Below, one piece after another: positions 1 to 64,000 of a DNA stretch of 64,000 bases. Each line of letters begins with the position of its first letter. Position 1 is the first letter of the stretch. The stretch comes from Gemmatimonadales bacterium. Its GTDB lineage: Bacteria; Gemmatimonadota; Gemmatimonadetes; Gemmatimonadales; GWC2-71-9. The position numbers and the translations under genes were made by a program. A model generated the notes under the pieces. It searched no databases and had not been told where the DNA came from. It worked only from the letters and a program-made list of their open reading frames with translations. The DNA is taken from contig JBFJCP010000006.1 in the NCBI GenBank assembly GCA_041615815.1, forward strand, positions 1 to 64,000, in the 5' to 3' direction.

Positions 1-6
1 ACCCCC

Positions 7-660
7 GTGGTGACCGAGTGGAGCGCTCGGGTCCCAGAGGACTTCGTGTTCTCGCTCAAGCTGCCCCAAGCAATCACGCACACCAACCAGCTCGTAGACG
101 TGGATGAGCTCATCGAGCAGTTTTTGGAACGGGTGCGTCTCCTCGGGGCTCATCTCGGCCCTCTCCTCGTTCAACTGAGCCCGGCCTTTCGGGCAACGGA
201 CGGAAACCGGTTCGTCTTCCGGGAGTTCTTGAACCGAATTCCGGGAGATTTCCGGTGGGCCGTCGAATTTCGCGACGGCCGCTGGATCGATAGCGACCTG
301 CTGGAGCAGCTCCGTGCCAAGAACGTGGCGCTGGCCCTCGTGGACGGACGGTGGCTCCGGCGCCGCGTCGTGCTCGACCTCGTGCACCGTCCGACCGCGG
401 ATTTCGCGTACATCCGCTGGATGGGTCCGTCGCGACGTATCACGGATTATTCTCATGTGCAAATCGATCGGGAGTCCGAACTCTCCACATGGGCGCGCGC
501 GATCGAAGCCCTCCGCAAGCGGGTCCGGACCGTCTACGGCTACTTCAACAATCACTTCCAAGGTCATAGTCCACAGAGCGTCCGCGACATGCAGCAGCGG
601 CTCGGTCAAACCCCCGTGCCGCCGGCGAGTCTCCAGGAGCAGGTCGAGCTGTTCAGCTAG
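7..660 (+). CDS. DUF72 (YecE-like) family protein, probably 5'-truncated by the window edge
   Basis: FVFSLKLPQAITH, LGPLLVQLSP, AVEFR, YIRWMG, YGYFNNHF motifs typical of DUF72; the frame is open to the window start. Confidence 0.8.
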   Translation: MVTEWSARVPEDFVFSLKLPQAITHTNQLVDVDELIEQFLERVRLLGAHLGPLLVQLSPAFRATDGNRFVFREFLNRIPGDFRWAVEFRDGRWIDSDLLEQLRAKNVALALVDGRWLRRRVVLDLVHRPTADFAYIRWMGPSRRITDYSHVQIDRESELSTWARAIEALRKRVRTVYGYFNNHFQGHSPQSVRDMQQRLGQTPVPPASLQEQVELFS

Positions 661-753
661 TCTCTAAAGATCGGTGCTGCGAGCGCCGATACTCACGGAC
701 AATCCCACGATTCCTGCAAGCCAGATCCTGGAACAGCGTGATAAGATATTGCC

Positions 754-1359
754 GTGAAAGAACATAGCGTACTTCTAATCGACGATGACGCCGGTGTGCT
801 CCGCGCCATCGGCAGGTATTTCGAGGAGCTGGGTTACGAGGTGCTGCGCGCCGAAGCCGGTAAGGCCGGGCTCGGGATGTGGCAGCGCCACGAGCCCGAC
901 GTCACCATTGTGGACCTGTACCTGCCCGACATGAGCGGCATGGAGGTGCTCGACGCCCTCCGCCGCGAACAGGCCGTGGTGATCATGCTCACCGGACATG
1001 GGGACGTGGAGCTGGCGGTTCGAGCCATGCAGATGGGCGCTGAGAGTTTTCTGACGAAGCCCATCGACATGTCGCACTTGACGGCCGCCGTCGGAAAAGC
1101 GGTGGAGAAGAAGGCTCTCCGAGACGAAAACGCTCAGCTCAGAGTCCGGCTGAATCCCAGCCTCAAGCGGAGACTGCTCCGTTACTCACTCCCGGCCGCT
1201 CTGGTCGCTGCAGCCGCTGCGGTGGGGATGCTGATCGGGGGTGGTAGAGGCGAGGAGGATGTGCGACCGCGTCGTCCGATTCCCGTACCCATCGACACGG
1301 CCGCGTCGGCAGGGCCCGGCGCCTCGCAGTCGGGGGTTCAGCTCACTCCCAGTCCCTGA
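754..1359 (+). CDS. Response-regulator receiver domain with C-terminal transmembrane segment
   Basis: LLIDDD, IVDLYLPDMSG (phospho-Asp), MLTGHG, FLTKP; then hydrophobic LPAALVAAAAAVGMLIG. Confidence 0.8.
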   Translation: MKEHSVLLIDDDAGVLRAIGRYFEELGYEVLRAEAGKAGLGMWQRHEPDVTIVDLYLPDMSGMEVLDALRREQAVVIMLTGHGDVELAVRAMQMGAESFLTKPIDMSHLTAAVGKAVEKKALRDENAQLRVRLNPSLKRRLLRYSLPAALVAAAAAVGMLIGGGRGEEDVRPRRPIPVPIDTAASAGPGASQSGVQLTPSP

Positions 1360-1514
1360 CCCGCAGGGCGGGGCACGGGCAAGGAGTCCTCCGCTCGCTA
1401 TCTCGTTGTTCCGCACCTCCCAACGAACCACCGATTGCCCACTGTCAGCCCGCTGAGGGCGGAGGTTGAGGCACGCCATACCGCCCTGCAGCCTATCTAC
1501 CTATCTTCCCGGGC

Positions 1515-3323
1515 ATGAGCACCCTGAGAATCGTCATCGGGCAGATCCGTCCGCGCAAAGCCGATTATGGCGAAAACTTGCGTCGCGTCGGCGCGGTCCT
1601 CGCGCAGCTTGCTGATAGCGATCCGGCGCCCGATCTGGTGGTGTTTCCCGAGACGGTCATGTCTGGATACTTCCTCGAAGGTGGCGTGCGAGAATCCGCT
1701 GTGACCGCTGGGACACTCTTCCGGGACCTTGCGGCTCAGCATTCCTTGGCAGGTGCGCCGCCCATCGACGTCGTCGTCGGTTTCTACGAGGAGTTTCGGA
1801 ACCGGTATTTCAATTCTGCGCTCTATGCGATCCTTGGCGGTCCGCAGCCCGAGATTCGCCACGTTCATCGAAAGGTGTTTCTACCGACGTACGGGGTGTT
1901 CGACGAGGAGCGATTCGTGGACCGGGGGCACGCCGTCCAGGCATTCGACACTCCCTGGGGGCGTGCTGCGCTAGTGATCTGCGAGGACGCCTGGCATTCG
2001 ATGGTGCCCACGCTAGCCGCCATCGATGGTGCCCAAGTCATCATCGTGCCGAGTGCGTCTCCAGCCCGCGGTGTGGCGCCCGGTGCCGAGCGTCTCGAGG
2101 ACGGGGAGCGGCTGCCTGTGAGCGTCCGCCGGTGGGAGCGCGTGATGCGGCGGCTCGCCGAGGAGCACGGCGTCTACGTCGTGCTGGCACAGCTAGTGGG
2201 GTTTGAGGGAGGCAAGGGGCTCGCTGGCAGCTCCATGGTGGTGGCTCCCCAGGGCGATGTCATCGTCCGAGGGCCGCTCTTCGAGGAAGCGCTGATCACG
2301 GCCGAGATCGATACGGACGAGATTAGCAGGGCACGGGCCTCGCTCCCCCTGTTGGCGGATCTCGAAGTTCAGTTGCTCAATCTCCTGGAGCCGTTCAGTG
2401 CTCAAGCGGCGCGTGAGGTCGATTTCGAGGCGGAGGACGAGTGTCCTCGGACACCTCGACCCGCGCCTCCAGCGCGCCATCGAGTCGTCTCGCCGGCTAA
2501 CGGCGGAGATCCACTCGCCATCGATCCGGTGCTGACCGAGCAATGGCTGGTCCAGTTTCTTCGGGACGAGCTCGTGGAGCGTCGAGGGTTTTCCAAGGGG
2601 ATCGTCGGGTTGTCCGGTGGAGTGGATAGCGCTCTCACAGCGGCCCTTGCCGCTCGAGCGCTTGGCCCGGGTAACGTCATCGGTGTGCGCATGCCGTATC
2701 GCACGTCGAGCGTCGAAAGTCTCGAGCATGCGACACTCGTCGCAGAACAGCTTGGGATCGGTCTAGAAACGGTCGACATTACCGATGCGGTGGACGCCTA
2801 TGTGAAGGCGTCGGATCGAGATGCGGACCCGGTGCGGCGAGGCAACGTGATGGCCCGTATGAGGATGATCACCCTGTTCGATCTGTCTGCGAAGTTCGCC
2901 GCCCTTCCGCTGGGGACCGGGAACAAGACCGAACGCCTCCTTGGTTATTTCACCTGGCACGGCGACGACGCACCGCCGGTGAATCCACTAGGGGATCTCT
3001 TCAAGACGCAGGTCCGTCAATTGGCTCGCCACGTGGGTCTTCCTGAGATCGTCGTGACCAAACCGGCGACAGCCGATCTCGTGCGTGGGCAAACCGACGA
3101 AAGTGATCTCGGGATCAGTTACGCAAAAGCGGATCAGATTCTTCACTGGGTATTGGACGGACGCCGGCGTGACGAGGTGGTGAGCTTGGGATTCACCTCG
3201 GAGGAGGTGGAGTTGGTGAGCAAGCGGCTCCACTCGACCCATTGGAAGCGACGCCTTCCCACGGTGGCCATGGTCAGCAGCACGGCGATTGGAGAGAGTT
3301 ACCTCCGACCGGTCGATTACTGA
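1515..3323 (+). CDS. nadE: Glutamine-dependent NAD+ synthetase (nitrilase/CN-hydrolase + synthetase)
   Basis: Nitrilase triad FPE/HRK/ICED; synthetase SGGVDS, GNVMARMRM, GTGNKTE, DLFKTQV. Confidence 0.92.
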   Translation: MSTLRIVIGQIRPRKADYGENLRRVGAVLAQLADSDPAPDLVVFPETVMSGYFLEGGVRESAVTAGTLFRDLAAQHSLAGAPPIDVVVGFYEEFRNRYFNSALYAILGGPQPEIRHVHRKVFLPTYGVFDEERFVDRGHAVQAFDTPWGRAALVICEDAWHSMVPTLAAIDGAQVIIVPSASPARGVAPGAERLEDGERLPVSVRRWERVMRRLAEEHGVYVVLAQLVGFEGGKGLAGSSMVVAPQGDVIVRGPLFEEALITAEIDTDEISRARASLPLLADLEVQLLNLLEPFSAQAAREVDFEAEDECPRTPRPAPPARHRVVSPANGGDPLAIDPVLTEQWLVQFLRDELVERRGFSKGIVGLSGGVDSALTAALAARALGPGNVIGVRMPYRTSSVESLEHATLVAEQLGIGLETVDITDAVDAYVKASDRDADPVRRGNVMARMRMITLFDLSAKFAALPLGTGNKTERLLGYFTWHGDDAPPVNPLGDLFKTQVRQLARHVGLPEIVVTKPATADLVRGQTDESDLGISYAKADQILHWVLDGRRRDEVVSLGFTSEEVELVSKRLHSTHWKRRLPTVAMVSSTAIGESYLRPVDY

Positions 3324-3381
3324 ACCTGCTTCTCCCACCGCTCGGCCATGCAGCCGGCCGGAGCGGGGGCTCGACGAGGGC

Positions 3382-3876
3382 ATGTCACACACCCAATTGG
3401 CTCCCAAGCCCCCCCGTCTGTCGCACGCTACCATGACCGAGTTGATGATGCCGAACATGGCGAACAGTCTCGGCAACGTCTTCGGTGGGGTGCTCTTGTC
3501 ACTCGTAGACCGGGTCGCTGCGGTGGCGGCCATCCGCCACGCGCAGGGCCCCTGCGTGACGGTGTCGGTGGATCGGGTCGACTTCCGTGAGCCAATCCAC
3601 GTCGGAGAGTTGGTGACCGCTCGTGCGAGCGTCAATTACGCTGGGCGGTCATCGGTCTACGTGGGGGTTCGCGTGGAAGCGGAGAATATCGTGAGCGGGG
3701 TAGTCCGGCACACGAACAGTTGTTACCTGACGTTCGTCGCCATCGATGCTGACGGCCGCCCCACGCCGGTCCCGCCTGTCCAACCGGAGACGGACGAGGA
3801 GCGACGACGATACTCGGTGGCTGAGCGACGGCGCGCTAGCCGGGTTCGTGAGACCGAGGCTGGAGAGGGTGAATGA
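3382..3876 (+). CDS. Acyl-CoA thioesterase (hotdog fold, YciA-like)
   Basis: ANSLGNVFGGVLLSLVD, VDFREPIHVG, LTFVAIDADGRP; ATG at 3382 chosen over the longer ORF start. Confidence 0.88.
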   Translation: MSHTQLAPKPPRLSHATMTELMMPNMANSLGNVFGGVLLSLVDRVAAVAAIRHAQGPCVTVSVDRVDFREPIHVGELVTARASVNYAGRSSVYVGVRVEAENIVSGVVRHTNSCYLTFVAIDADGRPTPVPPVQPETDEERRRYSVAERRRASRVRETEAGEGE

Positions 3877-4706
3877 AATACGAGCGTCTCGTCTCGGTGC
3901 TCAGCGGTGGGGGGGCCAAGGCCGCCGCCCAGATCGGCGCCTTGCGGGCCCTCGAGGATCGCGGACTCACACCGAGTCACTACGTTGGAACGTCGATGGG
4001 TGCCGTCGTGGCCGCGTGTTTTGCCAGCGGCCTCAGCTATGCGGACGTCCTTCGGCGCATAACTGCCGTCACCAGGCGGGACGTGGCCGCGTTGTCCCCC
4101 GGTGCAATTCTAGGTTTGTTTGCGGACAGTCTGCTCCGCGATGAACCCTTGCGTGATACGATTGCGCGACTCGTACCCGCGCGCCAATTCGCGGATCTTC
4201 GGATCCCGCTCACGGTGACGGCGGTGGATGCCCGGAACGGCGAGCTCGTATTGTTTGGCGTCGGCGGACGCTCCCGGGTCTCGCTCATCGATGCGCTATA
4301 CGCGTCGTGTGCCCTCCCCATGTATTATCCCCCTGCGGTCATCGGGGACCGGGAGTATCTCGATGGCGGGCTTCGGGCCGTGCTGCCGCTGGATGTGGCT
4401 GCGCAGTTCGATCCGGATCTGGTCTACGCGATCATGGTTGGGCCATCGCTCTTGGACGTCCCCCGCGAGAACGGGAGCCGAATGCCTGCGATGGTACGGG
4501 TTCACAATACCGCCATGCGGATTCTCATGGCGTCCCAGACCGAGGCGGTGGTGAACCGGTGGAAGCAAGCCCGAGTGCCACTCATTCTCGTCCGGCCCCA
4601 GCTGGAACAGGAGGCAACGTTCGCAGTCGACAGTGCGGTGCGCTACGTCGAACACGGGTACCGCGCCGCCATGAGGGCGTTAGCCGACTGGGAAGCAGGA
4701 CGGTGA
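3873..4706 (+). CDS. Patatin-like phospholipase
   Basis: LSGGGAK, GTSMG nucleophile, DGG motif; ATGA overlap with the upstream gene. Confidence 0.88.
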   Translation: MKYERLVSVLSGGGAKAAAQIGALRALEDRGLTPSHYVGTSMGAVVAACFASGLSYADVLRRITAVTRRDVAALSPGAILGLFADSLLRDEPLRDTIARLVPARQFADLRIPLTVTAVDARNGELVLFGVGGRSRVSLIDALYASCALPMYYPPAVIGDREYLDGGLRAVLPLDVAAQFDPDLVYAIMVGPSLLDVPRENGSRMPAMVRVHNTAMRILMASQTEAVVNRWKQARVPLILVRPQLEQEATFAVDSAVRYVEHGYRAAMRALADWEAGR

Positions 4707-4943
4707 ACGCACCTTCATGAAGCAGGAGTGTCACGGCTTCATATTGAGCACCACGAGACGGCAGGGTTTGTTACTATTCGTAAGCGGACGTGCGGTCGTC
4801 GCTCCCGGCGGTTGCGCCTGTCCTTCAGACTGCCCGCGGCCGCGTGTGGGCGTGGCCTGGTGATTGAGCAATGGCCGGTTCCCGTGTACCACGCTGTGGA
4901 CACGACCGGCTCCCAACCAAACTAACGGGACGGGACTTCACGT

Positions 4944-5375
4944 ATGTCGGAGCCGCCGACCAAGTACTTCACGCTGGACGAGGCCAACCGCACGCTCCCC
5001 TACGTTCGTCGCATCGTGGCCGACATCGTTGGGGAGTATCGGGCATGGCGGGACACGATTCACCGGTATGAAGTCATTGCGGCGGCGAGCAAAAGCGACG
5101 AGGGCGAAACGGAGGAGCAGGTCGTCCTTCGCGAGCAGGTGGACGCGATCGCCCGCCGGATCAACAGCTACATCGAAGAGCTGACGCAAGTCGGCTGCGT
5201 TTTCAAAGGGTTCGAGCCGGGTCTCGTGGACTTCTCCAGCCGGTTGAACGGCCGCGACATCTTTCTTTGTTGGCAGCTCGGGGAACCCGAGATTCAATTC
5301 TGGCACGAGATGGATGCGGGATTCGCGGGGCGCCAGGAGCTCGTTCCAGAGCTGGTCGAAGGCCAGTCAGACTGA
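4944..5375 (+). CDS. DUF2203 family protein
   Basis: YFTLDEANRTLP, GLVDF, LCWQLGEPEIQFWH..DAGFAGRQ. Confidence 0.8.
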   Translation: MSEPPTKYFTLDEANRTLPYVRRIVADIVGEYRAWRDTIHRYEVIAAASKSDEGETEEQVVLREQVDAIARRINSYIEELTQVGCVFKGFEPGLVDFSSRLNGRDIFLCWQLGEPEIQFWHEMDAGFAGRQELVPELVEGQSD

Positions 5376-5836
5376 TGGACGTCGTGCTGTTCATCCACTT
5401 CCTTGGCTCGGCACTCTGGATTGGGGGCGCGCTGGCTGCCATGGTCGTCACCTTGAGCGCTCGTGCCGAGGATATGCCGGTTCGTGCCGGCGCGTACCGC
5501 TTACTGACGCCCGTCCACACCATGATCATCGGGCCCGGGGCCCTGCTCGTGGTAGCCTCGGGCTTGTTGCTCACCATGCAGCTGATGACGGGGCCGGCAG
5601 CCGAGCTCATGGCAGCCCCCCGAATCTGGGTGATGCAGGGGACCGGCCTGGTGGGCGGACTCATGGTTTTGTTCGTTGGTCTACCCACGGCGGTGAAGGT
5701 GGGAGGGCTGGCCATTCCCGATGCCACGGGAACGTTCCCGGCCGCCTTCGAACGCTACCGCAAGCGACAGGCCGTGGTCTCTTCGGTGGCGGGGGTCCTC
5801 GCCGTTATCGCCCTCTTCGCTGGCGTGGCCCTGTAA
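5375..5836 (+). CDS. Four-TM membrane protein (DUF2269/CopD-like)
   Basis: TGATG overlap with the upstream gene; FIHFLGSALWIGG and four hydrophobic segments. Confidence 0.65.
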   Translation: MDVVLFIHFLGSALWIGGALAAMVVTLSARAEDMPVRAGAYRLLTPVHTMIIGPGALLVVASGLLLTMQLMTGPAAELMAAPRIWVMQGTGLVGGLMVLFVGLPTAVKVGGLAIPDATGTFPAAFERYRKRQAVVSSVAGVLAVIALFAGVAL

Positions 5837-5919
5837 TTTCCGCACATTATCAAGGTTCACGATCCCCATAATCCGGCCGGGAGGCCCGATTACGATGCCC
5901 CGGGACCTCGCCCCTCATC

Positions 5920-6759
5920 ATGGCTGATCAAAAACAGTGGCGCCTCACGTACGCCGGCAAGCTGCCTATGCCGTCGCCTGCGGCGGCCTTCGACGTGCGG
6001 CGGATCATTGGGCGGTTCACCCTGCACGCTGCCAGCCACCTCGGCCGGATCGCGTACTTGGGCTGGGAGATCGTTCGCGGGCTGGCTGAGCTCCGAATCT
6101 GGATTCCTCGAGCATTCGAACAAGGCGTGCACGTGGGCTACGGCTCGCTGTTCATCGTGCTCCTGACCGCCGCTTTTGCCGGCGGCGTCACCGCCTTGCA
6201 GGCAGGCTATCAGTTCACCGGGAACATCCCCGTCTACGTGGCTGCCGGAGTCATCACCCAATCGATCATTCTGGAGCTCGGTCCCGTACTCACCGCATTG
6301 ATTCTGGCCGGGCGGATCGGTGCGAGGTACGCCGCCGAGCTGGGAACCATGCGGGTGACGGAGCAGATCGATGCCCTGGAGAGTCTGGGTCGCTCGTCGG
6401 TGTCCCACCTGATCATCCCGCGAGTGGTGGCCGGCACCATCATGGTTCCCCTGCTCGTCGTTTTTGCGGATCTCATGGGAATCTGGGCGGGATGGCTGGC
6501 GGCGAAGGGAGCACTCGGGATCACCAACGCGGACTTCGTCTACGGGGCGCGATACTTCTTCAAGCCCTGGGATCTGTGGTACTCGATGATCAAGGCGTTT
6601 GCGTTTGGACTGGCCATCACCGTGATTCCGTGCTACATGGGATTCAGCACCAAACAAGGTGCTGAGGGAGTAGGTCGCGCCACCACCGGTGCGGTTGTGA
6701 GCGCGTCGGTGCTGATCCTCTTCTTGGACGCGCTCCTGGCGAAGGTTCTCCTGCAGTAA
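5920..6759 (+). CDS. mlaE: MlaE-family ABC transporter permease
   Basis: ELGPVLTALILAGRIGARYAAELGTMRVTEQIDALE, GAEGVGRATT. Confidence 0.92.
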   Translation: MADQKQWRLTYAGKLPMPSPAAAFDVRRIIGRFTLHAASHLGRIAYLGWEIVRGLAELRIWIPRAFEQGVHVGYGSLFIVLLTAAFAGGVTALQAGYQFTGNIPVYVAAGVITQSIILELGPVLTALILAGRIGARYAAELGTMRVTEQIDALESLGRSSVSHLIIPRVVAGTIMVPLLVVFADLMGIWAGWLAAKGALGITNADFVYGARYFFKPWDLWYSMIKAFAFGLAITVIPCYMGFSTKQGAEGVGRATTGAVVSASVLILFLDALLAKVLLQ

Positions 6760-6762
6760 GAC

Positions 6763-7482
6763 CTAAGGAGACCGGCGGCTTCCAGTTCCGCAGGCAGGGC
6801 GGACCGGGCATTCCTGGCATTTGGGGCGGCGCGCCGTGCAATAGAGACTGCCGAGGTCCATCAGGGCCTGATTGAACTCCCAGGCAGTCCGGCGCCGTTT
6901 GGGTAGCAGGGCTCGCGCAAGCGCCCAGATGGCGTTGTTCGATGGGTTCATCTTGGGGGCTCGCGGTCGGAAGGCTCGCTGCAGCACGCGCGCGACGTTG
7001 GTATCGACGGCCGGGACCCGTCGCTCGTGAGCGAAGCTCGCAACCGCGCCGGCGGTGTAACGGCCAACACCGGGAAGGGTCTCGAGCGTCCCGGGGTCGC
7101 TGGGCAGTTCTCCACCGTGTTTGGCCACGACGGTGCGGGCGAGCTGATGGAGATTGGTTGCCCTGCGATAGTAGCCGAGTCCGTCCCAAGCTTCCCGCAC
7201 CGCGCCCGGGCGTGCTGCGGCCAGTTCCCGGAGACTCGGGAAGCGGGCCAAGAATCCAGGGTAGTACTCGCGAACACGGGTCACCTGCGTCTGTTGAAGC
7301 ATGAACTCGGAGACGAGGATTCGGTACGGATTCCGGGTAGCGCGCCAGGGAAGGTCTCGACCCCGCGCGCGAAACCACCGCAAGAGACGGCGCTTGAAGC
7401 GCAGGGCGCTCTGTGGGGGGCGGCGAGGCACAGCGGCAAGTATAGGTCGGAAAGTCGTGCGGATGGAAGCATGGAATCGCAC
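6763..7482 (-). CDS. mutY: A/G-specific adenine glycosylase, short form without NUDIX-like domain (start uncertain)
   Basis: RDLPWR, VSEFMLQQT, WDGLGYYRRA, LPGVGRYTA, VDTNVAR, FeS motif CTARRPKCQECPVRPAC. Confidence 0.88.
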   Translation of the reverse strand: MRFHASIRTTFRPILAAVPRRPPQSALRFKRRLLRWFRARGRDLPWRATRNPYRILVSEFMLQQTQVTRVREYYPGFLARFPSLRELAAARPGAVREAWDGLGYYRRATNLHQLARTVVAKHGGELPSDPGTLETLPGVGRYTAGAVASFAHERRVPAVDTNVARVLQRAFRPRAPKMNPSNNAIWALARALLPKRRRTAWEFNQALMDLGSLYCTARRPKCQECPVRPACGTGSRRSP

Positions 7483-7602
7483 GGTCAGGGCGAATTCGAG
7501 CCGCGTGAGGGAGTGAGATGGCCGATAGCAGAAGATGGGATCGAGGGTCGATAATTCAGATCCTTCCGCCGTTCTGTCCAGACAGGTAAGGGTGGCTGGC
7601 GC

Positions 7603-8352
7603 ATGATCGAGCTCAAGCGGGTGTGCAAGCGGTTTGGTGACAACGTGGTGCTCGACGGGGTCGATTTCGATGTCCGCCAGGGCGAGACGGTGGCCCTCCT
7701 AGGGCCGTCGGGAACCGGGAAGAGCGTTCTGCTCAAGCACATGAATGGACTCATCCATCCCGACAGTGGCGAAGTGTGGGTTGACGGGCTGTACGTGCCG
7801 ACGCTCAAGCGCAAGGAACTCGCAAAGCTACGGAACCGGATCGGCTACGTCTTCCAGTTCGGGGCCTTATTTGACTCCATGGATGTGGCAGAGAATATCA
7901 AACTAGGCATCACGGATCCGGAGCTTGCCGGCGACGATGATTATACCGACAACCGAGTGTACGATTGCCTGAACCTGGTGAACCTGCCATCAGAGACAGC
8001 TCACAAGTTTCCGTCGGATCTGTCGGGTGGCATGAAGAAGCGAGTGGGCATCGCACGAGCGATTGCGGGCCGCCCGACGTACGTTTTGTACGATGAGCCA
8101 ACATCGGGGTTGGATCCCGTCAACGCGGACGTGATCGATTCACTGGTCGAGAAACTGCAACACGAGTTGGGTGTGACCAGCGTCGTCGTCACGCACGATG
8201 TGAAAGGTTCGTTCAAGGTGGCGGATCGCATTGCTCTGCTGAAAGATGGGAGAATTCGCGCCATGGCTCCGCCGGACGAGCTCCGACTGAGCCCCGATCC
8301 GGTGGTCCGCCAGTTTCTCGAGCGGGACCTCGACCTCTCTCACGCAAACTGA
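7603..8352 (+). CDS. mlaF: MlaF-family ABC ATPase
   Basis: GPSGTGKS, VFQFGALFDSM, LSGGMKKRV, YDEPTSGLDP. Confidence 0.9.
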   Translation: MIELKRVCKRFGDNVVLDGVDFDVRQGETVALLGPSGTGKSVLLKHMNGLIHPDSGEVWVDGLYVPTLKRKELAKLRNRIGYVFQFGALFDSMDVAENIKLGITDPELAGDDDYTDNRVYDCLNLVNLPSETAHKFPSDLSGGMKKRVGIARAIAGRPTYVLYDEPTSGLDPVNADVIDSLVEKLQHELGVTSVVVTHDVKGSFKVADRIALLKDGRIRAMAPPDELRLSPDPVVRQFLERDLDLSHAN

Positions 8353-8360
8353 GCCAGACG

Positions 8361-9245
8361 ATGGATCTCTATTACAAGCAGGAAATCCGAGTTGGCGTCC
8401 TCGTGCTCGCGGCGCTGGTGATTTTCTTCGGCGGCCTTCTCTGGCTCACGGGAAGCAACCTCGTTGGTGGCGGCGAAACCGACGTGCAGGTTCGGTTCGC
8501 AAGCGTAAAGGGTCTGACGGTGGCGGACCCGGTCCAGATCTCGGGCGTCAACGTCGGGCGCGTGACCGCGGTGCGTCTGGAAGGGGTCGGGGACGTCGTG
8601 GTGAGCTTGGAGGTCGAACGGCGGGTTCAACCGCGCACGGATGCGTCCGCCTCGGTCCGTTCCTTGGACTTTCTCGGGGCTCGCTACGTGGAATACAACC
8701 CTGGAACTTCTCCCGATTTTCTCGGCGCAGACGAGATCATCGATGGCGAGCGGGAGACGGACTTCGCGGCTACGGCATCTGCCATCGGTGACCGGGCATC
8801 GGAATTCATGCTCCGGTCGCAAGAGGTCCTTGTGGAGGACGTCCGACCCACCCTGCATGCGGTCCAACGATCGCTCGACGTGATCGCCCGCCTGGCGGAA
8901 GGCCCCCTGGTCGATGACCTTCGAGGCACCCTCGTTCAGCTCCGGTCCGTGGGAGAACGGCTCGACACGACCCTCGCGAATCCGGCCATTGAGCGATCGA
9001 TTTCGCAGATGGATGAAATCGCAGAGAGCCTGAACGAGATGGCGGATGGCCTCGCCATGACAACGCAATCATTGGGTCAGATACTGCAGAAAGTCGACTC
9101 GAACCAGGGCACATTGGGGCGGCTCGTCAACGACACCACACTCGCTACCGACCTTCACGACGTGCTCACCGAAATGAAGCTCCTCCTCGAGGATTTGCGA
9201 GAGCGCCCGGGCCGCTACATGCCGAGGAACTTCAAAGTCTTTTGA
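8361..9245 (+). CDS. mlaD: MlaD/MCE-domain protein with helical tail
   Basis: N-terminal TM, GLTVADPVQISGVNVGRV MCE motif, GTLGRLVND tail. Confidence 0.88.
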   Translation: MDLYYKQEIRVGVLVLAALVIFFGGLLWLTGSNLVGGGETDVQVRFASVKGLTVADPVQISGVNVGRVTAVRLEGVGDVVVSLEVERRVQPRTDASASVRSLDFLGARYVEYNPGTSPDFLGADEIIDGERETDFAATASAIGDRASEFMLRSQEVLVEDVRPTLHAVQRSLDVIARLAEGPLVDDLRGTLVQLRSVGERLDTTLANPAIERSISQMDEIAESLNEMADGLAMTTQSLGQILQKVDSNQGTLGRLVNDTTLATDLHDVLTEMKLLLEDLRERPGRYMPRNFKVF

Positions 9246-9453
9246 GCGCGCAGTGCGTTCGGTGCGCTCCGTCCAGCTGGAGAGCTACACGCTAGAATCA
9301 CTTCGGCGCTTCCGATACCATCGTACCATCGCATTCGGCTCGGTGGTCGAAACGGCTGAGCGTCTCGAGTTTGCGTTGGCGCTGCAGTAGGTGTCGAAGG
9401 ATGGTCGTTCTGGCTCGCGACCATGCAGCGGTACCGGGCGTCCGATTGAACGC

Positions 9454-9526
9454 CCTCATCCCCGACCCCTCACGCCTCACTCCGCACTCTTTGTCACCCC
9501 TTACCCCTCACCCCTGACTCCTTACT
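9454..9526 (+). repeat. Degenerate heptamer tandem array (CCTCACY-like, ~9 units)
   Basis: cctcatc cccgacc cctcacg cctcact ccgcact ... ccttacc cctcacc cctgact ccttact. Confidence 0.7.
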
Positions 9527-9535
9527 TTTTCTCCC

Positions 9536-10489
9536 ATGCTTGCGATCACCTTTCTCGGCACCTCGGCGGCCCGCCCCACCGTAGAGCGCGGCGTGTCATC
9601 CATGGTCGTAGTACGTGAGGGGGAGACCCTCATGTTCGAGTGCGGCGAGGGGACACAGCGACAGATGATGCGGTATGGGGTGAGCTTTGCACTGTCCGAG
9701 ATTTTCTTCACGCACTTTCATGCGGACCACTTTCTCGGTATTACCGGATTGATACGCACGCTCGGACTCCAGGGTCGCGAGGACACGCTGCATCTCTACG
9801 GACCTCGCGGAGCCAAACGCGTGCTCCAAGCGGCCATCCAACTGGGCAGTGAACGAGCGGTGTTCCCCATCGAGATCCACGAATTGCGTCCTGGCGATGC
9901 GCTCACGAGGGACGCCTACGACCTCGAGGTTATCCCGGTGGACCATGGAGGGGGTGCCGTCGGGTTCGCCCTGCGCGAGCACGAACGGTTGGGAAGGTTC
10001 GACCCGGACCGGGCGCGGGCGCTGGGCGTCCCCGAAGGGCCGCTCTGGGGACGGATTCATCGCGGAGAGACGGTGTCTGTGGAAGTCGCAGGACCCGACG
10101 GCTCGATCGAGCAGCGGCAGATCGGACCGGGGGAGATCGTCGGCGTGCCGCGGCCCGGGCGTCTCGTGGTCTACAGCGGCGACACGAGGCCGTGCGAGAC
10201 GGTGGTCGCTGCCGCTGACGGCGCGGATGTCCTCGTTCATGAGGCGACCTTCGGCCAGGAGGAGGCGGATCGGGCCCGAGAAACGGCTCACTCCACCGCG
10301 CTGGAAGCAGCCCAAGTCGCCCTCGCCGCGCGTGTCAAACGACTTGTACTCACGCACCTCAGCGCGCGCTATTCAGTGGCGAGCGAAACACTCGTGACCG
10401 AAGCACGAGAAGTGTTTCGTCAGACGGTGGTGGCGCGAGATGGCATGACGATCGAGGTACCATTCGAAGACGAAGACGACACCACGTAA
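9536..10489 (+). CDS. rnz: Ribonuclease Z
   Basis: FLGTSAARP, ECGEGTQRQ, THFHADH, exosite GVPEGP, YSGDTRP, HEATF, LTHLSARY. Confidence 0.93.
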   Translation: MLAITFLGTSAARPTVERGVSSMVVVREGETLMFECGEGTQRQMMRYGVSFALSEIFFTHFHADHFLGITGLIRTLGLQGREDTLHLYGPRGAKRVLQAAIQLGSERAVFPIEIHELRPGDALTRDAYDLEVIPVDHGGGAVGFALREHERLGRFDPDRARALGVPEGPLWGRIHRGETVSVEVAGPDGSIEQRQIGPGEIVGVPRPGRLVVYSGDTRPCETVVAAADGADVLVHEATFGQEEADRARETAHSTALEAAQVALAARVKRLVLTHLSARYSVASETLVTEAREVFRQTVVARDGMTIEVPFEDEDDTT

Positions 10490-10569
10490 CCGTTTGTGAA
10501 TGATAGACGTATGCGACCTCCTGCGCACCAGCCGTGCGCGCAGCGTTCGGGAGAAACCACCGCTCATGC

Positions 10570-10598
10570 TTTACACATGGCTTGGGTGTTTCTAGGTT
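10570..10598 (+). promoter_or_regulatory. Sigma-70-type promoter for the tRNA pair
   Basis: TTTACA-17 nt-TAGGTT, ~45 nt upstream of tRNA-Ala. Confidence 0.5.
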
Positions 10599-10643
10599 TG
10601 AAGGCTCCATGCGAATGGCGGCGCCCGCGGTTCCGCCGTCTGC

Positions 10644-10716
10644 GGGGCTGTAGCTCAGTTGGGAGAGCGCCTGGATCGCACCCAGGAGGTCAGGGGTTCG
10701 AATCCCCTCAGCTCCA
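10644..10716 (+). tRNA. tRNA-Ala(CGC), CCA not encoded
   Basis: GGGGCTG/CAGCTCC acceptor with G3:U70, anticodon arm CCTGG-AT CGC AC-CCAGG, GGTTCGAATCC T-arm. Confidence 0.95.
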
Positions 10717-10734
10717 TGATACATTGAGATTCCC

Positions 10735-10807
10735 TGCCCCTTGGTGTAACTGGCAACACGCCTGACTCTGGATCAGGAGAGTCCTGGTTCGAGCCCAGGA
10801 GGGGCAA
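10735..10807 (+). tRNA. tRNA-Gln(CTG), CCA not encoded
   Basis: TGCCCCT/AGGGGCA acceptor, CCTGA-CT CTG GA-TCAGG anticodon arm, GGTTCGAGCC T-arm. Confidence 0.95.
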
Positions 10808-10813
10808 CTCAAG

Positions 10814-10852
10814 GCGAGTCAACCGGTTAGGTTGGCTCGCTTTTGTCTTTTT
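10814..10852 (+). terminator. Intrinsic terminator after the tRNAs
   Basis: GCGAGTCAACC-GGTTA-GGTTGGCTCGC then TTTTGTCTTTTT. Confidence 0.8.
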
Positions 10853-11106
10853 GGCGGGCAGCTCAGGTGTTTGTCTTGGACCTTTTTCCAACCCCAAGTC
10901 GCTTCTCGAACAACTGCTTTGGGAAGCAGTGCTCTGGCGACCGCGACCGAGGATCGCACATAGGGGTGTAAGCTACGGCGCCAGATAATGCCACCCACGA
11001 GCGCCGGCACCAAATTCTGCACGTATCTCATGGAGTACTGGAGGTGACAGCTTTCTTGGAAACCAGGCGTCACTCCGCTACGTAGGATTCGACAAGAGCC
11101 GAGGAG

Positions 11107-11403
11107 ATGTTCCCGATGGACCTTCTGACGCTTGTCTTCGCAACAGGAACGGCGTTGTCACTGGGCGCGATGGCCCTGGTCGGCGTCCGTATGTGGACCC
11201 GCCGGGTGCGCGGTCCGAATACCCAGGAAATAGCCGATCTCGTGACGCAGCAACTGCGTCAGGAAATCCGAGATGCGCTCGCTGGCGCGTTGGAGGAACG
11301 CGAATCTGAATTTGAGGAACTACACGAGCGGATCGACTTTGCCGAGCGACTCTTGGCCCAACGCTCTGGAGGGGACAGGCAAACGACGCCTCCGAGGGCG
11401 TAG
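11107..11403 (+). CDS. Small single-TM coiled-coil protein (ELHERIDFAERLL motif)
   Basis: GAGGAG RBS, N-terminal TM, coiled coil; similar to 19728-20012. Confidence 0.7.
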   Translation: MFPMDLLTLVFATGTALSLGAMALVGVRMWTRRVRGPNTQEIADLVTQQLRQEIRDALAGALEERESEFEELHERIDFAERLLAQRSGGDRQTTPPRA

Positions 11404-11548
11404 CTCCTTGGCAACAGCTAGGCGTGCGCGTGCGTAGGAAGGTCTTGGTTCTGGATGCGCCCACGTCGTTGACGCTCCGACGGCGAGCCGGAGGGCAGAT
11501 TGGAGTTGGGCGGTTACCAAAGGTCTCGCTATCGAAGCCGGAGATTCC

Positions 11549-12061
11549 ATGGGCAGGAATGTCGAGATCAAAGCTCGGCTCGAGGACCGTCGCCGAGTGG
11601 AGGCGATTACCCGAGCCATCACGACGGACGGCCCATCGGTCTCGGAGCAGGTAGATACTTTTTACACCGTCCCGCATGGTCGGCTGAAGCTCCGGACGTT
11701 TGCCGATGAGTCGGGCGAGCTCATCCACTACGAACGCCCCGATCGGCTGGGCCCCGAGGAGTCGCACTATGTGCGCGTCCCGATCTCGGATCCGGTGGCC
11801 TTCCATGGATTGCTTTCGGACGCGCTCGGTGTGAGGGGGATCGTCCGAAAGCGCAGAACGATCTACCTCGTGGGTCAAACCCGCGTCCACCTCGACGAGG
11901 TGGAGGGGCTCGGCACGTTTCTGGAGCTGGAGGTCGTGCTCGCAGAGAATCAAGGCACGCATGACGGGCACGTTATCGCTTCCGAATTGATGGATACCCT
12001 CGGGATCCCCGAGCGGACGCTGGTTTCGGAAGCCTACATCGATCTCATTGCGGGCACCTGA
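11549..12061 (+). CDS. CYTH-domain protein (class IV adenylate cyclase/CyaB-like)
   Basis: NVEIKAR, QVDTFY, GRLKLR, VRKRR, HLDEVEGLGTFLELEV. Confidence 0.88.
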   Translation: MGRNVEIKARLEDRRRVEAITRAITTDGPSVSEQVDTFYTVPHGRLKLRTFADESGELIHYERPDRLGPEESHYVRVPISDPVAFHGLLSDALGVRGIVRKRRTIYLVGQTRVHLDEVEGLGTFLELEVVLAENQGTHDGHVIASELMDTLGIPERTLVSEAYIDLIAGT

Positions 12062-12097
12062 CGAGATCTCCTTCTCGAACGCTGCTGTTCCCTCACC

Positions 12098-14896
12098 TTA
12101 CGGCGACGATCCGACGTCACTTCCTGCCATCAGCCGCTGAAACCTGGGATCGTCGGCAAGAAGCGCCAGATCGTGATACGCGGCGGCGTGCCACCAAGGA
12201 AATCCTTCGATGCCCTGTTGCAGTGCTTCTGAGAAGAGGTCCACGGCGCGGTCGATATCGCCGGTGACGGCGGCTAAGCGGGCACGAAACGCGGTGTGAG
12301 CACCCAGATTGTATCTGGGAGGGTTGCCCAGTATCCGTTCGCCTTCGCTCCGGCCGCGCACCCGCGCGGCGACGACGGCCGCCAGCCCTCTGAAATCAGT
12401 GCGGTCGGGATAGTCCGAAACCAGAGACTCGAAGTACGGCCAGGCGTCGTCCCACTGCTGTTGATCGAAGAGCACGCTGCCCAACCAGTAGCGGTGAGAC
12501 CGATGGTCCGGATCACTCGCCAGTTGGTTGGCGAACCAGGCGACGGCTCGCTCGAAGTACGGGCGGGCGCTCACCGGATCGCCATGCGCGAGTAATTCCT
12601 CTCCGGCAACCACCATCGCTGCTCCCTGCGACCAATAGGTGTTGGGAGGAAGAGCGCTGATTTGGACCAGCAGGCTATCGAGATCTGCTGTTTGGCCCGC
12701 TGCGCCGAGTGCACGTGCCTCCAAAACCGTCCCCACCCGTCGCCCGGGATAGCGAGCGCGGAGCTCCCGCGAAGCTTTTAGCTCTCTGCTGTGTAATCCC
12801 AGCAGGTGGAGTGCGTGTGTCAGCTGGGTCCAGTACGAGGACCATCCACGTAATTCTCCTCGGTCTGGGTCGAGCCCCTCCAACGCGCGCAAGGCTTCCC
12901 GCGGGCGGTTTGCGCGTAGGGCAATCAACGCGAGGTTGTAGGTGCCGCGTGAGGCCGGTGCGATTGCCCTGGCCTCGCGAAGCAGCTGCAGCGCGCGCTG
13001 ATTGTCGTTATCCAGCGACGCCCGGAGATAGAGCACCAGAAGTTCGTGATACTCACTGAGCGATCCCCGACGTTGCTCTACCAAATGAATGATGGAATCG
13101 GCGCGCACAACGTCGCCGCTGTTCAAATTCGCGATGGCCGCATAGATGAGCGGGACCACGAACGCGGTGTCGAGAGCGAACGCGGCGTCGAATTGCGCGG
13201 CGGATTCTCGGTAACGCTGGTCCAAGAACAGATCGAGCGCCCGGTCGAAGACGCGGTAGGCATCGAATCGCGGAGGGCGCTCCGCGAGACCCGGCATGCT
13301 CGCCGCGCGCTCATCCGTCCAAATGGCGACGGTCCCCATAACCCGTTCTCGCAGCTCTCGCAGAGCCTCTTCGAGGCTGTCTCGTGGTTGGACGACCGGT
13401 GCCGGCGCTCCCAAGAGGGATCCGGTAGAGGCGTCCGTTACTTCCACTTGGAAGCGCACGTCGTCTCCCACGAGATAGTAGGCTCCGGTGATCACGAGAC
13501 TCGCATCCGTCTCTGAGCGCATGAGGGCCACCGGGTCTACGGATCGGCCGGCGGCGCGCTCGCGACGGATGTGCTCGGATGCCCGGAGCGCCGTTGGCCA
13601 GGGAATGACGGTCACCAGGCCGGTCTCCTGAAGTCCTTGAGTTATCCAATCTCCCGCCAGACGACCCCACGTCGTGAGCGACGAGTCACCCGTCTCGTTG
13701 GTGAGCGCGGCAACCGCGATGGGCGAAGCGGCGTCGAGCGTCGTCCCCGCCGTTCCCATCCGTCCCAGCCCGATGAGGACGGCCGTGAGGATGGCCACCG
13801 CCGCGATCACGCTAGGCCACCCCCACCGTTTCCGGCTGAACGTGGCAGAACTCGCTTGACCTGGCACCGGCGTGATGGCGCCTTCAAGGACGCGCACGAT
13901 GGTTTCGGCGTCTTCGATTCGTTTGTCCGGCGACGGCTCGAGACACCCGGACACGAGGTCGATCACCGCTTGGGGGACATCGGGCCTGGTTGCCTCGATG
14001 GTCTGGCGGGCGTTGCCGGCATCCTGGAGCGAGAACGGCGGCTTTCCGGTGAACATTTCGTGTGCCAAGATACCCCAGGCGTACAAGTCTGCTCGGTGAT
14101 CCACCCGAGAGCTGCCTTCGGCCTGTTCCGGGGCCATGTACGTCGGCGTCCCGATCGCCACACCATCGGCGGTGTGGTCCGGGTCTCGGACGTCGGATAG
14201 GATTTTGGCGATCCCAAAATCCATCAAGAATGCGTGGCCGCGAACACAGAGGATGTTGTCGGGCTTGAGGTCGCGATGGACGACGCCAGCGCGATGGGCA
14301 TACGCAAGGGCGTCCGCAACGTCTCGCAACAACGTGAGCGCTTCACCGAGCTCGACAGGCTCCGTGCGTCGGAGCGAGTCCCGGAGCGTCTCCCCCTCTA
14401 CATTCGGCATCACGTAGAACAGGAGACCATTGGCGTCCCCGGAATCGATGAGGCCGAGGATGTGTGGATGCGACAGTTGGGCGGCAATGTGGACTTCGCG
14501 CAGGAAACGCCCGGCCCCGAACAGCGCTGCCGCTTCGGGTTTCATGACCTTGAGTACGACCTTGCGTGCATGCTTTTTCTCGTGAGCCAGGAAGACGGTC
14601 GCCATGCCGCCATGACCGAGCTCTTCCTCGATCTCATACCGCTCCGCCAGCGCTTTGCTCAGGCGCTCGCGAATATCGGCTCGTGTGGGTGACCCGAGGA
14701 CCACGTCCAAGATCCCATCCCGACGATCATGACCGGCGAGCATCTGAAGCACCTCCCGAGCGACGGTATCATCATCCCCACATTGCTCGCGGAGCCACTC
14801 CTCCCGCGCGTGAGGGGGTATCTCCAGCGCCGTGTCGAACAGGTCTTGCACCCGCTTCCAACGATCCGGTGGCATTCCGGAACCGACTTCGCTCAT
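12098..14896 (-). CDS. Membrane Ser/Thr protein kinase with TolB-like and TPR C-terminal region
   Basis: GHGGMATV, VVLK, HRDLKPDN, DFG, GTPTYMAPE; TM WPSVIAAVAILTAVLIGL; ATG at 14896 overlaps the ECF stop. Confidence 0.88.
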   Translation of the reverse strand: MSEVGSGMPPDRWKRVQDLFDTALEIPPHAREEWLREQCGDDDTVAREVLQMLAGHDRRDGILDVVLGSPTRADIRERLSKALAERYEIEEELGHGGMATVFLAHEKKHARKVVLKVMKPEAAALFGAGRFLREVHIAAQLSHPHILGLIDSGDANGLLFYVMPNVEGETLRDSLRRTEPVELGEALTLLRDVADALAYAHRAGVVHRDLKPDNILCVRGHAFLMDFGIAKILSDVRDPDHTADGVAIGTPTYMAPEQAEGSSRVDHRADLYAWGILAHEMFTGKPPFSLQDAGNARQTIEATRPDVPQAVIDLVSGCLEPSPDKRIEDAETIVRVLEGAITPVPGQASSATFSRKRWGWPSVIAAVAILTAVLIGLGRMGTAGTTLDAASPIAVAALTNETGDSSLTTWGRLAGDWITQGLQETGLVTVIPWPTALRASEHIRRERAAGRSVDPVALMRSETDASLVITGAYYLVGDDVRFQVEVTDASTGSLLGAPAPVVQPRDSLEEALRELRERVMGTVAIWTDERAASMPGLAERPPRFDAYRVFDRALDLFLDQRYRESAAQFDAAFALDTAFVVPLIYAAIANLNSGDVVRADSIIHLVEQRRGSLSEYHELLVLYLRASLDNDNQRALQLLREARAIAPASRGTYNLALIALRANRPREALRALEGLDPDRGELRGWSSYWTQLTHALHLLGLHSRELKASRELRARYPGRRVGTVLEARALGAAGQTADLDSLLVQISALPPNTYWSQGAAMVVAGEELLAHGDPVSARPYFERAVAWFANQLASDPDHRSHRYWLGSVLFDQQQWDDAWPYFESLVSDYPDRTDFRGLAAVVAARVRGRSEGERILGNPPRYNLGAHTAFRARLAAVTGDIDRAVDLFSEALQQGIEGFPWWHAAAYHDLALLADDPRFQRLMAGSDVGSSP

Positions 14897-15477
14897 TGAT
14901 CTCCTTGGTAGAGTTCCTTGTACAACCACGCGCGTGCTCGAGCCCAGTCCCGCTGTGCCGTTCGGGTGGTGATACCTAAGATGTCTGCGATTTCTTCCTC
15001 GGTCAGCCCTCCAAAAAACCGAAACTCGACTACCTGACGCAGCCGGGCGTCGATATCGCCCAGACGATTCAAAGCGTCGTCGAGGGCCATGAGATCCTCG
15101 AGGGGGGCATCGACCCCCGCCACCTCGTCTCCCAAACGTGCGTGGATAACTCCGCCTCCGCGTTTGACCGCACCGCGGCGCCTCGCGTAGTCCACCAGAA
15201 TTTGCCGCATCGCTCGGGCCGCAACAGCCAGAAAATGGGCACGGCTCTGCCAATCGAGACTGGCTCGGTTGACCAGTCTGAGATACGCTTCGTGCACGAG
15301 AGCCGTGGGTTGCAGCGTGTGTCCCGGCTGCTCCCGTCTCAACAAGTGGTCTGCCGTTCGACGGAGCTCGGCGTAGACAAGTGGGAAGAGGCGATCAAAC
15401 GCGTTCTGATCGCCCGCCTGCAGCTCTCGCAGGAATTGGGTAACTGGGCCTGGTGGAGACTGGGGGGGCAGGTCCAT
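14893..15477 (-). CDS. ECF sigma-70 factor (TIGR02999-like, kinase-associated)
   Basis: LFPLVYAELRR, HTLQPTALVHEAYLRL, AMRQILVDYAR, VEFRFFGGLT, RDWARARAWL. Confidence 0.9.
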   Translation of the reverse strand: MDLPPQSPPGPVTQFLRELQAGDQNAFDRLFPLVYAELRRTADHLLRREQPGHTLQPTALVHEAYLRLVNRASLDWQSRAHFLAVAARAMRQILVDYARRRGAVKRGGGVIHARLGDEVAGVDAPLEDLMALDDALNRLGDIDARLRQVVEFRFFGGLTEEEIADILGITTRTAQRDWARARAWLYKELYQGDQ

Positions 15478-15598
15478 ATCGACGGGATGTCGGGTGGCGG
15501 TGGTTTCCTGCGCAATATATCGGTGTAGAAGAAGAGGAGCCACGGGCCACGACGGGTCCTGGCTATTCCAACCGCTGACCAATACAGAGGAGGTACGC

Positions 15599-17236
15599 AT
15601 GGTTCGCACCGTTGGCGCCATGCTGGCCACGTTAGCCCTGGGGGCATCAGTGGCTGCCGGCCAGGCCCACGATCATCACGCCGCACGGGCGGACACGTTG
15701 CGGGTGCCGTTGTACGAGACCCTTGGCGATCACCACTACGATATCTCGACACGTAACCCATTGGCGCAGCAATACTTCAATCAAGGTCTGCGATGGCTCT
15801 ATGCCTTCAACCACGCTGCCGCGATCCAGGCCTTCAGCGAGGCAGAACGCCTGGATCCCACCTGTGCGATGTGTCCGTGGGGAGTCGCGCTGGCCTACGG
15901 CCCGAACATCAATGCCGGTATGGATTCGGTGAGCGGTGTGCTCGCGTACGCCGCGGTGGAGCGTGCCCGCCGGAATGCTCCAACCGCGAGTACCCGCGAG
16001 CAGGCACTCGTCGGAGCCCTCTCCAAGCGATACGCGGCAGTGCCGCCAGCGAACCGGGCACATCTCGACTCGGCGTACGCCAATGCCATGCGCGATGTTG
16101 CCAACCGGTATCGCGAGGATCTGGACGCCCAGGTGTTGCATGCGGATGCCCTCATGAACCTGAGTCCATGGAACTACTGGACTTCCGAGGGAGAGCCGCG
16201 GCCCGGCACGACGGAGGTACTCGAGCGACTCGGCTACGCGCTCGAGAAGAATCCCAATCATCCCGGTGCGTGCCATCTCTTCATTCACGCCGAAGAGGCG
16301 CACGCTCCTGCGCGTGCCGTTCCGTGCGCGGAACGACTTGCGGCCTTGATGCCTGGGGCGGGGCACATCGTGCACATGCCGGGGCACATCTACATTCGCG
16401 TGGGTCGTTACGCCGATGCCATCGATGTCAACAGACACGCAGTCCATGCCGACGAGTCATATCTCGAAGGTCCGCATGTGAATCGGCACGGTATCTATCC
16501 GCAGGGATACTACCCGCACAACTACCATTTCATGAGCTTTGCCGCCTCGATGGCGGGCCAGCGCGCCACGGCTGTCTTCGCCGCCCGTAAGGTCGCCGAG
16601 CAGGTGGGTCCGGAAGTCGCAAGGGAGATAGCCTGGCTCGAAGCCGTCACGCCAGTCGTCTACTGGACGCTCGTGACGTTCGGGCAGTGGGACGAAGTGT
16701 TGGCCGAGCCCCTACCGCCAAACGATCTCCGTTTTACCACTGGCATGGCGTACTACGCTCGGGGAGTCGCGTTCGCCGCCAAGCATCGCTGGGCAGAGGC
16801 CCAAGCAGCGTTGGACACGGTCACGTCTGTTGCCCGCGACTTTTTGGAGGGTGACAACCGCAATGCCCTTCTCATTGCGCAGCATTCACTGGCAGGAGAA
16901 ATCGCACTGCGCCGTGGAGATGCCGCGGCCAGTATCCGTCATTTTCGGGTAGCCGCCGAGTTGGAGGACGGGCTCACGTACAACGAGCCGCCCACATGGT
17001 ATTACCCCGTGCGCCATTCCCTGGGGAGGGCGCTGTTGGCCGCCAACCGTGCAGCGGACGCCGAGCGGGTGTATCGGGAGGATCTGGAGCGGTTCCCGCA
17101 AAATGGATGGTCGCTATGGGGACTCTCGCAGAGTCTCGAAGCGCAGGGCAAGCTCGACGCGGCCCGTGAGGTTCGCGCGGCCTTCACCGAAGCGTGGAAA
17201 CATGCTGACGTTCGCCTCGAGGCCTCGCGCTTTTGA
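15599..17236 (+). CDS. Secreted TPR-repeat protein with His-rich motifs
   Basis: GAGGAGG RBS, signal peptide, AQQYFNQGL, HPGACHLFIH, HIVHMPGHIY, PQNGWSLWGL. Confidence 0.78.
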   Translation: MVRTVGAMLATLALGASVAAGQAHDHHAARADTLRVPLYETLGDHHYDISTRNPLAQQYFNQGLRWLYAFNHAAAIQAFSEAERLDPTCAMCPWGVALAYGPNINAGMDSVSGVLAYAAVERARRNAPTASTREQALVGALSKRYAAVPPANRAHLDSAYANAMRDVANRYREDLDAQVLHADALMNLSPWNYWTSEGEPRPGTTEVLERLGYALEKNPNHPGACHLFIHAEEAHAPARAVPCAERLAALMPGAGHIVHMPGHIYIRVGRYADAIDVNRHAVHADESYLEGPHVNRHGIYPQGYYPHNYHFMSFAASMAGQRATAVFAARKVAEQVGPEVAREIAWLEAVTPVVYWTLVTFGQWDEVLAEPLPPNDLRFTTGMAYYARGVAFAAKHRWAEAQAALDTVTSVARDFLEGDNRNALLIAQHSLAGEIALRRGDAAASIRHFRVAAELEDGLTYNEPPTWYYPVRHSLGRALLAANRAADAERVYREDLERFPQNGWSLWGLSQSLEAQGKLDAAREVRAAFTEAWKHADVRLEASRF

Positions 17237-17254
17237 TCGTCGCCAGCCGGAAGG

Positions 17255-17290
17255 TGCAAAGCCCGGTGGGATTGCCTACCGGGCTTTGCA
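17255..17290. terminator. Hairpin between convergent genes (likely bidirectional terminator)
   Basis: TGCAAAGCCCGGTGGG-ATTG-CCTACCGGGCTTTGCA. Confidence 0.65.
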
Positions 17291-17305
17291 GTCGTACCCG
17301 TACGA

Positions 17306-18088
17306 TCAAGCCGCTTTACGGGCTCGTCGCAGACTCGAAAAGACCAGACGGTATTGATCGTTGGCGCGGTCGTATTCCGCTCGGAAACTGGTAGGGTAGC
17401 GAACGTTCGGTTCTCCGTTGACCATGCGAGGGATGCTCATGCGGAAGTCCTTCCGCTCGAGCAGTAGCGCTTTCGTAATCATGGGTTCTACGAAGATCGG
17501 GGTGGCGCGGTAGTAACCCAGCAGCGTCGCTTTCTCGAAGGTCTCTGGGGACGTCGCCAGGCGGCGATCCATGGCGTGCATACCCATGGCCGGAACGCAC
17601 AGGCCCACGAGTACCCCCATTTCCGGGATGGTGATGTCGGGCAACACGTAATTTGCAGGAAGCACCCGGGGCTTCGTGCTTTCCGTACAGTCGATCGCAG
17701 CGACGCGTTCAGGTGTAGTCGTGTAGAAGTGAAAGTCAAAGTGTGGCACCAGGAAGGTCGCGGGTGGATGTCCCTGGTGCTCCCAACCCATCGCCAAATG
17801 GTCGAACCCGGTAGACGCCCGCACTTCGTCCGGGAGGCCGATCACCGTGCCAATTGATGGTGGTCCCTCCACATGTGCAGGGGCTGTCTCGATGACTTGC
17901 AAGGGCACGGTTGCCCCGAACTCGATTACACGGTTCCCGGAAGCAACTCCCCACACACAGACCTCTCCCTCGAACACACGCCGACACTCGCCGGCGATGT
18001 GCCTGCTCTTCTCGACCACGCTGCTTGCATGGCCGGAGAAAAGCAGAGGCAGTGCCGCCATGGTGCAGAGCCAAGGGTACCGAGTCAT
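17306..18088 (-). CDS. Secreted protein, DUF5602-like
   Basis: Signal peptide; WEHQGHPP, VPHFDFHFY, VPAMGMH, FVEPMIT motifs. Confidence 0.65.
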   Translation of the reverse strand: MTRYPWLCTMAALPLLFSGHASSVVEKSRHIAGECRRVFEGEVCVWGVASGNRVIEFGATVPLQVIETAPAHVEGPPSIGTVIGLPDEVRASTGFDHLAMGWEHQGHPPATFLVPHFDFHFYTTTPERVAAIDCTESTKPRVLPANYVLPDITIPEMGVLVGLCVPAMGMHAMDRRLATSPETFEKATLLGYYRATPIFVEPMITKALLLERKDFRMSIPRMVNGEPNVRYPTSFRAEYDRANDQYRLVFSSLRRARKAA

Positions 18089-18333
18089 ATATCGTGTCTC
18101 CTCTCTGGTGTTCTGACCCACATGCGTCACCTCGTTCGGCCGGCCCATTCCGGCAGCGGTGGTGCGCGTTCGCTCACAAACGGAAAAACGCGCCACGAAT
18201 GGCGCGCATCGTTCGGGTTTCCGCCAGATTCCCGGCGGCGGCAGCTGAAAGCCGGGTCACCCCGGGTGCCTGACTCGAAATCTCGATACCCGAAGCCTCC
18301 GCGTCCAGTGCCGGGCTCCCCCGGGGCGGTTGC

Positions 18334-19614
18334 TCAGGTCATCGAGGTGATAACCTCCACCACACGGTCTACGTCGGCCATGGTATTGTAGATATGCGGA
18401 CTCAACCGAAGCCCGGAGAACGCGCCTCCCATGGCGGCTCCGGCGATCCCGTGCTCGTGGTAGAGGGTCTCGAACAGATCTCTCGGCTCTCCCCTGGGGG
18501 TCCGAAAGATCACCACCCCGGCCGAGAGAGCAGGGCTTGCGGGAGTATGAAAGGTCACGCCGGGCACCCCGGCGCGAAGCCGGGACTTGAGCGCCGCGGC
18601 CACGTCCCGCACTCGAGTCTCGATCCGATCGGGGCCAATGGTCTCGTGGAACGTGACGGTGGTACCGACCGCGGCAACGGCGGCGTCGTCGCGCTGGCCC
18701 AGGGTCTCGAGCTTCCGAGCTCCTTGCTCGACGGCCTGCTCCCACCCAAGTCCAACGTCGCTTGGCCAAAGCGCGTCGATACGTTCGCGTCGGACGTACA
18801 ATACCCCTACCTCCTTCGGGCCCACGAACCACTTGTGCGTACTGCCGGTATAGAAGTCACATCCGAGTTCGTGAAGGTCGAGGCGAAGGGCACCAAAGAC
18901 CTGCGCCCCGTCGATGAGCGTCAGGATGCCACGATCGCGGGCTAACTGACACAGCTCGTGAGCCGGCAAGGCCACGCCCGAAATGTTGGAGACGTGGCTG
19001 AACGCCAGGACCCGTGTTCGGCCCGTTATCGCCGATTCGAACGGAGCCACGAGCTCTGGGACGGATCGCGGGTTCGTTGGCGTGGTCACGCGCCTCACGG
19101 CGAATCCCGATCGTTGCGCCCGGACGTCCCATGCAACGTTGCACGTTGGATGATTCTGGTCCCAAATGACGACCTCGTCTCCGGCGCTCAGCGCCAACCC
19201 ATTGACGACCGTGTTGTTTCCCTCGCTGGTGTTGCGCGTGATGGCGATCTCGTCCGCACTAACCCGCAGATACCTCGCCAGTTGCTCGCGGGCCGCGTCC
19301 CTCAGCGTTCCGAACTTGGCCCGATTCTGGAACGAAGCATCACGGTCGATATCTCGTGTGTAACCGGTAACGGCCTCGATCACCGGGTACGGCGACGGAC
19401 AGAGGTTGGCGGCATTCATGAGGATGAGCCCACGTCGCAGTGGGAACTGCTCCTTCACCATTTGCCAGTATGCTTCGTCGGCCTGTCCTCCCAAGGGTGG
19501 GGCGAGCGGAGGCGGGCCGGCGTGGGCGGGTGACGGGCGCGCGGCAGTGAGACCTGCGGTCGCGACGAGCCCACCTAGGGCTCGGACAAATCCGCGGCGG
19601 TCGTGGCTGATCAT
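18334..19614 (-). CDS. Tat-exported class V PLP aminotransferase-fold enzyme (isopenicillin N epimerase/cysteine desulfurase-like)
   Basis: DRRGFVRALGG twin-Arg signal; RNTSEG, DGAQ, STHKW PLP lysine, LRLSPHIYN. Confidence 0.85.
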   Translation of the reverse strand: MISHDRRGFVRALGGLVATAGLTAARPSPAHAGPPPLAPPLGGQADEAYWQMVKEQFPLRRGLILMNAANLCPSPYPVIEAVTGYTRDIDRDASFQNRAKFGTLRDAAREQLARYLRVSADEIAITRNTSEGNNTVVNGLALSAGDEVVIWDQNHPTCNVAWDVRAQRSGFAVRRVTTPTNPRSVPELVAPFESAITGRTRVLAFSHVSNISGVALPAHELCQLARDRGILTLIDGAQVFGALRLDLHELGCDFYTGSTHKWFVGPKEVGVLYVRRERIDALWPSDVGLGWEQAVEQGARKLETLGQRDDAAVAAVGTTVTFHETIGPDRIETRVRDVAAALKSRLRAGVPGVTFHTPASPALSAGVVIFRTPRGEPRDLFETLYHEHGIAGAAMGGAFSGLRLSPHIYNTMADVDRVVEVITSMT

Positions 19615-19727
19615 GAGTTCCCTCCTCGCGGATGTTCGAGCACTGCGGAGCGAACTTGCCCACACGGACACAAACGCTAAGATGGAGTTCGCTACCGAGC
19701 TGCGCCAGCGGCTGACCGAGAGGGAGC

Positions 19728-20012
19728 ATGGAAGCCTATCAGATCCAATCGTTGCTCGAAATGCTCATCGTCACTGGTGGGGCGCTTACGGGTCTCTGGA
19801 TCGTCGCTCGGGCGTGGACCCACCGCCGCTCGCAGGTGCCGGCAGGGGACGTCGAACGGCTATCCGCGTCCGTCGAGCGCTTGTCTGAGGGAATCGAACG
19901 AATGCAGATCGAGCTCGCCGACCTCTCCGAACGGCTCGACTTCACTGAGCGAGCGCTGGCACGTCTCCCTCGTGGGAGTGACGTCGGGAGGATTGGCGAT
20001 GGGCCTGTCTAG
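19728..20012 (+). CDS. Small single-TM coiled-coil protein (DLSERLDFTERAL motif)
   Basis: GAGGGAG RBS, TM, coiled coil; similar to 11107-11403. Confidence 0.68.
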   Translation: MEAYQIQSLLEMLIVTGGALTGLWIVARAWTHRRSQVPAGDVERLSASVERLSEGIERMQIELADLSERLDFTERALARLPRGSDVGRIGDGPV

Positions 20013-21862
20013 GCCGCGTGCGACGGTGCGAGCAACTCCTCGATCTCCTCGACGGCGGCCGCGTGTGCTTCCACATCTGCGCCGATGCCATCGATGAGTT
20101 CGTCCAACAATTGTCTCGTCGGATCGATTTCCACCGACCGCGCGCGCAATCGATGGAGTACCGTCACGCCGTTCAAGAACCGCTGAACGAGAGCGTCTCG
20201 AAGCCGCTCGGTTCGTACCAATCCATCCACCCAGCGGACATCGGCCGTCTCGAGCTGCCGGCTCGTCTCTAGGAGCTCGAGGCTCTGTTCCAGATCCGCG
20301 AGGTCTAGGGCGGCGGCGCAGGCCTGCTCCAAGAGAACGTCCAGCTGCTCGGTAGGAACGGGTGAAAACCGTGCTTGGAGGAGCGCACGATAGGTCGGCT
20401 CCGCCGCTCGCACCAGCCGTGTTAGAAGGCCTCGAGCGGAACCCCCGGGTAGTTGCGCAAAGGTCTCGATAACCTGGCGTTCAACGTTGGCTGGGAAGAT
20501 GGGCTGGCGACGCGATGGTGTGAGTACCGGTCGCTGAAGTCGACGCTGACCGGCAAGCAGCAGCAACGCGGCCATGAGCGGGCTCGTCCACAGCAGAAGG
20601 GGCGCGGCAGTGATGCCGGCAGCCCCACCCACGATCACGACAGCCAGCAACATCCCGTAAAAAGGCCAAGGCACAGCGGTCCAGGCCGTGATGGCCTTCT
20701 TGGCCTGGGCGGGAATCCCCCGCTCTCCGAGTGTTTGGAGCACCGTGTCAGCTGTGACGGCGGGCACCTTCATGAGCGCACGATGGCCGGCCGCTACGAG
20801 GTGACGGTCGGCGGCATGCGCGCGCCCCTCCAGCAAGGGCACCAACGCCTGGGCTATCTGATCCGTATCCCGACGCCTTTCGGTTTCGCGCACGAAGATT
20901 AGCGTGTCACCCTGGCCATGAACTGAACCGCTACAGGCGGGGCAGATCCCGAGGCCGAACGGCTCGGACGCCCGGCAAATCACACAGTGTTCGGGTCCGT
21001 CTTGATGATCGTCCACCGGCGACACTAAGTCGCTTTGGCGCCGAAGTGCATCGTGGAAGCTCGTCACCGTTGGGAAGCGGCGGTCGGGATCCGCTGCGGT
21101 GGCAGCGGCCACCGCGTCGTCCAGCCATTCAGGTACTTCGATTCGGACCTTGGAAGGTCGGTGGCCGTCTTGGTGGGGTGCGGGTGCCGAATGGGAGGTG
21201 GTACCGGGAGGCAATCGCCCGGCGAGCGCGAAGTACAACGTCACACCCAGCGCGTACACGTCGGCCCGAGCATCGGCCCGCTCTCCTTGCAACAGCTCCG
21301 GCGCCGTGTACTGGATCGTGCCCACGAGCCCCCCGGTGCCGGTAAGCGTATGGCCGTCGACGCGCGCCGAGCCAAAATCCACGAGGCGCGGGGTCCCGTC
21401 CACTTCCAACAGGACGTTTTGTGGTTTGACGTCGCGGTGAAGGATTCCGTGATCGTGCGCGGCCTCCAGCGCCGTGGCGACGCCAACGCCTACCTCGAGC
21501 GCGTCGTCGATGGAGAGCGGGCCATTCGCGGCCACGTGCTGGGCCAGATTCTTCCCGGCTATGCGCTCCATCACGATGAAACTCCAGGAACCCTCCTCCT
21601 GAAAGTCGTAGACGTGAACGACGTTGGGATGGCGGATCCGGCGCACCGCGTGCACTTCACGTCGCATTCGGTCTCGGGCGAGCTGCGCCGACGCTGGTGG
21701 AGGGACGAGTAGCTTGATGGCGACGTCGGTGTGGAGTTCGCGATCCCGCGCGCCGTAGACGACGGAGAATCCCCCGCGGCCGATCTCCTCTACGAGCTCG
21801 TACCGATCCACCAAGATCGTGCCAAGCGCGGGAAATGGCGACGCGTGGGCCGACACCGTCAT
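20009..21862 (-). CDS. Ser/Thr protein kinase with Zn-ribbon, TM hairpin and helical C-terminus
   Basis: GRGGFSVV, VAIK, HRDVKPQN, DFG, YTAPE; CVIC..CPAC; two TM segments. Confidence 0.85.
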   Translation of the reverse strand: MTVSAHASPFPALGTILVDRYELVEEIGRGGFSVVYGARDRELHTDVAIKLLVPPPASAQLARDRMRREVHAVRRIRHPNVVHVYDFQEEGSWSFIVMERIAGKNLAQHVAANGPLSIDDALEVGVGVATALEAAHDHGILHRDVKPQNVLLEVDGTPRLVDFGSARVDGHTLTGTGGLVGTIQYTAPELLQGERADARADVYALGVTLYFALAGRLPPGTTSHSAPAPHQDGHRPSKVRIEVPEWLDDAVAAATAADPDRRFPTVTSFHDALRRQSDLVSPVDDHQDGPEHCVICRASEPFGLGICPACSGSVHGQGDTLIFVRETERRRDTDQIAQALVPLLEGRAHAADRHLVAAGHRALMKVPAVTADTVLQTLGERGIPAQAKKAITAWTAVPWPFYGMLLAVVIVGGAAGITAAPLLLWTSPLMAALLLLAGQRRLQRPVLTPSRRQPIFPANVERQVIETFAQLPGGSARGLLTRLVRAAEPTYRALLQARFSPVPTEQLDVLLEQACAAALDLADLEQSLELLETSRQLETADVRWVDGLVRTERLRDALVQRFLNGVTVLHRLRARSVEIDPTRQLLDELIDGIGADVEAHAAAVEEIEELLAPSHAA

Positions 21863-22428
21863 GGCGTATCCAGGTCCTGCAACATGACCTGCGCATTTCG
21901 GGTGAAGCCATCTTGGACGTCGTAGTACGACATGAAATCGCGGAGGTAACGCCGGGCGAGATCCCGACGTCCCAGCGAGTAGTTGGAGGCACCGGCGTGA
22001 TATAGTGCTTGGTAGTGATTGGGCCAGAACTCGACTACGAGCTCCATGATGGGTCCAGCGGAACGATCGTCACCCATATCGGCAATCGGATGACCAATGT
22101 CGAACACGATCCCCGCCGCCTTCCATCGGTCGTCTCCCGGCAAGTTCGAGATGATCTTGCGTGAGGTCGCGATGTTCCCCGCCAGAGCATAGCAGGCCGC
22201 GCTGAACCCCGAGCCTTCGAGCGTCGTGGGTGGCGGAACCTGTCGATGAATCGTCGCCGCCTCGAGAGTGTTGCAGTACGGTTTGACCGCTTGAAACCAT
22301 CTCCACCCGTCGGAGTCGATGTCGACCATCGTGAATCCTGTTGGGTAGACGACGGGCGCCGGCCCTCGCCAGAGTGCGTAGCCGCTGACGCCGAGATAGA
22401 GTAGCCCGATGAAGTAGAGCGATCGCAC
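21859..22428 (-). CDS. Membrane-anchored TPR-like hypothetical protein
   Basis: GAGGAG RBS before GTG 22428; N-terminal TM; WPNHYQALYHAGAS; ATGA overlap with the kinase. Confidence 0.62.
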   Translation of the reverse strand: MRSLYFIGLLYLGVSGYALWRGPAPVVYPTGFTMVDIDSDGWRWFQAVKPYCNTLEAATIHRQVPPPTTLEGSGFSAACYALAGNIATSRKIISNLPGDDRWKAAGIVFDIGHPIADMGDDRSAGPIMELVVEFWPNHYQALYHAGASNYSLGRRDLARRYLRDFMSYYDVQDGFTRNAQVMLQDLDTP

Positions 22429-22938
22429 GTGCTCCTCGCGCCGTGACCGAGGGGAATCATGGCCCCTCATCGAAGGGAGACGAGTCGAGCTGAGCCGAAT
22501 GCACACAGTCGCCTTGTAGCGCAGGTGCATCGTGCCCAAAGGCGCAAGAGACATGCCTTCGAGAGTTTGTTTGTAAGTCTCTAGACCTGGGTCAGTTGTG
22601 GGGCTTGTCCTCGGCTGGCGCTGACTGCAGACCTTGGAAAACGCGGACACATATGCGGAGTGCGAAGTACGACGGTGCCGACGAGCCAGCTCGGCGCCCC
22701 GCTCCAGCGTGGGGTTTGTGTATTTCGTACGGTTAGGCGATAGACAAATACACCACACGGATGGTGTCATCGATCACAGGTGCCAGCTCTTGGTACTGAA
22801 TCGTCGCCCGCAAAGGGACGATGACGAGCCTGAGCGTCCGACACAGGATTGGCCCTGGTGACCCAGCGCCACGCCTCGACTGGGGTGGCTTCTCGTAGCG
22901 CTATGTGCTAGAACATCCAATTCCTGGATTCGTACGGA

Positions 22939-25905
22939 GTGAATGACATGCAGCCCTTGCACCCAATCCTCGTGGCGACGGTCCTGAGCGTCGCCGCCAT
23001 TCCGCTCGGCGCGCAACGTCCCCGTCCCGATGGGCCGGTCACGGTGAACACGAGGAGTGCGGCGTGGGAACGACACCGGCAGCTCGCCGATAACTCTCGA
23101 TTCAAAGGGCTCCGGTGGCGTAGCGTTGGGCCGGTCGTTCAAGGTGGACGGCTCGTCGACATCGAAGGCGTTCCCGGAGAGCCATACACCTTCTACGTGG
23201 CCTATGCATCAGGTGGTGTCTGGAAGACGACCAACAACGGCGTCTCCTTTGAACCGCTGTTCGACGATCAACCGTCGATCATTATTGGGGACATCGCGCT
23301 CGATCCGTCCAATCCACAAACGGTCTATGTGGGTACCGGAGAGAACAACTCCTCACGGTCCTCGTACGGCGGTGCAGGGGTGTATCGCTCCCATGACGGC
23401 GGCGGCTCATGGGTACCGCTCGGCCTCGCGGATTCCGATCGCATTGGCCGAATTCTCGTAGACCCTCGCGATCCGGGGCGGATCTTCGTTGCGGCGCTCG
23501 GGAAGCTTTATACGCCGGGGGGTGAGCGAGGTGTGTACCGTAGCGACGATCGCGGCGAGACCTGGGAGCGGGTTCTCGCCGGCGACTCAGTGACAGGCTT
23601 CGTGGATCTTGTCTTCGAGCCCGGAAACCCGAACGTGGTGTACGCTGCAGCTTGGGAGCGGTCCCGTCGGCCGTGGAACTTTGTGGAGGGAGGACGAGGG
23701 AGCGCCGTTTGGAAATCCCGCGATGGTGGGAATACCTGGCAGCGCCTTGCCGGTGGGTTCCCAAGCGATGAACACGTGGGGCGGATCGGGTTTGCGATAT
23801 CGCCCTCCAATCCGACCACTGTCTACGCCTCGGTGGACAATCAGGCGCTCCTGCCCGAGGAGGATTGGGATCTCGGGGACGGCGCCCTGACGGCCAAGAG
23901 GCTCCGCACCATGAGCAAGGACGGGTTCCTGACGCAGAATCCGGAAGAGGTTGAAGACTTTCTGAGACGGTACGATTTGGATCCGCGACTCGACGCTTCC
24001 GCGCTGTTGGACGCTGTCCGTGCCGACTCCATCACGGTGCAAGATCTTCTGGCAGCGCTCCAAAACGCGAATCAACAGCTCTTCGAGACGGACATTCGCG
24101 GTATCGAGGTGTGGCGTTCGGACGACGCCGGGGAGAATTGGCGCCGGATGAATCCTGAGCCCATTCGCGAGGCAGTTTACACTTACGGTTACTACTTCGG
24201 GCAAATACGGGTGGCGCCGGACGATCCCAATCGGGTGTTCATCCTCGGCGTTCCCCTGCTCGCATCAAACGACGGAGGGGCAACGTTCCGCCAGATTGCG
24301 GGACGTCAGGTGCACGGCGACCATCAGGCGTTCTGGATCGACCCATCTTATCCGAACCGGGTCCTCATTGGGAACGACGGTGGCCTGAACATGAGTTTCG
24401 ACGGCGGCGCAACCTGGCTCACGTTGAACTCGATCCCCGTCGGACAGTTCTACACCGTGGCAGTCGACATGGCTGAGCCGTATAACGTGTACGGCGGTCT
24501 ACAAGACAATGGCGTGCTCAAAGGTTCCTCCCGTTCTCGGCCGGGTATTACGGCGCCGTGGGAACGAGTAGGCGGTGGCGACGGGATGTACGTGCAGGTC
24601 GACCCTCGAGACAACAAGACGGTGTACTGGGGTTTCCAATTCGGCAATTACTTTCGGCAAGGTACCGATGGGCGCGAGCGCATCAAGCCTCGGAACGGCG
24701 TAAAGGAGGAGGCGCTGCGCTACAATTGGTCCTCGCCCGTTCTGTTGTCCTCTCACAACGCAGATGTGCTGTATTTCGGGGCCAACCACCTGTTCCGGTC
24801 GATGGATAAAGGCGAAACGTGGACGGCGATCAGCGAAGATCTCACCCGAAGCAACAATCGGGGAGACGTACCGTTCGCCACGATCACCACGGTGTCCGAG
24901 TCGCCTAAAGCGTTTGGGCTACTCTGGGCTGGGACGGATGACGGTCATATCTACGTCACCGAGGGAGGATTCGAATGGAAGACGGTCGCGGGGTCGCTGC
25001 CGGCAGATCGCTGGGTTTCTCGAGTGGAGGCTTCCCACCACGTTCGCGATCGGGCCTACGTCAGCCTCAATGGATACCGTGACGACGACATTGCCGCCTA
25101 TGTGTACCGCACCGATGATCTCGGGTCCACGTGGCGAGACATCGGCGCCAGTCTGCCCGCCGAGCCCGTGAACGTGGTTCGTGAGGATCCCGTGAATCCT
25201 GCCGTGCTCTACGTGGGCACCGATCGTGGAGTGTACGTGTCACTCGATAGCGGGTCGACCTGGGAAGCTGCGGGTGCAGGTCTGCCGAACGTGCCGGTCC
25301 ACGATTTGGTGGTGCATCCGCGTGAGCGGGAGCTGGTCGCCGGCACACACGGGCGCAGTGTCTGGATTCTCGACGTTCTCCCCATTCAGGAGTTGACAAC
25401 GAGTATCCGCGGCTCGCGGGTCCACGTGTTTCCCATCGAACCCATCACGTTCGATCGGTCGTGGAGGTCGCGCCGGTCACGTTGGTTTTTCCGTGAGGAC
25501 GACGCGCCGTATCGGGACATTCCTTTGTGGGTGAGCAACGCGGGGCGCGTGACCTGGACGGTCCTCGATTCGGCGGGAAGGGCGCTTCGTTCGGGGGAGT
25601 TGGACGCGACGCCGGGTGTGAACACGGTTCGTTGGGATCTCTTGCTGGACGCCGAGCTCGCGATCCGGGCCGAGCAGGAGGGGACTACCGGTAGGGGAGA
25701 ACTCGATCCATCGCACAGGCTCTGGGCTGAGGCGGTGCGATTGGAACGTCCGCTCTATGTGACGCCAGGTTCCTATACCTTCCGAGTCGGTCAGGGTGCA
25801 ACGACGGCTGCGGCTGAACTGGAGGTCGAGCAACCAAAGCCGCGCGAGCCGCGGGCCAGCCCCCGGCCCAGGATTCGGGGAGAGAAGAAGAAGCCCAACC
25901 GCTGA
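22939..25905 (+). CDS. Secreted BNR/Asp-box (VPS10/sortilin-like) beta-propeller protein
   Basis: Signal peptide; many SxDxGxTW repeats; HGDHQAFWIDP, GGLQDNG, GTHGRS. Confidence 0.85.
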   Translation: MNDMQPLHPILVATVLSVAAIPLGAQRPRPDGPVTVNTRSAAWERHRQLADNSRFKGLRWRSVGPVVQGGRLVDIEGVPGEPYTFYVAYASGGVWKTTNNGVSFEPLFDDQPSIIIGDIALDPSNPQTVYVGTGENNSSRSSYGGAGVYRSHDGGGSWVPLGLADSDRIGRILVDPRDPGRIFVAALGKLYTPGGERGVYRSDDRGETWERVLAGDSVTGFVDLVFEPGNPNVVYAAAWERSRRPWNFVEGGRGSAVWKSRDGGNTWQRLAGGFPSDEHVGRIGFAISPSNPTTVYASVDNQALLPEEDWDLGDGALTAKRLRTMSKDGFLTQNPEEVEDFLRRYDLDPRLDASALLDAVRADSITVQDLLAALQNANQQLFETDIRGIEVWRSDDAGENWRRMNPEPIREAVYTYGYYFGQIRVAPDDPNRVFILGVPLLASNDGGATFRQIAGRQVHGDHQAFWIDPSYPNRVLIGNDGGLNMSFDGGATWLTLNSIPVGQFYTVAVDMAEPYNVYGGLQDNGVLKGSSRSRPGITAPWERVGGGDGMYVQVDPRDNKTVYWGFQFGNYFRQGTDGRERIKPRNGVKEEALRYNWSSPVLLSSHNADVLYFGANHLFRSMDKGETWTAISEDLTRSNNRGDVPFATITTVSESPKAFGLLWAGTDDGHIYVTEGGFEWKTVAGSLPADRWVSRVEASHHVRDRAYVSLNGYRDDDIAAYVYRTDDLGSTWRDIGASLPAEPVNVVREDPVNPAVLYVGTDRGVYVSLDSGSTWEAAGAGLPNVPVHDLVVHPRERELVAGTHGRSVWILDVLPIQELTTSIRGSRVHVFPIEPITFDRSWRSRRSRWFFREDDAPYRDIPLWVSNAGRVTWTVLDSAGRALRSGELDATPGVNTVRWDLLLDAELAIRAEQEGTTGRGELDPSHRLWAEAVRLERPLYVTPGSYTFRVGQGATTAAAELEVEQPKPREPRASPRPRIRGEKKKPNR

Positions 25906-26045
25906 GCTCTAGGGCAGGTGCCAAAGAGTGATCGTGCCTTTGGAAGGCGATGCTTTGGAATCAGTTGGGGGTGACCCCGAGCACGATCCCCGCGCCATGT
26001 CGGGTTCACATGCCGGGCCGCCCGGAACCCTGGGTTTCGCGCATG

Positions 26046-26981
26046 TCATGGTTCCATCCCGCGCCGTCGGATGAAAGTCTCGAGGGTCTCCAAGGTAGGG
26101 AGGGATGTTTGGGCACCGGCTTTGAGCGTCGCCAGCGCGCCCGCGAAGCTGGCGAATTGGACCGCGGCCTCGAGCGGCCGGCCCAAGGCGAGGGCGTAGG
26201 CAAGGGCACCGTTGAAGGCGTCGCCGGCCCCAGTGGTGTCCACGGGTTCTACCTCGACGGCGTCCGTTTGGCCGGTTGCGGAGCCATCGGTCCACACGGC
26301 ACCAGACGCTCCCAGGGTCACGATCACCGACGTACCCGTTCTCGCTTGAATGGTGGCCGCGGCGCGATGGGCACCGCCTACGTCGCGAGCCGCAACTTCG
26401 GCCATTGCTTCTGCCTCCCCACGATTGGGGGTCAACACCGTCAGTCGTGCGAGCAGTTCCGAGGGTAACGGTTGGGCCGGGGCGGGGTTGAGCACAACGG
26501 GGATCCCAGCATCGGCAGCTATTTCCGTCGCGTACGCCACCGTCTCCAGCGGAACCTCGAGCTGCATGAGTACGAGATCTGCCTGAGTGATGGCATCTCT
26601 TGCGCGTTCGATATCCGGCGGGCCCAGTTTCGCGTTGGCCCCTGGCGCCACCGCAATGGCGTTTTCCCCGCTCTGGCCGACGACGATTAGGGCGACACCC
26701 GAGTGAGCGTCCGGATCCTGGATTACAAACCTCGTGTCGACTCGTTCCCGGCGGAGACCTACCAGTGCCGCTCGGCCAAAATCATCCTCGCCGGTGCGGG
26801 CTATCAGGCACACATGCGCGCCGAGCCGAGCGGCAGCGACGGCCTGGTTCGCTCCTTTCCCCCCGGGTGCGGTGAGATACGAGTGACCCAGCACCGTCTC
26901 ACCGGGCGTAGGGAGACGGTCCGCACGCACGATGAGATCGGTATTCGAGCTTCCAACGACGACAATGCGGGGGCTCGCCAT
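26046..26981 (-). CDS. rbsK: Ribokinase
   Basis: VVGSSNTD, GGKGANQAVAAARLG, LNPAPA, DTTGAGDAF. Confidence 0.92.
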   Translation of the reverse strand: MASPRIVVVGSSNTDLIVRADRLPTPGETVLGHSYLTAPGGKGANQAVAAARLGAHVCLIARTGEDDFGRAALVGLRRERVDTRFVIQDPDAHSGVALIVVGQSGENAIAVAPGANAKLGPPDIERARDAITQADLVLMQLEVPLETVAYATEIAADAGIPVVLNPAPAQPLPSELLARLTVLTPNRGEAEAMAEVAARDVGGAHRAAATIQARTGTSVIVTLGASGAVWTDGSATGQTDAVEVEPVDTTGAGDAFNGALAYALALGRPLEAAVQFASFAGALATLKAGAQTSLPTLETLETFIRRRGMEP

Positions 26982-26992
26982 TGAGGGGAGCC

Positions 26993-27964
26993 TTAGGGTT
27001 CCCGAAGAGCTCGGTAAAGCATCGCCTTCCACTTGGCCACGTCTATCTGCCAGCAGACGTCCACGTTTGGTCCCCCGCGGTGGAGGGTTCCCCAGTGATC
27101 GCGGTTCCGCTCGTCGTGTGTCACACCGAGCGCATCCACGACGGACATCCCGCGGGTGAGGGGGCTCATGATCTCGATGTCGACATAGTGCCTGCTGCGA
27201 CGCGTACAGACCGCGGGATCCAAGGCAACGGCCATCGCGACTGGATCCGGTAGTGCGAGCCCAGGATCGCCGGATTGTCGATGGTTTGCGGCGAGGGCCG
27301 TGCGGTTGCAGTCGATCGCAAAGCGCGCAAGCGGCGTCTCGAAGCCACGGATCTGCTCGATCTCGTGGGGGAGCAGGTTGGCCTCCTTCCGGCACAATTC
27401 CCAGCCCACCATCTCGATCGGGAGGCCCGCATGAAAGACCCTTCGCGCGGCTTCGGGATCGACCCAGAGATTGTATTCGGCGGCGGGTGTCACATTGCCG
27501 ACGGTACACGCCGCACCGCCCATCACCACGCACCGGGCAATTTGACTGGCGATCCTCGGCTCTCGCTCCAGCGCCAGGGCGATGTTCGTGAGTGGGCCGA
27601 GGGTCACCAGCGTGAGGCCCGGGTGAGCACGAACGGTCTCGATGATTGCCTCGAGCGCGGTTGTCTCTCGGGGTTGCAGCTCGGCCGCCGGATAGTGCTG
27701 ATCTCCCAGACCGTCTGACCCGTGAAAGAACTCCGCGTAGATGGGTTCTCGATTCAGCGGGCGTTCGGCGCCGCGGTACACGGGGGTGGTCTTGCCGCAC
27801 AACTCTACGGTGTAAAGGGCGTTTTGGACTCCCTGATCGACCGCGACGTTTCCGGATACCACGGTGATGGCGACGACGCGGACGTCCGGCCACCGCAATG
27901 CCATGATGAGGGCCACGGCATCGTCGGATGCGGTGTCGGTGTCGATGAGAAATGTGCGGGGCAC
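26993..27964 (-). CDS. Nucleoside hydrolase (IU-NH family)
   Basis: IDTDTASDD, HGSDGLG, LGPLTNIA, AEYNLWVDPEAA; co-oriented with rbsK. Confidence 0.9.
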   Translation of the reverse strand: MPRTFLIDTDTASDDAVALIMALRWPDVRVVAITVVSGNVAVDQGVQNALYTVELCGKTTPVYRGAERPLNREPIYAEFFHGSDGLGDQHYPAAELQPRETTALEAIIETVRAHPGLTLVTLGPLTNIALALEREPRIASQIARCVVMGGAACTVGNVTPAAEYNLWVDPEAARRVFHAGLPIEMVGWELCRKEANLLPHEIEQIRGFETPLARFAIDCNRTALAANHRQSGDPGLALPDPVAMAVALDPAVCTRRSRHYVDIEIMSPLTRGMSVVDALGVTHDERNRDHWGTLHRGGPNVDVCWQIDVAKWKAMLYRALREP

Positions 27965-28011
27965 GATCCGAAGCTACCCTTCAGGGTGTATCGTGGAAGG
28001 GTGTTTCACGG

Positions 28012-29556
28012 TCACGTGGGTCGCTGAACTCCGAGACGGTCCATCTTGCTCTGCAGGGTCGTGGGGGGGAGTCCGAGGATCTTCGCGGCCCCGTTTTCTC
28101 CGTAGATCTTTCCGTTGGTTTGCCGGAGGACCCGCTCGATATAGTCGCGTTCGTATTCTCTCAGCGTGGGCCAGTGTCGACCACTCGCCTTGCGAGCGCT
28201 GCGTTGGGTGGTACCGCTGTCCAGCGCGAGCGTCAGCTCGCCCCCGGCCGGTCGGAGCACGCGCGCACGTTCGAGGGTGTTCACTAGCTCTCGCACGTTA
28301 CCTGGCCAATGGTGCTGCCTCAACGCCTGCATGGACGCTTCCGGCACTCTCCAGGGTCCTCGGCCCGTCCGACGGTGGATGCGCTCCAAGATGTGCTCGA
28401 CCAGGGGGGCTAGGTCGTCGGGGCGTTCTCGGAGCGGTGGGATGCAAAGCGGGAAGACGTGGAGGCGGTAGTAGAGATCTTCGCGAAAACGACTGTCGTC
28501 GATCGCGCGTTCGAGATCCACGTTGGTGGCTGCGAGGACTCGAACATCGACGCGTTCCGTCCGGTCGCTGCCTACTGGCTCGAACGCCCCTTCTTCGAGG
28601 ACGCGAAGCAACTTCACCTGCGTCGTCGGTGGCAGGTCGCCAACCTCATCTAAGAAAAGGGTTCCCTCGTCCGCCAATCGGAAACGACCCGGCCGATCGC
28701 GCACAGCTCCTGAGAACGCGCCGCGGCGATGCCCAAAGAGTTCGCTCTCGATGAGGGTTTCCGGAAGCGCGGCGCAGTTGATCTTGATGAACGTCCGCTC
28801 GGCGCGGTTGCTCCACCCGTGAATCCCTCGCGCAAACACCTCCTTCCCGGTGCCGGTCTCGCCTGTGATCAGAACCGGCGCATCGGTAATGGCTACCTGC
28901 TTGGCCATCCGGACGAGCCGTCGCATTTCGCGACTCTGCAGACGCTCCAACGCACGGGATGCGTCGGTATCGGCGGATACCTGTTCCTCCAGCAGCCGAT
29001 TCTCTTCGCGAAGCCGCTCGTGCAGCTCCTCTAGACGCTCGGCGCGGTCGGCGAGCGCGCTGCCCAACCCGATCAGCGCTGCATAGACAGCGGCAAGCCT
29101 GACCATCTCAGGACCGTAGACGGCTCTCGTCCCGCCTGTGAATGTGAGGATGCCCATGCGTTGATCCCCGGCGATGACCGGCACCACCATCAACGGGTGA
29201 TCGTCGGGGAGCGGAACCAATTCCGCGAACGGGTGATCGTCCTCCGGCTGTTCGCCGCCTTCCAGCACCGTCGCTTGCCCCGCCTCGAGAACGCTGCGCA
29301 ACGTTGGATACCGCTCCAGCCCGACCGCGCATTCCAGCACTGCCTGGTTCACCAACGGCCCCCTCGCCGCCCGCACTCGAAGGGCGCTGGCCTCGACTTC
29401 GAAATAGGCGGCGATTTCATATGGGATCGAGTCGCCCAACGCCGCCAAGGCGCGCTCGATGAGCTGCTCCCGCTCATGGGGACGCCTGGCGGCAATCCCC
29501 GCCACCTCATGGAGACCGGGCGTGAGCTCGGGTACGAGCTTCTCAGGGTTGTTCAC
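28012..29556 (-). CDS. GAF-domain sigma-54 enhancer-binding activator (FhlA/NorR-like architecture)
   Basis: GAF, GETGTGKE, ESELFGH..GAFSGA, LFLDEVG, WPGNVREL, Fis-type HTH. Confidence 0.9.
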   Translation of the reverse strand: MNNPEKLVPELTPGLHEVAGIAARRPHEREQLIERALAALGDSIPYEIAAYFEVEASALRVRAARGPLVNQAVLECAVGLERYPTLRSVLEAGQATVLEGGEQPEDDHPFAELVPLPDDHPLMVVPVIAGDQRMGILTFTGGTRAVYGPEMVRLAAVYAALIGLGSALADRAERLEELHERLREENRLLEEQVSADTDASRALERLQSREMRRLVRMAKQVAITDAPVLITGETGTGKEVFARGIHGWSNRAERTFIKINCAALPETLIESELFGHRRGAFSGAVRDRPGRFRLADEGTLFLDEVGDLPPTTQVKLLRVLEEGAFEPVGSDRTERVDVRVLAATNVDLERAIDDSRFREDLYYRLHVFPLCIPPLRERPDDLAPLVEHILERIHRRTGRGPWRVPEASMQALRQHHWPGNVRELVNTLERARVLRPAGGELTLALDSGTTQRSARKASGRHWPTLREYERDYIERVLRQTNGKIYGENGAAKILGLPPTTLQSKMDRLGVQRPT

Positions 29557-29577
29557 GGCACCGATATAAGGGTGTAT

Positions 29578-29598
29578 ACAACGATATATCGTCGTTGT
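29578..29598. promoter_or_regulatory. Inverted repeat, putative activator binding site
   Basis: ACAACGA-N7-TCGTTGT in the AT-rich divergent intergenic region. Confidence 0.55.
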
Positions 29599-29646
29599 GG
29601 TCGATTATGCAAATTGTAAAGCTATGTCAAACAAGAATATATAAAG

Positions 29647-29662
29647 TGGTACGGTTCATGCC
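29647..29662 (+). promoter_or_regulatory. Sigma-54 -24/-12 promoter for dps-mscS
   Basis: TGGTAC-GGTTC-ATGC with exact GG-N10-GC spacing, next to a sigma-54 activator gene. Confidence 0.62.
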
Positions 29663-29761
29663 TATCAAGTACGCATATCACAGGTCATTCGTTTGGCGAC
29701 AACGGAATATAGGTGATCGCCGAGGGATGCGATCCCACGGCAACAGACGGGGAGGAACTGC

Positions 29762-30271
29762 ATGCGAGCCATAAATCGAGACAACGTGAAGCTGGCACGG
29801 GGTATCGCGGGGTTGCTGGCTGATACCTACACCCTCTACAACTCGACCCAGTGCGCGCACTGGAATGTCGAAGGTCCTCGGTTCAAGGAATTACACGATC
29901 TCTTCGAGGACCAATACCAAGAGCTGGCGGTGGCCATCGACGTGATCGCCGAGCGTCTGCGCGCGCTGGGGTTTTATGTCCCGGGCACGCTCCAGGAGAT
30001 GAGCGAGCTCAGTCGCCTGAACCAGCGGTCTCTGGTCGAGGGGCCGACGGCTTGGGAGGGCCACCTCATCGAAGGACACCGGCAAGTCGCGCATCGGCTC
30101 CGGGAGTTGCAGGCTCTTGCGGAGAAAACGATGGACGAGGCGACCATGGATCTCCTCGTTGAGCGTCTTCGGGTTCATGAGAAAACAATCTGGATGTTGC
30201 GCAGTTTGATCGGCGGAGTCTCGGAGACCCTGGTGGCACCTCCCACGTTCGAAGCAGCCATCGGTGCGTAG
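29762..30271 (+). CDS. dps: Dps DNA-protection/mini-ferritin protein
   Basis: HWNVEGPRFKELHDLFEDQY, DVIAERLRALG, HEKTIWML; GGAGG RBS. Confidence 0.92.
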   Translation: MRAINRDNVKLARGIAGLLADTYTLYNSTQCAHWNVEGPRFKELHDLFEDQYQELAVAIDVIAERLRALGFYVPGTLQEMSELSRLNQRSLVEGPTAWEGHLIEGHRQVAHRLRELQALAEKTMDEATMDLLVERLRVHEKTIWMLRSLIGGVSETLVAPPTFEAAIGA

Positions 30272-30328
30272 CCCAGGGGTCGAGGGGGGCAGCAACCAAC
30301 CATTCGGTCATGAAAGAGGGAATGCACG

Positions 30329-31237
30329 ATGAACATACAAGACATTTATGGGATATTGGTCGACAAGCTCACGTCGTGGGCTGAGGCGGCGGTGGCCGGT
30401 CTTCCCAACTTGGTCGTTGCCGTGGCTGTCCTCGCCCTGTTCGTGGTGGCTGGACGGCTCACGAGTGGGTTGGTTCGACGCATCGCGAAGGAGGTCAGCG
30501 AGGCCGAGGCGATTGTGCGGCTGATGACCAGGCTGACACGGTACGCCATCGTCGTGCTTGGCTTCATCGTCGCTCTGGGAATCCTAGGGCTCCAGAAGAC
30601 GGTGTTTTCGGTGCTCGCTGGAGCTGGTGTCGTTGGGCTTGCCATCGGGTTCGCGTTCCAAGACCTCGCCGCCAACTTCATCGCCGGTATCGTGATGGGT
30701 CTCCGCAAGCCATTTGATGTTGGAGACATCATCAGGACCAATGACCACATGGGAACGGTACGGGCCATCAACCTTCGGAACACATTACTTGAAACGTTCA
30801 GCGGACAACTCGTCATCGTCCCGAACAAGGAAGTGTTCGAGAACCCCCTCGTGAACTATTCGGCGGAGGGCCTGCGGCGCGTTGAGATCGAGGTCGGGGT
30901 GGCGTACGACTCTGATTTGGAGCGAGCGGCGGCAATCGTTCGAGAGGCAGTCGAACACTTGGACTTCTTGGCACCGGACACGGATGTCACGGTCGTGGCT
31001 GAAGAATTTGGCGGCAGCAGCATCAACTTCACGGTCCGTTACTGGATCGAATATCCCGGCGAGGTCGGATATCCGGCCGCCCGGCATGCTGGGATCGTAG
31101 CGATCAAGAAGGCGTTCGACGAACATGAAATCGACATTCCGTTTCCGATTCGGACGCTCGACTTCAGCCTTACCGAGGACACGGCGGCGCGGTTCTACAT
31201 GGAGCGGGCCAAAGAACCATCTGCAGTCGCTGCCTAA
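30329..31237 (+). CDS. mscS: Small-conductance mechanosensitive channel family protein
   Basis: GLAIGFAFQDLAANFIAG, PFDVGD, VPN, GVAYDSD, IDIPFP. Confidence 0.88.
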   Translation: MNIQDIYGILVDKLTSWAEAAVAGLPNLVVAVAVLALFVVAGRLTSGLVRRIAKEVSEAEAIVRLMTRLTRYAIVVLGFIVALGILGLQKTVFSVLAGAGVVGLAIGFAFQDLAANFIAGIVMGLRKPFDVGDIIRTNDHMGTVRAINLRNTLLETFSGQLVIVPNKEVFENPLVNYSAEGLRRVEIEVGVAYDSDLERAAAIVREAVEHLDFLAPDTDVTVVAEEFGGSSINFTVRYWIEYPGEVGYPAARHAGIVAIKKAFDEHEIDIPFPIRTLDFSLTEDTAARFYMERAKEPSAVAA

Positions 31238-31263
31238 ACGATCGTCCCACTCCGCGTAACCAG

Positions 31264-31288
31264 GAGGCGGCCCGGTGTGGGCCGCCTC
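31264..31288 (+). terminator. GC-rich hairpin after mscS (possible terminator, no U-tract)
   Basis: GAGGCGGCCC-GGTGT-GGGCCGCCTC. Confidence 0.4.
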
Positions 31289-31397
31289 TGCTGCGAGGAC
31301 CCCAGACTCGTTTCCGGACGGCGGTTCATCTATCTTTGCCACGCTTCATGTGGCGCGTTCGGGGGTGGAACCACCGGGAATGCATAGGCTCAGGACT

Positions 31398-31934
31398 ATG
31401 ACTGACGAGCAAGTCATTCTGGTTGATGACACGGACAGGGAATTGGGTGCCGGCCTCAAGTTGCCAGTGCATCGGAGAGGTGACCTGCACCGCGCCATCT
31501 CCGTGTTTGTGTTCGACGAACAGCACAGGTTGCTGTTGCAGCAACGTGCTCTCACGAAATACCATTCGCCGGGGCTTTGGTCGAACACCTGTTGCGGCCA
31601 CCCCAGACCCGGAGAGTCAGTGCTGGAAACTGCGCATCGGCGTCTGCGAGAGGAAATGGGAATCGATTGTCCGCTTGTACCAGCTTTTACCTTTCTTTAT
31701 CGCGTGGAACTTGACAATGGCTTGATCGAGCACGAATTCGACCATGTGTTTACCGGGCGGCATGTCGGTTCGCCAAATCCAAACCCCGCAGAGGTTGCGG
31801 CATGGCGGTGGGAAAGATTCGCCGAGGTCGCAGAAGATCAGGATCGTCACCCGGAACGCTACACGGCGTGGTTCAGGATCATGCTGCACAAATATCGGTT
31901 CCGCATAGTTCCTTCGGCCAAACCCACTCTCTAA
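31398..31934 (+). CDS. idi: Isopentenyl-diphosphate delta-isomerase type 1
   Basis: LHRAISVF, LLQQRA..KYH, WSNTCCGHP, EHEFDHVF, YTAWF. Confidence 0.92.
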   Translation: MTDEQVILVDDTDRELGAGLKLPVHRRGDLHRAISVFVFDEQHRLLLQQRALTKYHSPGLWSNTCCGHPRPGESVLETAHRRLREEMGIDCPLVPAFTFLYRVELDNGLIEHEFDHVFTGRHVGSPNPNPAEVAAWRWERFAEVAEDQDRHPERYTAWFRIMLHKYRFRIVPSAKPTL

Positions 31935-31945
31935 TAGGTCATTGC

Positions 31946-33574
31946 ATGCGTCTTTTCATTTGCTGTTTTACGTTGGCCTGCGGCATCACACCAACGGTAG
32001 TCCCGCAAACCCCACCACCACGGCTAGGTGTCGTGATCGTCGTCGATCAGATGCGTGCCGATTTCCTACAGCGCTTTACCGGGTTCTACACGGAAGGATT
32101 TGCCGCGCTCATCGAGGGTGGTACCGTCTTCACTGACGCGCATCAGGACCATGCGGTGACCGAGACCGCGGTAGGACATGCCACGATCGCCACTGGCGTC
32201 TTTCCGAAACATCACGGGATCGTTGGAAACACCTGGTATGACCGTGGCGCGCTCCGGATGTTCTACGCTTCCGAGGACTCGTCAGTTCAAATCGTCGGCC
32301 TCGAGGGGGCGGAAGGGCGTTCGCCGGCACAACTCCGGTCGCCTACGGTGGGTGACTGGCTAAAAGCGCGGTCACCGGCGAGTAAGGTGTATGCAGTTGC
32401 ACTCAAAGACCGAGCAGCAACGTTCATGGCGGGGAAGAAGGCTGACGCAGCGTTGTGGTACGAGGAAGACGCTGGCCGCTATGTCACCTCCACCTATTAT
32501 ACCCGCGATTCCCTGCCGTGGCTCGAAGCGTTCAATCGGTCAGGACGTATCGAGGCCTTTCTGAAGGACGGGTGGAAACAGATGCTTCCGGTTGAGGGGT
32601 ACTTCGTGTCCCGCGAAGACTCGTTTCCCCAGGAAGCGAACGGCATCAAGACCACGTTTCCGCATACCTTCACGGGTGACACAGTGATCACCCCTGCCTA
32701 CTACAGCGAGCTGCGTGTTACCCCGTTCGCCGATCAGCTCACGCTAGACCTGGCTCGTGACGTCATTACGGAGGAACGGTTGGGGGCGGATGCGGATCCG
32801 GACCTGATATTCATCGGGTTGTCCGCCGCCGACTACATTGGCCATACCTTCGGCCCGTTGAGCCAGGAAGCAGAAGACTACTATGTTCGCGTGGATGGGT
32901 TCCTAGGGGACTTCATTGCGTTTCTGGATGAGCAAGTGGGACGCGAGCAATACTTCGTCGTCCTGACGTCCGATCATGGTGTGCTGCCGTTGCCGGAGGA
33001 ACTCGCGCGTCGTGGCTTGCCCGCACGGCGCATATCCAGAAACGAACTCCAGCTCACCCTGCAGGAAGTGATTCTCGGCGCGCTCGAGGAGACGGGGATT
33101 ACCACCCCACCTCGTGTTCGGCTCGCCAACGGGGTGTCCTTTGAGTTCACCGACCCTTCCGTCACTGACGCACAGCGGCTCACCGTAGCGCAAAGTGTCG
33201 CCGCGCGGCTCCGGGAAGCGTCTTTCGTGGAAGATGCATTCACCTACGCCGAGCTTCAGGAAACGGGCGCCGACCGTTCGTATCTCGAGGTCTACCGGCG
33301 ACAGTTTCCGCCGGATCTGTCGCCCGATGTCGCCTTACGGTTCTCACCGTTCACCCTCGCCGGATGGGGCGACTTCGGCACGACGCACGGCTCGCCCTAC
33401 GTCTACGATACGAAGATCCCGTTGGTTTTTTGGGGAGGGGCCATCCGCGGAGCCCGGGTGGTTCGGCGCGTCCGCTCGGTCGATATCGCACCGACCATCG
33501 CGCACCTCCTCGCGGTGACTCCTCCAGCCAACTTGAATGGTGAGGTCTTGAAAGAGGTGCTCGTGCGCCCGTAA
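31946..33574 (+). CDS. Alkaline phosphatase superfamily protein (PafA-like)
   Basis: VVDQMR, TETAVGHATI (Thr nucleophile), KDRAA, DYIGH, TSDHG, HGSPY. Confidence 0.88.
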   Translation: MRLFICCFTLACGITPTVVPQTPPPRLGVVIVVDQMRADFLQRFTGFYTEGFAALIEGGTVFTDAHQDHAVTETAVGHATIATGVFPKHHGIVGNTWYDRGALRMFYASEDSSVQIVGLEGAEGRSPAQLRSPTVGDWLKARSPASKVYAVALKDRAATFMAGKKADAALWYEEDAGRYVTSTYYTRDSLPWLEAFNRSGRIEAFLKDGWKQMLPVEGYFVSREDSFPQEANGIKTTFPHTFTGDTVITPAYYSELRVTPFADQLTLDLARDVITEERLGADADPDLIFIGLSAADYIGHTFGPLSQEAEDYYVRVDGFLGDFIAFLDEQVGREQYFVVLTSDHGVLPLPEELARRGLPARRISRNELQLTLQEVILGALEETGITTPPRVRLANGVSFEFTDPSVTDAQRLTVAQSVAARLREASFVEDAFTYAELQETGADRSYLEVYRRQFPPDLSPDVALRFSPFTLAGWGDFGTTHGSPYVYDTKIPLVFWGGAIRGARVVRRVRSVDIAPTIAHLLAVTPPANLNGEVLKEVLVRP

Positions 33575-33577
33575 GTC

Positions 33578-34762
33578 CTAGTCGTGCTGAATCTTCGCGG
33601 CTGAATCCGCGCTGGCAGTGATCGGCGCTTGGGTCATCTTCTCGCGTACCGCATCGGGGATTCGGATCTCGAGTTCCTTCCTGTCCTCTGGGTCTTCCTC
33701 TTCGAGGTCGGGAGCCCGTTCGTACGCGAACTCGACGATCTTCCGCAACGTGTGCGAAAACTCAAAACCACCGGCCTCTGCTGACTCCATGTACGACACA
33801 CCCTCGGTGAGATCCGGGTTGGGATTGACTTCGAGCACGTAGGGCTGGTTGCGTTTGGCAAGCCGAATGTCGAGGCGCGCGTAGTCACGACAGCCCGTGA
33901 GCGTGTATGCTCGCAACGCCACGTCCTCGATTTTCTTGAGGGCCCGCTCCGACAGTTCCGCTGGACAGATAGTGTGCACCTGATGGTACACTTGATTCAG
34001 CGGATTCCACTTTGCATCGTAACTGATGATCGAAGGATGCTCCGGCGGGAGCTCGGAAAAGTCGAACTCGATCGCTGGCAGCATCACCGGAGGATCGTTT
34101 CCGAGGATCGAGACGTGTAGCTCACGACCCTCGATGAACTCTTCCACGAGAATCGGCGGATCGAACTCCTCGAACACTTTGTCGAGTTGCTTGACCAACT
34201 GCTCGTGATCGTGAACCACGGATCCGGCCTCCACGCCCATGCTTGCGTCCGACCGTGATGGCTTGACGATGAGGGGATAGTGTAGGCCGTGTCGCTTGGA
34301 CACCTTTGGCTCGTGCAGAATACGGAATCGGGGCGTCGGCACGCCATTCGCAAGCAAGACTTGTTTCGCAAGACCCTTCTTGTGGCAGAGCGACAACGCA
34401 AAGGGAGGTGCGCCTGTATAGGCGATGTCGTGTAAATCAAAGAAGGCGGCGACCGCTGGCTCGAGTTCGGCATCGTCGCGAAAATGTTCGACGAGGTTGA
34501 AGACGACATCCGGACGGCCGCGTCCTTTGGTAAGACGTTGGAGCCTGCGAATGTCCTCCTTGATGTTTACCGCCGTCGCTCGGAATCCCTCCTGTCGCAG
34601 CGACTTCACGATGGCTTTGTACTCTTCCTCGACCGTTGCTACGTGAATGTCGTATTCCGGCTCGAACCCCAACATAGCGGGATCGACGTTGCGAATCTTT
34701 TCGTACACGTCCTCCGCGATGTGATTGTACACCACCGCCACGAAAATGCGATCGTCGTCCAT
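33578..34762 (-). CDS. D-Ala-D-Ala ligase-like ATP-grasp enzyme
   Basis: DVVFNLVE, YTGAPP, PLIVKP, VEEFIEGRE, YDAKW, YARLDIRL, LEVNPNPDL. Confidence 0.82.
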   Translation of the reverse strand: MDDDRIFVAVVYNHIAEDVYEKIRNVDPAMLGFEPEYDIHVATVEEEYKAIVKSLRQEGFRATAVNIKEDIRRLQRLTKGRGRPDVVFNLVEHFRDDAELEPAVAAFFDLHDIAYTGAPPFALSLCHKKGLAKQVLLANGVPTPRFRILHEPKVSKRHGLHYPLIVKPSRSDASMGVEAGSVVHDHEQLVKQLDKVFEEFDPPILVEEFIEGRELHVSILGNDPPVMLPAIEFDFSELPPEHPSIISYDAKWNPLNQVYHQVHTICPAELSERALKKIEDVALRAYTLTGCRDYARLDIRLAKRNQPYVLEVNPNPDLTEGVSYMESAEAGGFEFSHTLRKIVEFAYERAPDLEEEDPEDRKELEIRIPDAVREKMTQAPITASADSAAKIQHD

Positions 34763-34846
34763 GGCCGCTACTAGTCCTTGCAGTTCTGCCGTTGGGGTTC
34801 GCCAGACAACGTTATAATTTGCTCGGGTCACTGGTTAGAGCGCTAC

Positions 34847-35674
34847 ATGGGAATTTACCCACAATCGAACGGTTGGGAGTGCGGTCCCTTTGCCCTGAAG
34901 TACGCCCTGACGCTCTTGGGAATTCCTTGTGACGAACGCGAAATCGCCCAAGTCGCTGGCACCAATGAAGATGGGACCGATGAAGAAGAACTTGCACGTG
35001 CGGCAACACGGTTTGGCTGCGAGTTGAAACTGATTCGCCACGACCATCCGGCTGCAGCTCAGCGCGATCTCGATACGCTCCTCGGTAGAGGCACCCCAGT
35101 GCTTTTGTGTATCGATCAGTGGGGGCACTGGGTGACAGCGGCGCACGGCGAGGACGGCACGTACGTCGTGTTCGATAGCCGGGATAGCAGCGTGGTCACC
35201 GTGAGTCCTTGGGACCAACTGCGCCCGCGCTTGGCGTACCAAGAGCGCGCTCCCGACGGTTCGAACCGGGCGCTCTACGACCTGCACCCCGTCCAGGCGA
35301 GGCTTGCGACACCGCGCCGTGCCCGGATCTCCCTGACTCGAGCGGGGCACTTGAGACTTCCCGAGAATCGGAGCTTGGCGCTCGGATGGAGTCGTTATCT
35401 CGAAGACCTTCTGCAAATCGCCGTGGTGCCGTCAGGGCAGTGTGATCTGAGCGTACCGTTGATTCACGTGATCCGAGAACGGTGCGACGCGATCTCGGCT
35501 CGAGCCCACGAGGCGGTTGCCACGGTCGATGCGGCAACCCGCAGGCGAATCCTAGATAACATGTGTTTCGTCGCCGACGCGTATCAACTCGAGATCGCCG
35601 TTGGAATGGAAGAGCAGGTGGTATCACGGGTCAGCGACGTACTCGTACGCCGAGCTCGTGCGGCCCTCGTGTGA
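34847..35674 (+). CDS. Stand-alone C39-like cysteine peptidase
   Basis: QSNGWECG (Gln+Cys), GT, GHWV (His), VFDS (Asp). Confidence 0.68.
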   Translation: MGIYPQSNGWECGPFALKYALTLLGIPCDEREIAQVAGTNEDGTDEEELARAATRFGCELKLIRHDHPAAAQRDLDTLLGRGTPVLLCIDQWGHWVTAAHGEDGTYVVFDSRDSSVVTVSPWDQLRPRLAYQERAPDGSNRALYDLHPVQARLATPRRARISLTRAGHLRLPENRSLALGWSRYLEDLLQIAVVPSGQCDLSVPLIHVIRERCDAISARAHEAVATVDAATRRRILDNMCFVADAYQLEIAVGMEEQVVSRVSDVLVRRARAALV

Positions 35675-35760
35675 TAGACCAGCCAGACGCTCTCCCAAGG
35701 CGTGCCTACGTCCATCGTGGCCCATAGCCATGAAGGCAGTCTGCTCGTATTCTTCGGGCC

Positions 35761-36918
35761 ATGACGCGCGGGCTCGAGGATGTCGAGTTGCTCAGCCGTC
35801 TCGTGGCGTTCGACTCCACGAGTCGGAACAGCAACCTGCCTATCGCAGACTTCATTTGCGACTACCTCGATCGTCGTGGTGTACGGATCGATCGAAACGC
35901 CTCACCGGACGGTACCAAGGCCAATCTCGTTATTGCTGCTGGACCAGAAGATCTCGCCGCTGAGGGCCTCGGTCTCTCCGGGCACATGGATGTGGTTCCG
36001 GCTGACGAGAAGGACTGGAACAGTGATCCATTTTCATTGGCACGCGTCGACGATCGGCTCGTCGGGCGCGGTGCATGCGACATGAAGGGGTTTCTGGCGC
36101 TTGCGATGAATCGGTTCTTCTCGGTCGACCCCGACCGCTTGCGTCGACCCCTTGCGTTGCTCTTCACGTATGACGAGGAGCTCGGGACGCTTGGGGCCAA
36201 GCATTTCGTGGAGACGTGGCCCACTCCGCGGCGTTTGCCCCGTGCAGTCATCGTCGGTGAGCCAACGGAGCTTCGAGTCGTTCGGATGCACAAAGGGTAC
36301 CTCAAGCTCCGCGTTACATTTGTGGGCCGGGCGGCACACAGCGGATATCCACATCTCGGGCGCAACGCCATCGAGCCCGCGGGCCGCGCGATCGTGGCGC
36401 TGAGCGAGTTGCGGCGCGTTCTCGAGACGGAACGACCCCTACACGCCCTGCATTTTCCGGAGGTTCCATTTGCGGCGCTCAACGTCGCCACCATCACCGG
36501 AGGCGTCGCGATCAATGTCATTCCAGACCACTGCCAGATCGAAGTGGGAGTCCGGTTACTTCCCGAGATGCGAAGCCCAGCCATCGTTGGACGGATCCGG
36601 GATACGCTCACCCACGCGCTCGACGATATCGCGTTCGAGCTCACCGTCCTCGGCGAGAGTCCGGCGATGCTGCTCGAGGAGGATGCATCGCTGCATCGAG
36701 CCCTGTGTCAAGCGATGGGGCAAACGGATTCCCAAAGCGTTTCGTTCGCCACAGACGCGGGCTGGTTCCAGAACATTGGGCTCGAATGTGTCATTTTCGG
36801 TCCGGGATCGATTGAAAAGGCGCATCGCGCCAACGAGTACATGCCGCTGGCCGAGTTGCGGTCTGCAAACCTCGTGTTGCATCGCATAGTACACGATTGG
36901 TGCGAGGCGGGAAGCTGA
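35761..36918 (+). CDS. argE: Acetylornithine deacetylase (M20 family)
   Basis: SGHMDVVP, GRGACDMKGF, YDEE, GEPT, HKG, GPGSIEKAH. Confidence 0.85.
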   Translation: MTRGLEDVELLSRLVAFDSTSRNSNLPIADFICDYLDRRGVRIDRNASPDGTKANLVIAAGPEDLAAEGLGLSGHMDVVPADEKDWNSDPFSLARVDDRLVGRGACDMKGFLALAMNRFFSVDPDRLRRPLALLFTYDEELGTLGAKHFVETWPTPRRLPRAVIVGEPTELRVVRMHKGYLKLRVTFVGRAAHSGYPHLGRNAIEPAGRAIVALSELRRVLETERPLHALHFPEVPFAALNVATITGGVAINVIPDHCQIEVGVRLLPEMRSPAIVGRIRDTLTHALDDIAFELTVLGESPAMLLEEDASLHRALCQAMGQTDSQSVSFATDAGWFQNIGLECVIFGPGSIEKAHRANEYMPLAELRSANLVLHRIVHDWCEAGS

Positions 36919-36920
36919 CC

Positions 36921-38231
36921 GTGCCAGAGATTCTGCAGGCGGAGCTGACATGGACGGGAACACGCTTCGAGTCCGATATCGAGGTTGTCGTCTCCGATGA
37001 CGGTCGGATATACGCGGTGCGCAGGGCAAATACGAAGCCGTCCAAGCGACTGGACGGGCAAGCCCTCATGCCCGGCTTCATCAACGCGCATTCGCATGCA
37101 TTTCAGCGAGGGCTACGAGGATTAGGGGAACGATACGCAGAGGGCCCAGGCAGCTTCTGGACCTGGCGAGAGACGATGTATGATTTCATCGCGGGGCTGG
37201 ACGAGAACGCATTCCGAGAACTCTGCTACCAGTGCTTCGAGGAGATGCGCGACGCCGGGATAACGACCGTCGGCGAATTCCATTATCTGCATCACTCCTC
37301 GCACGATGCCGATCATCAGTTTGACGAAGCCGTGTTGGCAGCGGCGGCTGCCGCAGAGATTCGACTGGTCCTTCTCAGCGCCTACTACGCCACTGGCGGT
37401 ATCGGCAAGCCTCTAGAGGGGTCGCAATGCCGGTTCGCAACACACACACCAGAAGCATACTGGCTGCAGATGGACCGGCTGTCTGCGAAGCTTCACCACA
37501 ATACCCAGCGACTTGGCGCGGTCGTTCACAGTATTCGAGCAGCATCACTCGAAGACTGTAGCTCCATCTACCACGAAGCGAGACGGCGAAACCTCGTCTT
37601 CCATATGCATGTCGAAGAGCAGCGTCGGGAGATTGCGGAATCGATTCGTGTATATGGCAAGCCGCCGTTGGAACTGATCCACCACGTTCTGCAATTCCAT
37701 GACGGCATCACCGCCGTTCATTGTACGCACAGTAGTCAGGACCTGCTGCGACGCTTCTTGCAGGTCGGCGGTCTCGTGTGCGTATGTCCGCTCACGGAGG
37801 CAAACCTGGGAGACGGGATCCCCGATCTCGCCGACGTACCGGAAGTGCCCGGACAACTTTGTCTCGGCACCGACTCAAACGCCCGTGTGAGCATGTGGGA
37901 AGAAATGCGATGGGTGGAGTACGGGCAGCGACTGGTGCGAGAAGCCCGCGGCATGTTGAAGCGTGGTAGCGACGTCGCACAGTTGCTTCTCGAGGCCGCG
38001 ACCGCCACGGGTGCTCGGTCGCTAGGAGTGTCGGCTGGTCAAATTGCGCCGGGCTGTTGGGCCGACTTCATGACGATCGATCTGGACCATCCCTCGATTC
38101 GGGGGTGCGATCCCCAACACCTGCTGGATGCTCTGGTATTCGGCGCCGGTAACGAGGTGATCGTAGCGACGAGTGTTGGCGGACGCTGGCGGGACTCCCG
38201 AGCCAAGGCACAAGACCCTACGCCCAAGTGA
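36921..38231 (+). CDS. hutF: Formimidoylglutamate deiminase
   Basis: NAHSHAFQR, FWTWRETMY, GEFHYLHH, HSIRA, HVEEQ, CPLTEANLGDG, GTDS. Confidence 0.8.
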   Translation: MPEILQAELTWTGTRFESDIEVVVSDDGRIYAVRRANTKPSKRLDGQALMPGFINAHSHAFQRGLRGLGERYAEGPGSFWTWRETMYDFIAGLDENAFRELCYQCFEEMRDAGITTVGEFHYLHHSSHDADHQFDEAVLAAAAAAEIRLVLLSAYYATGGIGKPLEGSQCRFATHTPEAYWLQMDRLSAKLHHNTQRLGAVVHSIRAASLEDCSSIYHEARRRNLVFHMHVEEQRREIAESIRVYGKPPLELIHHVLQFHDGITAVHCTHSSQDLLRRFLQVGGLVCVCPLTEANLGDGIPDLADVPEVPGQLCLGTDSNARVSMWEEMRWVEYGQRLVREARGMLKRGSDVAQLLLEAATATGARSLGVSAGQIAPGCWADFMTIDLDHPSIRGCDPQHLLDALVFGAGNEVIVATSVGGRWRDSRAKAQDPTPK

Positions 38232-39447
38232 TGCCCGCCTGGGCGTCCGGTAAGTGTGCGGGATGCCCCGCTGCGCTGAGCACGTCCAGGATCCCCTGAA
38301 GATGGTCGTGTCCACGGGTCTGAATCACGAACTCGACCTCGACCGATGGCAGCCGCACGTTCGTGAACGCGCGCTGGTGACGCACCTCGAGAATATTGGC
38401 TTCGGCTTCAGCTAGGCAGGTGGTGACTTCGGCGAGCCCGCCAGGGAGATCCCGTAGTTCAACGAGCAGGCGCACCAGACGTCCCGTACGGACGAGCCCG
38501 CGTTGAATCACGGACGACAAGATCATCGGGTCGATATTACCTCCGCAAACCACGAGCGCGACTCGTCGACTGGCGAACCGGTCTGCGTGCTTGAGCACCG
38601 CGGCCAGCCCAGCCGCCCCAGCCCCCTCAACCACCATTTTCTCGCGTTCCAAGAACAAGAGAACACTTCGTTCGATCTCATCCTCCTCGACCAGCAGAAC
38701 GTCGCTCACCAATTGACGGATGATCGGGACGGTGAGCCGGCCGGGTACTTTCACCGCGATCCCCTCCGCGATCGTTGCCGTACCGCATTGGATGGGGTCT
38801 CCAGCCAATGCCTGCCGCATCGAGGGGAAACGCGCCGCCTCGACACCGATGATCTCGATACCCGGCTTGATACCGGTAGCGGCGGTCGCGATACCCGCGA
38901 TCAACCCGCCACCGCCGATCGGCACCACAATGACGTCCAGGTCCGGGTGCGCTTCGAGGAGCTCAACGGCTACCGTCCCCTGTCCTGTGATGATCTTCTC
39001 GTCGTCATACGGATGGATCAGGTGAAGACCGCGTTTCTTCGCGAGGGCGGTGGCATGCGCGCCAGCTTCATCAAGTCCGGCGCCCTCCAAGACGACCTCT
39101 GCTCCGAAGCTGCGTGTGCGCTCAACCTTGAGTGTGGGCGTGTACCGCGGCATCACGATGGTGGCCTCAATGCCGAGCCGCTGTGCGTGACGGGCAACCG
39201 CCTGGGCGTGATTACCGGCTGACATGGCAATGATGCCCGCGGCCCGCTCATGCTCGCTCATCGAGCGGAGTTTGAACACGGCGCCCCGCTCTTTGAACGA
39301 GGCAGTGTATTGGAGATTCTCCAGTTTGAGGATGATCTCGGCACGAGTGATCTCCGACAACACCCGGGAGCGGGAGGAGGGAGTGGTGCCGATCTCCTGC
39401 GCCACGATTCGGGCAGCGGTACGGATGTCGTCGACGTTCACAGACAT
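38218..39447 (-). CDS. ilvA: Threonine ammonia-lyase with C-terminal ACT domain
   Basis: KLENLQYTASFKERGA, SAGNHAQ, PIGGGGL, EGAGA, GGNID, DLPGGLA ACT. Confidence 0.88.
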   Translation of the reverse strand: MSVNVDDIRTAARIVAQEIGTTPSSRSRVLSEITRAEIILKLENLQYTASFKERGAVFKLRSMSEHERAAGIIAMSAGNHAQAVARHAQRLGIEATIVMPRYTPTLKVERTRSFGAEVVLEGAGLDEAGAHATALAKKRGLHLIHPYDDEKIITGQGTVAVELLEAHPDLDVIVVPIGGGGLIAGIATAATGIKPGIEIIGVEAARFPSMRQALAGDPIQCGTATIAEGIAVKVPGRLTVPIIRQLVSDVLLVEEDEIERSVLLFLEREKMVVEGAGAAGLAAVLKHADRFASRRVALVVCGGNIDPMILSSVIQRGLVRTGRLVRLLVELRDLPGGLAEVTTCLAEAEANILEVRHQRAFTNVRLPSVEVEFVIQTRGHDHLQGILDVLSAAGHPAHLPDAQAGITWA

Positions 39448-39552
39448 GCAGATGCGAGTCCGATCATCACGGACTCAGAAGCTAACCGTCGTGCACGGGC
39501 CTGCCACGGGCAGGCATGCTGAGGCTGGGAGGGCCGGTGAAATGGAATGAAC

Positions 39553-39677
39553 AAAAAAACGAGGGGCGTCAGGCGAGCGGATGACCGGTCCGCTCTCGAG
39601 AGACCCATCGGCCCCTGTCCGACGAGTCCCGTCCGTGCCGTAATCGACACGATTTGCTGACTGCCCGACACCCCTCG
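39553..39677 (-). ncRNA. Putative structured RNA (15-bp closing stem, three hairpins, U7 tail); family unknown
   Basis: All four helices pair fully on the minus strand, using six G:U pairs; followed by TTTTTTT. Confidence 0.5.
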
Positions 39678-39755
39678 AAACTTGAATTTGAGTCCTGATG
39701 TCTAAGGCCGTTATGAAATGGTCATGAGCATCGCCGCGGCGCCGTCATTCCAGAC

Positions 39756-41339
39756 TCAAGGCCCAAGGCGGCGTTTCTGAGGCGCGGATCCGAGGCGCGG
39801 ACCAGCGGTGGACGCAACGTGGGCTGCCAGACGGTCGATCAAGGTCGTGAGCTGATCGTGTCGGGTCCTCACGGTTCGTGCGAAGATCGTGCGTGCCAAG
39901 CCCCAGGACGCGCCAACCGCGAGGGCTGCAGCCACAACACCGGCCACTGGGGCTTGAAGGGCCCCGGCTACCACCCCGAGCAGCGCGCCCCCTCCCCCCC
40001 CACCACCTCCCCCTACGATGCCACCGAACACACCGCCCGCGAAGTTACTCATGCGCTCGTCGATGGTGATGCGCGTCCGTCCGTCGCGCGGCATCACCAT
40101 GATGTGAATGTCCCGCCCACCGGCCCCCTGCCCCGCCCGAGCCGTGCTCCACGTCAGGGAGCGGCCGAGGGTACTCACGTGCCCCACGTCACGCAGCGTG
40201 GCTCGCACGTCCTCGACGAGGATCGCAAACTCCGAATCCGGCACCTCTCCATCGACGGTTCGTTCGAGCCGCAACGACGTCGGGGCGCCGGCAAGAAAGT
40301 TCTTCCGCGGCGGTGAGGGCTCCGGGCGCTGGAGCTGCCGGGCTGCCTGTTCTACTCGCTCCGGCGAGATTCCCACTTGGGCGGCGATTTGCTGTACCGC
40401 TCCAATGGAGAGCGCGCCTTCCTCTGTCGGCTGCTGAACCTGCATCTCGCTGGCGTGCTTGACGATGGATCGAACCTCGGACTCGCTATACCGGCGGCTA
40501 CGTCCGGTGGCGCTCATCAAGGCATCCACCAACTCCTTGGCGCTCGAGTAGCGGTCTTGCGGTCTGATGGCCATCGCTCGAACGAGCACCCGCTCGAGTG
40601 AGCCCGAGAGCTCATCGAGTCGCTTCCGATGCGACGCACTGGCGTCGAGGAATCTCCCCAGCTTGCTGGCTTCCTCGGTGGGCCAAAACCCGGGTGTCTC
40701 GCCGACCATCATCTCGTAGCACACACATGCCAAGCTGTAGACGTCCGTGCGCGCGTCCAGTTCCCGCACGGCTGCTGCCTGCTCGGGGCTCATGTAGCCG
40801 GGCGTTCCCAGGGGGAATCCGGTGCGGGTGAGCTCGATACCGCCCGCGGTGCTGATGGCTCGGGCGATCCCGAAGTCCGCCACCATCGCGTGGCCCTCGG
40901 AGAAGAGGATGTTCTCAGGCTTGAGGTCTCGATGGAGGACGCCCTGGCGATGAGCGTAGCTCACTGCGTCGCCCACGCGCACCGAGATTCCCAGTGCGTG
41001 GTCGACGTCCAGGGGACCCTCGCGGTTCAGCAGTGAGCGCAGCGATCCGCCATCGATGTATGGCATCACGTAGTACAGCCGGCTGTTCGCCTCGCCGGAG
41101 TCGTACAAGGGAACGATGTGTGGGTGCGTGAGCTTGGCCGCGATCTCGATTTCCTTGAGGAACCGCTCGGTACCGATGGACGCGGCGAGATCTGGCCGCA
41201 GCACCTTGACCGCCACTTGCCGATCGTGTTTGAGGTCCCGAGCCAAATACACGGTCGCCATTCCTCCCCGACCCAGGATGCGCTCGAGCGCATACCGCTT
41301 TGCCAAGGCGGAACGGAGAGTTTCGGGTATCTGCGTCAC
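39756..41339 (-). CDS. Ser/Thr protein kinase with C-terminal Gly-rich membrane hairpin
   Basis: GRGGMATV, VAVK, HRDLKPEN, DFG, GTPGYMSPE; GTG start at 41339 chosen. Confidence 0.88.
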   Translation of the reverse strand: MTQIPETLRSALAKRYALERILGRGGMATVYLARDLKHDRQVAVKVLRPDLAASIGTERFLKEIEIAAKLTHPHIVPLYDSGEANSRLYYVMPYIDGGSLRSLLNREGPLDVDHALGISVRVGDAVSYAHRQGVLHRDLKPENILFSEGHAMVADFGIARAISTAGGIELTRTGFPLGTPGYMSPEQAAAVRELDARTDVYSLACVCYEMMVGETPGFWPTEEASKLGRFLDASASHRKRLDELSGSLERVLVRAMAIRPQDRYSSAKELVDALMSATGRSRRYSESEVRSIVKHASEMQVQQPTEEGALSIGAVQQIAAQVGISPERVEQAARQLQRPEPSPPRKNFLAGAPTSLRLERTVDGEVPDSEFAILVEDVRATLRDVGHVSTLGRSLTWSTARAGQGAGGRDIHIMVMPRDGRTRITIDERMSNFAGGVFGGIVGGGGGGGGGALLGVVAGALQAPVAGVVAAALAVGASWGLARTIFARTVRTRHDQLTTLIDRLAAHVASTAGPRLGSAPQKRRLGP

Positions 41340-41588
41340 GCCACCAAGGTAGCCGGGGATGTGGCGCTTCGGAACGTCCAACTCTTCTCGGTGGAGCGCC
41401 ACGTAGCGATACATCTGCTACAAAGTAGGCCATGCCGCGCAGTGATGTGGCCGCAAGGCTCCGCTCCCGAACGACCGCCGAGGGCTGTGTGGTAGGGTGG
41501 TCCGATCACGCCAAGTGGCAATGACTTGTGCGCGGCCCGGTCTTGCTGTCACCGCAACATCAGGTCGTGGGCGGAGGCATCCCCCTCC

Positions 41589-41604
41589 GGGCACGACGCT
41601 TGCT
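41589..41604 (+). promoter_or_regulatory. Putative sigma-54 promoter of the cupredoxin operon
   Basis: GGGCACG-ACGC-TTGCT versus consensus TGGCACG-N4-TTGCW; GG-N10-GC. Confidence 0.55.
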
Positions 41605-41769
41605 CCTTCCCGCCACGCGTTCGTTTCGAAGCAGTGAGACGGGCATCGATTGAACCAACGTTCATACACAGTTCAGCTTCACGAAGACATGGTGTTTCAT
41701 CGTGTTGGATCTCAGGACCGCGGCACGTTTTGCGGCCACCACCTGGGACCCAGTCGGGGGGGTTGGAGC

Positions 41770-43473
41770 ATGCGGATAGGATTCATGGCTTTGCTCGGTC
41801 TGATCGGTGTGGGAGGGTGTGGTGGAGGTGGGGCGGCCGGACCTACGGCGCCCGACGCCCAGGTCTCCTTTGCCTCGCTGGATCTCACGCCCGCGTCGGT
41901 CGCGGTACCCGTCGGCGGCACCGTTCAGCTCGTGGCGACTCCGAGAGACTCGAACGGGAATCCCGTGGGTAGCCTTCCACCGGCCACGTTCTCGAGCAGT
42001 TCTCCAGAAACGGCTGGTGTGGACGACCAAGGTCTTGTGACCGGCAACTTGGTAGGGAGCGCCGTCATTACGGCGAGCGTCACTGCCTCGGGTGTCACCC
42101 ACACCGCGAGCGCAACGGTCGCGGTCACCTCGGGCGAACGGGCTCCGGCAACGGTTACCACCCCCGGCCTTGCCTTTGACCCCGCGTCACTCGCTGTGTC
42201 GGTAGGTGACACGGTCACGTGGGAATTTTCGGGTGCGGTCCACAACGTGACGTTCACTGAGGGAACGCCGCCCGGTGGAAACATTCCCGATCAGCAGATT
42301 GGGAGCGTAGTAGAACGGGAGTTCCCGGATCCCGGGACCTTCAAGTACGAGTGTACCATCCACGCTGGCATGGCGGGGGAAGTGGTGGTCACGACGGGAA
42401 CACCGAGCGTGTTCACCTCGCTCGCCGTGACGCCGACGACCCCCGCCATGGACATTGGACAGAGCGTCCAGTTGACGGTCACGGCGCTGGATCAGTTCGG
42501 CAACGCGATGCCGGGAATGCCAGCACCAACCTTCAGCGTGATCGACGGTTCGATAGCGTCGGTCGACGCCGGCGGGCTCGTGACGGGAGTGAGTGAAGGG
42601 ACCACGACGGTTGTGGCCTCGATCACCCACGACGGTGTGACCCAGACTGCGTCGGCAACGGTGAACGTACGCTCGCCCCAATCGGGCGCCGTGACCGTGA
42701 CAACCCCCAATTTGCGATTCGATCCCCCCACTATATCGATACCAGTTGGCGGGAGCGTGACGTGGCAGTTCTCGGAGGCGGTCCACAACGTGACATTCTC
42801 GGGCGCTGCACCTTCCGGTGGCAGCATCCCGGACCAGGATCCCGGAAACGCCGTTTCACGCTCCTTTACGGCTGCAGGCACCTATGGGTACGAGTGCACC
42901 CGCCATAGCGGGATGGTGGGAGAAGTGGTGGTGGAAGGAGGAGCGGGTCCTTCGGTCTTCAGTTCGCTCGCGCTGTCTCCAATGGAATGGGCGATGCCAC
43001 TAGGTGCGTTCAAGGAATTGACGGCGACGCCCCTCGATCAGAACGGGCTCCCCATTTCGGGACTCCCGGCGCCCTCGTTTACGAGTAGCGATCCGGCCGT
43101 GGCGTTCGTCGACGAGAGCGGCCTGGTCACGACCGGAGGTGAGGGTACCGTCGTTGTCACCGCCGCACTCACCGTCGACGGTGAGACACGAACGGCCACG
43201 ACATCGATCTCGGTGGCGCCGGCCACTGCCGCCGTCGTGCGAATTACTGCGGATTTGTACGAGCCGGATCCGGTCGACATTGCTCCCGGCGGGACGGTGA
43301 TTTGGGAAGTCGGTGGGTCGGCACACAACATGACCTTCGACCTTCCACCTGTCGAGGGAAATATCCCGGATACGGATCCCGGCAATGCCGTTGCCAGGAC
43401 CTTTGCCACCGAGAATGATTACGACTACGAATGCACACTCCATGGCGAGAAAGGACGAGTGCGCGTCCGATGA
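41770..43473 (+). CDS. Lipoprotein with three tandem (Ig-like Big_2 + cupredoxin) modules
   Basis: GGAG RBS, lipobox VGGC; Ig motifs (VQLxAT.D..GN, V...GLVTG); HNVTF...ECTIHAGM, HNVTF...ECTRHSGM, HNMTF...ECTLHGE. Confidence 0.82.
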   Translation: MRIGFMALLGLIGVGGCGGGGAAGPTAPDAQVSFASLDLTPASVAVPVGGTVQLVATPRDSNGNPVGSLPPATFSSSSPETAGVDDQGLVTGNLVGSAVITASVTASGVTHTASATVAVTSGERAPATVTTPGLAFDPASLAVSVGDTVTWEFSGAVHNVTFTEGTPPGGNIPDQQIGSVVEREFPDPGTFKYECTIHAGMAGEVVVTTGTPSVFTSLAVTPTTPAMDIGQSVQLTVTALDQFGNAMPGMPAPTFSVIDGSIASVDAGGLVTGVSEGTTTVVASITHDGVTQTASATVNVRSPQSGAVTVTTPNLRFDPPTISIPVGGSVTWQFSEAVHNVTFSGAAPSGGSIPDQDPGNAVSRSFTAAGTYGYECTRHSGMVGEVVVEGGAGPSVFSSLALSPMEWAMPLGAFKELTATPLDQNGLPISGLPAPSFTSSDPAVAFVDESGLVTTGGEGTVVVTAALTVDGETRTATTSISVAPATAAVVRITADLYEPDPVDIAPGGTVIWEVGGSAHNMTFDLPPVEGNIPDTDPGNAVARTFATENDYDYECTLHGEKGRVRVR

Positions 43474-44567
43474 CGAAGCTATGGATCTTGACACCGGCTC
43501 TCTGTCTCGCTCTCGGTGTGACAGGGATAGAAGCCCAATCGCTGCTCGATCGTCCGCCGAACGTCTCGGGGGATTGGGTCGCCAACGCGGGCACGGTACA
43601 GTTCAACTTTCTCCACCGGTTCATGGTAAGTGACGCCCCCGTCCGGAAGATCAGCAATTTCCCCACTTTCCTGATTGGTGTGGGTCTGCCAGGAGCGCTG
43701 ATGGTTGGCGCGCATTATGCCACCAACTCGACGCTCGCTCCTCGTTTCCCCAACGAGTGGGAGTTCTTTGCCCGTCTGGCGCCATTGTCCGAAGATCGCG
43801 GGGCGCCGATCGATCTCGGGGGTCAAGTCGGATACAACCTGGCTGCAGAAGGCCTGGACGGTGAGCTCTCCGTGGCCAAGCGGGTAGGACCGCTTCGGCT
43901 CATCGCCGCGGCCCGAGTGCTTGCAGATCCCTTTGCAGAGGGCGAGGTGCTCTTCGCCATGGGTGGAGGGGGCACGTTACGAGTTAGCCGGTACCTTGCC
44001 CTCGCCGGTGATATTGCAGGTCTCACCAAGAGGGACGAGGATCGCGGCGAGAAGCCCGCTTGGAGCGCCGGCGTGCATCTTGCCATCCCCAACACCCCGC
44101 ATACGCTATCTCTCCAGGCCACCAACACGAATACAGCGACGCTCCAAGGCCTTTCCCGCGGTGACAGCGAGATTCGTTACGGTTTCGAGTTCACGGTTCC
44201 TGTCACGCTGTCGCGGTTCTTTGGGCGGCGACGCCCGCCACGCAGACCGCAACCGACAGCAGACTCGCTCCGCGCACCTTTGGTTGCCCAGGAGGCGGAC
44301 TCAACGGGCGAAGTGATCGGCACCGTCATTCGCCAAATGAAGTTTCCGCAGAATCGGCTCGAGATCGAAGTGGGAACGACGATCGTGTGGGAAAACGCGG
44401 ATCCACTGGCCCACACCGTCACTGCCGACGACGGCAGCTTTGACTCGGGGTTGATCCAGCCCGGTGAGAAATGGAGCTACACGTTCACGCGGGTTGGGGA
44501 CTACAGCTTCTTCTGTACTCCCCACCCGTTCATGACCGGGATCGTGATTGTACGAGGCACGCCATGA
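43470..44567 (+). CDS. Predicted beta-barrel (DUF5777-like) fused to a C-terminal amicyanin/plastocyanin-like cupredoxin
   Basis: Signal peptide; FNFLHRF, amphipathic strands, HTLSLQATN; WENADPLAHTV...FCTPHPFM; ATGA overlap. Confidence 0.72.
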   Translation: MTKLWILTPALCLALGVTGIEAQSLLDRPPNVSGDWVANAGTVQFNFLHRFMVSDAPVRKISNFPTFLIGVGLPGALMVGAHYATNSTLAPRFPNEWEFFARLAPLSEDRGAPIDLGGQVGYNLAAEGLDGELSVAKRVGPLRLIAAARVLADPFAEGEVLFAMGGGGTLRVSRYLALAGDIAGLTKRDEDRGEKPAWSAGVHLAIPNTPHTLSLQATNTNTATLQGLSRGDSEIRYGFEFTVPVTLSRFFGRRRPPRRPQPTADSLRAPLVAQEADSTGEVIGTVIRQMKFPQNRLEIEVGTTIVWENADPLAHTVTADDGSFDSGLIQPGEKWSYTFTRVGDYSFFCTPHPFMTGIVIVRGTP

Positions 44568-44947
44568 GGTCGAGACTCTGGGGGATCCTGGCGGCCACCA
44601 TCGTGGCGGCCTGCTTTTCGGAGCGCACCGACACGACGAGTCCACCGCTGCAGGGTACGTGCGACGTTTCGCTTCCAGCGGAGCTGCTCGGATCCACCAT
44701 TGTCGCGATCCGTAACTTCAGCTTTGAGCCGGCCCAAGTGCGGGTCGCAGCCGGTGGGACGGTCACCTGGGTGAACTGTGCCCCGGCGGACGAACCGGCG
44801 CACACGAGTACGTCGGATCAGGGCGTATGGGGGACCGAGCTCCTACCCCCGGGGAGTTTTGCCAGCTTTACCTTCACCCAGGCAGGAGCGTTCCCGTATC
44901 ACTGCGAGCCCCATCCGTTCATGCAGGCAACTGTGGTTGTCCAATAG
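44564..44947 (+). CDS. Small cupredoxin (blue copper) lipoprotein
   Basis: Lipobox VAAC; FSFEP, VTWVN, AHTS, YHCEPHPFM; ATGA overlap. Confidence 0.82.
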   Translation: MRSRLWGILAATIVAACFSERTDTTSPPLQGTCDVSLPAELLGSTIVAIRNFSFEPAQVRVAAGGTVTWVNCAPADEPAHTSTSDQGVWGTELLPPGSFASFTFTQAGAFPYHCEPHPFMQATVVVQ

Positions 44948-44953
44948 GTTGCC

Positions 44954-47194
44954 TCAGAAGCCCATCCGCGTCACGAGGGAGTCGAACCGGGGATCGTTGC
45001 GTACAGTCTCGAGCTTGGGCTCGACCCGGAGATACGCGAGCCAGCCCCGCCGCTCTTCGTAACAGCGATCGAGCCATTGGAAGACCGCGTCGGGATCGCC
45101 GAGCGCAACGTGCAGTAGCACGAACGCCACGGGAGATATGTACCCCTCACTACTGAGTTGCTCGAGCTCGACGAGCAGGCGCTCGGTCTCGGCACGACGG
45201 CCGCGCCGCGCTTCCATGTATCCCCAACCCGCCATAGCGTATGCGGCGGTTTTCTGGGCCGTCGCGATGGCGTCACGGAAGGCGGCTTCCGCCTCTTCAA
45301 ATCGACCCAAGGCCGTGTATACGAGACCCAACACGCTGTGTGTCTCATCGGCTTGGGGATCGATGGCCAGTGCCCGTCGTAAGTGTTCAACGGCTTCTTC
45401 GTGCCGTCCGAGGTAGTAGCAGAGCCACCCCAACCCGCGATGTCCCGACACGGATACGGGATCGAGATCCACCGCCATTCGGGCCTCTTGCAGGGCCTCC
45501 ACACCCCGACCAGTCGCAAGGAGCAACCACGCGAACCACTGTCGGGCGGTGGCGTAGGACGGGTTGAGCTCGATCGCTCTCCGGAATTCACGTTCGGCGG
45601 CGGTCCAGTCCCAATCGTAGATGAAGTTGACCCACGCAAGGGATGTGTGCGCTTCCGCGAGCGTCTCATCCAGCTCGAGGGCCCGGCGTGCCTCGACTTT
45701 CGCCTGCTCCATCCGTTCCGCCACAGGGGAACCCCGATAGTCCACCTGGATGGCATGGGCATCGGACAAGCCGGTGTAGGCCAGGGCGTAATCTGGGTCT
45801 TCTTGGATCGCCTGCTCGAAATACTCGATGGCGCGGAGGATATCCTCTGGGGTCCGGAGGTTCCAGTGGTATCGACCGCGAAGGTATGCGTTGTACGCCT
45901 TGACATTGTCCGTGTATCGCCGCGGCCGAAGTTCGCCGAGATCCCGCCATAAAGTTGTCCGGAGCGTCATGACAATAGTTCGGGTAATCTCATCCTCGAC
46001 CGCGAAAATGTCGTCGACTTCGCGGTCATACCGCTCGGCCCAGAGGTGGCGCCCGTCGGATACGTCGGTGAGCCGAGCCGTGATCCGGAGGCGATTGCCC
46101 GACTGTCGGACGGTTCCCTCCAGCACGGTCGACACGCCCAGTTGCGCACCAATGGCTCGGACGTCTTGCCGGGTTCCCTTAAAGGCGAAGACCGACGTCC
46201 GAGATGCGACGTGTAGTCCCTCGACCTTCGTGAGGGCGTGGATGAGTTCGTCGGTGAGCCCGTCACTCAAGTATTCGTTGTCCGGGTCTGGGCTCGCATT
46301 CTCGAACGGCAGCACAGCAATCATTCGAGTGTTTCGGTCTGCAGCGGCGGATGCAGGAGGATCCGTCGAGGTCAAGGCTTCTGTAAACGCCCGAACGGTG
46401 TCAAAGCGCTGAGCCGGATCCTTGGCCAGCGCTCGAGCGATGACTTGGTCCACCACCAAAGGGACTTCACCCCGCTGCGACCGGACTGATGGTGGTGGCT
46501 GGATGGCGTGCTGGGCCATGGTGGCACGAGCGTTGGGCCCGCGAAACGGTGGTTCGCCGGTCAGCATTTCGAACAAAACGCAGGCCAGGCTGTAGAGATC
46601 GCTTCGGGCGTCCAGCTCCCGGTCTGCCGTCACCTGCTCGGGGCTCATATAGGCAGGCGTCCCAACCGCGAGCCCCGGCTCCGTCAACCGATCCGACCCG
46701 GCTGCGGAGATCGCCGTGGCCACGCCGAAGTCCGTCAGGAGGGGCTGTCCTTCGTTGAGCAAGATGTTCTCGGGCTTGATGTCACGATGCAGCACGTTCC
46801 GACGGTGCGCGTAATCCAGTGCACCGGCTACCGCCAGGGTGATCCGGATCGCATCGTGTATCGGCAGTCGCTTTTTCTCGTTGAGTCGGTCCCTGAGGGA
46901 CTCACACCCAACGAAGGGCATGACGTAGAAGAAGAATCCGTCGCATTCGCCGGAATCATGGAGCGGTAGGATCTGGGGATGGGTTAGCCCAGCGGCTATG
47001 CGAATCTCACGAAGGAACCGTGCGGTCTCGTAACCGGTGACCAGCTCGGGCCTGAGAACCTTGATCGCGACCTCACGACCGTGTTTGACATCTTCGGCCC
47101 GGTAGACGGTCGCCATCGCCCCTCGTCCCACTTCTTCCTGGACGGCATAGCGGTCTCCCAAAGCCGCTCGCAGACGTTCAACCGTGCACTCCAT
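44954..47194 (-). CDS. Cytoplasmic Ser/Thr kinase with TolB-like and TPR domains
   Basis: HRDIKPEN, DFG, GTPAYMSPE; IAVLPFEN..YLSDGLTDELI; TPR repeats. Confidence 0.88.
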   Translation of the reverse strand: MECTVERLRAALGDRYAVQEEVGRGAMATVYRAEDVKHGREVAIKVLRPELVTGYETARFLREIRIAAGLTHPQILPLHDSGECDGFFFYVMPFVGCESLRDRLNEKKRLPIHDAIRITLAVAGALDYAHRRNVLHRDIKPENILLNEGQPLLTDFGVATAISAAGSDRLTEPGLAVGTPAYMSPEQVTADRELDARSDLYSLACVLFEMLTGEPPFRGPNARATMAQHAIQPPPSVRSQRGEVPLVVDQVIARALAKDPAQRFDTVRAFTEALTSTDPPASAAADRNTRMIAVLPFENASPDPDNEYLSDGLTDELIHALTKVEGLHVASRTSVFAFKGTRQDVRAIGAQLGVSTVLEGTVRQSGNRLRITARLTDVSDGRHLWAERYDREVDDIFAVEDEITRTIVMTLRTTLWRDLGELRPRRYTDNVKAYNAYLRGRYHWNLRTPEDILRAIEYFEQAIQEDPDYALAYTGLSDAHAIQVDYRGSPVAERMEQAKVEARRALELDETLAEAHTSLAWVNFIYDWDWTAAEREFRRAIELNPSYATARQWFAWLLLATGRGVEALQEARMAVDLDPVSVSGHRGLGWLCYYLGRHEEAVEHLRRALAIDPQADETHSVLGLVYTALGRFEEAEAAFRDAIATAQKTAAYAMAGWGYMEARRGRRAETERLLVELEQLSSEGYISPVAFVLLHVALGDPDAVFQWLDRCYEERRGWLAYLRVEPKLETVRNDPRFDSLVTRMGF

Positions 47195-47254
47195 GACCGA
47201 TAAAGATGGTTGGGCGGCGGAGGGGACGGCAGGGGACGCCGCTGGCGCTGTTCC

Positions 47255-47695
47255 TCATACCCGGTGGTAGTCTGGTCGCCAGGCCTGGATGAGTTTCTTG
47301 ATCTCCTCGCGATCGCGGATCCCTTCGCCCCGCACGCGCCGGGCAAGAGCGGGCACCTCTTCATCGGAGGCGAAGCGGAGCGCGATCAGCTGTCCGATGG
47401 TGAACTCGTCGACGCGTGCTGCGAGATCCGCGGGCAAAAGGCGCGCGAGGCGGAGTTTTTCCTCCAAGCAGATGACACGATCCTGGACGGTGGTGGCGAA
47501 GGTCCGCGTATAGTAGAAAAGGAGGAGAACCCCGATGACCAATAGGACGCTCATCAGACGATCCACCGAAAAGCTTGTCACCGTCCGGTACGAGGACCAG
47601 ATCAGATTGACGATCAGGATGCCGAACGTCGCGGCGTGAAACCCGATCACGTAGCGGCGGTGGTTTTGGTAGCTCTGAGGCTCGACGTCGCTCAT
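47255..47695 (-). CDS. DUF6526-like membrane protein
   Basis: QSYQNHRR, VQDRVICLEE.LR, QLIALRFASDEE, IKKLIQAWRPDYHRV. Confidence 0.72.
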   Translation of the reverse strand: MSDVEPQSYQNHRRYVIGFHAATFGILIVNLIWSSYRTVTSFSVDRLMSVLLVIGVLLLFYYTRTFATTVQDRVICLEEKLRLARLLPADLAARVDEFTIGQLIALRFASDEEVPALARRVRGEGIRDREEIKKLIQAWRPDYHRV

Positions 47696-47863
47696 GCGCT
47701 CTCCCGTCAGCAGGTTCGAGGAGAATGCACCTCATAGACCGCGACGGCCAGTCCGCCCCCTGCACCACTCTGTCTGGAAGTGTATCTTGGACGTGTATGC
47801 TCGGCGGAAGGCTGAGTTGCGAAGGCTCGGACTGCGTTCTTCTCGTGTAAGGGAGAGACGAGT

Positions 47864-48886
47864 GTGACCGCTCCCATCCTGGCCGTAGTAGCGGCAATCC
47901 TGGCTGTGCTCCTCATCGTGGAATTTGCTCGGCAGCGACGTGCGGTCGAGGCTCGTGAGTTGTACCGGAAGATCTTCAACGACCTCCACATAGGCATCAA
48001 TGTGTGGCATTTGGAGGATCCCTCGGATCCTGGCTCGCTGCGTCTGATCGCATCCAATCCGGCGGCGGCCGCCGCCACGGGCATCCCGAGCGTCAAGTGG
48101 ATTGGTCGAACCATCCTAGATGTGTTCCCGGAGGCGGTTCCGCGGGGTATCGCCGCGGACCTGGCCGAAGTGGCCAGGGTGGGCCGATTGAAGGATCTCG
48201 GCGAGTTGTCGTACGGGGATGCCCGGATTCAGGAAGGCATCTACTCGGTCTTCGCCTATCCGCTTCCGGGACGTTGCACGGCGGTCGCGTTTGAGAACAT
48301 CACGAAGCAGAAGCTCGCGGCCATGGAAGTGGCACGGAAGGCAACGTATGTACAGCTGTTGCAGGAAGTCGCCTGCCGCGCCAACGAAGCAGACTCCATC
48401 AGCGCAGCTCTCGAGGAGACCTTACCACAAATCTGCGAGCACACCGGTTGGGTCGTGGGTCACGCCTACCTGCGGGACGGCAATGGCCCGTCCCTCGTGC
48501 ACACCCGGCATTGGCATCTCGCGAATCCACAATTGTACGACGAGCTTCGTGCCGCAACGGACGCGACACGTTTTACGGCAGGTGTGGGTCTCCCGGGCCG
48601 AGTACTCAACAGCGGAGCCGCTGAATGGGTCGTGGATCTCAGTTCGGCCACGAATGTCCCCCAGGCGAAAGTCGCCGTGGCCTGTGAACTCCGCTCGGCC
48701 TACGCGTTCCCCATACTGCTCGATGGCAATGTGACAGGCGTGTTGGAGTTCTTTGCGACGGATACCTGGGTTCCCGACGAACTGTTGTTGGAGACGATGC
48801 AGCGCGTGGGTCGGCAGTTGGGCCGTGTCATTGAACGGCAGCGTGGGAGCCCGTCGGTGGGATCGTCGGCGGCCCCCGGTTCCTAG
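47864..48886 (+). CDS. Membrane-anchored PAS + GAF sensor protein without output domain
   Basis: N-terminal TM; PAS (NPAAAAATG..IGRTILDVFP, ENIT); GAF (GVGLPGRV, AFPILL..GVLEFF). Confidence 0.72.
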   Translation: MTAPILAVVAAILAVLLIVEFARQRRAVEARELYRKIFNDLHIGINVWHLEDPSDPGSLRLIASNPAAAAATGIPSVKWIGRTILDVFPEAVPRGIAADLAEVARVGRLKDLGELSYGDARIQEGIYSVFAYPLPGRCTAVAFENITKQKLAAMEVARKATYVQLLQEVACRANEADSISAALEETLPQICEHTGWVVGHAYLRDGNGPSLVHTRHWHLANPQLYDELRAATDATRFTAGVGLPGRVLNSGAAEWVVDLSSATNVPQAKVAVACELRSAYAFPILLDGNVTGVLEFFATDTWVPDELLLETMQRVGRQLGRVIERQRGSPSVGSSAAPGS

Positions 48887-48894
48887 AAGCGGGT

Positions 48895-49974
48895 TCAGTC
48901 CTCCACGGCGTACCCTTCACCATAGAACTTGCTGGTGCTTCGAGTGTGGAAAACGATCGCCCTAATGGGATCATACTTGGGGTTCGCCAGGCCGGGGAGC
49001 ACTTCCAGAACTTCGTCTTCCCACACATAGACGGCCATCGGGAAGGACACTCGTGGGGTTCCCAGCTGTGCGACGGTACGGGGTTTGCTCACGCGGTGCG
49101 TCGTGGACGGTAGGCGGTCGTTCGTGATTCGCTGCATGTAGTCGCCCGTGTTGATGATGAGGGAACCCCAAGGGGCGTTCAAGCGAATCCACTTGTTGCT
49201 TTGATGGTTCCATACCTGCAACCCCTCCACGCGAGCCGCCGGGAGGATCGTGAATAAGTCGACATCTTCGTGGCCTAGCAGGCGGCCGGCTCCTGAAGCG
49301 TCCTCGTCTCTTCCGATTGGCGGGTAGTAATTCAATCGCAGGCCAAAATTCGTTCTGGTGAGCGTGGCATCGTAGAAATGGGGATCCACTCCCAAGTACG
49401 TGAAAATGCTCTGCGTGATGGGCAGAATCAGCTTTTCGTGCGCCAGACAAATCTGACGAAAGAACGGCTCGTATTCCGGCAGAGGCCAGAAATCTTCCGG
49501 AGCAAAGTCCTTTTGTCGTGGCTCCATTTCGAATGCGCGACGGCAGAAGACCCACCCCTCGACCAGGTCGGGATGAATATCACTGGTTTCCTTGATAGGA
49601 AAGTATCCCTGGCTCACTGAACCGAACCGTTCGGCGCGATACGCCAACTTTTGATCGAGCGTGGTGCGCGTGAAGAACTCCACGACCTTACCCTCCGCCT
49701 CGTCGTACAGCGATGGGTCGACGCCGTGCCCCACGATAATCGCAAAGCCGATCTCTTCGAGTGCCGACCCGAGCCCTTGGGCAAACTGCTGCCGCCCGGC
49801 TTCTCCACCGCTCCAGAACGGTGTCATATCCACGGTTCGGATCTGGTACTCCTCGTCGAAGACGTCTTCACCGGGCGTCTCTGCCAAATGGTACGTATGT
49901 GCCTTTTGCACCTGATCGAACCGCATAAACTCCTGATTGACGGCACTCACACGTTGGTCTTTCTCCTTGGACAT
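48895..49974 (-). CDS. 2OG-Fe(II) oxygenase, IPNS/DIOX family
   Basis: GFAIIVGHGV, LRLNYYPP, HED (HxD), INTGDYMQRITN, THRV, RVS. Confidence 0.87.
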   Translation of the reverse strand: MSKEKDQRVSAVNQEFMRFDQVQKAHTYHLAETPGEDVFDEEYQIRTVDMTPFWSGGEAGRQQFAQGLGSALEEIGFAIIVGHGVDPSLYDEAEGKVVEFFTRTTLDQKLAYRAERFGSVSQGYFPIKETSDIHPDLVEGWVFCRRAFEMEPRQKDFAPEDFWPLPEYEPFFRQICLAHEKLILPITQSIFTYLGVDPHFYDATLTRTNFGLRLNYYPPIGRDEDASGAGRLLGHEDVDLFTILPAARVEGLQVWNHQSNKWIRLNAPWGSLIINTGDYMQRITNDRLPSTTHRVSKPRTVAQLGTPRVSFPMAVYVWEDEVLEVLPGLANPKYDPIRAIVFHTRSTSKFYGEGYAVED

Positions 49975-50119
49975 CTGGCATCCTTCTCGAGCGGTGGGTT
50001 CACTGGACCTGCAAACGTGGACCTGTCTGGCCGCGGTCGACCCGTCCTCGTATTCTACTCTTCCGGCACCAAGAGACAATGATGGATATACCGTCTCCAC
50101 CTCAAGCCACGTGTGGCCC

Positions 50120-52543
50120 ATGAACCGACTGATCGGCTGTCTTGCCGTCTGTGCTATTCTCATCCCCGATGAGGCTGCTCGAGCCCAGGTGACGGCGGAT
50201 ACCGTGCGTCTCGCCGGGCTGCGCGCGCCGGTCGAGATCCTTCGTGATGTTTGGGGCGTCTCGCATATCTACGCGCAGAACGAGGAGGACCTGTTCTTTG
50301 CACAAGGGTTCAACGCCGCGCGAGATCGCCTCTTCCAGCTCGAGCTATGGCGCCGCCGTGCCACGGGCACGATGGCGGGACTCGTGGGCCGGAGAGCGCT
50401 CGAGCACGATATCGGCGCTCGTTTGCTGCAGTTTCGCGGCGACATGCGTAAGGAGATGCGGCATTACCATCCCCGGGGGCGGAGAATCGTGACTGCCTTT
50501 GTTGCGGGCATCAATGCGTACATCGATTTGACTGTCAGGGTGCCCGAACTGCTTCCATGGGAATTCGCCGCTCTCGAGATCAAGCCCGGCAAGTGGACGC
50601 CCGCCGTCGTGGTCTCCCGTCACAATGGCCTGTATCGAAACGCCAATCGAGAGCTCGAGTTGGCAGCCATCGTCCACTCCCTAGGACCGCAGCAGACAAA
50701 GCAGCTACTGGCGTTCGAGCCCGGCAGCCCTTCCTTGACGCCAGATGCCAGCCTTGATCTCGGGACGCTGGACTCTCGAGCGCTCAGCCTCTACCGAGCG
50801 TCCCGATCGCGGATCCGGTTTGAGCCGCAAGACATGGCTGCTGCGTTCCGCGCCGAGGTGTCGCGCCACGAACCGCCCGATCCATGTAGCCTGCCAGAGC
50901 GGTGTGATGCGTGGGAGCAATTCGATCGCCAGCGGAGCGGCAGTAACAATTGGGTGGTCTCGGGCGCACGGACGTTCAGCGGGGCACCGATGATGGCAAA
51001 TGATCCACATCGTGTGCTGTCCCTTCCATCGCTGCGATACTGGGTACATCTGGTGGCACCGGGATGGAATGTCATCGGTGGCGGTGAGCCGGCGCTCCCG
51101 GGAGTGGCGATAGGACACAATGAACACGGTGCGTGGGGTCTGACGATTTTTGCGGTGGATCAAGAAGATCTCTACGTGTACGACACCAATCCTGCCAACG
51201 AGCGGCAGTACAGGTATGGCAGACGGTGGGTCGACATGCTCGTCGTGTCCGACACCATTCCGATTCGCGATGAAGCTCCCGTGGCCGTGGAGCTGCGCTT
51301 CACTCGGCATGGTCCGGTGTTGTTTCAAGACGAGGCACGGAACCGAGCGTACGCACTTCGAGCGGCGTGGCTAGAGGTGGGCTCGGCACCGTATTTGGCG
51401 AGCCTTCGTATCGATCAGGCACGTAACTGGGAGGAATTTCGCGAAGCCTGTGCCTACTTCTATACGCCGTCCGAGAACATGGTTTGGGCTGATGCCACTG
51501 GGAACATCGGATGGCAAGCGACGGGGATCACTCCACGACGACGCGGGTGGGACGGTCTGCTCCCGGTACCAGGAGACGGACGGTTCGAGTGGGATGGTTT
51601 TGTGAAGGTGGTCGATCTCCCGAGCCGCGGGAACCCCGAGCAGGGGTGGCTCGCCACCGCCAACGATAACAATCTGCCGTCTGGGTATCGTCCGATCGTG
51701 GGTTACGAGTGGACCGATCCGTTTCGGATTTCGCGGATTCGCGAAGTACTTGGATCCAGCCGCCGGCTCACGCTGATGGACATGCAGCGCCTGCAGCATG
51801 ATGAGCTGTCGCTTCCCGCTCGATCCTTAGTGCCCCTTCTCGAAGGACTCGATTATCCCAGCGCTGCGGCTGGTAAGGCCGCGGATCGCTTGCTGCGTTG
51901 GGATTACGTGCTCGATCGCGACTCCGACGGGGCCGCCATCTACGTGTTTTGGGAACAGCGATTGGTGGAGCAAGTCTGGCGTAGGCTCGTCCCGGAGGCC
52001 GTCCACGATCTCATCCGTCCGTCGGATCTCTCACTTCGAAAGGTCGTGGACTGGATCACGGTTCCCGACGGCCGTTTGGGACCGCGCCCCTCCGAGGCGA
52101 GGGACGGTCTCCTCGTTGCCAGCCTCCAAGATGCCGTTACTGAACTGAGTGAATTGCTGGGCGAAGACCAGTCACAGTGGAGATATGGGCTCCTCAAGCA
52201 CGTGTTCTACGAGCACTCCCTGAGCGCCGCTGTGAGGCACGACATGCGGGACAGCTTGGACATCGGACCGCTTCCGCGCGGAGGCTACGGCCACACTGTC
52301 AACTATACCTCCGATAATCTGAACCAAACGAGCGGTGCCACGTTTCGCATCATCGTCGACACCAGCGACTGGGACCGGTCGCTTGGAACCAATGCCCCGG
52401 GACAGTCGGGCAATCCAACGAGCCCGCACTACGGCGACCTGTTTGTACCCTGGGCAGCGGGAAAGTACTTCTCCGTCCTCTACTCCCGCGAGCGCGTAGA
52501 GTCCGCAACGGCCGACGTCATCGTGCTCCATCCCACACGTTGA
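50120..52543 (+). CDS. Penicillin acylase family (Ntn hydrolase, S45)
   Basis: Signal peptide; RDVWGVSHIYA, DRLFQ, GSNNW, ANDPH, PGQSG. Confidence 0.9.
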   Translation: MNRLIGCLAVCAILIPDEAARAQVTADTVRLAGLRAPVEILRDVWGVSHIYAQNEEDLFFAQGFNAARDRLFQLELWRRRATGTMAGLVGRRALEHDIGARLLQFRGDMRKEMRHYHPRGRRIVTAFVAGINAYIDLTVRVPELLPWEFAALEIKPGKWTPAVVVSRHNGLYRNANRELELAAIVHSLGPQQTKQLLAFEPGSPSLTPDASLDLGTLDSRALSLYRASRSRIRFEPQDMAAAFRAEVSRHEPPDPCSLPERCDAWEQFDRQRSGSNNWVVSGARTFSGAPMMANDPHRVLSLPSLRYWVHLVAPGWNVIGGGEPALPGVAIGHNEHGAWGLTIFAVDQEDLYVYDTNPANERQYRYGRRWVDMLVVSDTIPIRDEAPVAVELRFTRHGPVLFQDEARNRAYALRAAWLEVGSAPYLASLRIDQARNWEEFREACAYFYTPSENMVWADATGNIGWQATGITPRRRGWDGLLPVPGDGRFEWDGFVKVVDLPSRGNPEQGWLATANDNNLPSGYRPIVGYEWTDPFRISRIREVLGSSRRLTLMDMQRLQHDELSLPARSLVPLLEGLDYPSAAAGKAADRLLRWDYVLDRDSDGAAIYVFWEQRLVEQVWRRLVPEAVHDLIRPSDLSLRKVVDWITVPDGRLGPRPSEARDGLLVASLQDAVTELSELLGEDQSQWRYGLLKHVFYEHSLSAAVRHDMRDSLDIGPLPRGGYGHTVNYTSDNLNQTSGATFRIIVDTSDWDRSLGTNAPGQSGNPTSPHYGDLFVPWAAGKYFSVLYSRERVESATADVIVLHPTR

Positions 52544-52583
52544 TCGGACCTTGTGCGTTTCACCCCTGCCATGGTCCGGAGCT

Positions 52584-53444
52584 CTAGTCTCCTCGAGTGG
52601 ACAGCCAGCGATACAGCGCTCGGATGTTGAGTGGGAACCATTCCGTGTAGCCCCGCCAACGCTCATACGCCGGCAATCTCACCTCTTGCGCGGCCTGATC
52701 CTCGGTGAGCCCTCGTTGGATCGCAGCGTCGACGGCGCTGCGGAGATCCTCGTAATACTGAACCTGGCGCTCGATGGTGGCACGCGTCCCCGGGGCGCCA
52801 TGGCCGAACGCAATCGTCGAAAAGTCTATTTCTAAGAGTCGCCGCAACGCGTCGAAGAACTCGGGGAAATAGTAGTCCGGCAAATCCCGATACCCCACGC
52901 CATCGTTAGTCACGAAATCAACCGCGAAGGCAATTCGGTCTTCGGGCAAGTAGGCGACGACCATATTGTCGCTGTGACTGCGTCCCAAGTAGTGGAGCTC
53001 CAGCAGTCGACCACCGAAGTGAAGGGTCAGCTGGTCCTCGAACGTAATGTCGGGGGGAGGGAGGTCCGGATTTGGCGCCTCTGTGAGGCGTCCGCGGCTG
53101 TTCGCATGCGCAATGATCGGAACCTCGCTACCAAAGGCGGAGCGCAGGACTCGGGCACCGGTGGCGTGATCCGCGTGATGGTGACTGTAGACGACGGCTC
53201 TAAGCGCCTTGCCGGGCGCCACTCGCTTGATAGCCTCTGCAAAGTGGCGGGCTGCTTGAGTGGAGATCGGATCGATGGCGACGACGCCGTCGGTCGTGAC
53301 GACGAACAGTCCCTGGTGTGCCTGGAACCGGAACTGATAGACGCCTTCAGCAAGACGGGTCGTTTCCACCTGTGTGTCTTGCGAGGATACGGGTGCTGCC
53401 AAACTGGCCAGGGCTGCTACCAACATCGAGGCTGTTCGCGTCAT
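52584..53444 (-). CDS. Secreted metallo-beta-lactamase-fold hydrolase
   Basis: Signal peptide; YSHHHADH, SHSD, AVD, FGHG. Confidence 0.85.
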   Translation of the reverse strand: MTRTASMLVAALASLAAPVSSQDTQVETTRLAEGVYQFRFQAHQGLFVVTTDGVVAIDPISTQAARHFAEAIKRVAPGKALRAVVYSHHHADHATGARVLRSAFGSEVPIIAHANSRGRLTEAPNPDLPPPDITFEDQLTLHFGGRLLELHYLGRSHSDNMVVAYLPEDRIAFAVDFVTNDGVGYRDLPDYYFPEFFDALRRLLEIDFSTIAFGHGAPGTRATIERQVQYYEDLRSAVDAAIQRGLTEDQAAQEVRLPAYERWRGYTEWFPLNIRALYRWLSTRGD

Positions 53445-53683
53445 GAATCCACTCCTCGTTGGCGGACGAACGCAGTTGTGGTATGTGGCACAGCACAATT
53501 TCGAACTGGGCTCGGTGCTATCGGGCCTGAAGACGAGCAGCTGCGTCTGCGACCATTCACGATCTCCTTCCTTCCGTGCCGACCTGTCAACCCGAGTTGT
53601 CAAAACGAATCGATCGTGCCGCTCCGGAACTGAAACGTCTAGAGGTCTTCTGACCTCCGCACCGGCGGCGCCAGCCAGGTCTT

Positions 53684-55129
53684 TCACGGGTCACCCGCGG
53701 CCTTGGGAGGCGGAAAGAAGATCCGGACGTTGGCGGCGGGCACCGGACGGGTGAATCGGGAAACAATCAGGAACAGTACGAGGCTCGTGGCCACTCCAAT
53801 CTCAACGGCATCGATGCCGTGACGATCGAAGGTCTCCTGGCCGGTCAACTCCCAGGTGAGGCATGCGAGAAACCCGCCGAGCATCGAGGCGATCGCGCCA
53901 GCGGCCGTACCACGGCGCCAGTTCAACCCGATGACGACGGGTATGAAGAAGAAACTGGCAATGAACTTTGCCTGCTCTACGACGATGGCTTGAACATCTC
54001 CATACTTCTGCAACGCGAAGTACAACGGGATCAACGCGAGCACGACGATGCTGATTCGGTTTACCAGGACTAGGTGGCGCTGACTGGCATTCCGGCGCAG
54101 GAACCTGCCATACAAATCATGGGCCACCGACGCGCCGGTGACGAGCAGGATGGAGTTCACGGTGGACATGATGGCGCTCAGCATGGCAACGATGAGCAGA
54201 GCCCCGACCAGCGGTGGCAACACTTCAAACGCCATGATGGAACTCGCCTGATCGGCAGATGCGAGGTTGGGGAAGAGCACCCGTGTAAAAAGTCCAATGG
54301 CCAAAACACTCAAGCCGATGATGAATTGAAAACCGATCGAGACCGCAATGGCCTGTTTCACCGTTCGCTCATCACGCATTGAGTAGAATCTCGTCATCTC
54401 GTACGGGGCTGCCGCTATCGACAATCCGAAACTGATGCCGAACGCCAGGAGTGCACGTGGGCCGTAATACCAGCCCAACAGCCGGTCATCCAGAGACGCT
54501 AAGAACCGGAGTGGTGTGCCGAAGCCACCGGCATGGCTGACGAGGACCGGGACGGCAATCATGAGGCCGCTTACCATGATCAGGGTTTGGAGGAATTCGA
54601 TGTACGAGCTGCTTCGCACCCCGCCCAAAAGCGTGTACAGGGCCGTGCTTCCCACTAGGATGAGCATGGCCGTTAGCGGCTCGATGCCGAAGATCGCGAG
54701 GGCGATTTCGCCGCTGGCCTGGAATTGTGCTACGAGGTAGATCGTGTAAGACACGACGATGAGCACGGCGGCCAACGCCCGGGCGGGTTCGCTGCCAAAC
54801 CGTGTGCCGATGTAGTCGGGGACCGTGAGGGCGCCAAAGCGTCGCAGCTTGGGTGCCACGAAGAACGCCGAGACGAGCCACCCAGCCCAAACGCCAAACC
54901 AGATGTACCACCAAGACACCCCCGTGAGGTAATGCCGTCCCAAGGTCCCCACGACGGTGCCGGCGCTGATCTGTGTAGCGGCGAGTACGGCTCCACCGAC
55001 GAACGGTCCGATGGAGCGCCCAGCAGCGATGAAGTCCTCCTCTGTCTTCGTGTGAAACGAGCTCGCGATCGCAATGCCGAGGACCAGTAGGAAATAGACG
55101 GCGAGTACGATACCGAGCGTGAGTCCCAT
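53684..55129 (-). CDS. Sodium:solute symporter family protein
   Basis: DFIAAGRSIG, TVPDYIGTRF, YTLLGG, SAIMSTVNS; many TM segments. Confidence 0.88.
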   Translation of the reverse strand: MGLTLGIVLAVYFLLVLGIAIASSFHTKTEEDFIAAGRSIGPFVGGAVLAATQISAGTVVGTLGRHYLTGVSWWYIWFGVWAGWLVSAFFVAPKLRRFGALTVPDYIGTRFGSEPARALAAVLIVVSYTIYLVAQFQASGEIALAIFGIEPLTAMLILVGSTALYTLLGGVRSSSYIEFLQTLIMVSGLMIAVPVLVSHAGGFGTPLRFLASLDDRLLGWYYGPRALLAFGISFGLSIAAAPYEMTRFYSMRDERTVKQAIAVSIGFQFIIGLSVLAIGLFTRVLFPNLASADQASSIMAFEVLPPLVGALLIVAMLSAIMSTVNSILLVTGASVAHDLYGRFLRRNASQRHLVLVNRISIVVLALIPLYFALQKYGDVQAIVVEQAKFIASFFFIPVVIGLNWRRGTAAGAIASMLGGFLACLTWELTGQETFDRHGIDAVEIGVATSLVLFLIVSRFTRPVPAANVRIFFPPPKAAGDP

Positions 55130-55726
55130 CTACTCGCCCCGCGCCGCACTGCCGACACGGCGCTGGCTCCGGCGGCGGGCGATCCACGAAAGGGTGGCGA
55201 GGCCAATCAACGCCAGCACGCCCAGCTCCGCGATGCGGTTGGTAGTCCACATACCGTGGCGCGAGGGCGGTCGCACGAAGCTCGGAAGACTGCTTGGCGT
55301 AGCCATGGCGGCGGTCGTGCCGACTGCGGCGAGTCGGGGGAAGGTATTGTCGAGTGGCCGGCCCGGTGGCACCCCAGCGACGTGGATGCGAACACGTCCA
55401 CCGCCGGGAGTTAACGTCATGTCCGGGACCGGAATCGGGATCCGCGAGAGGTCGCCCTCCAGCTCGAAGGATATCTCGGCGCGCCCGGCTCGCGGCAGAA
55501 TCGTCACTCGCTGTAGTCCCGCAAGCGTGTCGGGTGCAGTTGTGCCCTCCAACATGCGCACCGCTTGACCCGGTAGCCGCATGAGAGACAGGCCAAGTGA
55601 ATCCGGTGCAGGGAGGTAGTATCGTGCGACGACCGTTGCCTCGCCGTTGCCAAGGCTGATCTGGATCACTGCCGAGTCCACCTGAGCCAGCGCCAAGACG
55701 GCGAACATCGCTGCGAGCTGTGGCAC
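55130..55726 (-). CDS. Hypothetical exported protein with C-terminal TM anchor and basic tail
   Basis: Hydrophobic N-terminus, beta-rich middle, LGVLALIGLATLSWIARRR; abuts the symporter gene. Confidence 0.6.
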   Translation of the reverse strand: MPQLAAMFAVLALAQVDSAVIQISLGNGEATVVARYYLPAPDSLGLSLMRLPGQAVRMLEGTTAPDTLAGLQRVTILPRAGRAEISFELEGDLSRIPIPVPDMTLTPGGGRVRIHVAGVPPGRPLDNTFPRLAAVGTTAAMATPSSLPSFVRPPSRHGMWTTNRIAELGVLALIGLATLSWIARRRSQRRVGSAARGE

Positions 55727-55800
55727 GTGCTACCGCGAGGCGGGCTCCCGAGCTGGAATCCCCTCGGCGGTCTCTTCGATCAGTTGAGTCACGACGGCCT

Positions 55801-56856
55801 TCAAGTCACCGGTCCGTTCGTACGTGCGAGCTGGCGGTCGGCGCTAGAGCCTTCGTCCAGCATGTGGTACGCATATTCGACTTCCTTACGGCTTCCTAGT
55901 TCGTCAACCACGTCGGCAATGAACCAATCCAAGATCTCGCGAATGAGATCGCGTGCAGGAACTTCTTTTTGTTTGCCGAAATCGATCAGTTTGCCGTCCA
56001 GCCCGTGGCGCACGGCACGCCACTTGTTCTCCTCGATCAGCGCGGCAGGGTAGACACGGAAGGTGGTGTTGGCCAAGCGCAGCTTCCAGAGCTTGGCGAC
56101 CACGGCCTGTAGCAGGGCGGCGATACAGACCGCTTCGTCCACACGAGGGCACACGTCCATGAAGCGGAATTCGAGGGTCTGATACCGGTGATGCGGGCGA
56201 ACGTCCCAGTAGATCTTGGAGCCGTCTGGAATACAGTTTGTCTGCACGAGCACGTCGAGCAGCTCGCGGTACTCGCTATACGACCGCATGGTCCGTGGCA
56301 CACCGGTTCTCGGGAAGTAGCGCCAGATGATGCTGCGGTACGATTTGAGACCGGTGTCGCGTCCCATCCAGAATGGCGAACTGGATGCGAGGCACAGCAG
56401 ATGTGGCATCAGGTACCGCGCCGTGTTCATGGCATCGATCAAGAACTCACGATCTTCGATCCCGATGTGGACATGCATGCCGAAAATCAAGAGTTGCTGG
56501 GCGAGATCTCCCATGTCCTTCTTGATCCCCATGTAGCGTTCGAGTGGCGTGATCTCCTGATCGAGCCAGGATGAAAAGGGGTGGGTCCCCGCCGCCACGA
56601 TCTTGAGATCGTTCTTGGCTGCCAGGCCCATGACCATCCCGCGGAGCCGAACGAGTTCCTCGCGCGCCTCCGCTGCGTTTTGGCAAACTGTACTCCCGAT
56701 CTCAACCGTGGATTGGTGAAGTTCGGGCTTGATCTCACGAAGGGTGAGGTGGTCATCGGAGAGAATCTCGATGATATAGGATGACAACTCGCCTGTGCCG
56801 GGGTCGACGATCTGGTATTCCTCTTCTATGCCGATGGTCAGTGATGGAGGTTTCAT
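55801..56856 (-). CDS. ybdK: Carboxylate-amine ligase (YbdK/GCS2 family); C-terminus frameshifted, homologous end at 55730
   Basis: TIGIEEE, GTHPF, FGMHVHIG, SSPFW, YWDVRP, LEFR, ENKWRA.R.G, SADRQL. Confidence 0.85.
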   Translation of the reverse strand: MKPPSLTIGIEEEYQIVDPGTGELSSYIIEILSDDHLTLREIKPELHQSTVEIGSTVCQNAAEAREELVRLRGMVMGLAAKNDLKIVAAGTHPFSSWLDQEITPLERYMGIKKDMGDLAQQLLIFGMHVHIGIEDREFLIDAMNTARYLMPHLLCLASSSPFWMGRDTGLKSYRSIIWRYFPRTGVPRTMRSYSEYRELLDVLVQTNCIPDGSKIYWDVRPHHRYQTLEFRFMDVCPRVDEAVCIAALLQAVVAKLWKLRLANTTFRVYPAALIEENKWRAVRHGLDGKLIDFGKQKEVPARDLIREILDWFIADVVDELGSRKEVEYAYHMLDEGSSADRQLARTNGPVT

Positions 56857-56931
56857 GTCATCATGGCGAAGGGGGAATGGCTGTCTGCTTCACATGACGA
56901 TATTCGCTGGCGTGGTGACATGTGTCAAAAC

Positions 56932-58272
56932 TCAAGGTTCTGCCGCCACACCCAACACGGATGTCAAGAGCCACCAGAGACCGACAAGCGTCACCGCAGC
57001 GGGAATGACGTAGCGAATCCACAGAAACAGCAATGGTGAGATCTGGTGTGGGCTCCCGCTGGAGAGCTCCGCCAGTGCGGTCCCCCGATCGATGGCCCAC
57101 CCCACGGTGACTACGGCAAGTAGCACGCCGAGCGTCTGCATACCGGATCCAAACGTGAGGTCCCACGGGACGAAGATGTCGGTGTTGATCATTGGTGGGA
57201 GTGAAAACAGAAAGACGACGCCTGCCATTGTCCAGACCGCTTGCTGTCGGGAGAGGGGGGTACTGTCTGTGAGGCCGGCAATGAGAACCTCGAAGGCGGC
57301 CACATCCGACAAGTAGGCTGCTCCAAGCAACCCGATGAAGAACAGCACTCCAAAGAGCCAGCCCACCGGAAGCGCTGCGAAGACGCTCGGTAGAGTCGAA
57401 AAGAGAAGTCCCGGACCGCTGCCGGGCTCGAGCCCAAATGCGAACACGGCGGGAAAGATGGCGAGGCCGGCCAACAGCCCGGCTCCCGTGTCGCCGATCG
57501 CGGTCCACGCCGCGTTGCGGCGAAGATTGGCTTCTTTGCCGAGGTAGGATCCGTACACGACCATGAATGTGCCACCGAGGGACAGCGAGAACACCGCTTG
57601 GCCTGTTGCCGCGAGGACCACTCGGGGAGTGAGTGCCCCCAACTCCAGCTTCAAGATGTACCAACGGACGCCGTCTCCACTGCCTGGGAGTGTGAGCGCC
57701 CGAACTATCAGAATTCCCAAGATCACCAGCAGCATGGGGACGAGCACACGACTCACCGGCTCGATGCCCGCCCGCAATCCCTTGAGCAGCACGGTGACGC
57801 ATCCGAGGATGACGAGTCCCGAGAAGAAGACCTGCAGCAGGAAGGAGCTGAGCTTGAACCCGGTGCTGGGTGGGAGGATGGCGGCGGGGTCGATCGATGT
57901 CCCGATCGCTCGCCCCAGCTCGGTGACGGCGTAGTACGCCACCCACCCCACGACATTCGTGTAATAGGCCGTTGCTGCCGTCACGACGAAAAAGAAGAAC
58001 CAACCAACGTAGCGTCCCCAGGGCAAACCGGCCCGCTCGAAGGCGCCAACCGGTCCCCGGCCGGTATGACGTCCCAGGGTCCACTCCGCCATCAATGCCG
58101 GGATCCCAATCGCGACCACGGCTACGAGGTACACCAAGACGAACGCGGCACCGCCAAAGCGGCCTACCATATATGGGAACCGCCAGACATTGCCCAAACC
58201 CACGGCTACGCCGACCATCGTCAACAGCATGCCAATGGTCGATGCGAATCCCTGGCGCTCCGCGTTTGTCAA
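56932..58272 (-). CDS. Sodium-dependent transporter (NSS/LeuT family)
   Basis: AVGLGNVWRFPY, GGAAF, QAVFSLSLG, GPGLLF; TTG start overlapping the cupin stop. Confidence 0.9.
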   Translation of the reverse strand: MTNAERQGFASTIGMLLTMVGVAVGLGNVWRFPYMVGRFGGAAFVLVYLVAVVAIGIPALMAEWTLGRHTGRGPVGAFERAGLPWGRYVGWFFFFVVTAATAYYTNVVGWVAYYAVTELGRAIGTSIDPAAILPPSTGFKLSSFLLQVFFSGLVILGCVTVLLKGLRAGIEPVSRVLVPMLLVILGILIVRALTLPGSGDGVRWYILKLELGALTPRVVLAATGQAVFSLSLGGTFMVVYGSYLGKEANLRRNAAWTAIGDTGAGLLAGLAIFPAVFAFGLEPGSGPGLLFSTLPSVFAALPVGWLFGVLFFIGLLGAAYLSDVAAFEVLIAGLTDSTPLSRQQAVWTMAGVVFLFSLPPMINTDIFVPWDLTFGSGMQTLGVLLAVVTVGWAIDRGTALAELSSGSPHQISPLLFLWIRYVIPAAVTLVGLWWLLTSVLGVAAEP

Positions 58273-58700
58273 CGGGTGGAGGGGCGCTCGTATGGAACGA
58301 TGTGTTCCCACTCGTCAGCGTCGGAGCGCGCCACGACGGCGACGACGGGCTCCGTTTCGCTGAGATTGAACACCTCGTGGGGAACGCCGGGCTCAATGAA
58401 GATGAAGTCGCCCGCCACGTTGTCGACCACCCGGGTCAGGCCGTCGCCGTACTCATGACGGACGTGGCCCCGCAGGATGTACAGCATGACTTCGAAACCC
58501 ACGTGGATATGGGCCTTGGCAACTCCCCCGGGGGGAATCGTTGCCACGTTCATGGACAGAGCCCGCGAACCGACGTTCTTACTGGACATACCAGTGCGGT
58601 ATTGGATGCCGTTCCAGTGACGCCATGGATCGCCGGCGCGGATGACGCTGATGCCGTCCCCTGGCTCCACGGGGCTGATGAGGTCCTCGCGAGAACTCAT
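58269..58700 (-). CDS. Cupin domain protein
   Basis: IPPGGVAKAHIH..E, GDFIFIEPGVPH. Confidence 0.85.
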   Translation of the reverse strand: MSSREDLISPVEPGDGISVIRAGDPWRHWNGIQYRTGMSSKNVGSRALSMNVATIPPGGVAKAHIHVGFEVMLYILRGHVRHEYGDGLTRVVDNVAGDFIFIEPGVPHEVFNLSETEPVVAVVARSDADEWEHIVPYERPSTR

Positions 58701-58959
58701 GCCCGACCTCGTAAAACGTAGTGATGGAGTGTGTGGTTCGAGAGAAGGTATTGGATGGGCGAGAGAGGGGAAGACGGCGCCCCAAAGGCGCCGTGGTGCT
58801 GCCCATCCTGGCCTTCGGTGGCGCCGCCCTCGTCGCGATGCCTTGGATCTCTCCGATCCGATGCGGTGCCATCTCTTTCTTCCGATGCACCGGATGCGTC
58901 GGACTATCCGACTCCGTGCATACAGGTGAATAGTGTATGTCAGCTAAACTCGCGGAAGC

Positions 58960-59409
58960 CTAGGCTGCTTCGAGCGCCGATGTGCAGTGCCCGCAGCGCG
59001 ATGCGTTGATGGGGATTTTCATCTTGCAGTAGGGGCAGTCTTTCGTCGTGGGCGCGGGCGCCTCCTCTTTCTTCTGCATGCGGACCATGACCCGGACCAC
59101 GAGGAACATCGCAAGGGCGACAATCACGAATGCGATGACGTTATCCATGAATACGCCCCAACTGATGACCACGGCACCGGCCTCCTGCGCGTCGGCGAGG
59201 GTCGAATAGGGGCCCATGGGATCTCCTGATTTGAGCATCAAGAACAGATTCGAGAAGTCGACGTTCCCCAATGCCATGCCCACCGGTGGCATGAGAACGT
59301 CGGACACCAACGACTTGACTACCGTACCAAACGCGGCGCCAATGATGATGCCCACCGCCATGTCTACCACGTTGCCGCGGAGGGCAAAATCCTTGAAGTC
59401 TTTTAGCAT
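58960..59409 (-). CDS. mscL: Large-conductance mechanosensitive channel with C-terminal Cys4 ribbon
   Basis: FKDFALRGNVVDMAVGIIIGAAF, DVLMPP; tail CPYC..CGHC. Confidence 0.93.
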   Translation of the reverse strand: MLKDFKDFALRGNVVDMAVGIIIGAAFGTVVKSLVSDVLMPPVGMALGNVDFSNLFLMLKSGDPMGPYSTLADAQEAGAVVISWGVFMDNVIAFVIVALAMFLVVRVMVRMQKKEEAPAPTTKDCPYCKMKIPINASRCGHCTSALEAA

Positions 59410-60063
59410 TGTTCGACTCCCTTCGAGGTGTTCAATCCAGGATCCCGAGAATTGCTCGGTCCGCCGTCCCCGTAGGCCGGTCAGGACCTGCGGAGCCAGG
59501 ACACCCATCGTGCAGGTCCGTCGATCCCGTGCCGGATGCCCCGCGGCACGATTCACGAATACAACCTAGCCGACGCGCATCGAACTCACCCGGCTCGGCG
59601 AGTCGGTGTCGGGCCCGCTGTTGAGGATCTCGGGCGCCTCAAGGATCGTGTCGAAGATCACCAGCAGCGGGTGCAAGTCATCGACAGAGACCGTCCGGTT
59701 CCGACGTGAGCATGACAGCAGGCTCGGCCATGTGCAAGTCGACGGTTCAGCGGGACGTCGAGGTTCGTTGTAACCCGACGGTCATGGCTGGCGCCATCTT
59801 GGCCGCGCGCGGCCTGCATTCGAACCACGACTGCCCTCGAGCAGCGGTATTCCTTGAGTCGTGAAGTCGGAACCGGGGGGCTGCGCACCGGCCTACCCGC
59901 TCCTGGCCGGTCCATGGTCGGTGTGCGGGTAACGCGATCGGGTGATACACTTCTCACCACGGTCGAGGCAGATGGTCCCCGGGGCGTCTCCCCGCGGCCT
60001 GGCGGGTCTCGACCCAAACACCGGAATCCGTTGTCACGAAATGGGTTAGACTTGTGTGTGCGC

Positions 60064-60079
60064 GGGCACTTCCGTTGCC
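60064..60079 (+). promoter_or_regulatory. Putative sigma-54 promoter upstream of the DUF481 gene
   Basis: GGGCAC-TTCCG-TTGC, GG-N10-GC, ~65 nt before the ATG. Confidence 0.45.
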
Positions 60080-60145
60080 CTTGAGAGGCGTGAGAGCGGG
60101 CTTTGAAGTCCGTCTCGCGCAAGCCCCAACATGAGAGGAATTCGA

Positions 60146-61213
60146 ATGAAGGTTTGGTTGCACGCTGTGCTCGTCTGTGCCCTCATCGGTGGCGTCACCG
60201 TGGGGGTCGAGGCGCAGCAAACACTGGTATTGGAAAACGGAGACCGGCTGACCGGCCAGCTCAAGAGTATCGGCGGTGGGCGTTGGGTGTTTGCCCATCC
60301 CGGGGGCGAGGTAACCGTGGCGGCCGCCAATGTCACCTCCTTCACGACGAGCGAACCGCTGGGACTCCGGCTAGGTGATGGGACGATTCTCGCTGCGTCG
60401 GTTACGACCGTTGGGACCGCTCTTCGTCTCACCGCAGCAGACGGGACGACGAGGACCGTAGCACCGAGCGATCTGGCTGCGGTCGGGGACCCCGCCAATC
60501 TCGCAGCGCTCGAGCCGCTCGAGATCGGCTATTTCAGCCCCTTGGGCATGTTCTGGGGCGCCACGGCGAGTCTGGGATTCTCGGACAAGAGCGGGAACAG
60601 CCGTTCACGTGGCCTCTCTCTCGCCCTGGAAGTGGGGCGGCGAAGCCCGAAGGACCGTCTCACGTTCAAGGCGGGGCTGGCGCGTGAGGAGGCTCGTCTC
60701 CAGGGCAACGACTTCGAAACCACCGTGGAAAAGTACTTTGGATCGCTCAGGCTGGACGTGTTCATTGGGCCGAGGTTCTTCGTATTCGGTGTGACAGGGC
60801 AGGAGCGTGATCAGTTCCAGGACATCGATCTCCGCTCGACGTACAACGCAGGCCTTGGATATCAAATTCTGGCGACGGACCTCACGGACCTGCGGTGGTA
60901 CGCCTCCGGTGGTGTCCGATCGGAGAATTTCACTTCGGGCGGGAGTACCTCGACGGGCGTTCTCGCCACTGGAGCGGCGGTTCAGCAGTCGATTGGGCCG
61001 GCGGTGTTCAGTTGGACGGGAGACTTTGCGCCGAGCGTTGAGAACTTCCGGGACTATCGGTTCGTCTCCGACGCGAGCCTCACGACGACGGTATACAAGG
61101 GTCTCGGGTTTCGCATCGGCCTGCGTAACGAACTGAACAACAATCCCCGTCCAGGAGTAGAAAAGCACGACATGCTCGTCACCACGACGCTGACCTATAC
61201 GATTGGACGGTAG
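60146..61213 (+). CDS. DUF481/YdiY-like outer-membrane beta-barrel protein
   Basis: Signal peptide, LENGDRLTG N-domain, SGNS, ERDQFQDIDLR, GLGYQ, terminal amphipathic strand. Confidence 0.78.
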   Translation: MKVWLHAVLVCALIGGVTVGVEAQQTLVLENGDRLTGQLKSIGGGRWVFAHPGGEVTVAAANVTSFTTSEPLGLRLGDGTILAASVTTVGTALRLTAADGTTRTVAPSDLAAVGDPANLAALEPLEIGYFSPLGMFWGATASLGFSDKSGNSRSRGLSLALEVGRRSPKDRLTFKAGLAREEARLQGNDFETTVEKYFGSLRLDVFIGPRFFVFGVTGQERDQFQDIDLRSTYNAGLGYQILATDLTDLRWYASGGVRSENFTSGGSTSTGVLATGAAVQQSIGPAVFSWTGDFAPSVENFRDYRFVSDASLTTTVYKGLGFRIGLRNELNNNPRPGVEKHDMLVTTTLTYTIGR

Positions 61214-61247
61214 GCCGTTGCGTGAAGGGGACCGGCGGGTCACAATG

Positions 61248-61275
61248 AACGAGCGGCGACGAGCCGCTCGTTTTT
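61248..61275 (+). terminator. Intrinsic terminator
   Basis: AACGAGCGGC-GACGA-GCCGCTCGTT-TTT. Confidence 0.72.
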
Positions 61276-61311
61276 GGTGCCGGTGAATGAGGGTGTTGAA
61301 TAGAGGGGGCG

Positions 61312-61710
61312 ATGGAGCTTTACGCGGGCCCGTTCGTGACCATACGCCACGACGCCGACGCGGGCCTCGTGGCGCTGGAATGGACCGCGAGGTCCGCCCA
61401 GATGGCACCTGCCGATTTCAAACAGGCGCTGGAACAATTTGTCGAGCATATCGAAGCAAGAGGGGCGCGTCGGCTTCTGGTCGATGTCCGTGCCTTTCAC
61501 TTCGAGGTCACGCCGGATCTTACGATTTGGCGAGATGAGCGGATCTCACGGCGCTACAACGACGCGGGCGTCGACCGCCTGGCCTACGTCGTCCGTGAGG
61601 GTTTCCCAGTGCCGCGGTACGACGGTAAGCCCCTGTCCAAGCAGGAGCTCTTTCGCACCCGGTTCTTTACATCGATGGCGGAGGCTCGCCGCTGGCTTCT
61701 CCGCTCCTGA
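61312..61710 (+). CDS. SpoIIAA-like (STAS/SEC14-like) small protein
   Basis: LLVDVR, W, RLAYVV, RFFTSMAEARRWL terminal motif. Confidence 0.65.
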   Translation: MELYAGPFVTIRHDADAGLVALEWTARSAQMAPADFKQALEQFVEHIEARGARRLLVDVRAFHFEVTPDLTIWRDERISRRYNDAGVDRLAYVVREGFPVPRYDGKPLSKQELFRTRFFTSMAEARRWLLRS

Positions 61711-61768
61711 CCGCTCCCGGGTTGTCCGAGAGTTGGACGATTCACCGCGGTCCCCCCACTGAACGCGT

Positions 61769-62155
61769 TTAGCGTCGGCGCTTCTTTCTCCGTTTGCTGG
61801 CGAGTTCCCTGGCGGTGAGGCTGGCGGCTGCCGTGAGGCCAGCCGCGGCCGCCGCGGCTCCGGCGCCCTTCAAGATATCCCCGGTCTTCTTGAGTCGCTG
61901 CTTCGCTTTCCGGCTTCGGGCCACCTGCTTCGCCTTCTGTCTGGCCTTTTGAACCGCCTGCTTGGCGCGCTTGGCCATTTTGGCCGTGGCCTGCTTGGCG
62001 CGTTTCGCGCCCCGAGCGGTTGCCCGCTTGGCTCGTTTCGTGCCTTTCTTGATCGCCTTTCGGGCGCGCTTGGCCGTCTTACGGGCAGTGGCCTTGGCGC
62101 TCTTTTTCACCGGTTTTCTCGCCCGCTTGGTGGCTTTCTTCCGTGCTGCAGCCAT
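61769..62155 (-). CDS. Lys/Arg/Ala-rich histone H1-like basic protein
   Basis: AGGGAGG RBS; AKRAK repeats; Ala-rich segment; KRRKKRRR tail. Confidence 0.65.
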   Translation of the reverse strand: MAAARKKATKRARKPVKKSAKATARKTAKRARKAIKKGTKRAKRATARGAKRAKQATAKMAKRAKQAVQKARQKAKQVARSRKAKQRLKKTGDILKGAGAAAAAAGLTAAASLTARELASKRRKKRRR

Positions 62156-62218
62156 CTGTTTCCTCCCTGTAGCGATGGGGTCCACGACACTGTGGCCGGG
62201 ACAATATAGCGCCGTCGG

Positions 62219-63529
62219 TCAAGTCCCTTCGGGACGTGAGAGCCGATATATGAGCAATGCGGCTCGTTTCGTGACCACGGGTAGGGAAGTGAGGTCGACC
62301 CGCTCCTCGAGAGTGTGTCCCCCCGAGCCCACGACACCCAACCCATCGAGAGCATCGATGTACGGCGCCACGAAGGACACGTCCGCCGCGCCGCGCCGTC
62401 CAGGATCGACCGCTTCAATGGAGCCATGCCCGAGGTCACGGTTCACGCTGTCGAGCGCCTCGAGCAATGCGTAGTTGCCCGGGGTCGGTGCCATGGGAGG
62501 GTACGAGTCCCGATAAGTGATGTCCGCGGTCGTGCCGGGAAGACCGCGGGCAAGGACGCCCCGCATCCGTTCCTTCGTTCGCTCCCGCTGTTCTACGGTC
62601 AGTGTCCGGAGGTCGCCCGCCACAGTCACGATTTGGGGTATGACGTTGGTCTTTCCGAAGGCGATACCTCGGGCATGGGCCGTATCGTAACTCACCTGCG
62701 TGCCGCCAAGCACGATGCCGGGTCCGAAGGTGAGATACCGCTCTCCTCGGATCTCTCCATAGAACGCGTTGAGGATTCGTGCCGCCTCATAGATGGCCCC
62801 AGCACCATACTCCTCTCCAAAGATCAGTGACGAGTGGCCGCGTTTCGCGGTGACCTCGAGGGTCCATCCGGTGAACCCTCGTCGCGCTACCGTGGCGGTA
62901 TGCAGGCCTCCGACCCCACCCTCGAAGCCCAAGGCGACATCGCATTGCTGGGCAGCCTCGATGAGATCGCGGCGCGCGACGGAGAGCGGATCGCCCGTGT
63001 CTTCCTCGTCCCCCGTGAAGGCGACAATGATCCGAGTCCCTTCGAGTGCCCCAGCCGCATGCAGTGCCTTTAGCGCAAAGAGTGCGACGACGTTGCCGCC
63101 TTTCATGTCCTCCGTGCCTGGTCCCCTGGCCACCGAATCCGTATGCTCGAACCGCTGGAAAGGACTGTCCTCCTCGAAGACCGTATCGAGATGGCCGATC
63201 AGCAAGACACACCGTCCGTGGCCGCCTTGGTATTCCGCGAAGAGATGCCCGGCCCGATTGACGGAGTCCGGCATCTCGATCCATTGCGTCGTGAATCCCA
63301 ACGCGTCGAGCTCGGTGCCGAAAACCTGCCCGACGACACGTACTCCTTCGTGGTTCATGGTGCCACTGTTGATGTTGACGACGCGCTCCAGAAACCTGAT
63401 CGCGTCCGCGCCGTGTTCGTCCACGTACTGCACGATCCGCTGTTCCGGTGGCGTCAGCGTTTGGGCTGGCAAGGGCATAGCGGTCCAACCGATGAGGGCA
63501 CCGGCCACGCAACCGGTAGCGACACGCAT
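62219..63529 (-). CDS. Secreted M20 metallopeptidase (carboxypeptidase G2-like)
   Basis: Signal peptide; NINSGT, GHLDT, DMKGG, DEE, GGH; start may be 63538. Confidence 0.85.
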   Translation of the reverse strand: MRVATGCVAGALIGWTAMPLPAQTLTPPEQRIVQYVDEHGADAIRFLERVVNINSGTMNHEGVRVVGQVFGTELDALGFTTQWIEMPDSVNRAGHLFAEYQGGHGRCVLLIGHLDTVFEEDSPFQRFEHTDSVARGPGTEDMKGGNVVALFALKALHAAGALEGTRIIVAFTGDEEDTGDPLSVARRDLIEAAQQCDVALGFEGGVGGLHTATVARRGFTGWTLEVTAKRGHSSLIFGEEYGAGAIYEAARILNAFYGEIRGERYLTFGPGIVLGGTQVSYDTAHARGIAFGKTNVIPQIVTVAGDLRTLTVEQRERTKERMRGVLARGLPGTTADITYRDSYPPMAPTPGNYALLEALDSVNRDLGHGSIEAVDPGRRGAADVSFVAPYIDALDGLGVVGSGGHTLEERVDLTSLPVVTKRAALLIYRLSRPEGT

Positions 63530-63613
63530 ACGTTCCATCCTTTCTGGGCCGATGTACAAATGTTACGGACACCGTAATCGGGCGGTCCTGGCCGATGGTA
63601 GCACCTGCGGCCA

Positions 63614-63991
63614 CTACGTGAGATCAACGTAGCGCTCGATATACCAGGTGCCGTCGCCGTCGAGGCGCCAGAGGACGAGATAGCGGCCAGCATGGGATGA
63701 ACGGCGACCGCTCTCGCGCCGGCGAAGGCTCGATGTGAACAGCCCATTTTCTACCGCCCAGTTGCCGGCCACGCGAAGTCGGCTTTTCGAGGGCACGAAA
63801 TCGTACTCGTACTCGTGGAAAAAGGGCTTGAGCCACTGCTGGACAGCTGTCCGTCCATAAATGGCGTCGAGACCAGGTGGAATCCAGACCACGTCCTCTG
63901 TGAGAAGCTGCCCGTACCGTTCCCAATCACCGTCGTTGACAGCCGTGACCCACGACTTCCGTCGAGCGATAATGTTCGCCTCGTCACTCAT
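63614..63991 (-). CDS. NTF2/SnoaL-like (DUF4440) protein; start may lie at or beyond the window edge
   Basis: AVNDGD, TEDVVWIPPG..IYGR, GRYLVLWR..DGTW. Confidence 0.72.
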   Translation of the reverse strand: MSDEANIIARRKSWVTAVNDGDWERYGQLLTEDVVWIPPGLDAIYGRTAVQQWLKPFFHEYEYDFVPSKSRLRVAGNWAVENGLFTSSLRRRESGRRSSHAGRYLVLWRLDGDGTWYIERYVDLT

Positions 63992-64000
63992 GGCGGCCAC

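Follow-up and report, generated by a model that had tools for sequence, protein, structure and literature searches.

Outer-membrane routes for electrons and copper

The known routes of electrons across the outer membrane rest on haem. Cyc2 oxidises extracellular Fe(II). In Cyc2, an N-terminal CxxCH domain is joined to a 16-stranded barrel (PMC13741234). The MtrAB, MtoAB and PioAB systems are described as a decahaem wire held within a porin, with 24-32 strands given for MtoB and PioB (PMC5566968). Blue-copper proteins are described as acting downstream in the Cyc2/Cyt572 and rusticyanin systems (PMC13741234, PMC5566968). For copper itself, PcoB is presented as a barrel that imports Cu(II) through an electronegative pore (PMC9210255), and PcoAB was earlier proposed, from bioinformatics alone, as a copper-protein analogue of porin-cytochrome complexes (PMC5566968). 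A lipid-anchored cupredoxin can also be internal, the gonococcal (Neisseria) Laz protein being reported as not located on the surface (PMC6277709). A search of open-licence PMC and bioRxiv papers (supplements excluded) found no article on a barrel-cupredoxin module, in keeping with a preliminary description of the present locus, which knew of none. The barrel family DUF5777 was not named in any paper found in the same two collections.

An operon with five cupredoxin domains

The window, i.e. the whole stretch of 64,000 nucleotides that was analysed, comes from a Gemmatimonadota bacterium and carries three overlapping genes, referred to here as A, B and C, which encode five blue-copper (cupredoxin) domains in total (Table 1). 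ATGA overlaps chain A to B at 43470-43473 and B to C at 44564-44567, as the preliminary description had read them. The operon is neither a product of chance nor an assembly artefact, because 2262 homologues of B were recovered among 7999 candidates scored, a sequencing run that is possibly the source gave a single contig across the stretch without any indel, and positions 42310-45090 were covered in three pieces, with about 99% identity, by contigs assembled from a second, independent run on soil. A promoter and terminator scan of the operon gave no signal exceeding chance. Among public sequencing runs, no RNA data set was listed as containing it, which has no bearing on whether it is expressed.

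The preliminary description had called for a profile scan and had counted five type-1 copper-like sites and no haem motif. In the scan, Pfam Copper-bind scored above its cut-off in A, B and C alike, and Big_2 did so in A. The five sites are indeed present as Cys-x2-His motifs with an upstream His; only four of them possess the axial Met, which is missing from the third site of A, and the type-1 set of cupredoxin fold and His/Cys/His/Met ligands is complete at those four. Haem motifs are absent as claimed, a motif search of the three proteins returning neither CxxCH nor HxH. Met/His-rich chaperone segments do not occur in A, B or C, and none of the three is matched by Pfam Cu-oxidase.

Table 1. 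Features of the cupredoxin operon (positions in the window; residue numbers refer to each protein)
Feature	Position	Strand	Details
Gene A, lipoprotein with (Big_2 Ig + cupredoxin) x3	41770..43473	+	567 aa; ATG at 41770
A, signal peptide	41770..41820	+	end = lipobox-like VGG-C17; Cys-Gly4-Ala kept in homologues
A, Ig-like (Big_2) domain 1	41866..42132	+	limits approximate
A, cupredoxin 1	42145..42393	+	type-1 ligands H158/C195/H198/M201
A, Ig-like (Big_2) domain 2	42409..42672	+	Big_2 match, residues 215-296
A, cupredoxin 2	42688..42936	+	ligands H339/C376/H379/M382
A, Ig-like domain 3	42955..43218	+	limits approximate; Big-like match 436-467
A, cupredoxin 3	43228..43470	+	H519/C555/H558, without axial Met; shortened loop CTLHGEKG
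Gene B, outer-membrane barrel fused to cupredoxin, core of the module	43470..44567	+	365 aa; ATG at 43470
B, predicted Sec signal peptide	43470..43535	+	residues 1-22; mature start probably at conserved Gln23
B, conserved N-terminal segment	43536..43592	+	R28, P30, N31, W36; likely barrel plug as in FapF/COG4313
B, 12-stranded beta-barrel, DUF5777-related	43593..44207	+	residues 42-246
B, short helix and low-confidence linker	44208..44312	+	Pro/Ala/Arg-rich
B, amicyanin-like cupredoxin	44313..44555	+	H315/C349/H352/M355
Gene C, cupredoxin lipoprotein	44564..44947	+	127 aa; ATG at 44564; ligands H80/C114/H117/M120

The three proteins

Homologues of A contain between two and five cupredoxin modules. 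A lipobox-like motif is present in 94 of 119 of them, and the lipobox Cys is at least 90% conserved in the alignment. By a strict pattern, the axial Met was recognised in 117 of 118 middle modules, and in 86 of 116 first as well as 86 of 116 last modules, so that a potential gradient created by loss of Met at the membrane-distal module alone was rejected. The structure model of A reached a pTM of 0.50, its domains having no fixed arrangement.

The product of B, which the preliminary description had characterised as beta-rich and taken for a possible membrane barrel, is predicted to be one in the outer membrane. Its AlphaFold2 model (mean pLDDT 90.9, mostly above 90) contains a barrel of 12 strands, and its top fold matches are 12-stranded outer-membrane channels, i.e. 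a KdgM-type protein (Z 17.5, rmsd 2.6 over 177), FapF (Z 17.2, residues 23-245) and COG4313 (Z 16.0). PcoB follows at rank 30 (Z 11.2). MtrB, Cyc2 and Slam are not among the best 50 fold matches listed, which excludes nothing. Over the putative plug, the structural alignment begins at residue 23 with FapF and at residue 31 with COG4313.

Conserved residues of the barrel are H49, R50, E96, E98, N123, D130, R149, D181, W198, H211, N219 and G238. Lumen-side residues, assigned from sequence alternation and not from coordinates, are conserved far beyond the needs of an anchor. The lumen deduced from this alternation would have a net charge of about -1 and contain no Met or Cys. Judged by strand position, H49 is at one end of the barrel and H211 at the other. 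In outer-membrane proteins, an even number of strands leaves both termini in the periplasm. The cupredoxin of B should therefore be periplasmic, and its linker, of 14-94 residues among 74 homologues, fits a mobile carrier. The copper loop, CTPHPFM, is identical to that of amicyanin, and all four ligands (H/C/H and Met) are invariant across 74 sequences.

In C, a lipobox (VAA-C17) is followed by a conserved tether, C-F-S-[ED]-[RH]. The lipobox Cys and the H/C/H ligands are invariant in 74 sequences and the Met is at least 90% conserved. An extra pair of conserved Cys, C33 and C72, probably forms a disulfide. We know of no surface-sorting rule for lipoproteins of Gemmatimonadota. A complex prediction with mature B and mature C scored 0.00 in two runs whose controls did not fold, and it weighs neither for nor against a complex.

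Conservation and genomic context

Among the 201 genomes sampled from the phylum, 61 (about 30%) have B and four have multi-module A. The profile of C matched 45 of the 201 genomes, all of them with a barrel, and none of the 140 genomes without one. Full-length C adjoins a barrel gene at 31 of 32 places, the remaining one being at a contig start, and C lies directly downstream of B in 69 of the 71 closest loci. The conserved core is thus B and C, of which A is an accessory member; the joint conservation expected in the preliminary description holds for this pair and not for the three-gene unit. Fusion of a cupredoxin to the barrel was observed in 72 of the 73 closest loci and in 39 of 40 loci spread over the phylum; among the latter, 25 have an adjacent cupredoxin gene and 15 have none. 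Barrel-only homologues make up 13 of 66 sampled, some of which are perhaps truncated.

No substrate or electron-partner gene is conserved beside B, the flanks differing between genomes. The only recurring flank genes are CHRD (15/120 loci) and AraC (13/120). A CopD-like gene was seen in three of 80 loci, what we take to be a heavy-metal-ATPase-like gene in one, and in one record a TonB receptor is read through into B. A role tied to N2O reduction was rejected, nosZ occurring in 25 of the 61 genomes with the barrel and in 55 of the 140 without it. A link to MtrB-like porins was rejected as well: matches, none of which reach the cut-off, occur in seven of the 201 genomes, one of them with B, and TIGR03509 matched neither B nor anything in its own genome.

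Relation to DUF5777 and exchange of the redox domain

The preliminary description had named DUF5777 for the profile scan. The Pfam model did not match B, for which the gathering cut-off was not reached; at E up to 0.05 it matched 19 of 114 B homologues (best 2.6e-6). Profile-profile comparison of B with DUF5777 (PF19089) nevertheless gave an HHalign probability of 93.9 (E 1.6e-7) over 207 columns, i.e. the whole barrel, and the ESM Atlas score is 0.96. His-Arg and His motifs are common to both, which places them, as distant relatives, in the same superfamily. B differs from DUF5777 in its fusion to a carrier and in its hosts: none of 16 genomes with DUF5777 is among the 61 with B. In a quick tree with long branches the two types form separate clades. 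Barrels of this superfamily often adjoin small lipoprotein genes.

Three homologues of B have a c-type cytochrome (CxxCH) where B has its cupredoxin. They form one clade within the family, the swap appearing as a single event on the quick tree. A metagenome scan with one of these cytochrome-fused homologues (P0194) returned no locus, and no member of that clade came up in the following scan. Among 14 classical DUF5777 loci examined, three have cytochrome c, Rieske and DUF2231 neighbours and one lies beside YceI and a PSCyt1-like lipoprotein. The other ten lack redox genes within 1.5 kb; they have instead a His-rich loop (loop 3), which points to metal binding.

Comparison with described systems

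B resembles Cyc2 in uniting a barrel and a periplasmic one-electron carrier in one chain (PMC13741234, PMC5566968), to the point that three B homologues carry a c-type cytochrome. Unlike Cyc2, it has neither an N-terminal CxxCH nor 16 strands; it consists of 12 strands followed, after a variable linker, by a type-1 copper domain at the C-terminus, and it has lipoprotein partners. With MtrAB, MtoAB and PioAB the operon shares a barrel co-encoded with several envelope redox proteins, but it encodes no large porin and no decahaem partner, and the 12 strands of B enclose no internal cofactor. A small barrel of 10-12 strands beside periplasmic copper proteins recalls PcoAB and CopAB. In those systems the PcoB barrel is accompanied by a multicopper oxidase, whereas the cupredoxins studied here are type-1-only, without T2/T3 (HxH) sites, and no partner oxidase is encoded among A, B and C. 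B also probably belongs to another barrel family than PcoB and is fused to its own cupredoxin; the CopB Pfam found no match in 114 B family members at E 0.05. The copper domains have the type-1 fold of amicyanin and Laz, and A and C are lipoproteins like Neisseria Laz; they differ in being fused to a barrel (B) or to Ig spacers (A). Scores for the amicyanin equivalog TIGR02657 (B 48.7, C 47, A 84 bits) stay below its cut-off of 110.2, and no methylamine dehydrogenase genes were recognised in the loci.

A proposed periplasmic copper relay and its alternatives

The explanation that we prefer, with a rough probability of 0.45, is a copper relay in the periplasm that is anchored to the membrane, works by the logic of Cyc2 and receives a small dissolved redox partner through its barrel. 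The barrel of B and the two cupredoxin lipoproteins would work together as a one-electron relay at the periplasmic side of the outer membrane, the copper domain of B presumably hanging beneath the pore. The conserved charged lumen of the barrel, together with the plug, would admit or gate a small redox-active solute, for instance Fe(II), Cu or another metal ion, or else a mediator of the quinone type. One electron would be taken up or given by the copper tethered in B and handed by collision to C, which shares the membrane with B. In genomes that have A, its two to five Ig-spaced cupredoxins may increase the capacity of the relay and extend it towards acceptors in the periplasm that are encoded elsewhere, such as oxidases, NirK, NosZ or cytochromes. 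The design would be that of a pore fused to a one-electron carrier, as in Cyc2, from which it would differ in its use of copper, in the smaller barrel and in the mobile carrier at the C-terminus. The module is thus likely a relay just inside the outer membrane and not a wire through it.

Sequence comparison makes a redox role more probable than copper trafficking, because cytochrome c can replace the cupredoxin and some DUF5777 genes lie beside cytochrome c, Rieske or YceI genes. The redox role suggested in the preliminary description is accordingly likely, and its alternative of copper capture or trafficking is less favoured. Metal capture, buffering or detoxification, in which a PcoB-like channel would serve cupredoxins that bind or re-oxidise incoming copper or another metal, is unlikely, even though PcoB, a fold match of B, is described as a Cu(II) importer (PMC9210255). 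The conserved acidic residues towards the putative lumen, the His-rich loop of ten classical cousins, the sporadic CopD-like, presumed ATPase-like, TonB and AraC neighbours and the extra binding capacity of up to five modules in A would suit it. Full sets of His/Cys/His/Met ligands, however, typify electron carriers, and the lack of Met/His-rich segments, the weak charge of a lumen without Met or Cys, the stand-in cytochrome and the absence of copper-homeostasis genes as conserved neighbours all argue against it.

The preliminary description had suggested a haem-free analogue of porin-cytochrome complexes. An MtrAB-type conduit of this sort would have A and/or C on the surface and the cupredoxin of B inside, and a bound metal, hopping between aromatic residues or a lipoprotein tether threaded through the barrel would carry the electrons across. 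Co-encoding of the barrel, an Ig-spaced multi-copper lipoprotein and a small shuttle in 25 of the 80 closest loci is consistent with it, as are the tether beside the lipid-bearing Cys of C, the conservation of H49 and H211 into classical DUF5777, and axial ligands that often change in the end modules of A and not in the middle ones. Such a conduit is nevertheless quite unlikely: the barrel is half the size of MtrB and cannot house a cupredoxin, it offers no conserved Cys or Met to the lumen, its two His are at opposite ends, its cupredoxin should be periplasmic, and multi-module A is far rarer than B and has no fixed domain packing. At the usual sizes of these domains, the Ig spacers would put the copper sites beyond tunnelling range. 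A lipid anchor, as the case of Laz illustrates, need not mean surface exposure (PMC6277709). Nor is the operon a replacement for haem, because the genome also encodes Cyc2-like and multihaem proteins.

Two further functions of the barrel are very unlikely. As a FapF- or Slam-like channel for export or assembly, it would bring redox lipoproteins to the surface by their N-terminal tether; FapF is tied for best fold match and covers the plug, C-type lipoproteins with their common motif were found only with the barrel, and relatives often lie beside small lipoproteins. Against this stand the cupredoxin of the barrel itself in nearly all loci, the loci with no adjacent cupredoxin gene and the equally high scores of KdgM-type solute porins, a shared fold showing no function. 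As a mere anchor with the two-domain logic of OmpA, through which nothing would pass, the barrel would hold a general electron carrier for dehydrogenases, peroxidases or oxidases, in agreement with its narrow plugged pore, long variable linker and amicyanin-type loop; possible partners encoded in the genome are NirK, NosZ and many cytochromes. The strong conservation of lumen-side and outer-loop residues and the existence of barrel-only homologues point to a barrel with a job of its own, and for mere attachment a lipid of the kind predicted on A and C would suffice.

Wider implications

More broadly, DUF5777-type barrels could be the outer-membrane ports of an undescribed, widespread extracellular electron exchange with swappable redox modules (type-1 copper, cytochrome c, Rieske). 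Gemmatimonadota would then have an all-copper route, in which the porin-cupredoxin fusion is the copper counterpart of Cyc2 and is joined by a multi-copper Ig ladder. This generalisation is doubtful. The module itself suggests a first function that can be tested for DUF5777 barrels, which are unstudied, and would add a copper version to the Cyc2 design; searches keyed to CxxCH would miss such barrel-blue-copper fusions. If metal uptake were the function instead, the module would still be a new metal system of the outer membrane, from a phylum that is common but little studied. B is easy to test, being small and single-chain, and should be coloured once loaded with copper. If the copper route exists, abundant soil and sediment bacteria would use it to exchange electrons with outside metals or humic quinones; B occurs also in soil and sediment metagenomes.

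Organization and support of the operon

The barrel-cupredoxin module encoded by genes A, B and C is real and conserved, and it is apparently undescribed so far. Its three ORFs are chained by ATGA overlaps, as stated in a preliminary description of the sequence. Pfam Copper-bind was found above cut-off in all three proteins and Big_2 in A, and a motif count confirmed the five Cys-x2-His sites and the absence of CxxCH; A, B and C also lack any HxH motif. Of the five type-1 Cu-like sites, four have an axial Met; the third site of A has none. The stretch is covered free of indels by a single contig of a possible source run, and three pieces from an independent soil run together cover positions 42310-45090, differing at 35 of about 2,800 letters. 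At position 44348, a synonymous third codon position of B, the G present here is a T in contigs of three runs. The flanking kinases, one of which bears TPR repeats, are not kept as neighbours in homologous loci.

Location of the operon genes and of other genes mentioned in the text
Feature	Location	Strand	Description
Gene A	window 41770-43473	+	567 aa ORF
Gene B	window 43470-44567	+	365 aa ORF
Gene C	window 44564-44947	+	127 aa ORF
Flank	window 39756-41414	-	Ser/Thr kinase
Flank	window 44954-47194	-	Ser/Thr kinase
Neighbour	window 47864-48886	+	PAS/GAF membrane protein without output domain
Neighbour	window 48895-50163	-	2OG-Fe(II) dioxygenase
CHRD lipoprotein, homologous loci	L133:7412-7870; L092:7202-7723		
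AraC type, homologous loci	L136:4955-5722; L147:4503-5267; L115:4538-5356		
NirK, own genome	G000:C13:6181-7563		fused to cytochrome c (TIGR02376 above cut-off)
NosZ, own genome	G000:C29:44194-46005		
Cyc2-like, own genome	G000:C8:68117-69214; G000:C36:4339-5508		no NCBIfam match
Haem-based envelope cluster, own genome	G000:C2:70768-80032 (L245:4769-14033)		adjoins two-component system

Properties of the three proteins

In an AlphaFold2 model of B built on 114 sequences (mean pLDDT 90.9, pTM 0.83), residues 42-246 contain 12 strands; the N-terminal segment is ordered, and the model further shows a linker of low confidence and a cupredoxin. In fold comparison the first domain comes closest to outer-membrane channels of 12 strands, namely KdgM-type porins (Z 17.5 and 16.9), FapF (Z 17.2) and COG4313 (Z 16.0), followed by autotransporter barrels; PcoB reaches Z 11.2. 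The model and these matches support the earlier assignment of the middle protein as a membrane barrel. The second domain resembles amicyanin and Nitrosopumilus cupredoxins and contains the CTPHPFM loop of amicyanin; the linker measures 14-94 residues in 74 homologues. As a rule, even-stranded barrels have both chain ends in the periplasm, so the cupredoxin of B should be periplasmic. Residues R50, E96, E98, N123, D130, R149 and D181 are strongly conserved and would face the lumen, as judged from strand alternation rather than coordinates; the inward-facing set defined in this way has a net charge near -1 and contains neither Met nor Cys.

In C, the lipobox Cys is invariant and a C-F-S-[ED]-[RH] tether is conserved; the protein also contains an additional pair of Cys residues and a complete ligand set. 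Among 119 A homologues analysed, 116 have two to five cupredoxin modules. Cys-x2-His...Met is kept in 117/118 middle modules and, by a strict pattern, in 86/116 first and 86/116 last modules. The domains of A are modelled confidently, their arrangement is not fixed (pLDDT 88.4, pTM 0.50).

Conservation of the module

A scan of GTDB genomes returned 306 relatives, of which the closest 80, a set leaning towards close relatives, were analysed. Named homologues belong to Gemmatimonadales, Longimicrobium and kin, and the present genome is assigned to Gemmatimonadota on this basis. Within these 80, where flanks sufficed, the cupredoxin-barrel fusion is present in 72/73 loci and C directly follows B in 69/71; upstream of B lies a multi-cupredoxin A in 27/78 and another single cupredoxin in 18/78, and A, B and C occur together in 25/80. 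In an even sample of the phylum, 61 of 201 genomes encode the barrel (unpublished G176 being counted only). Forty loci spread over families were drawn from 64 full-length barrel places: 39 have the fusion, 25 an adjacent cupredoxin gene and four a multi-cupredoxin A, and nine of the 15 without an adjacent cupredoxin gene share one housekeeping neighbourhood. The C profile matches 45/201 genomes, all with the barrel, some matches being B's own domain; 31 of the 32 full-length C places are beside a barrel gene. With six candidates scored per genome, multi-module A of the present type was found in 4/201 genomes, always beside B, and single Ig+cupredoxin modules also in two barrel-less genomes. 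These counts make B the core of the module, usually partnered by C, with A as an accessory. Of the three-gene unit described earlier, B with C is thus conserved and A is not a constant member.

Flanks vary, and within 2.5 kb only CHRD (11/80 and 4/40) and AraC genes (5/80 and 8/40) recur. CHRD-domain lipoprotein genes adjoin the operon in 15/120 loci. A possible regulator, one type of AraC protein whose N-terminus is cupin-like and rich in His, is encoded beside it in 13/120 and is absent at the present locus. In three loci (L087, L094, L109) a CopD-like gene immediately precedes B, and cytochrome c and redoxin-like genes lie downstream. In two divergent metagenome loci (L167, L169), probably from outside the phylum, a cupredoxin gene immediately follows B. 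In one record (P0134) a TonB-dependent receptor reads through into a complete B, either a true fusion or a stop lost between neighbouring genes.

Relation to DUF5777 barrels

Sequence comparisons show the barrel of B to be remotely related to DUF5777 (PF19089). Pfam DUF5777 does not match B itself and weakly matches 19/114 homologues; in the ESM Atlas B adjoins DUF5777 clusters (0.96), and comparing profiles with eight classical members of DUF5777 gave probability 93.9 and E 1.6e-7 over 207 columns. Classical DUF5777 occurs in 16/201 genomes, none among the 61 with the barrel. Of 14 classical loci read, three adjoin cytochrome c, Rieske and DUF2231 genes and one YceI and a PSCyt1-like lipoprotein, which supports a redox function in the superfamily. 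At the remaining ten, no redox gene lies within 1.5 kb and the barrel has a His-rich loop, which supports metal binding. Stand-alone classical barrels (L152-L161) have loop 3, predicted to be extracellular, extended by a His-rich insert, suggestive of metal capture. In another class of the phylum (L162-L164), a cytochrome c lipoprotein, a DUF5777 barrel, a Rieske protein and a DUF2231 membrane protein form an operon, possibly an envelope-spanning redox chain.

Proposed function

On the preferred reading, A, B and C would act in the periplasm as a one-electron relay that is anchored at the outer membrane and has a barrel admitting or gating a small dissolved redox partner (probability about 0.45). 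The conduit across the membrane envisaged earlier is not favoured: a wire is improbable because the barrel has 12 strands and no evident cofactor site, whereas MtoB/PioB porins enclose a decahaem protein within 24-32 strands (PMC5566968), and because A is seldom present and is flexible. Metal capture or detoxification, towards which the His-rich loops of DUF5777 relatives point, is somewhat less doubtful but still unlikely. Lipoprotein export is less likely still, and so is a barrel serving as a plain anchor. A lipidated cupredoxin can be internal, as gonococcal Laz shows (PMC6277709).

The relay would work like Cyc2, although the module falls outside Cyc2, MtrAB and PcoAB in membership tests: Cyc2 has 16 strands, an N-terminal haem and rusticyanin downstream (PMC13741234), B 12 strands and a cupredoxin. 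The module is thus a further form of the fused porin-carrier design. For PcoAB, a copper counterpart of the porin-cytochrome complexes has already been suggested on bioinformatic grounds alone (PMC5566968), and PcoB is reported to import Cu(II) (PMC9210255). Among open-licence papers in PMC and bioRxiv, searches on cupredoxins, barrels or EET in Gemmatimonadota listed none on the module, and none contained the term DUF5777.

Haem-based counterparts

In three B homologues (P0194, P0227, P0229), a single clade within the family (quick tree, support 99), the cupredoxin is replaced by a C-terminal CxxCH monohaem cytochrome c, a Cyc2-like design in reversed order. The own genome encodes NirK, NosZ and a multihaem cluster. 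It also encodes three proteins that are Cyc2-like by motif, each with CxxCH near the N-terminus followed by a barrel-like body. Since these genes are present, the copper module is no stand-in for missing haem systems in this organism. No link between nosZ and the barrel was seen (25/61 barrel genomes vs 55/140 without). The multihaem cluster is a candidate porin-cytochrome system and comprises a Cyc2-like CxxCH+porin, a plastocyanin-like protein, two tetrahaem cytochromes, an NHL-repeat lipoprotein, a six-haem c7-type cytochrome, an unannotated protein of 633 aa whose sequence suggests an outer-membrane barrel, and a dihaem cytochrome.
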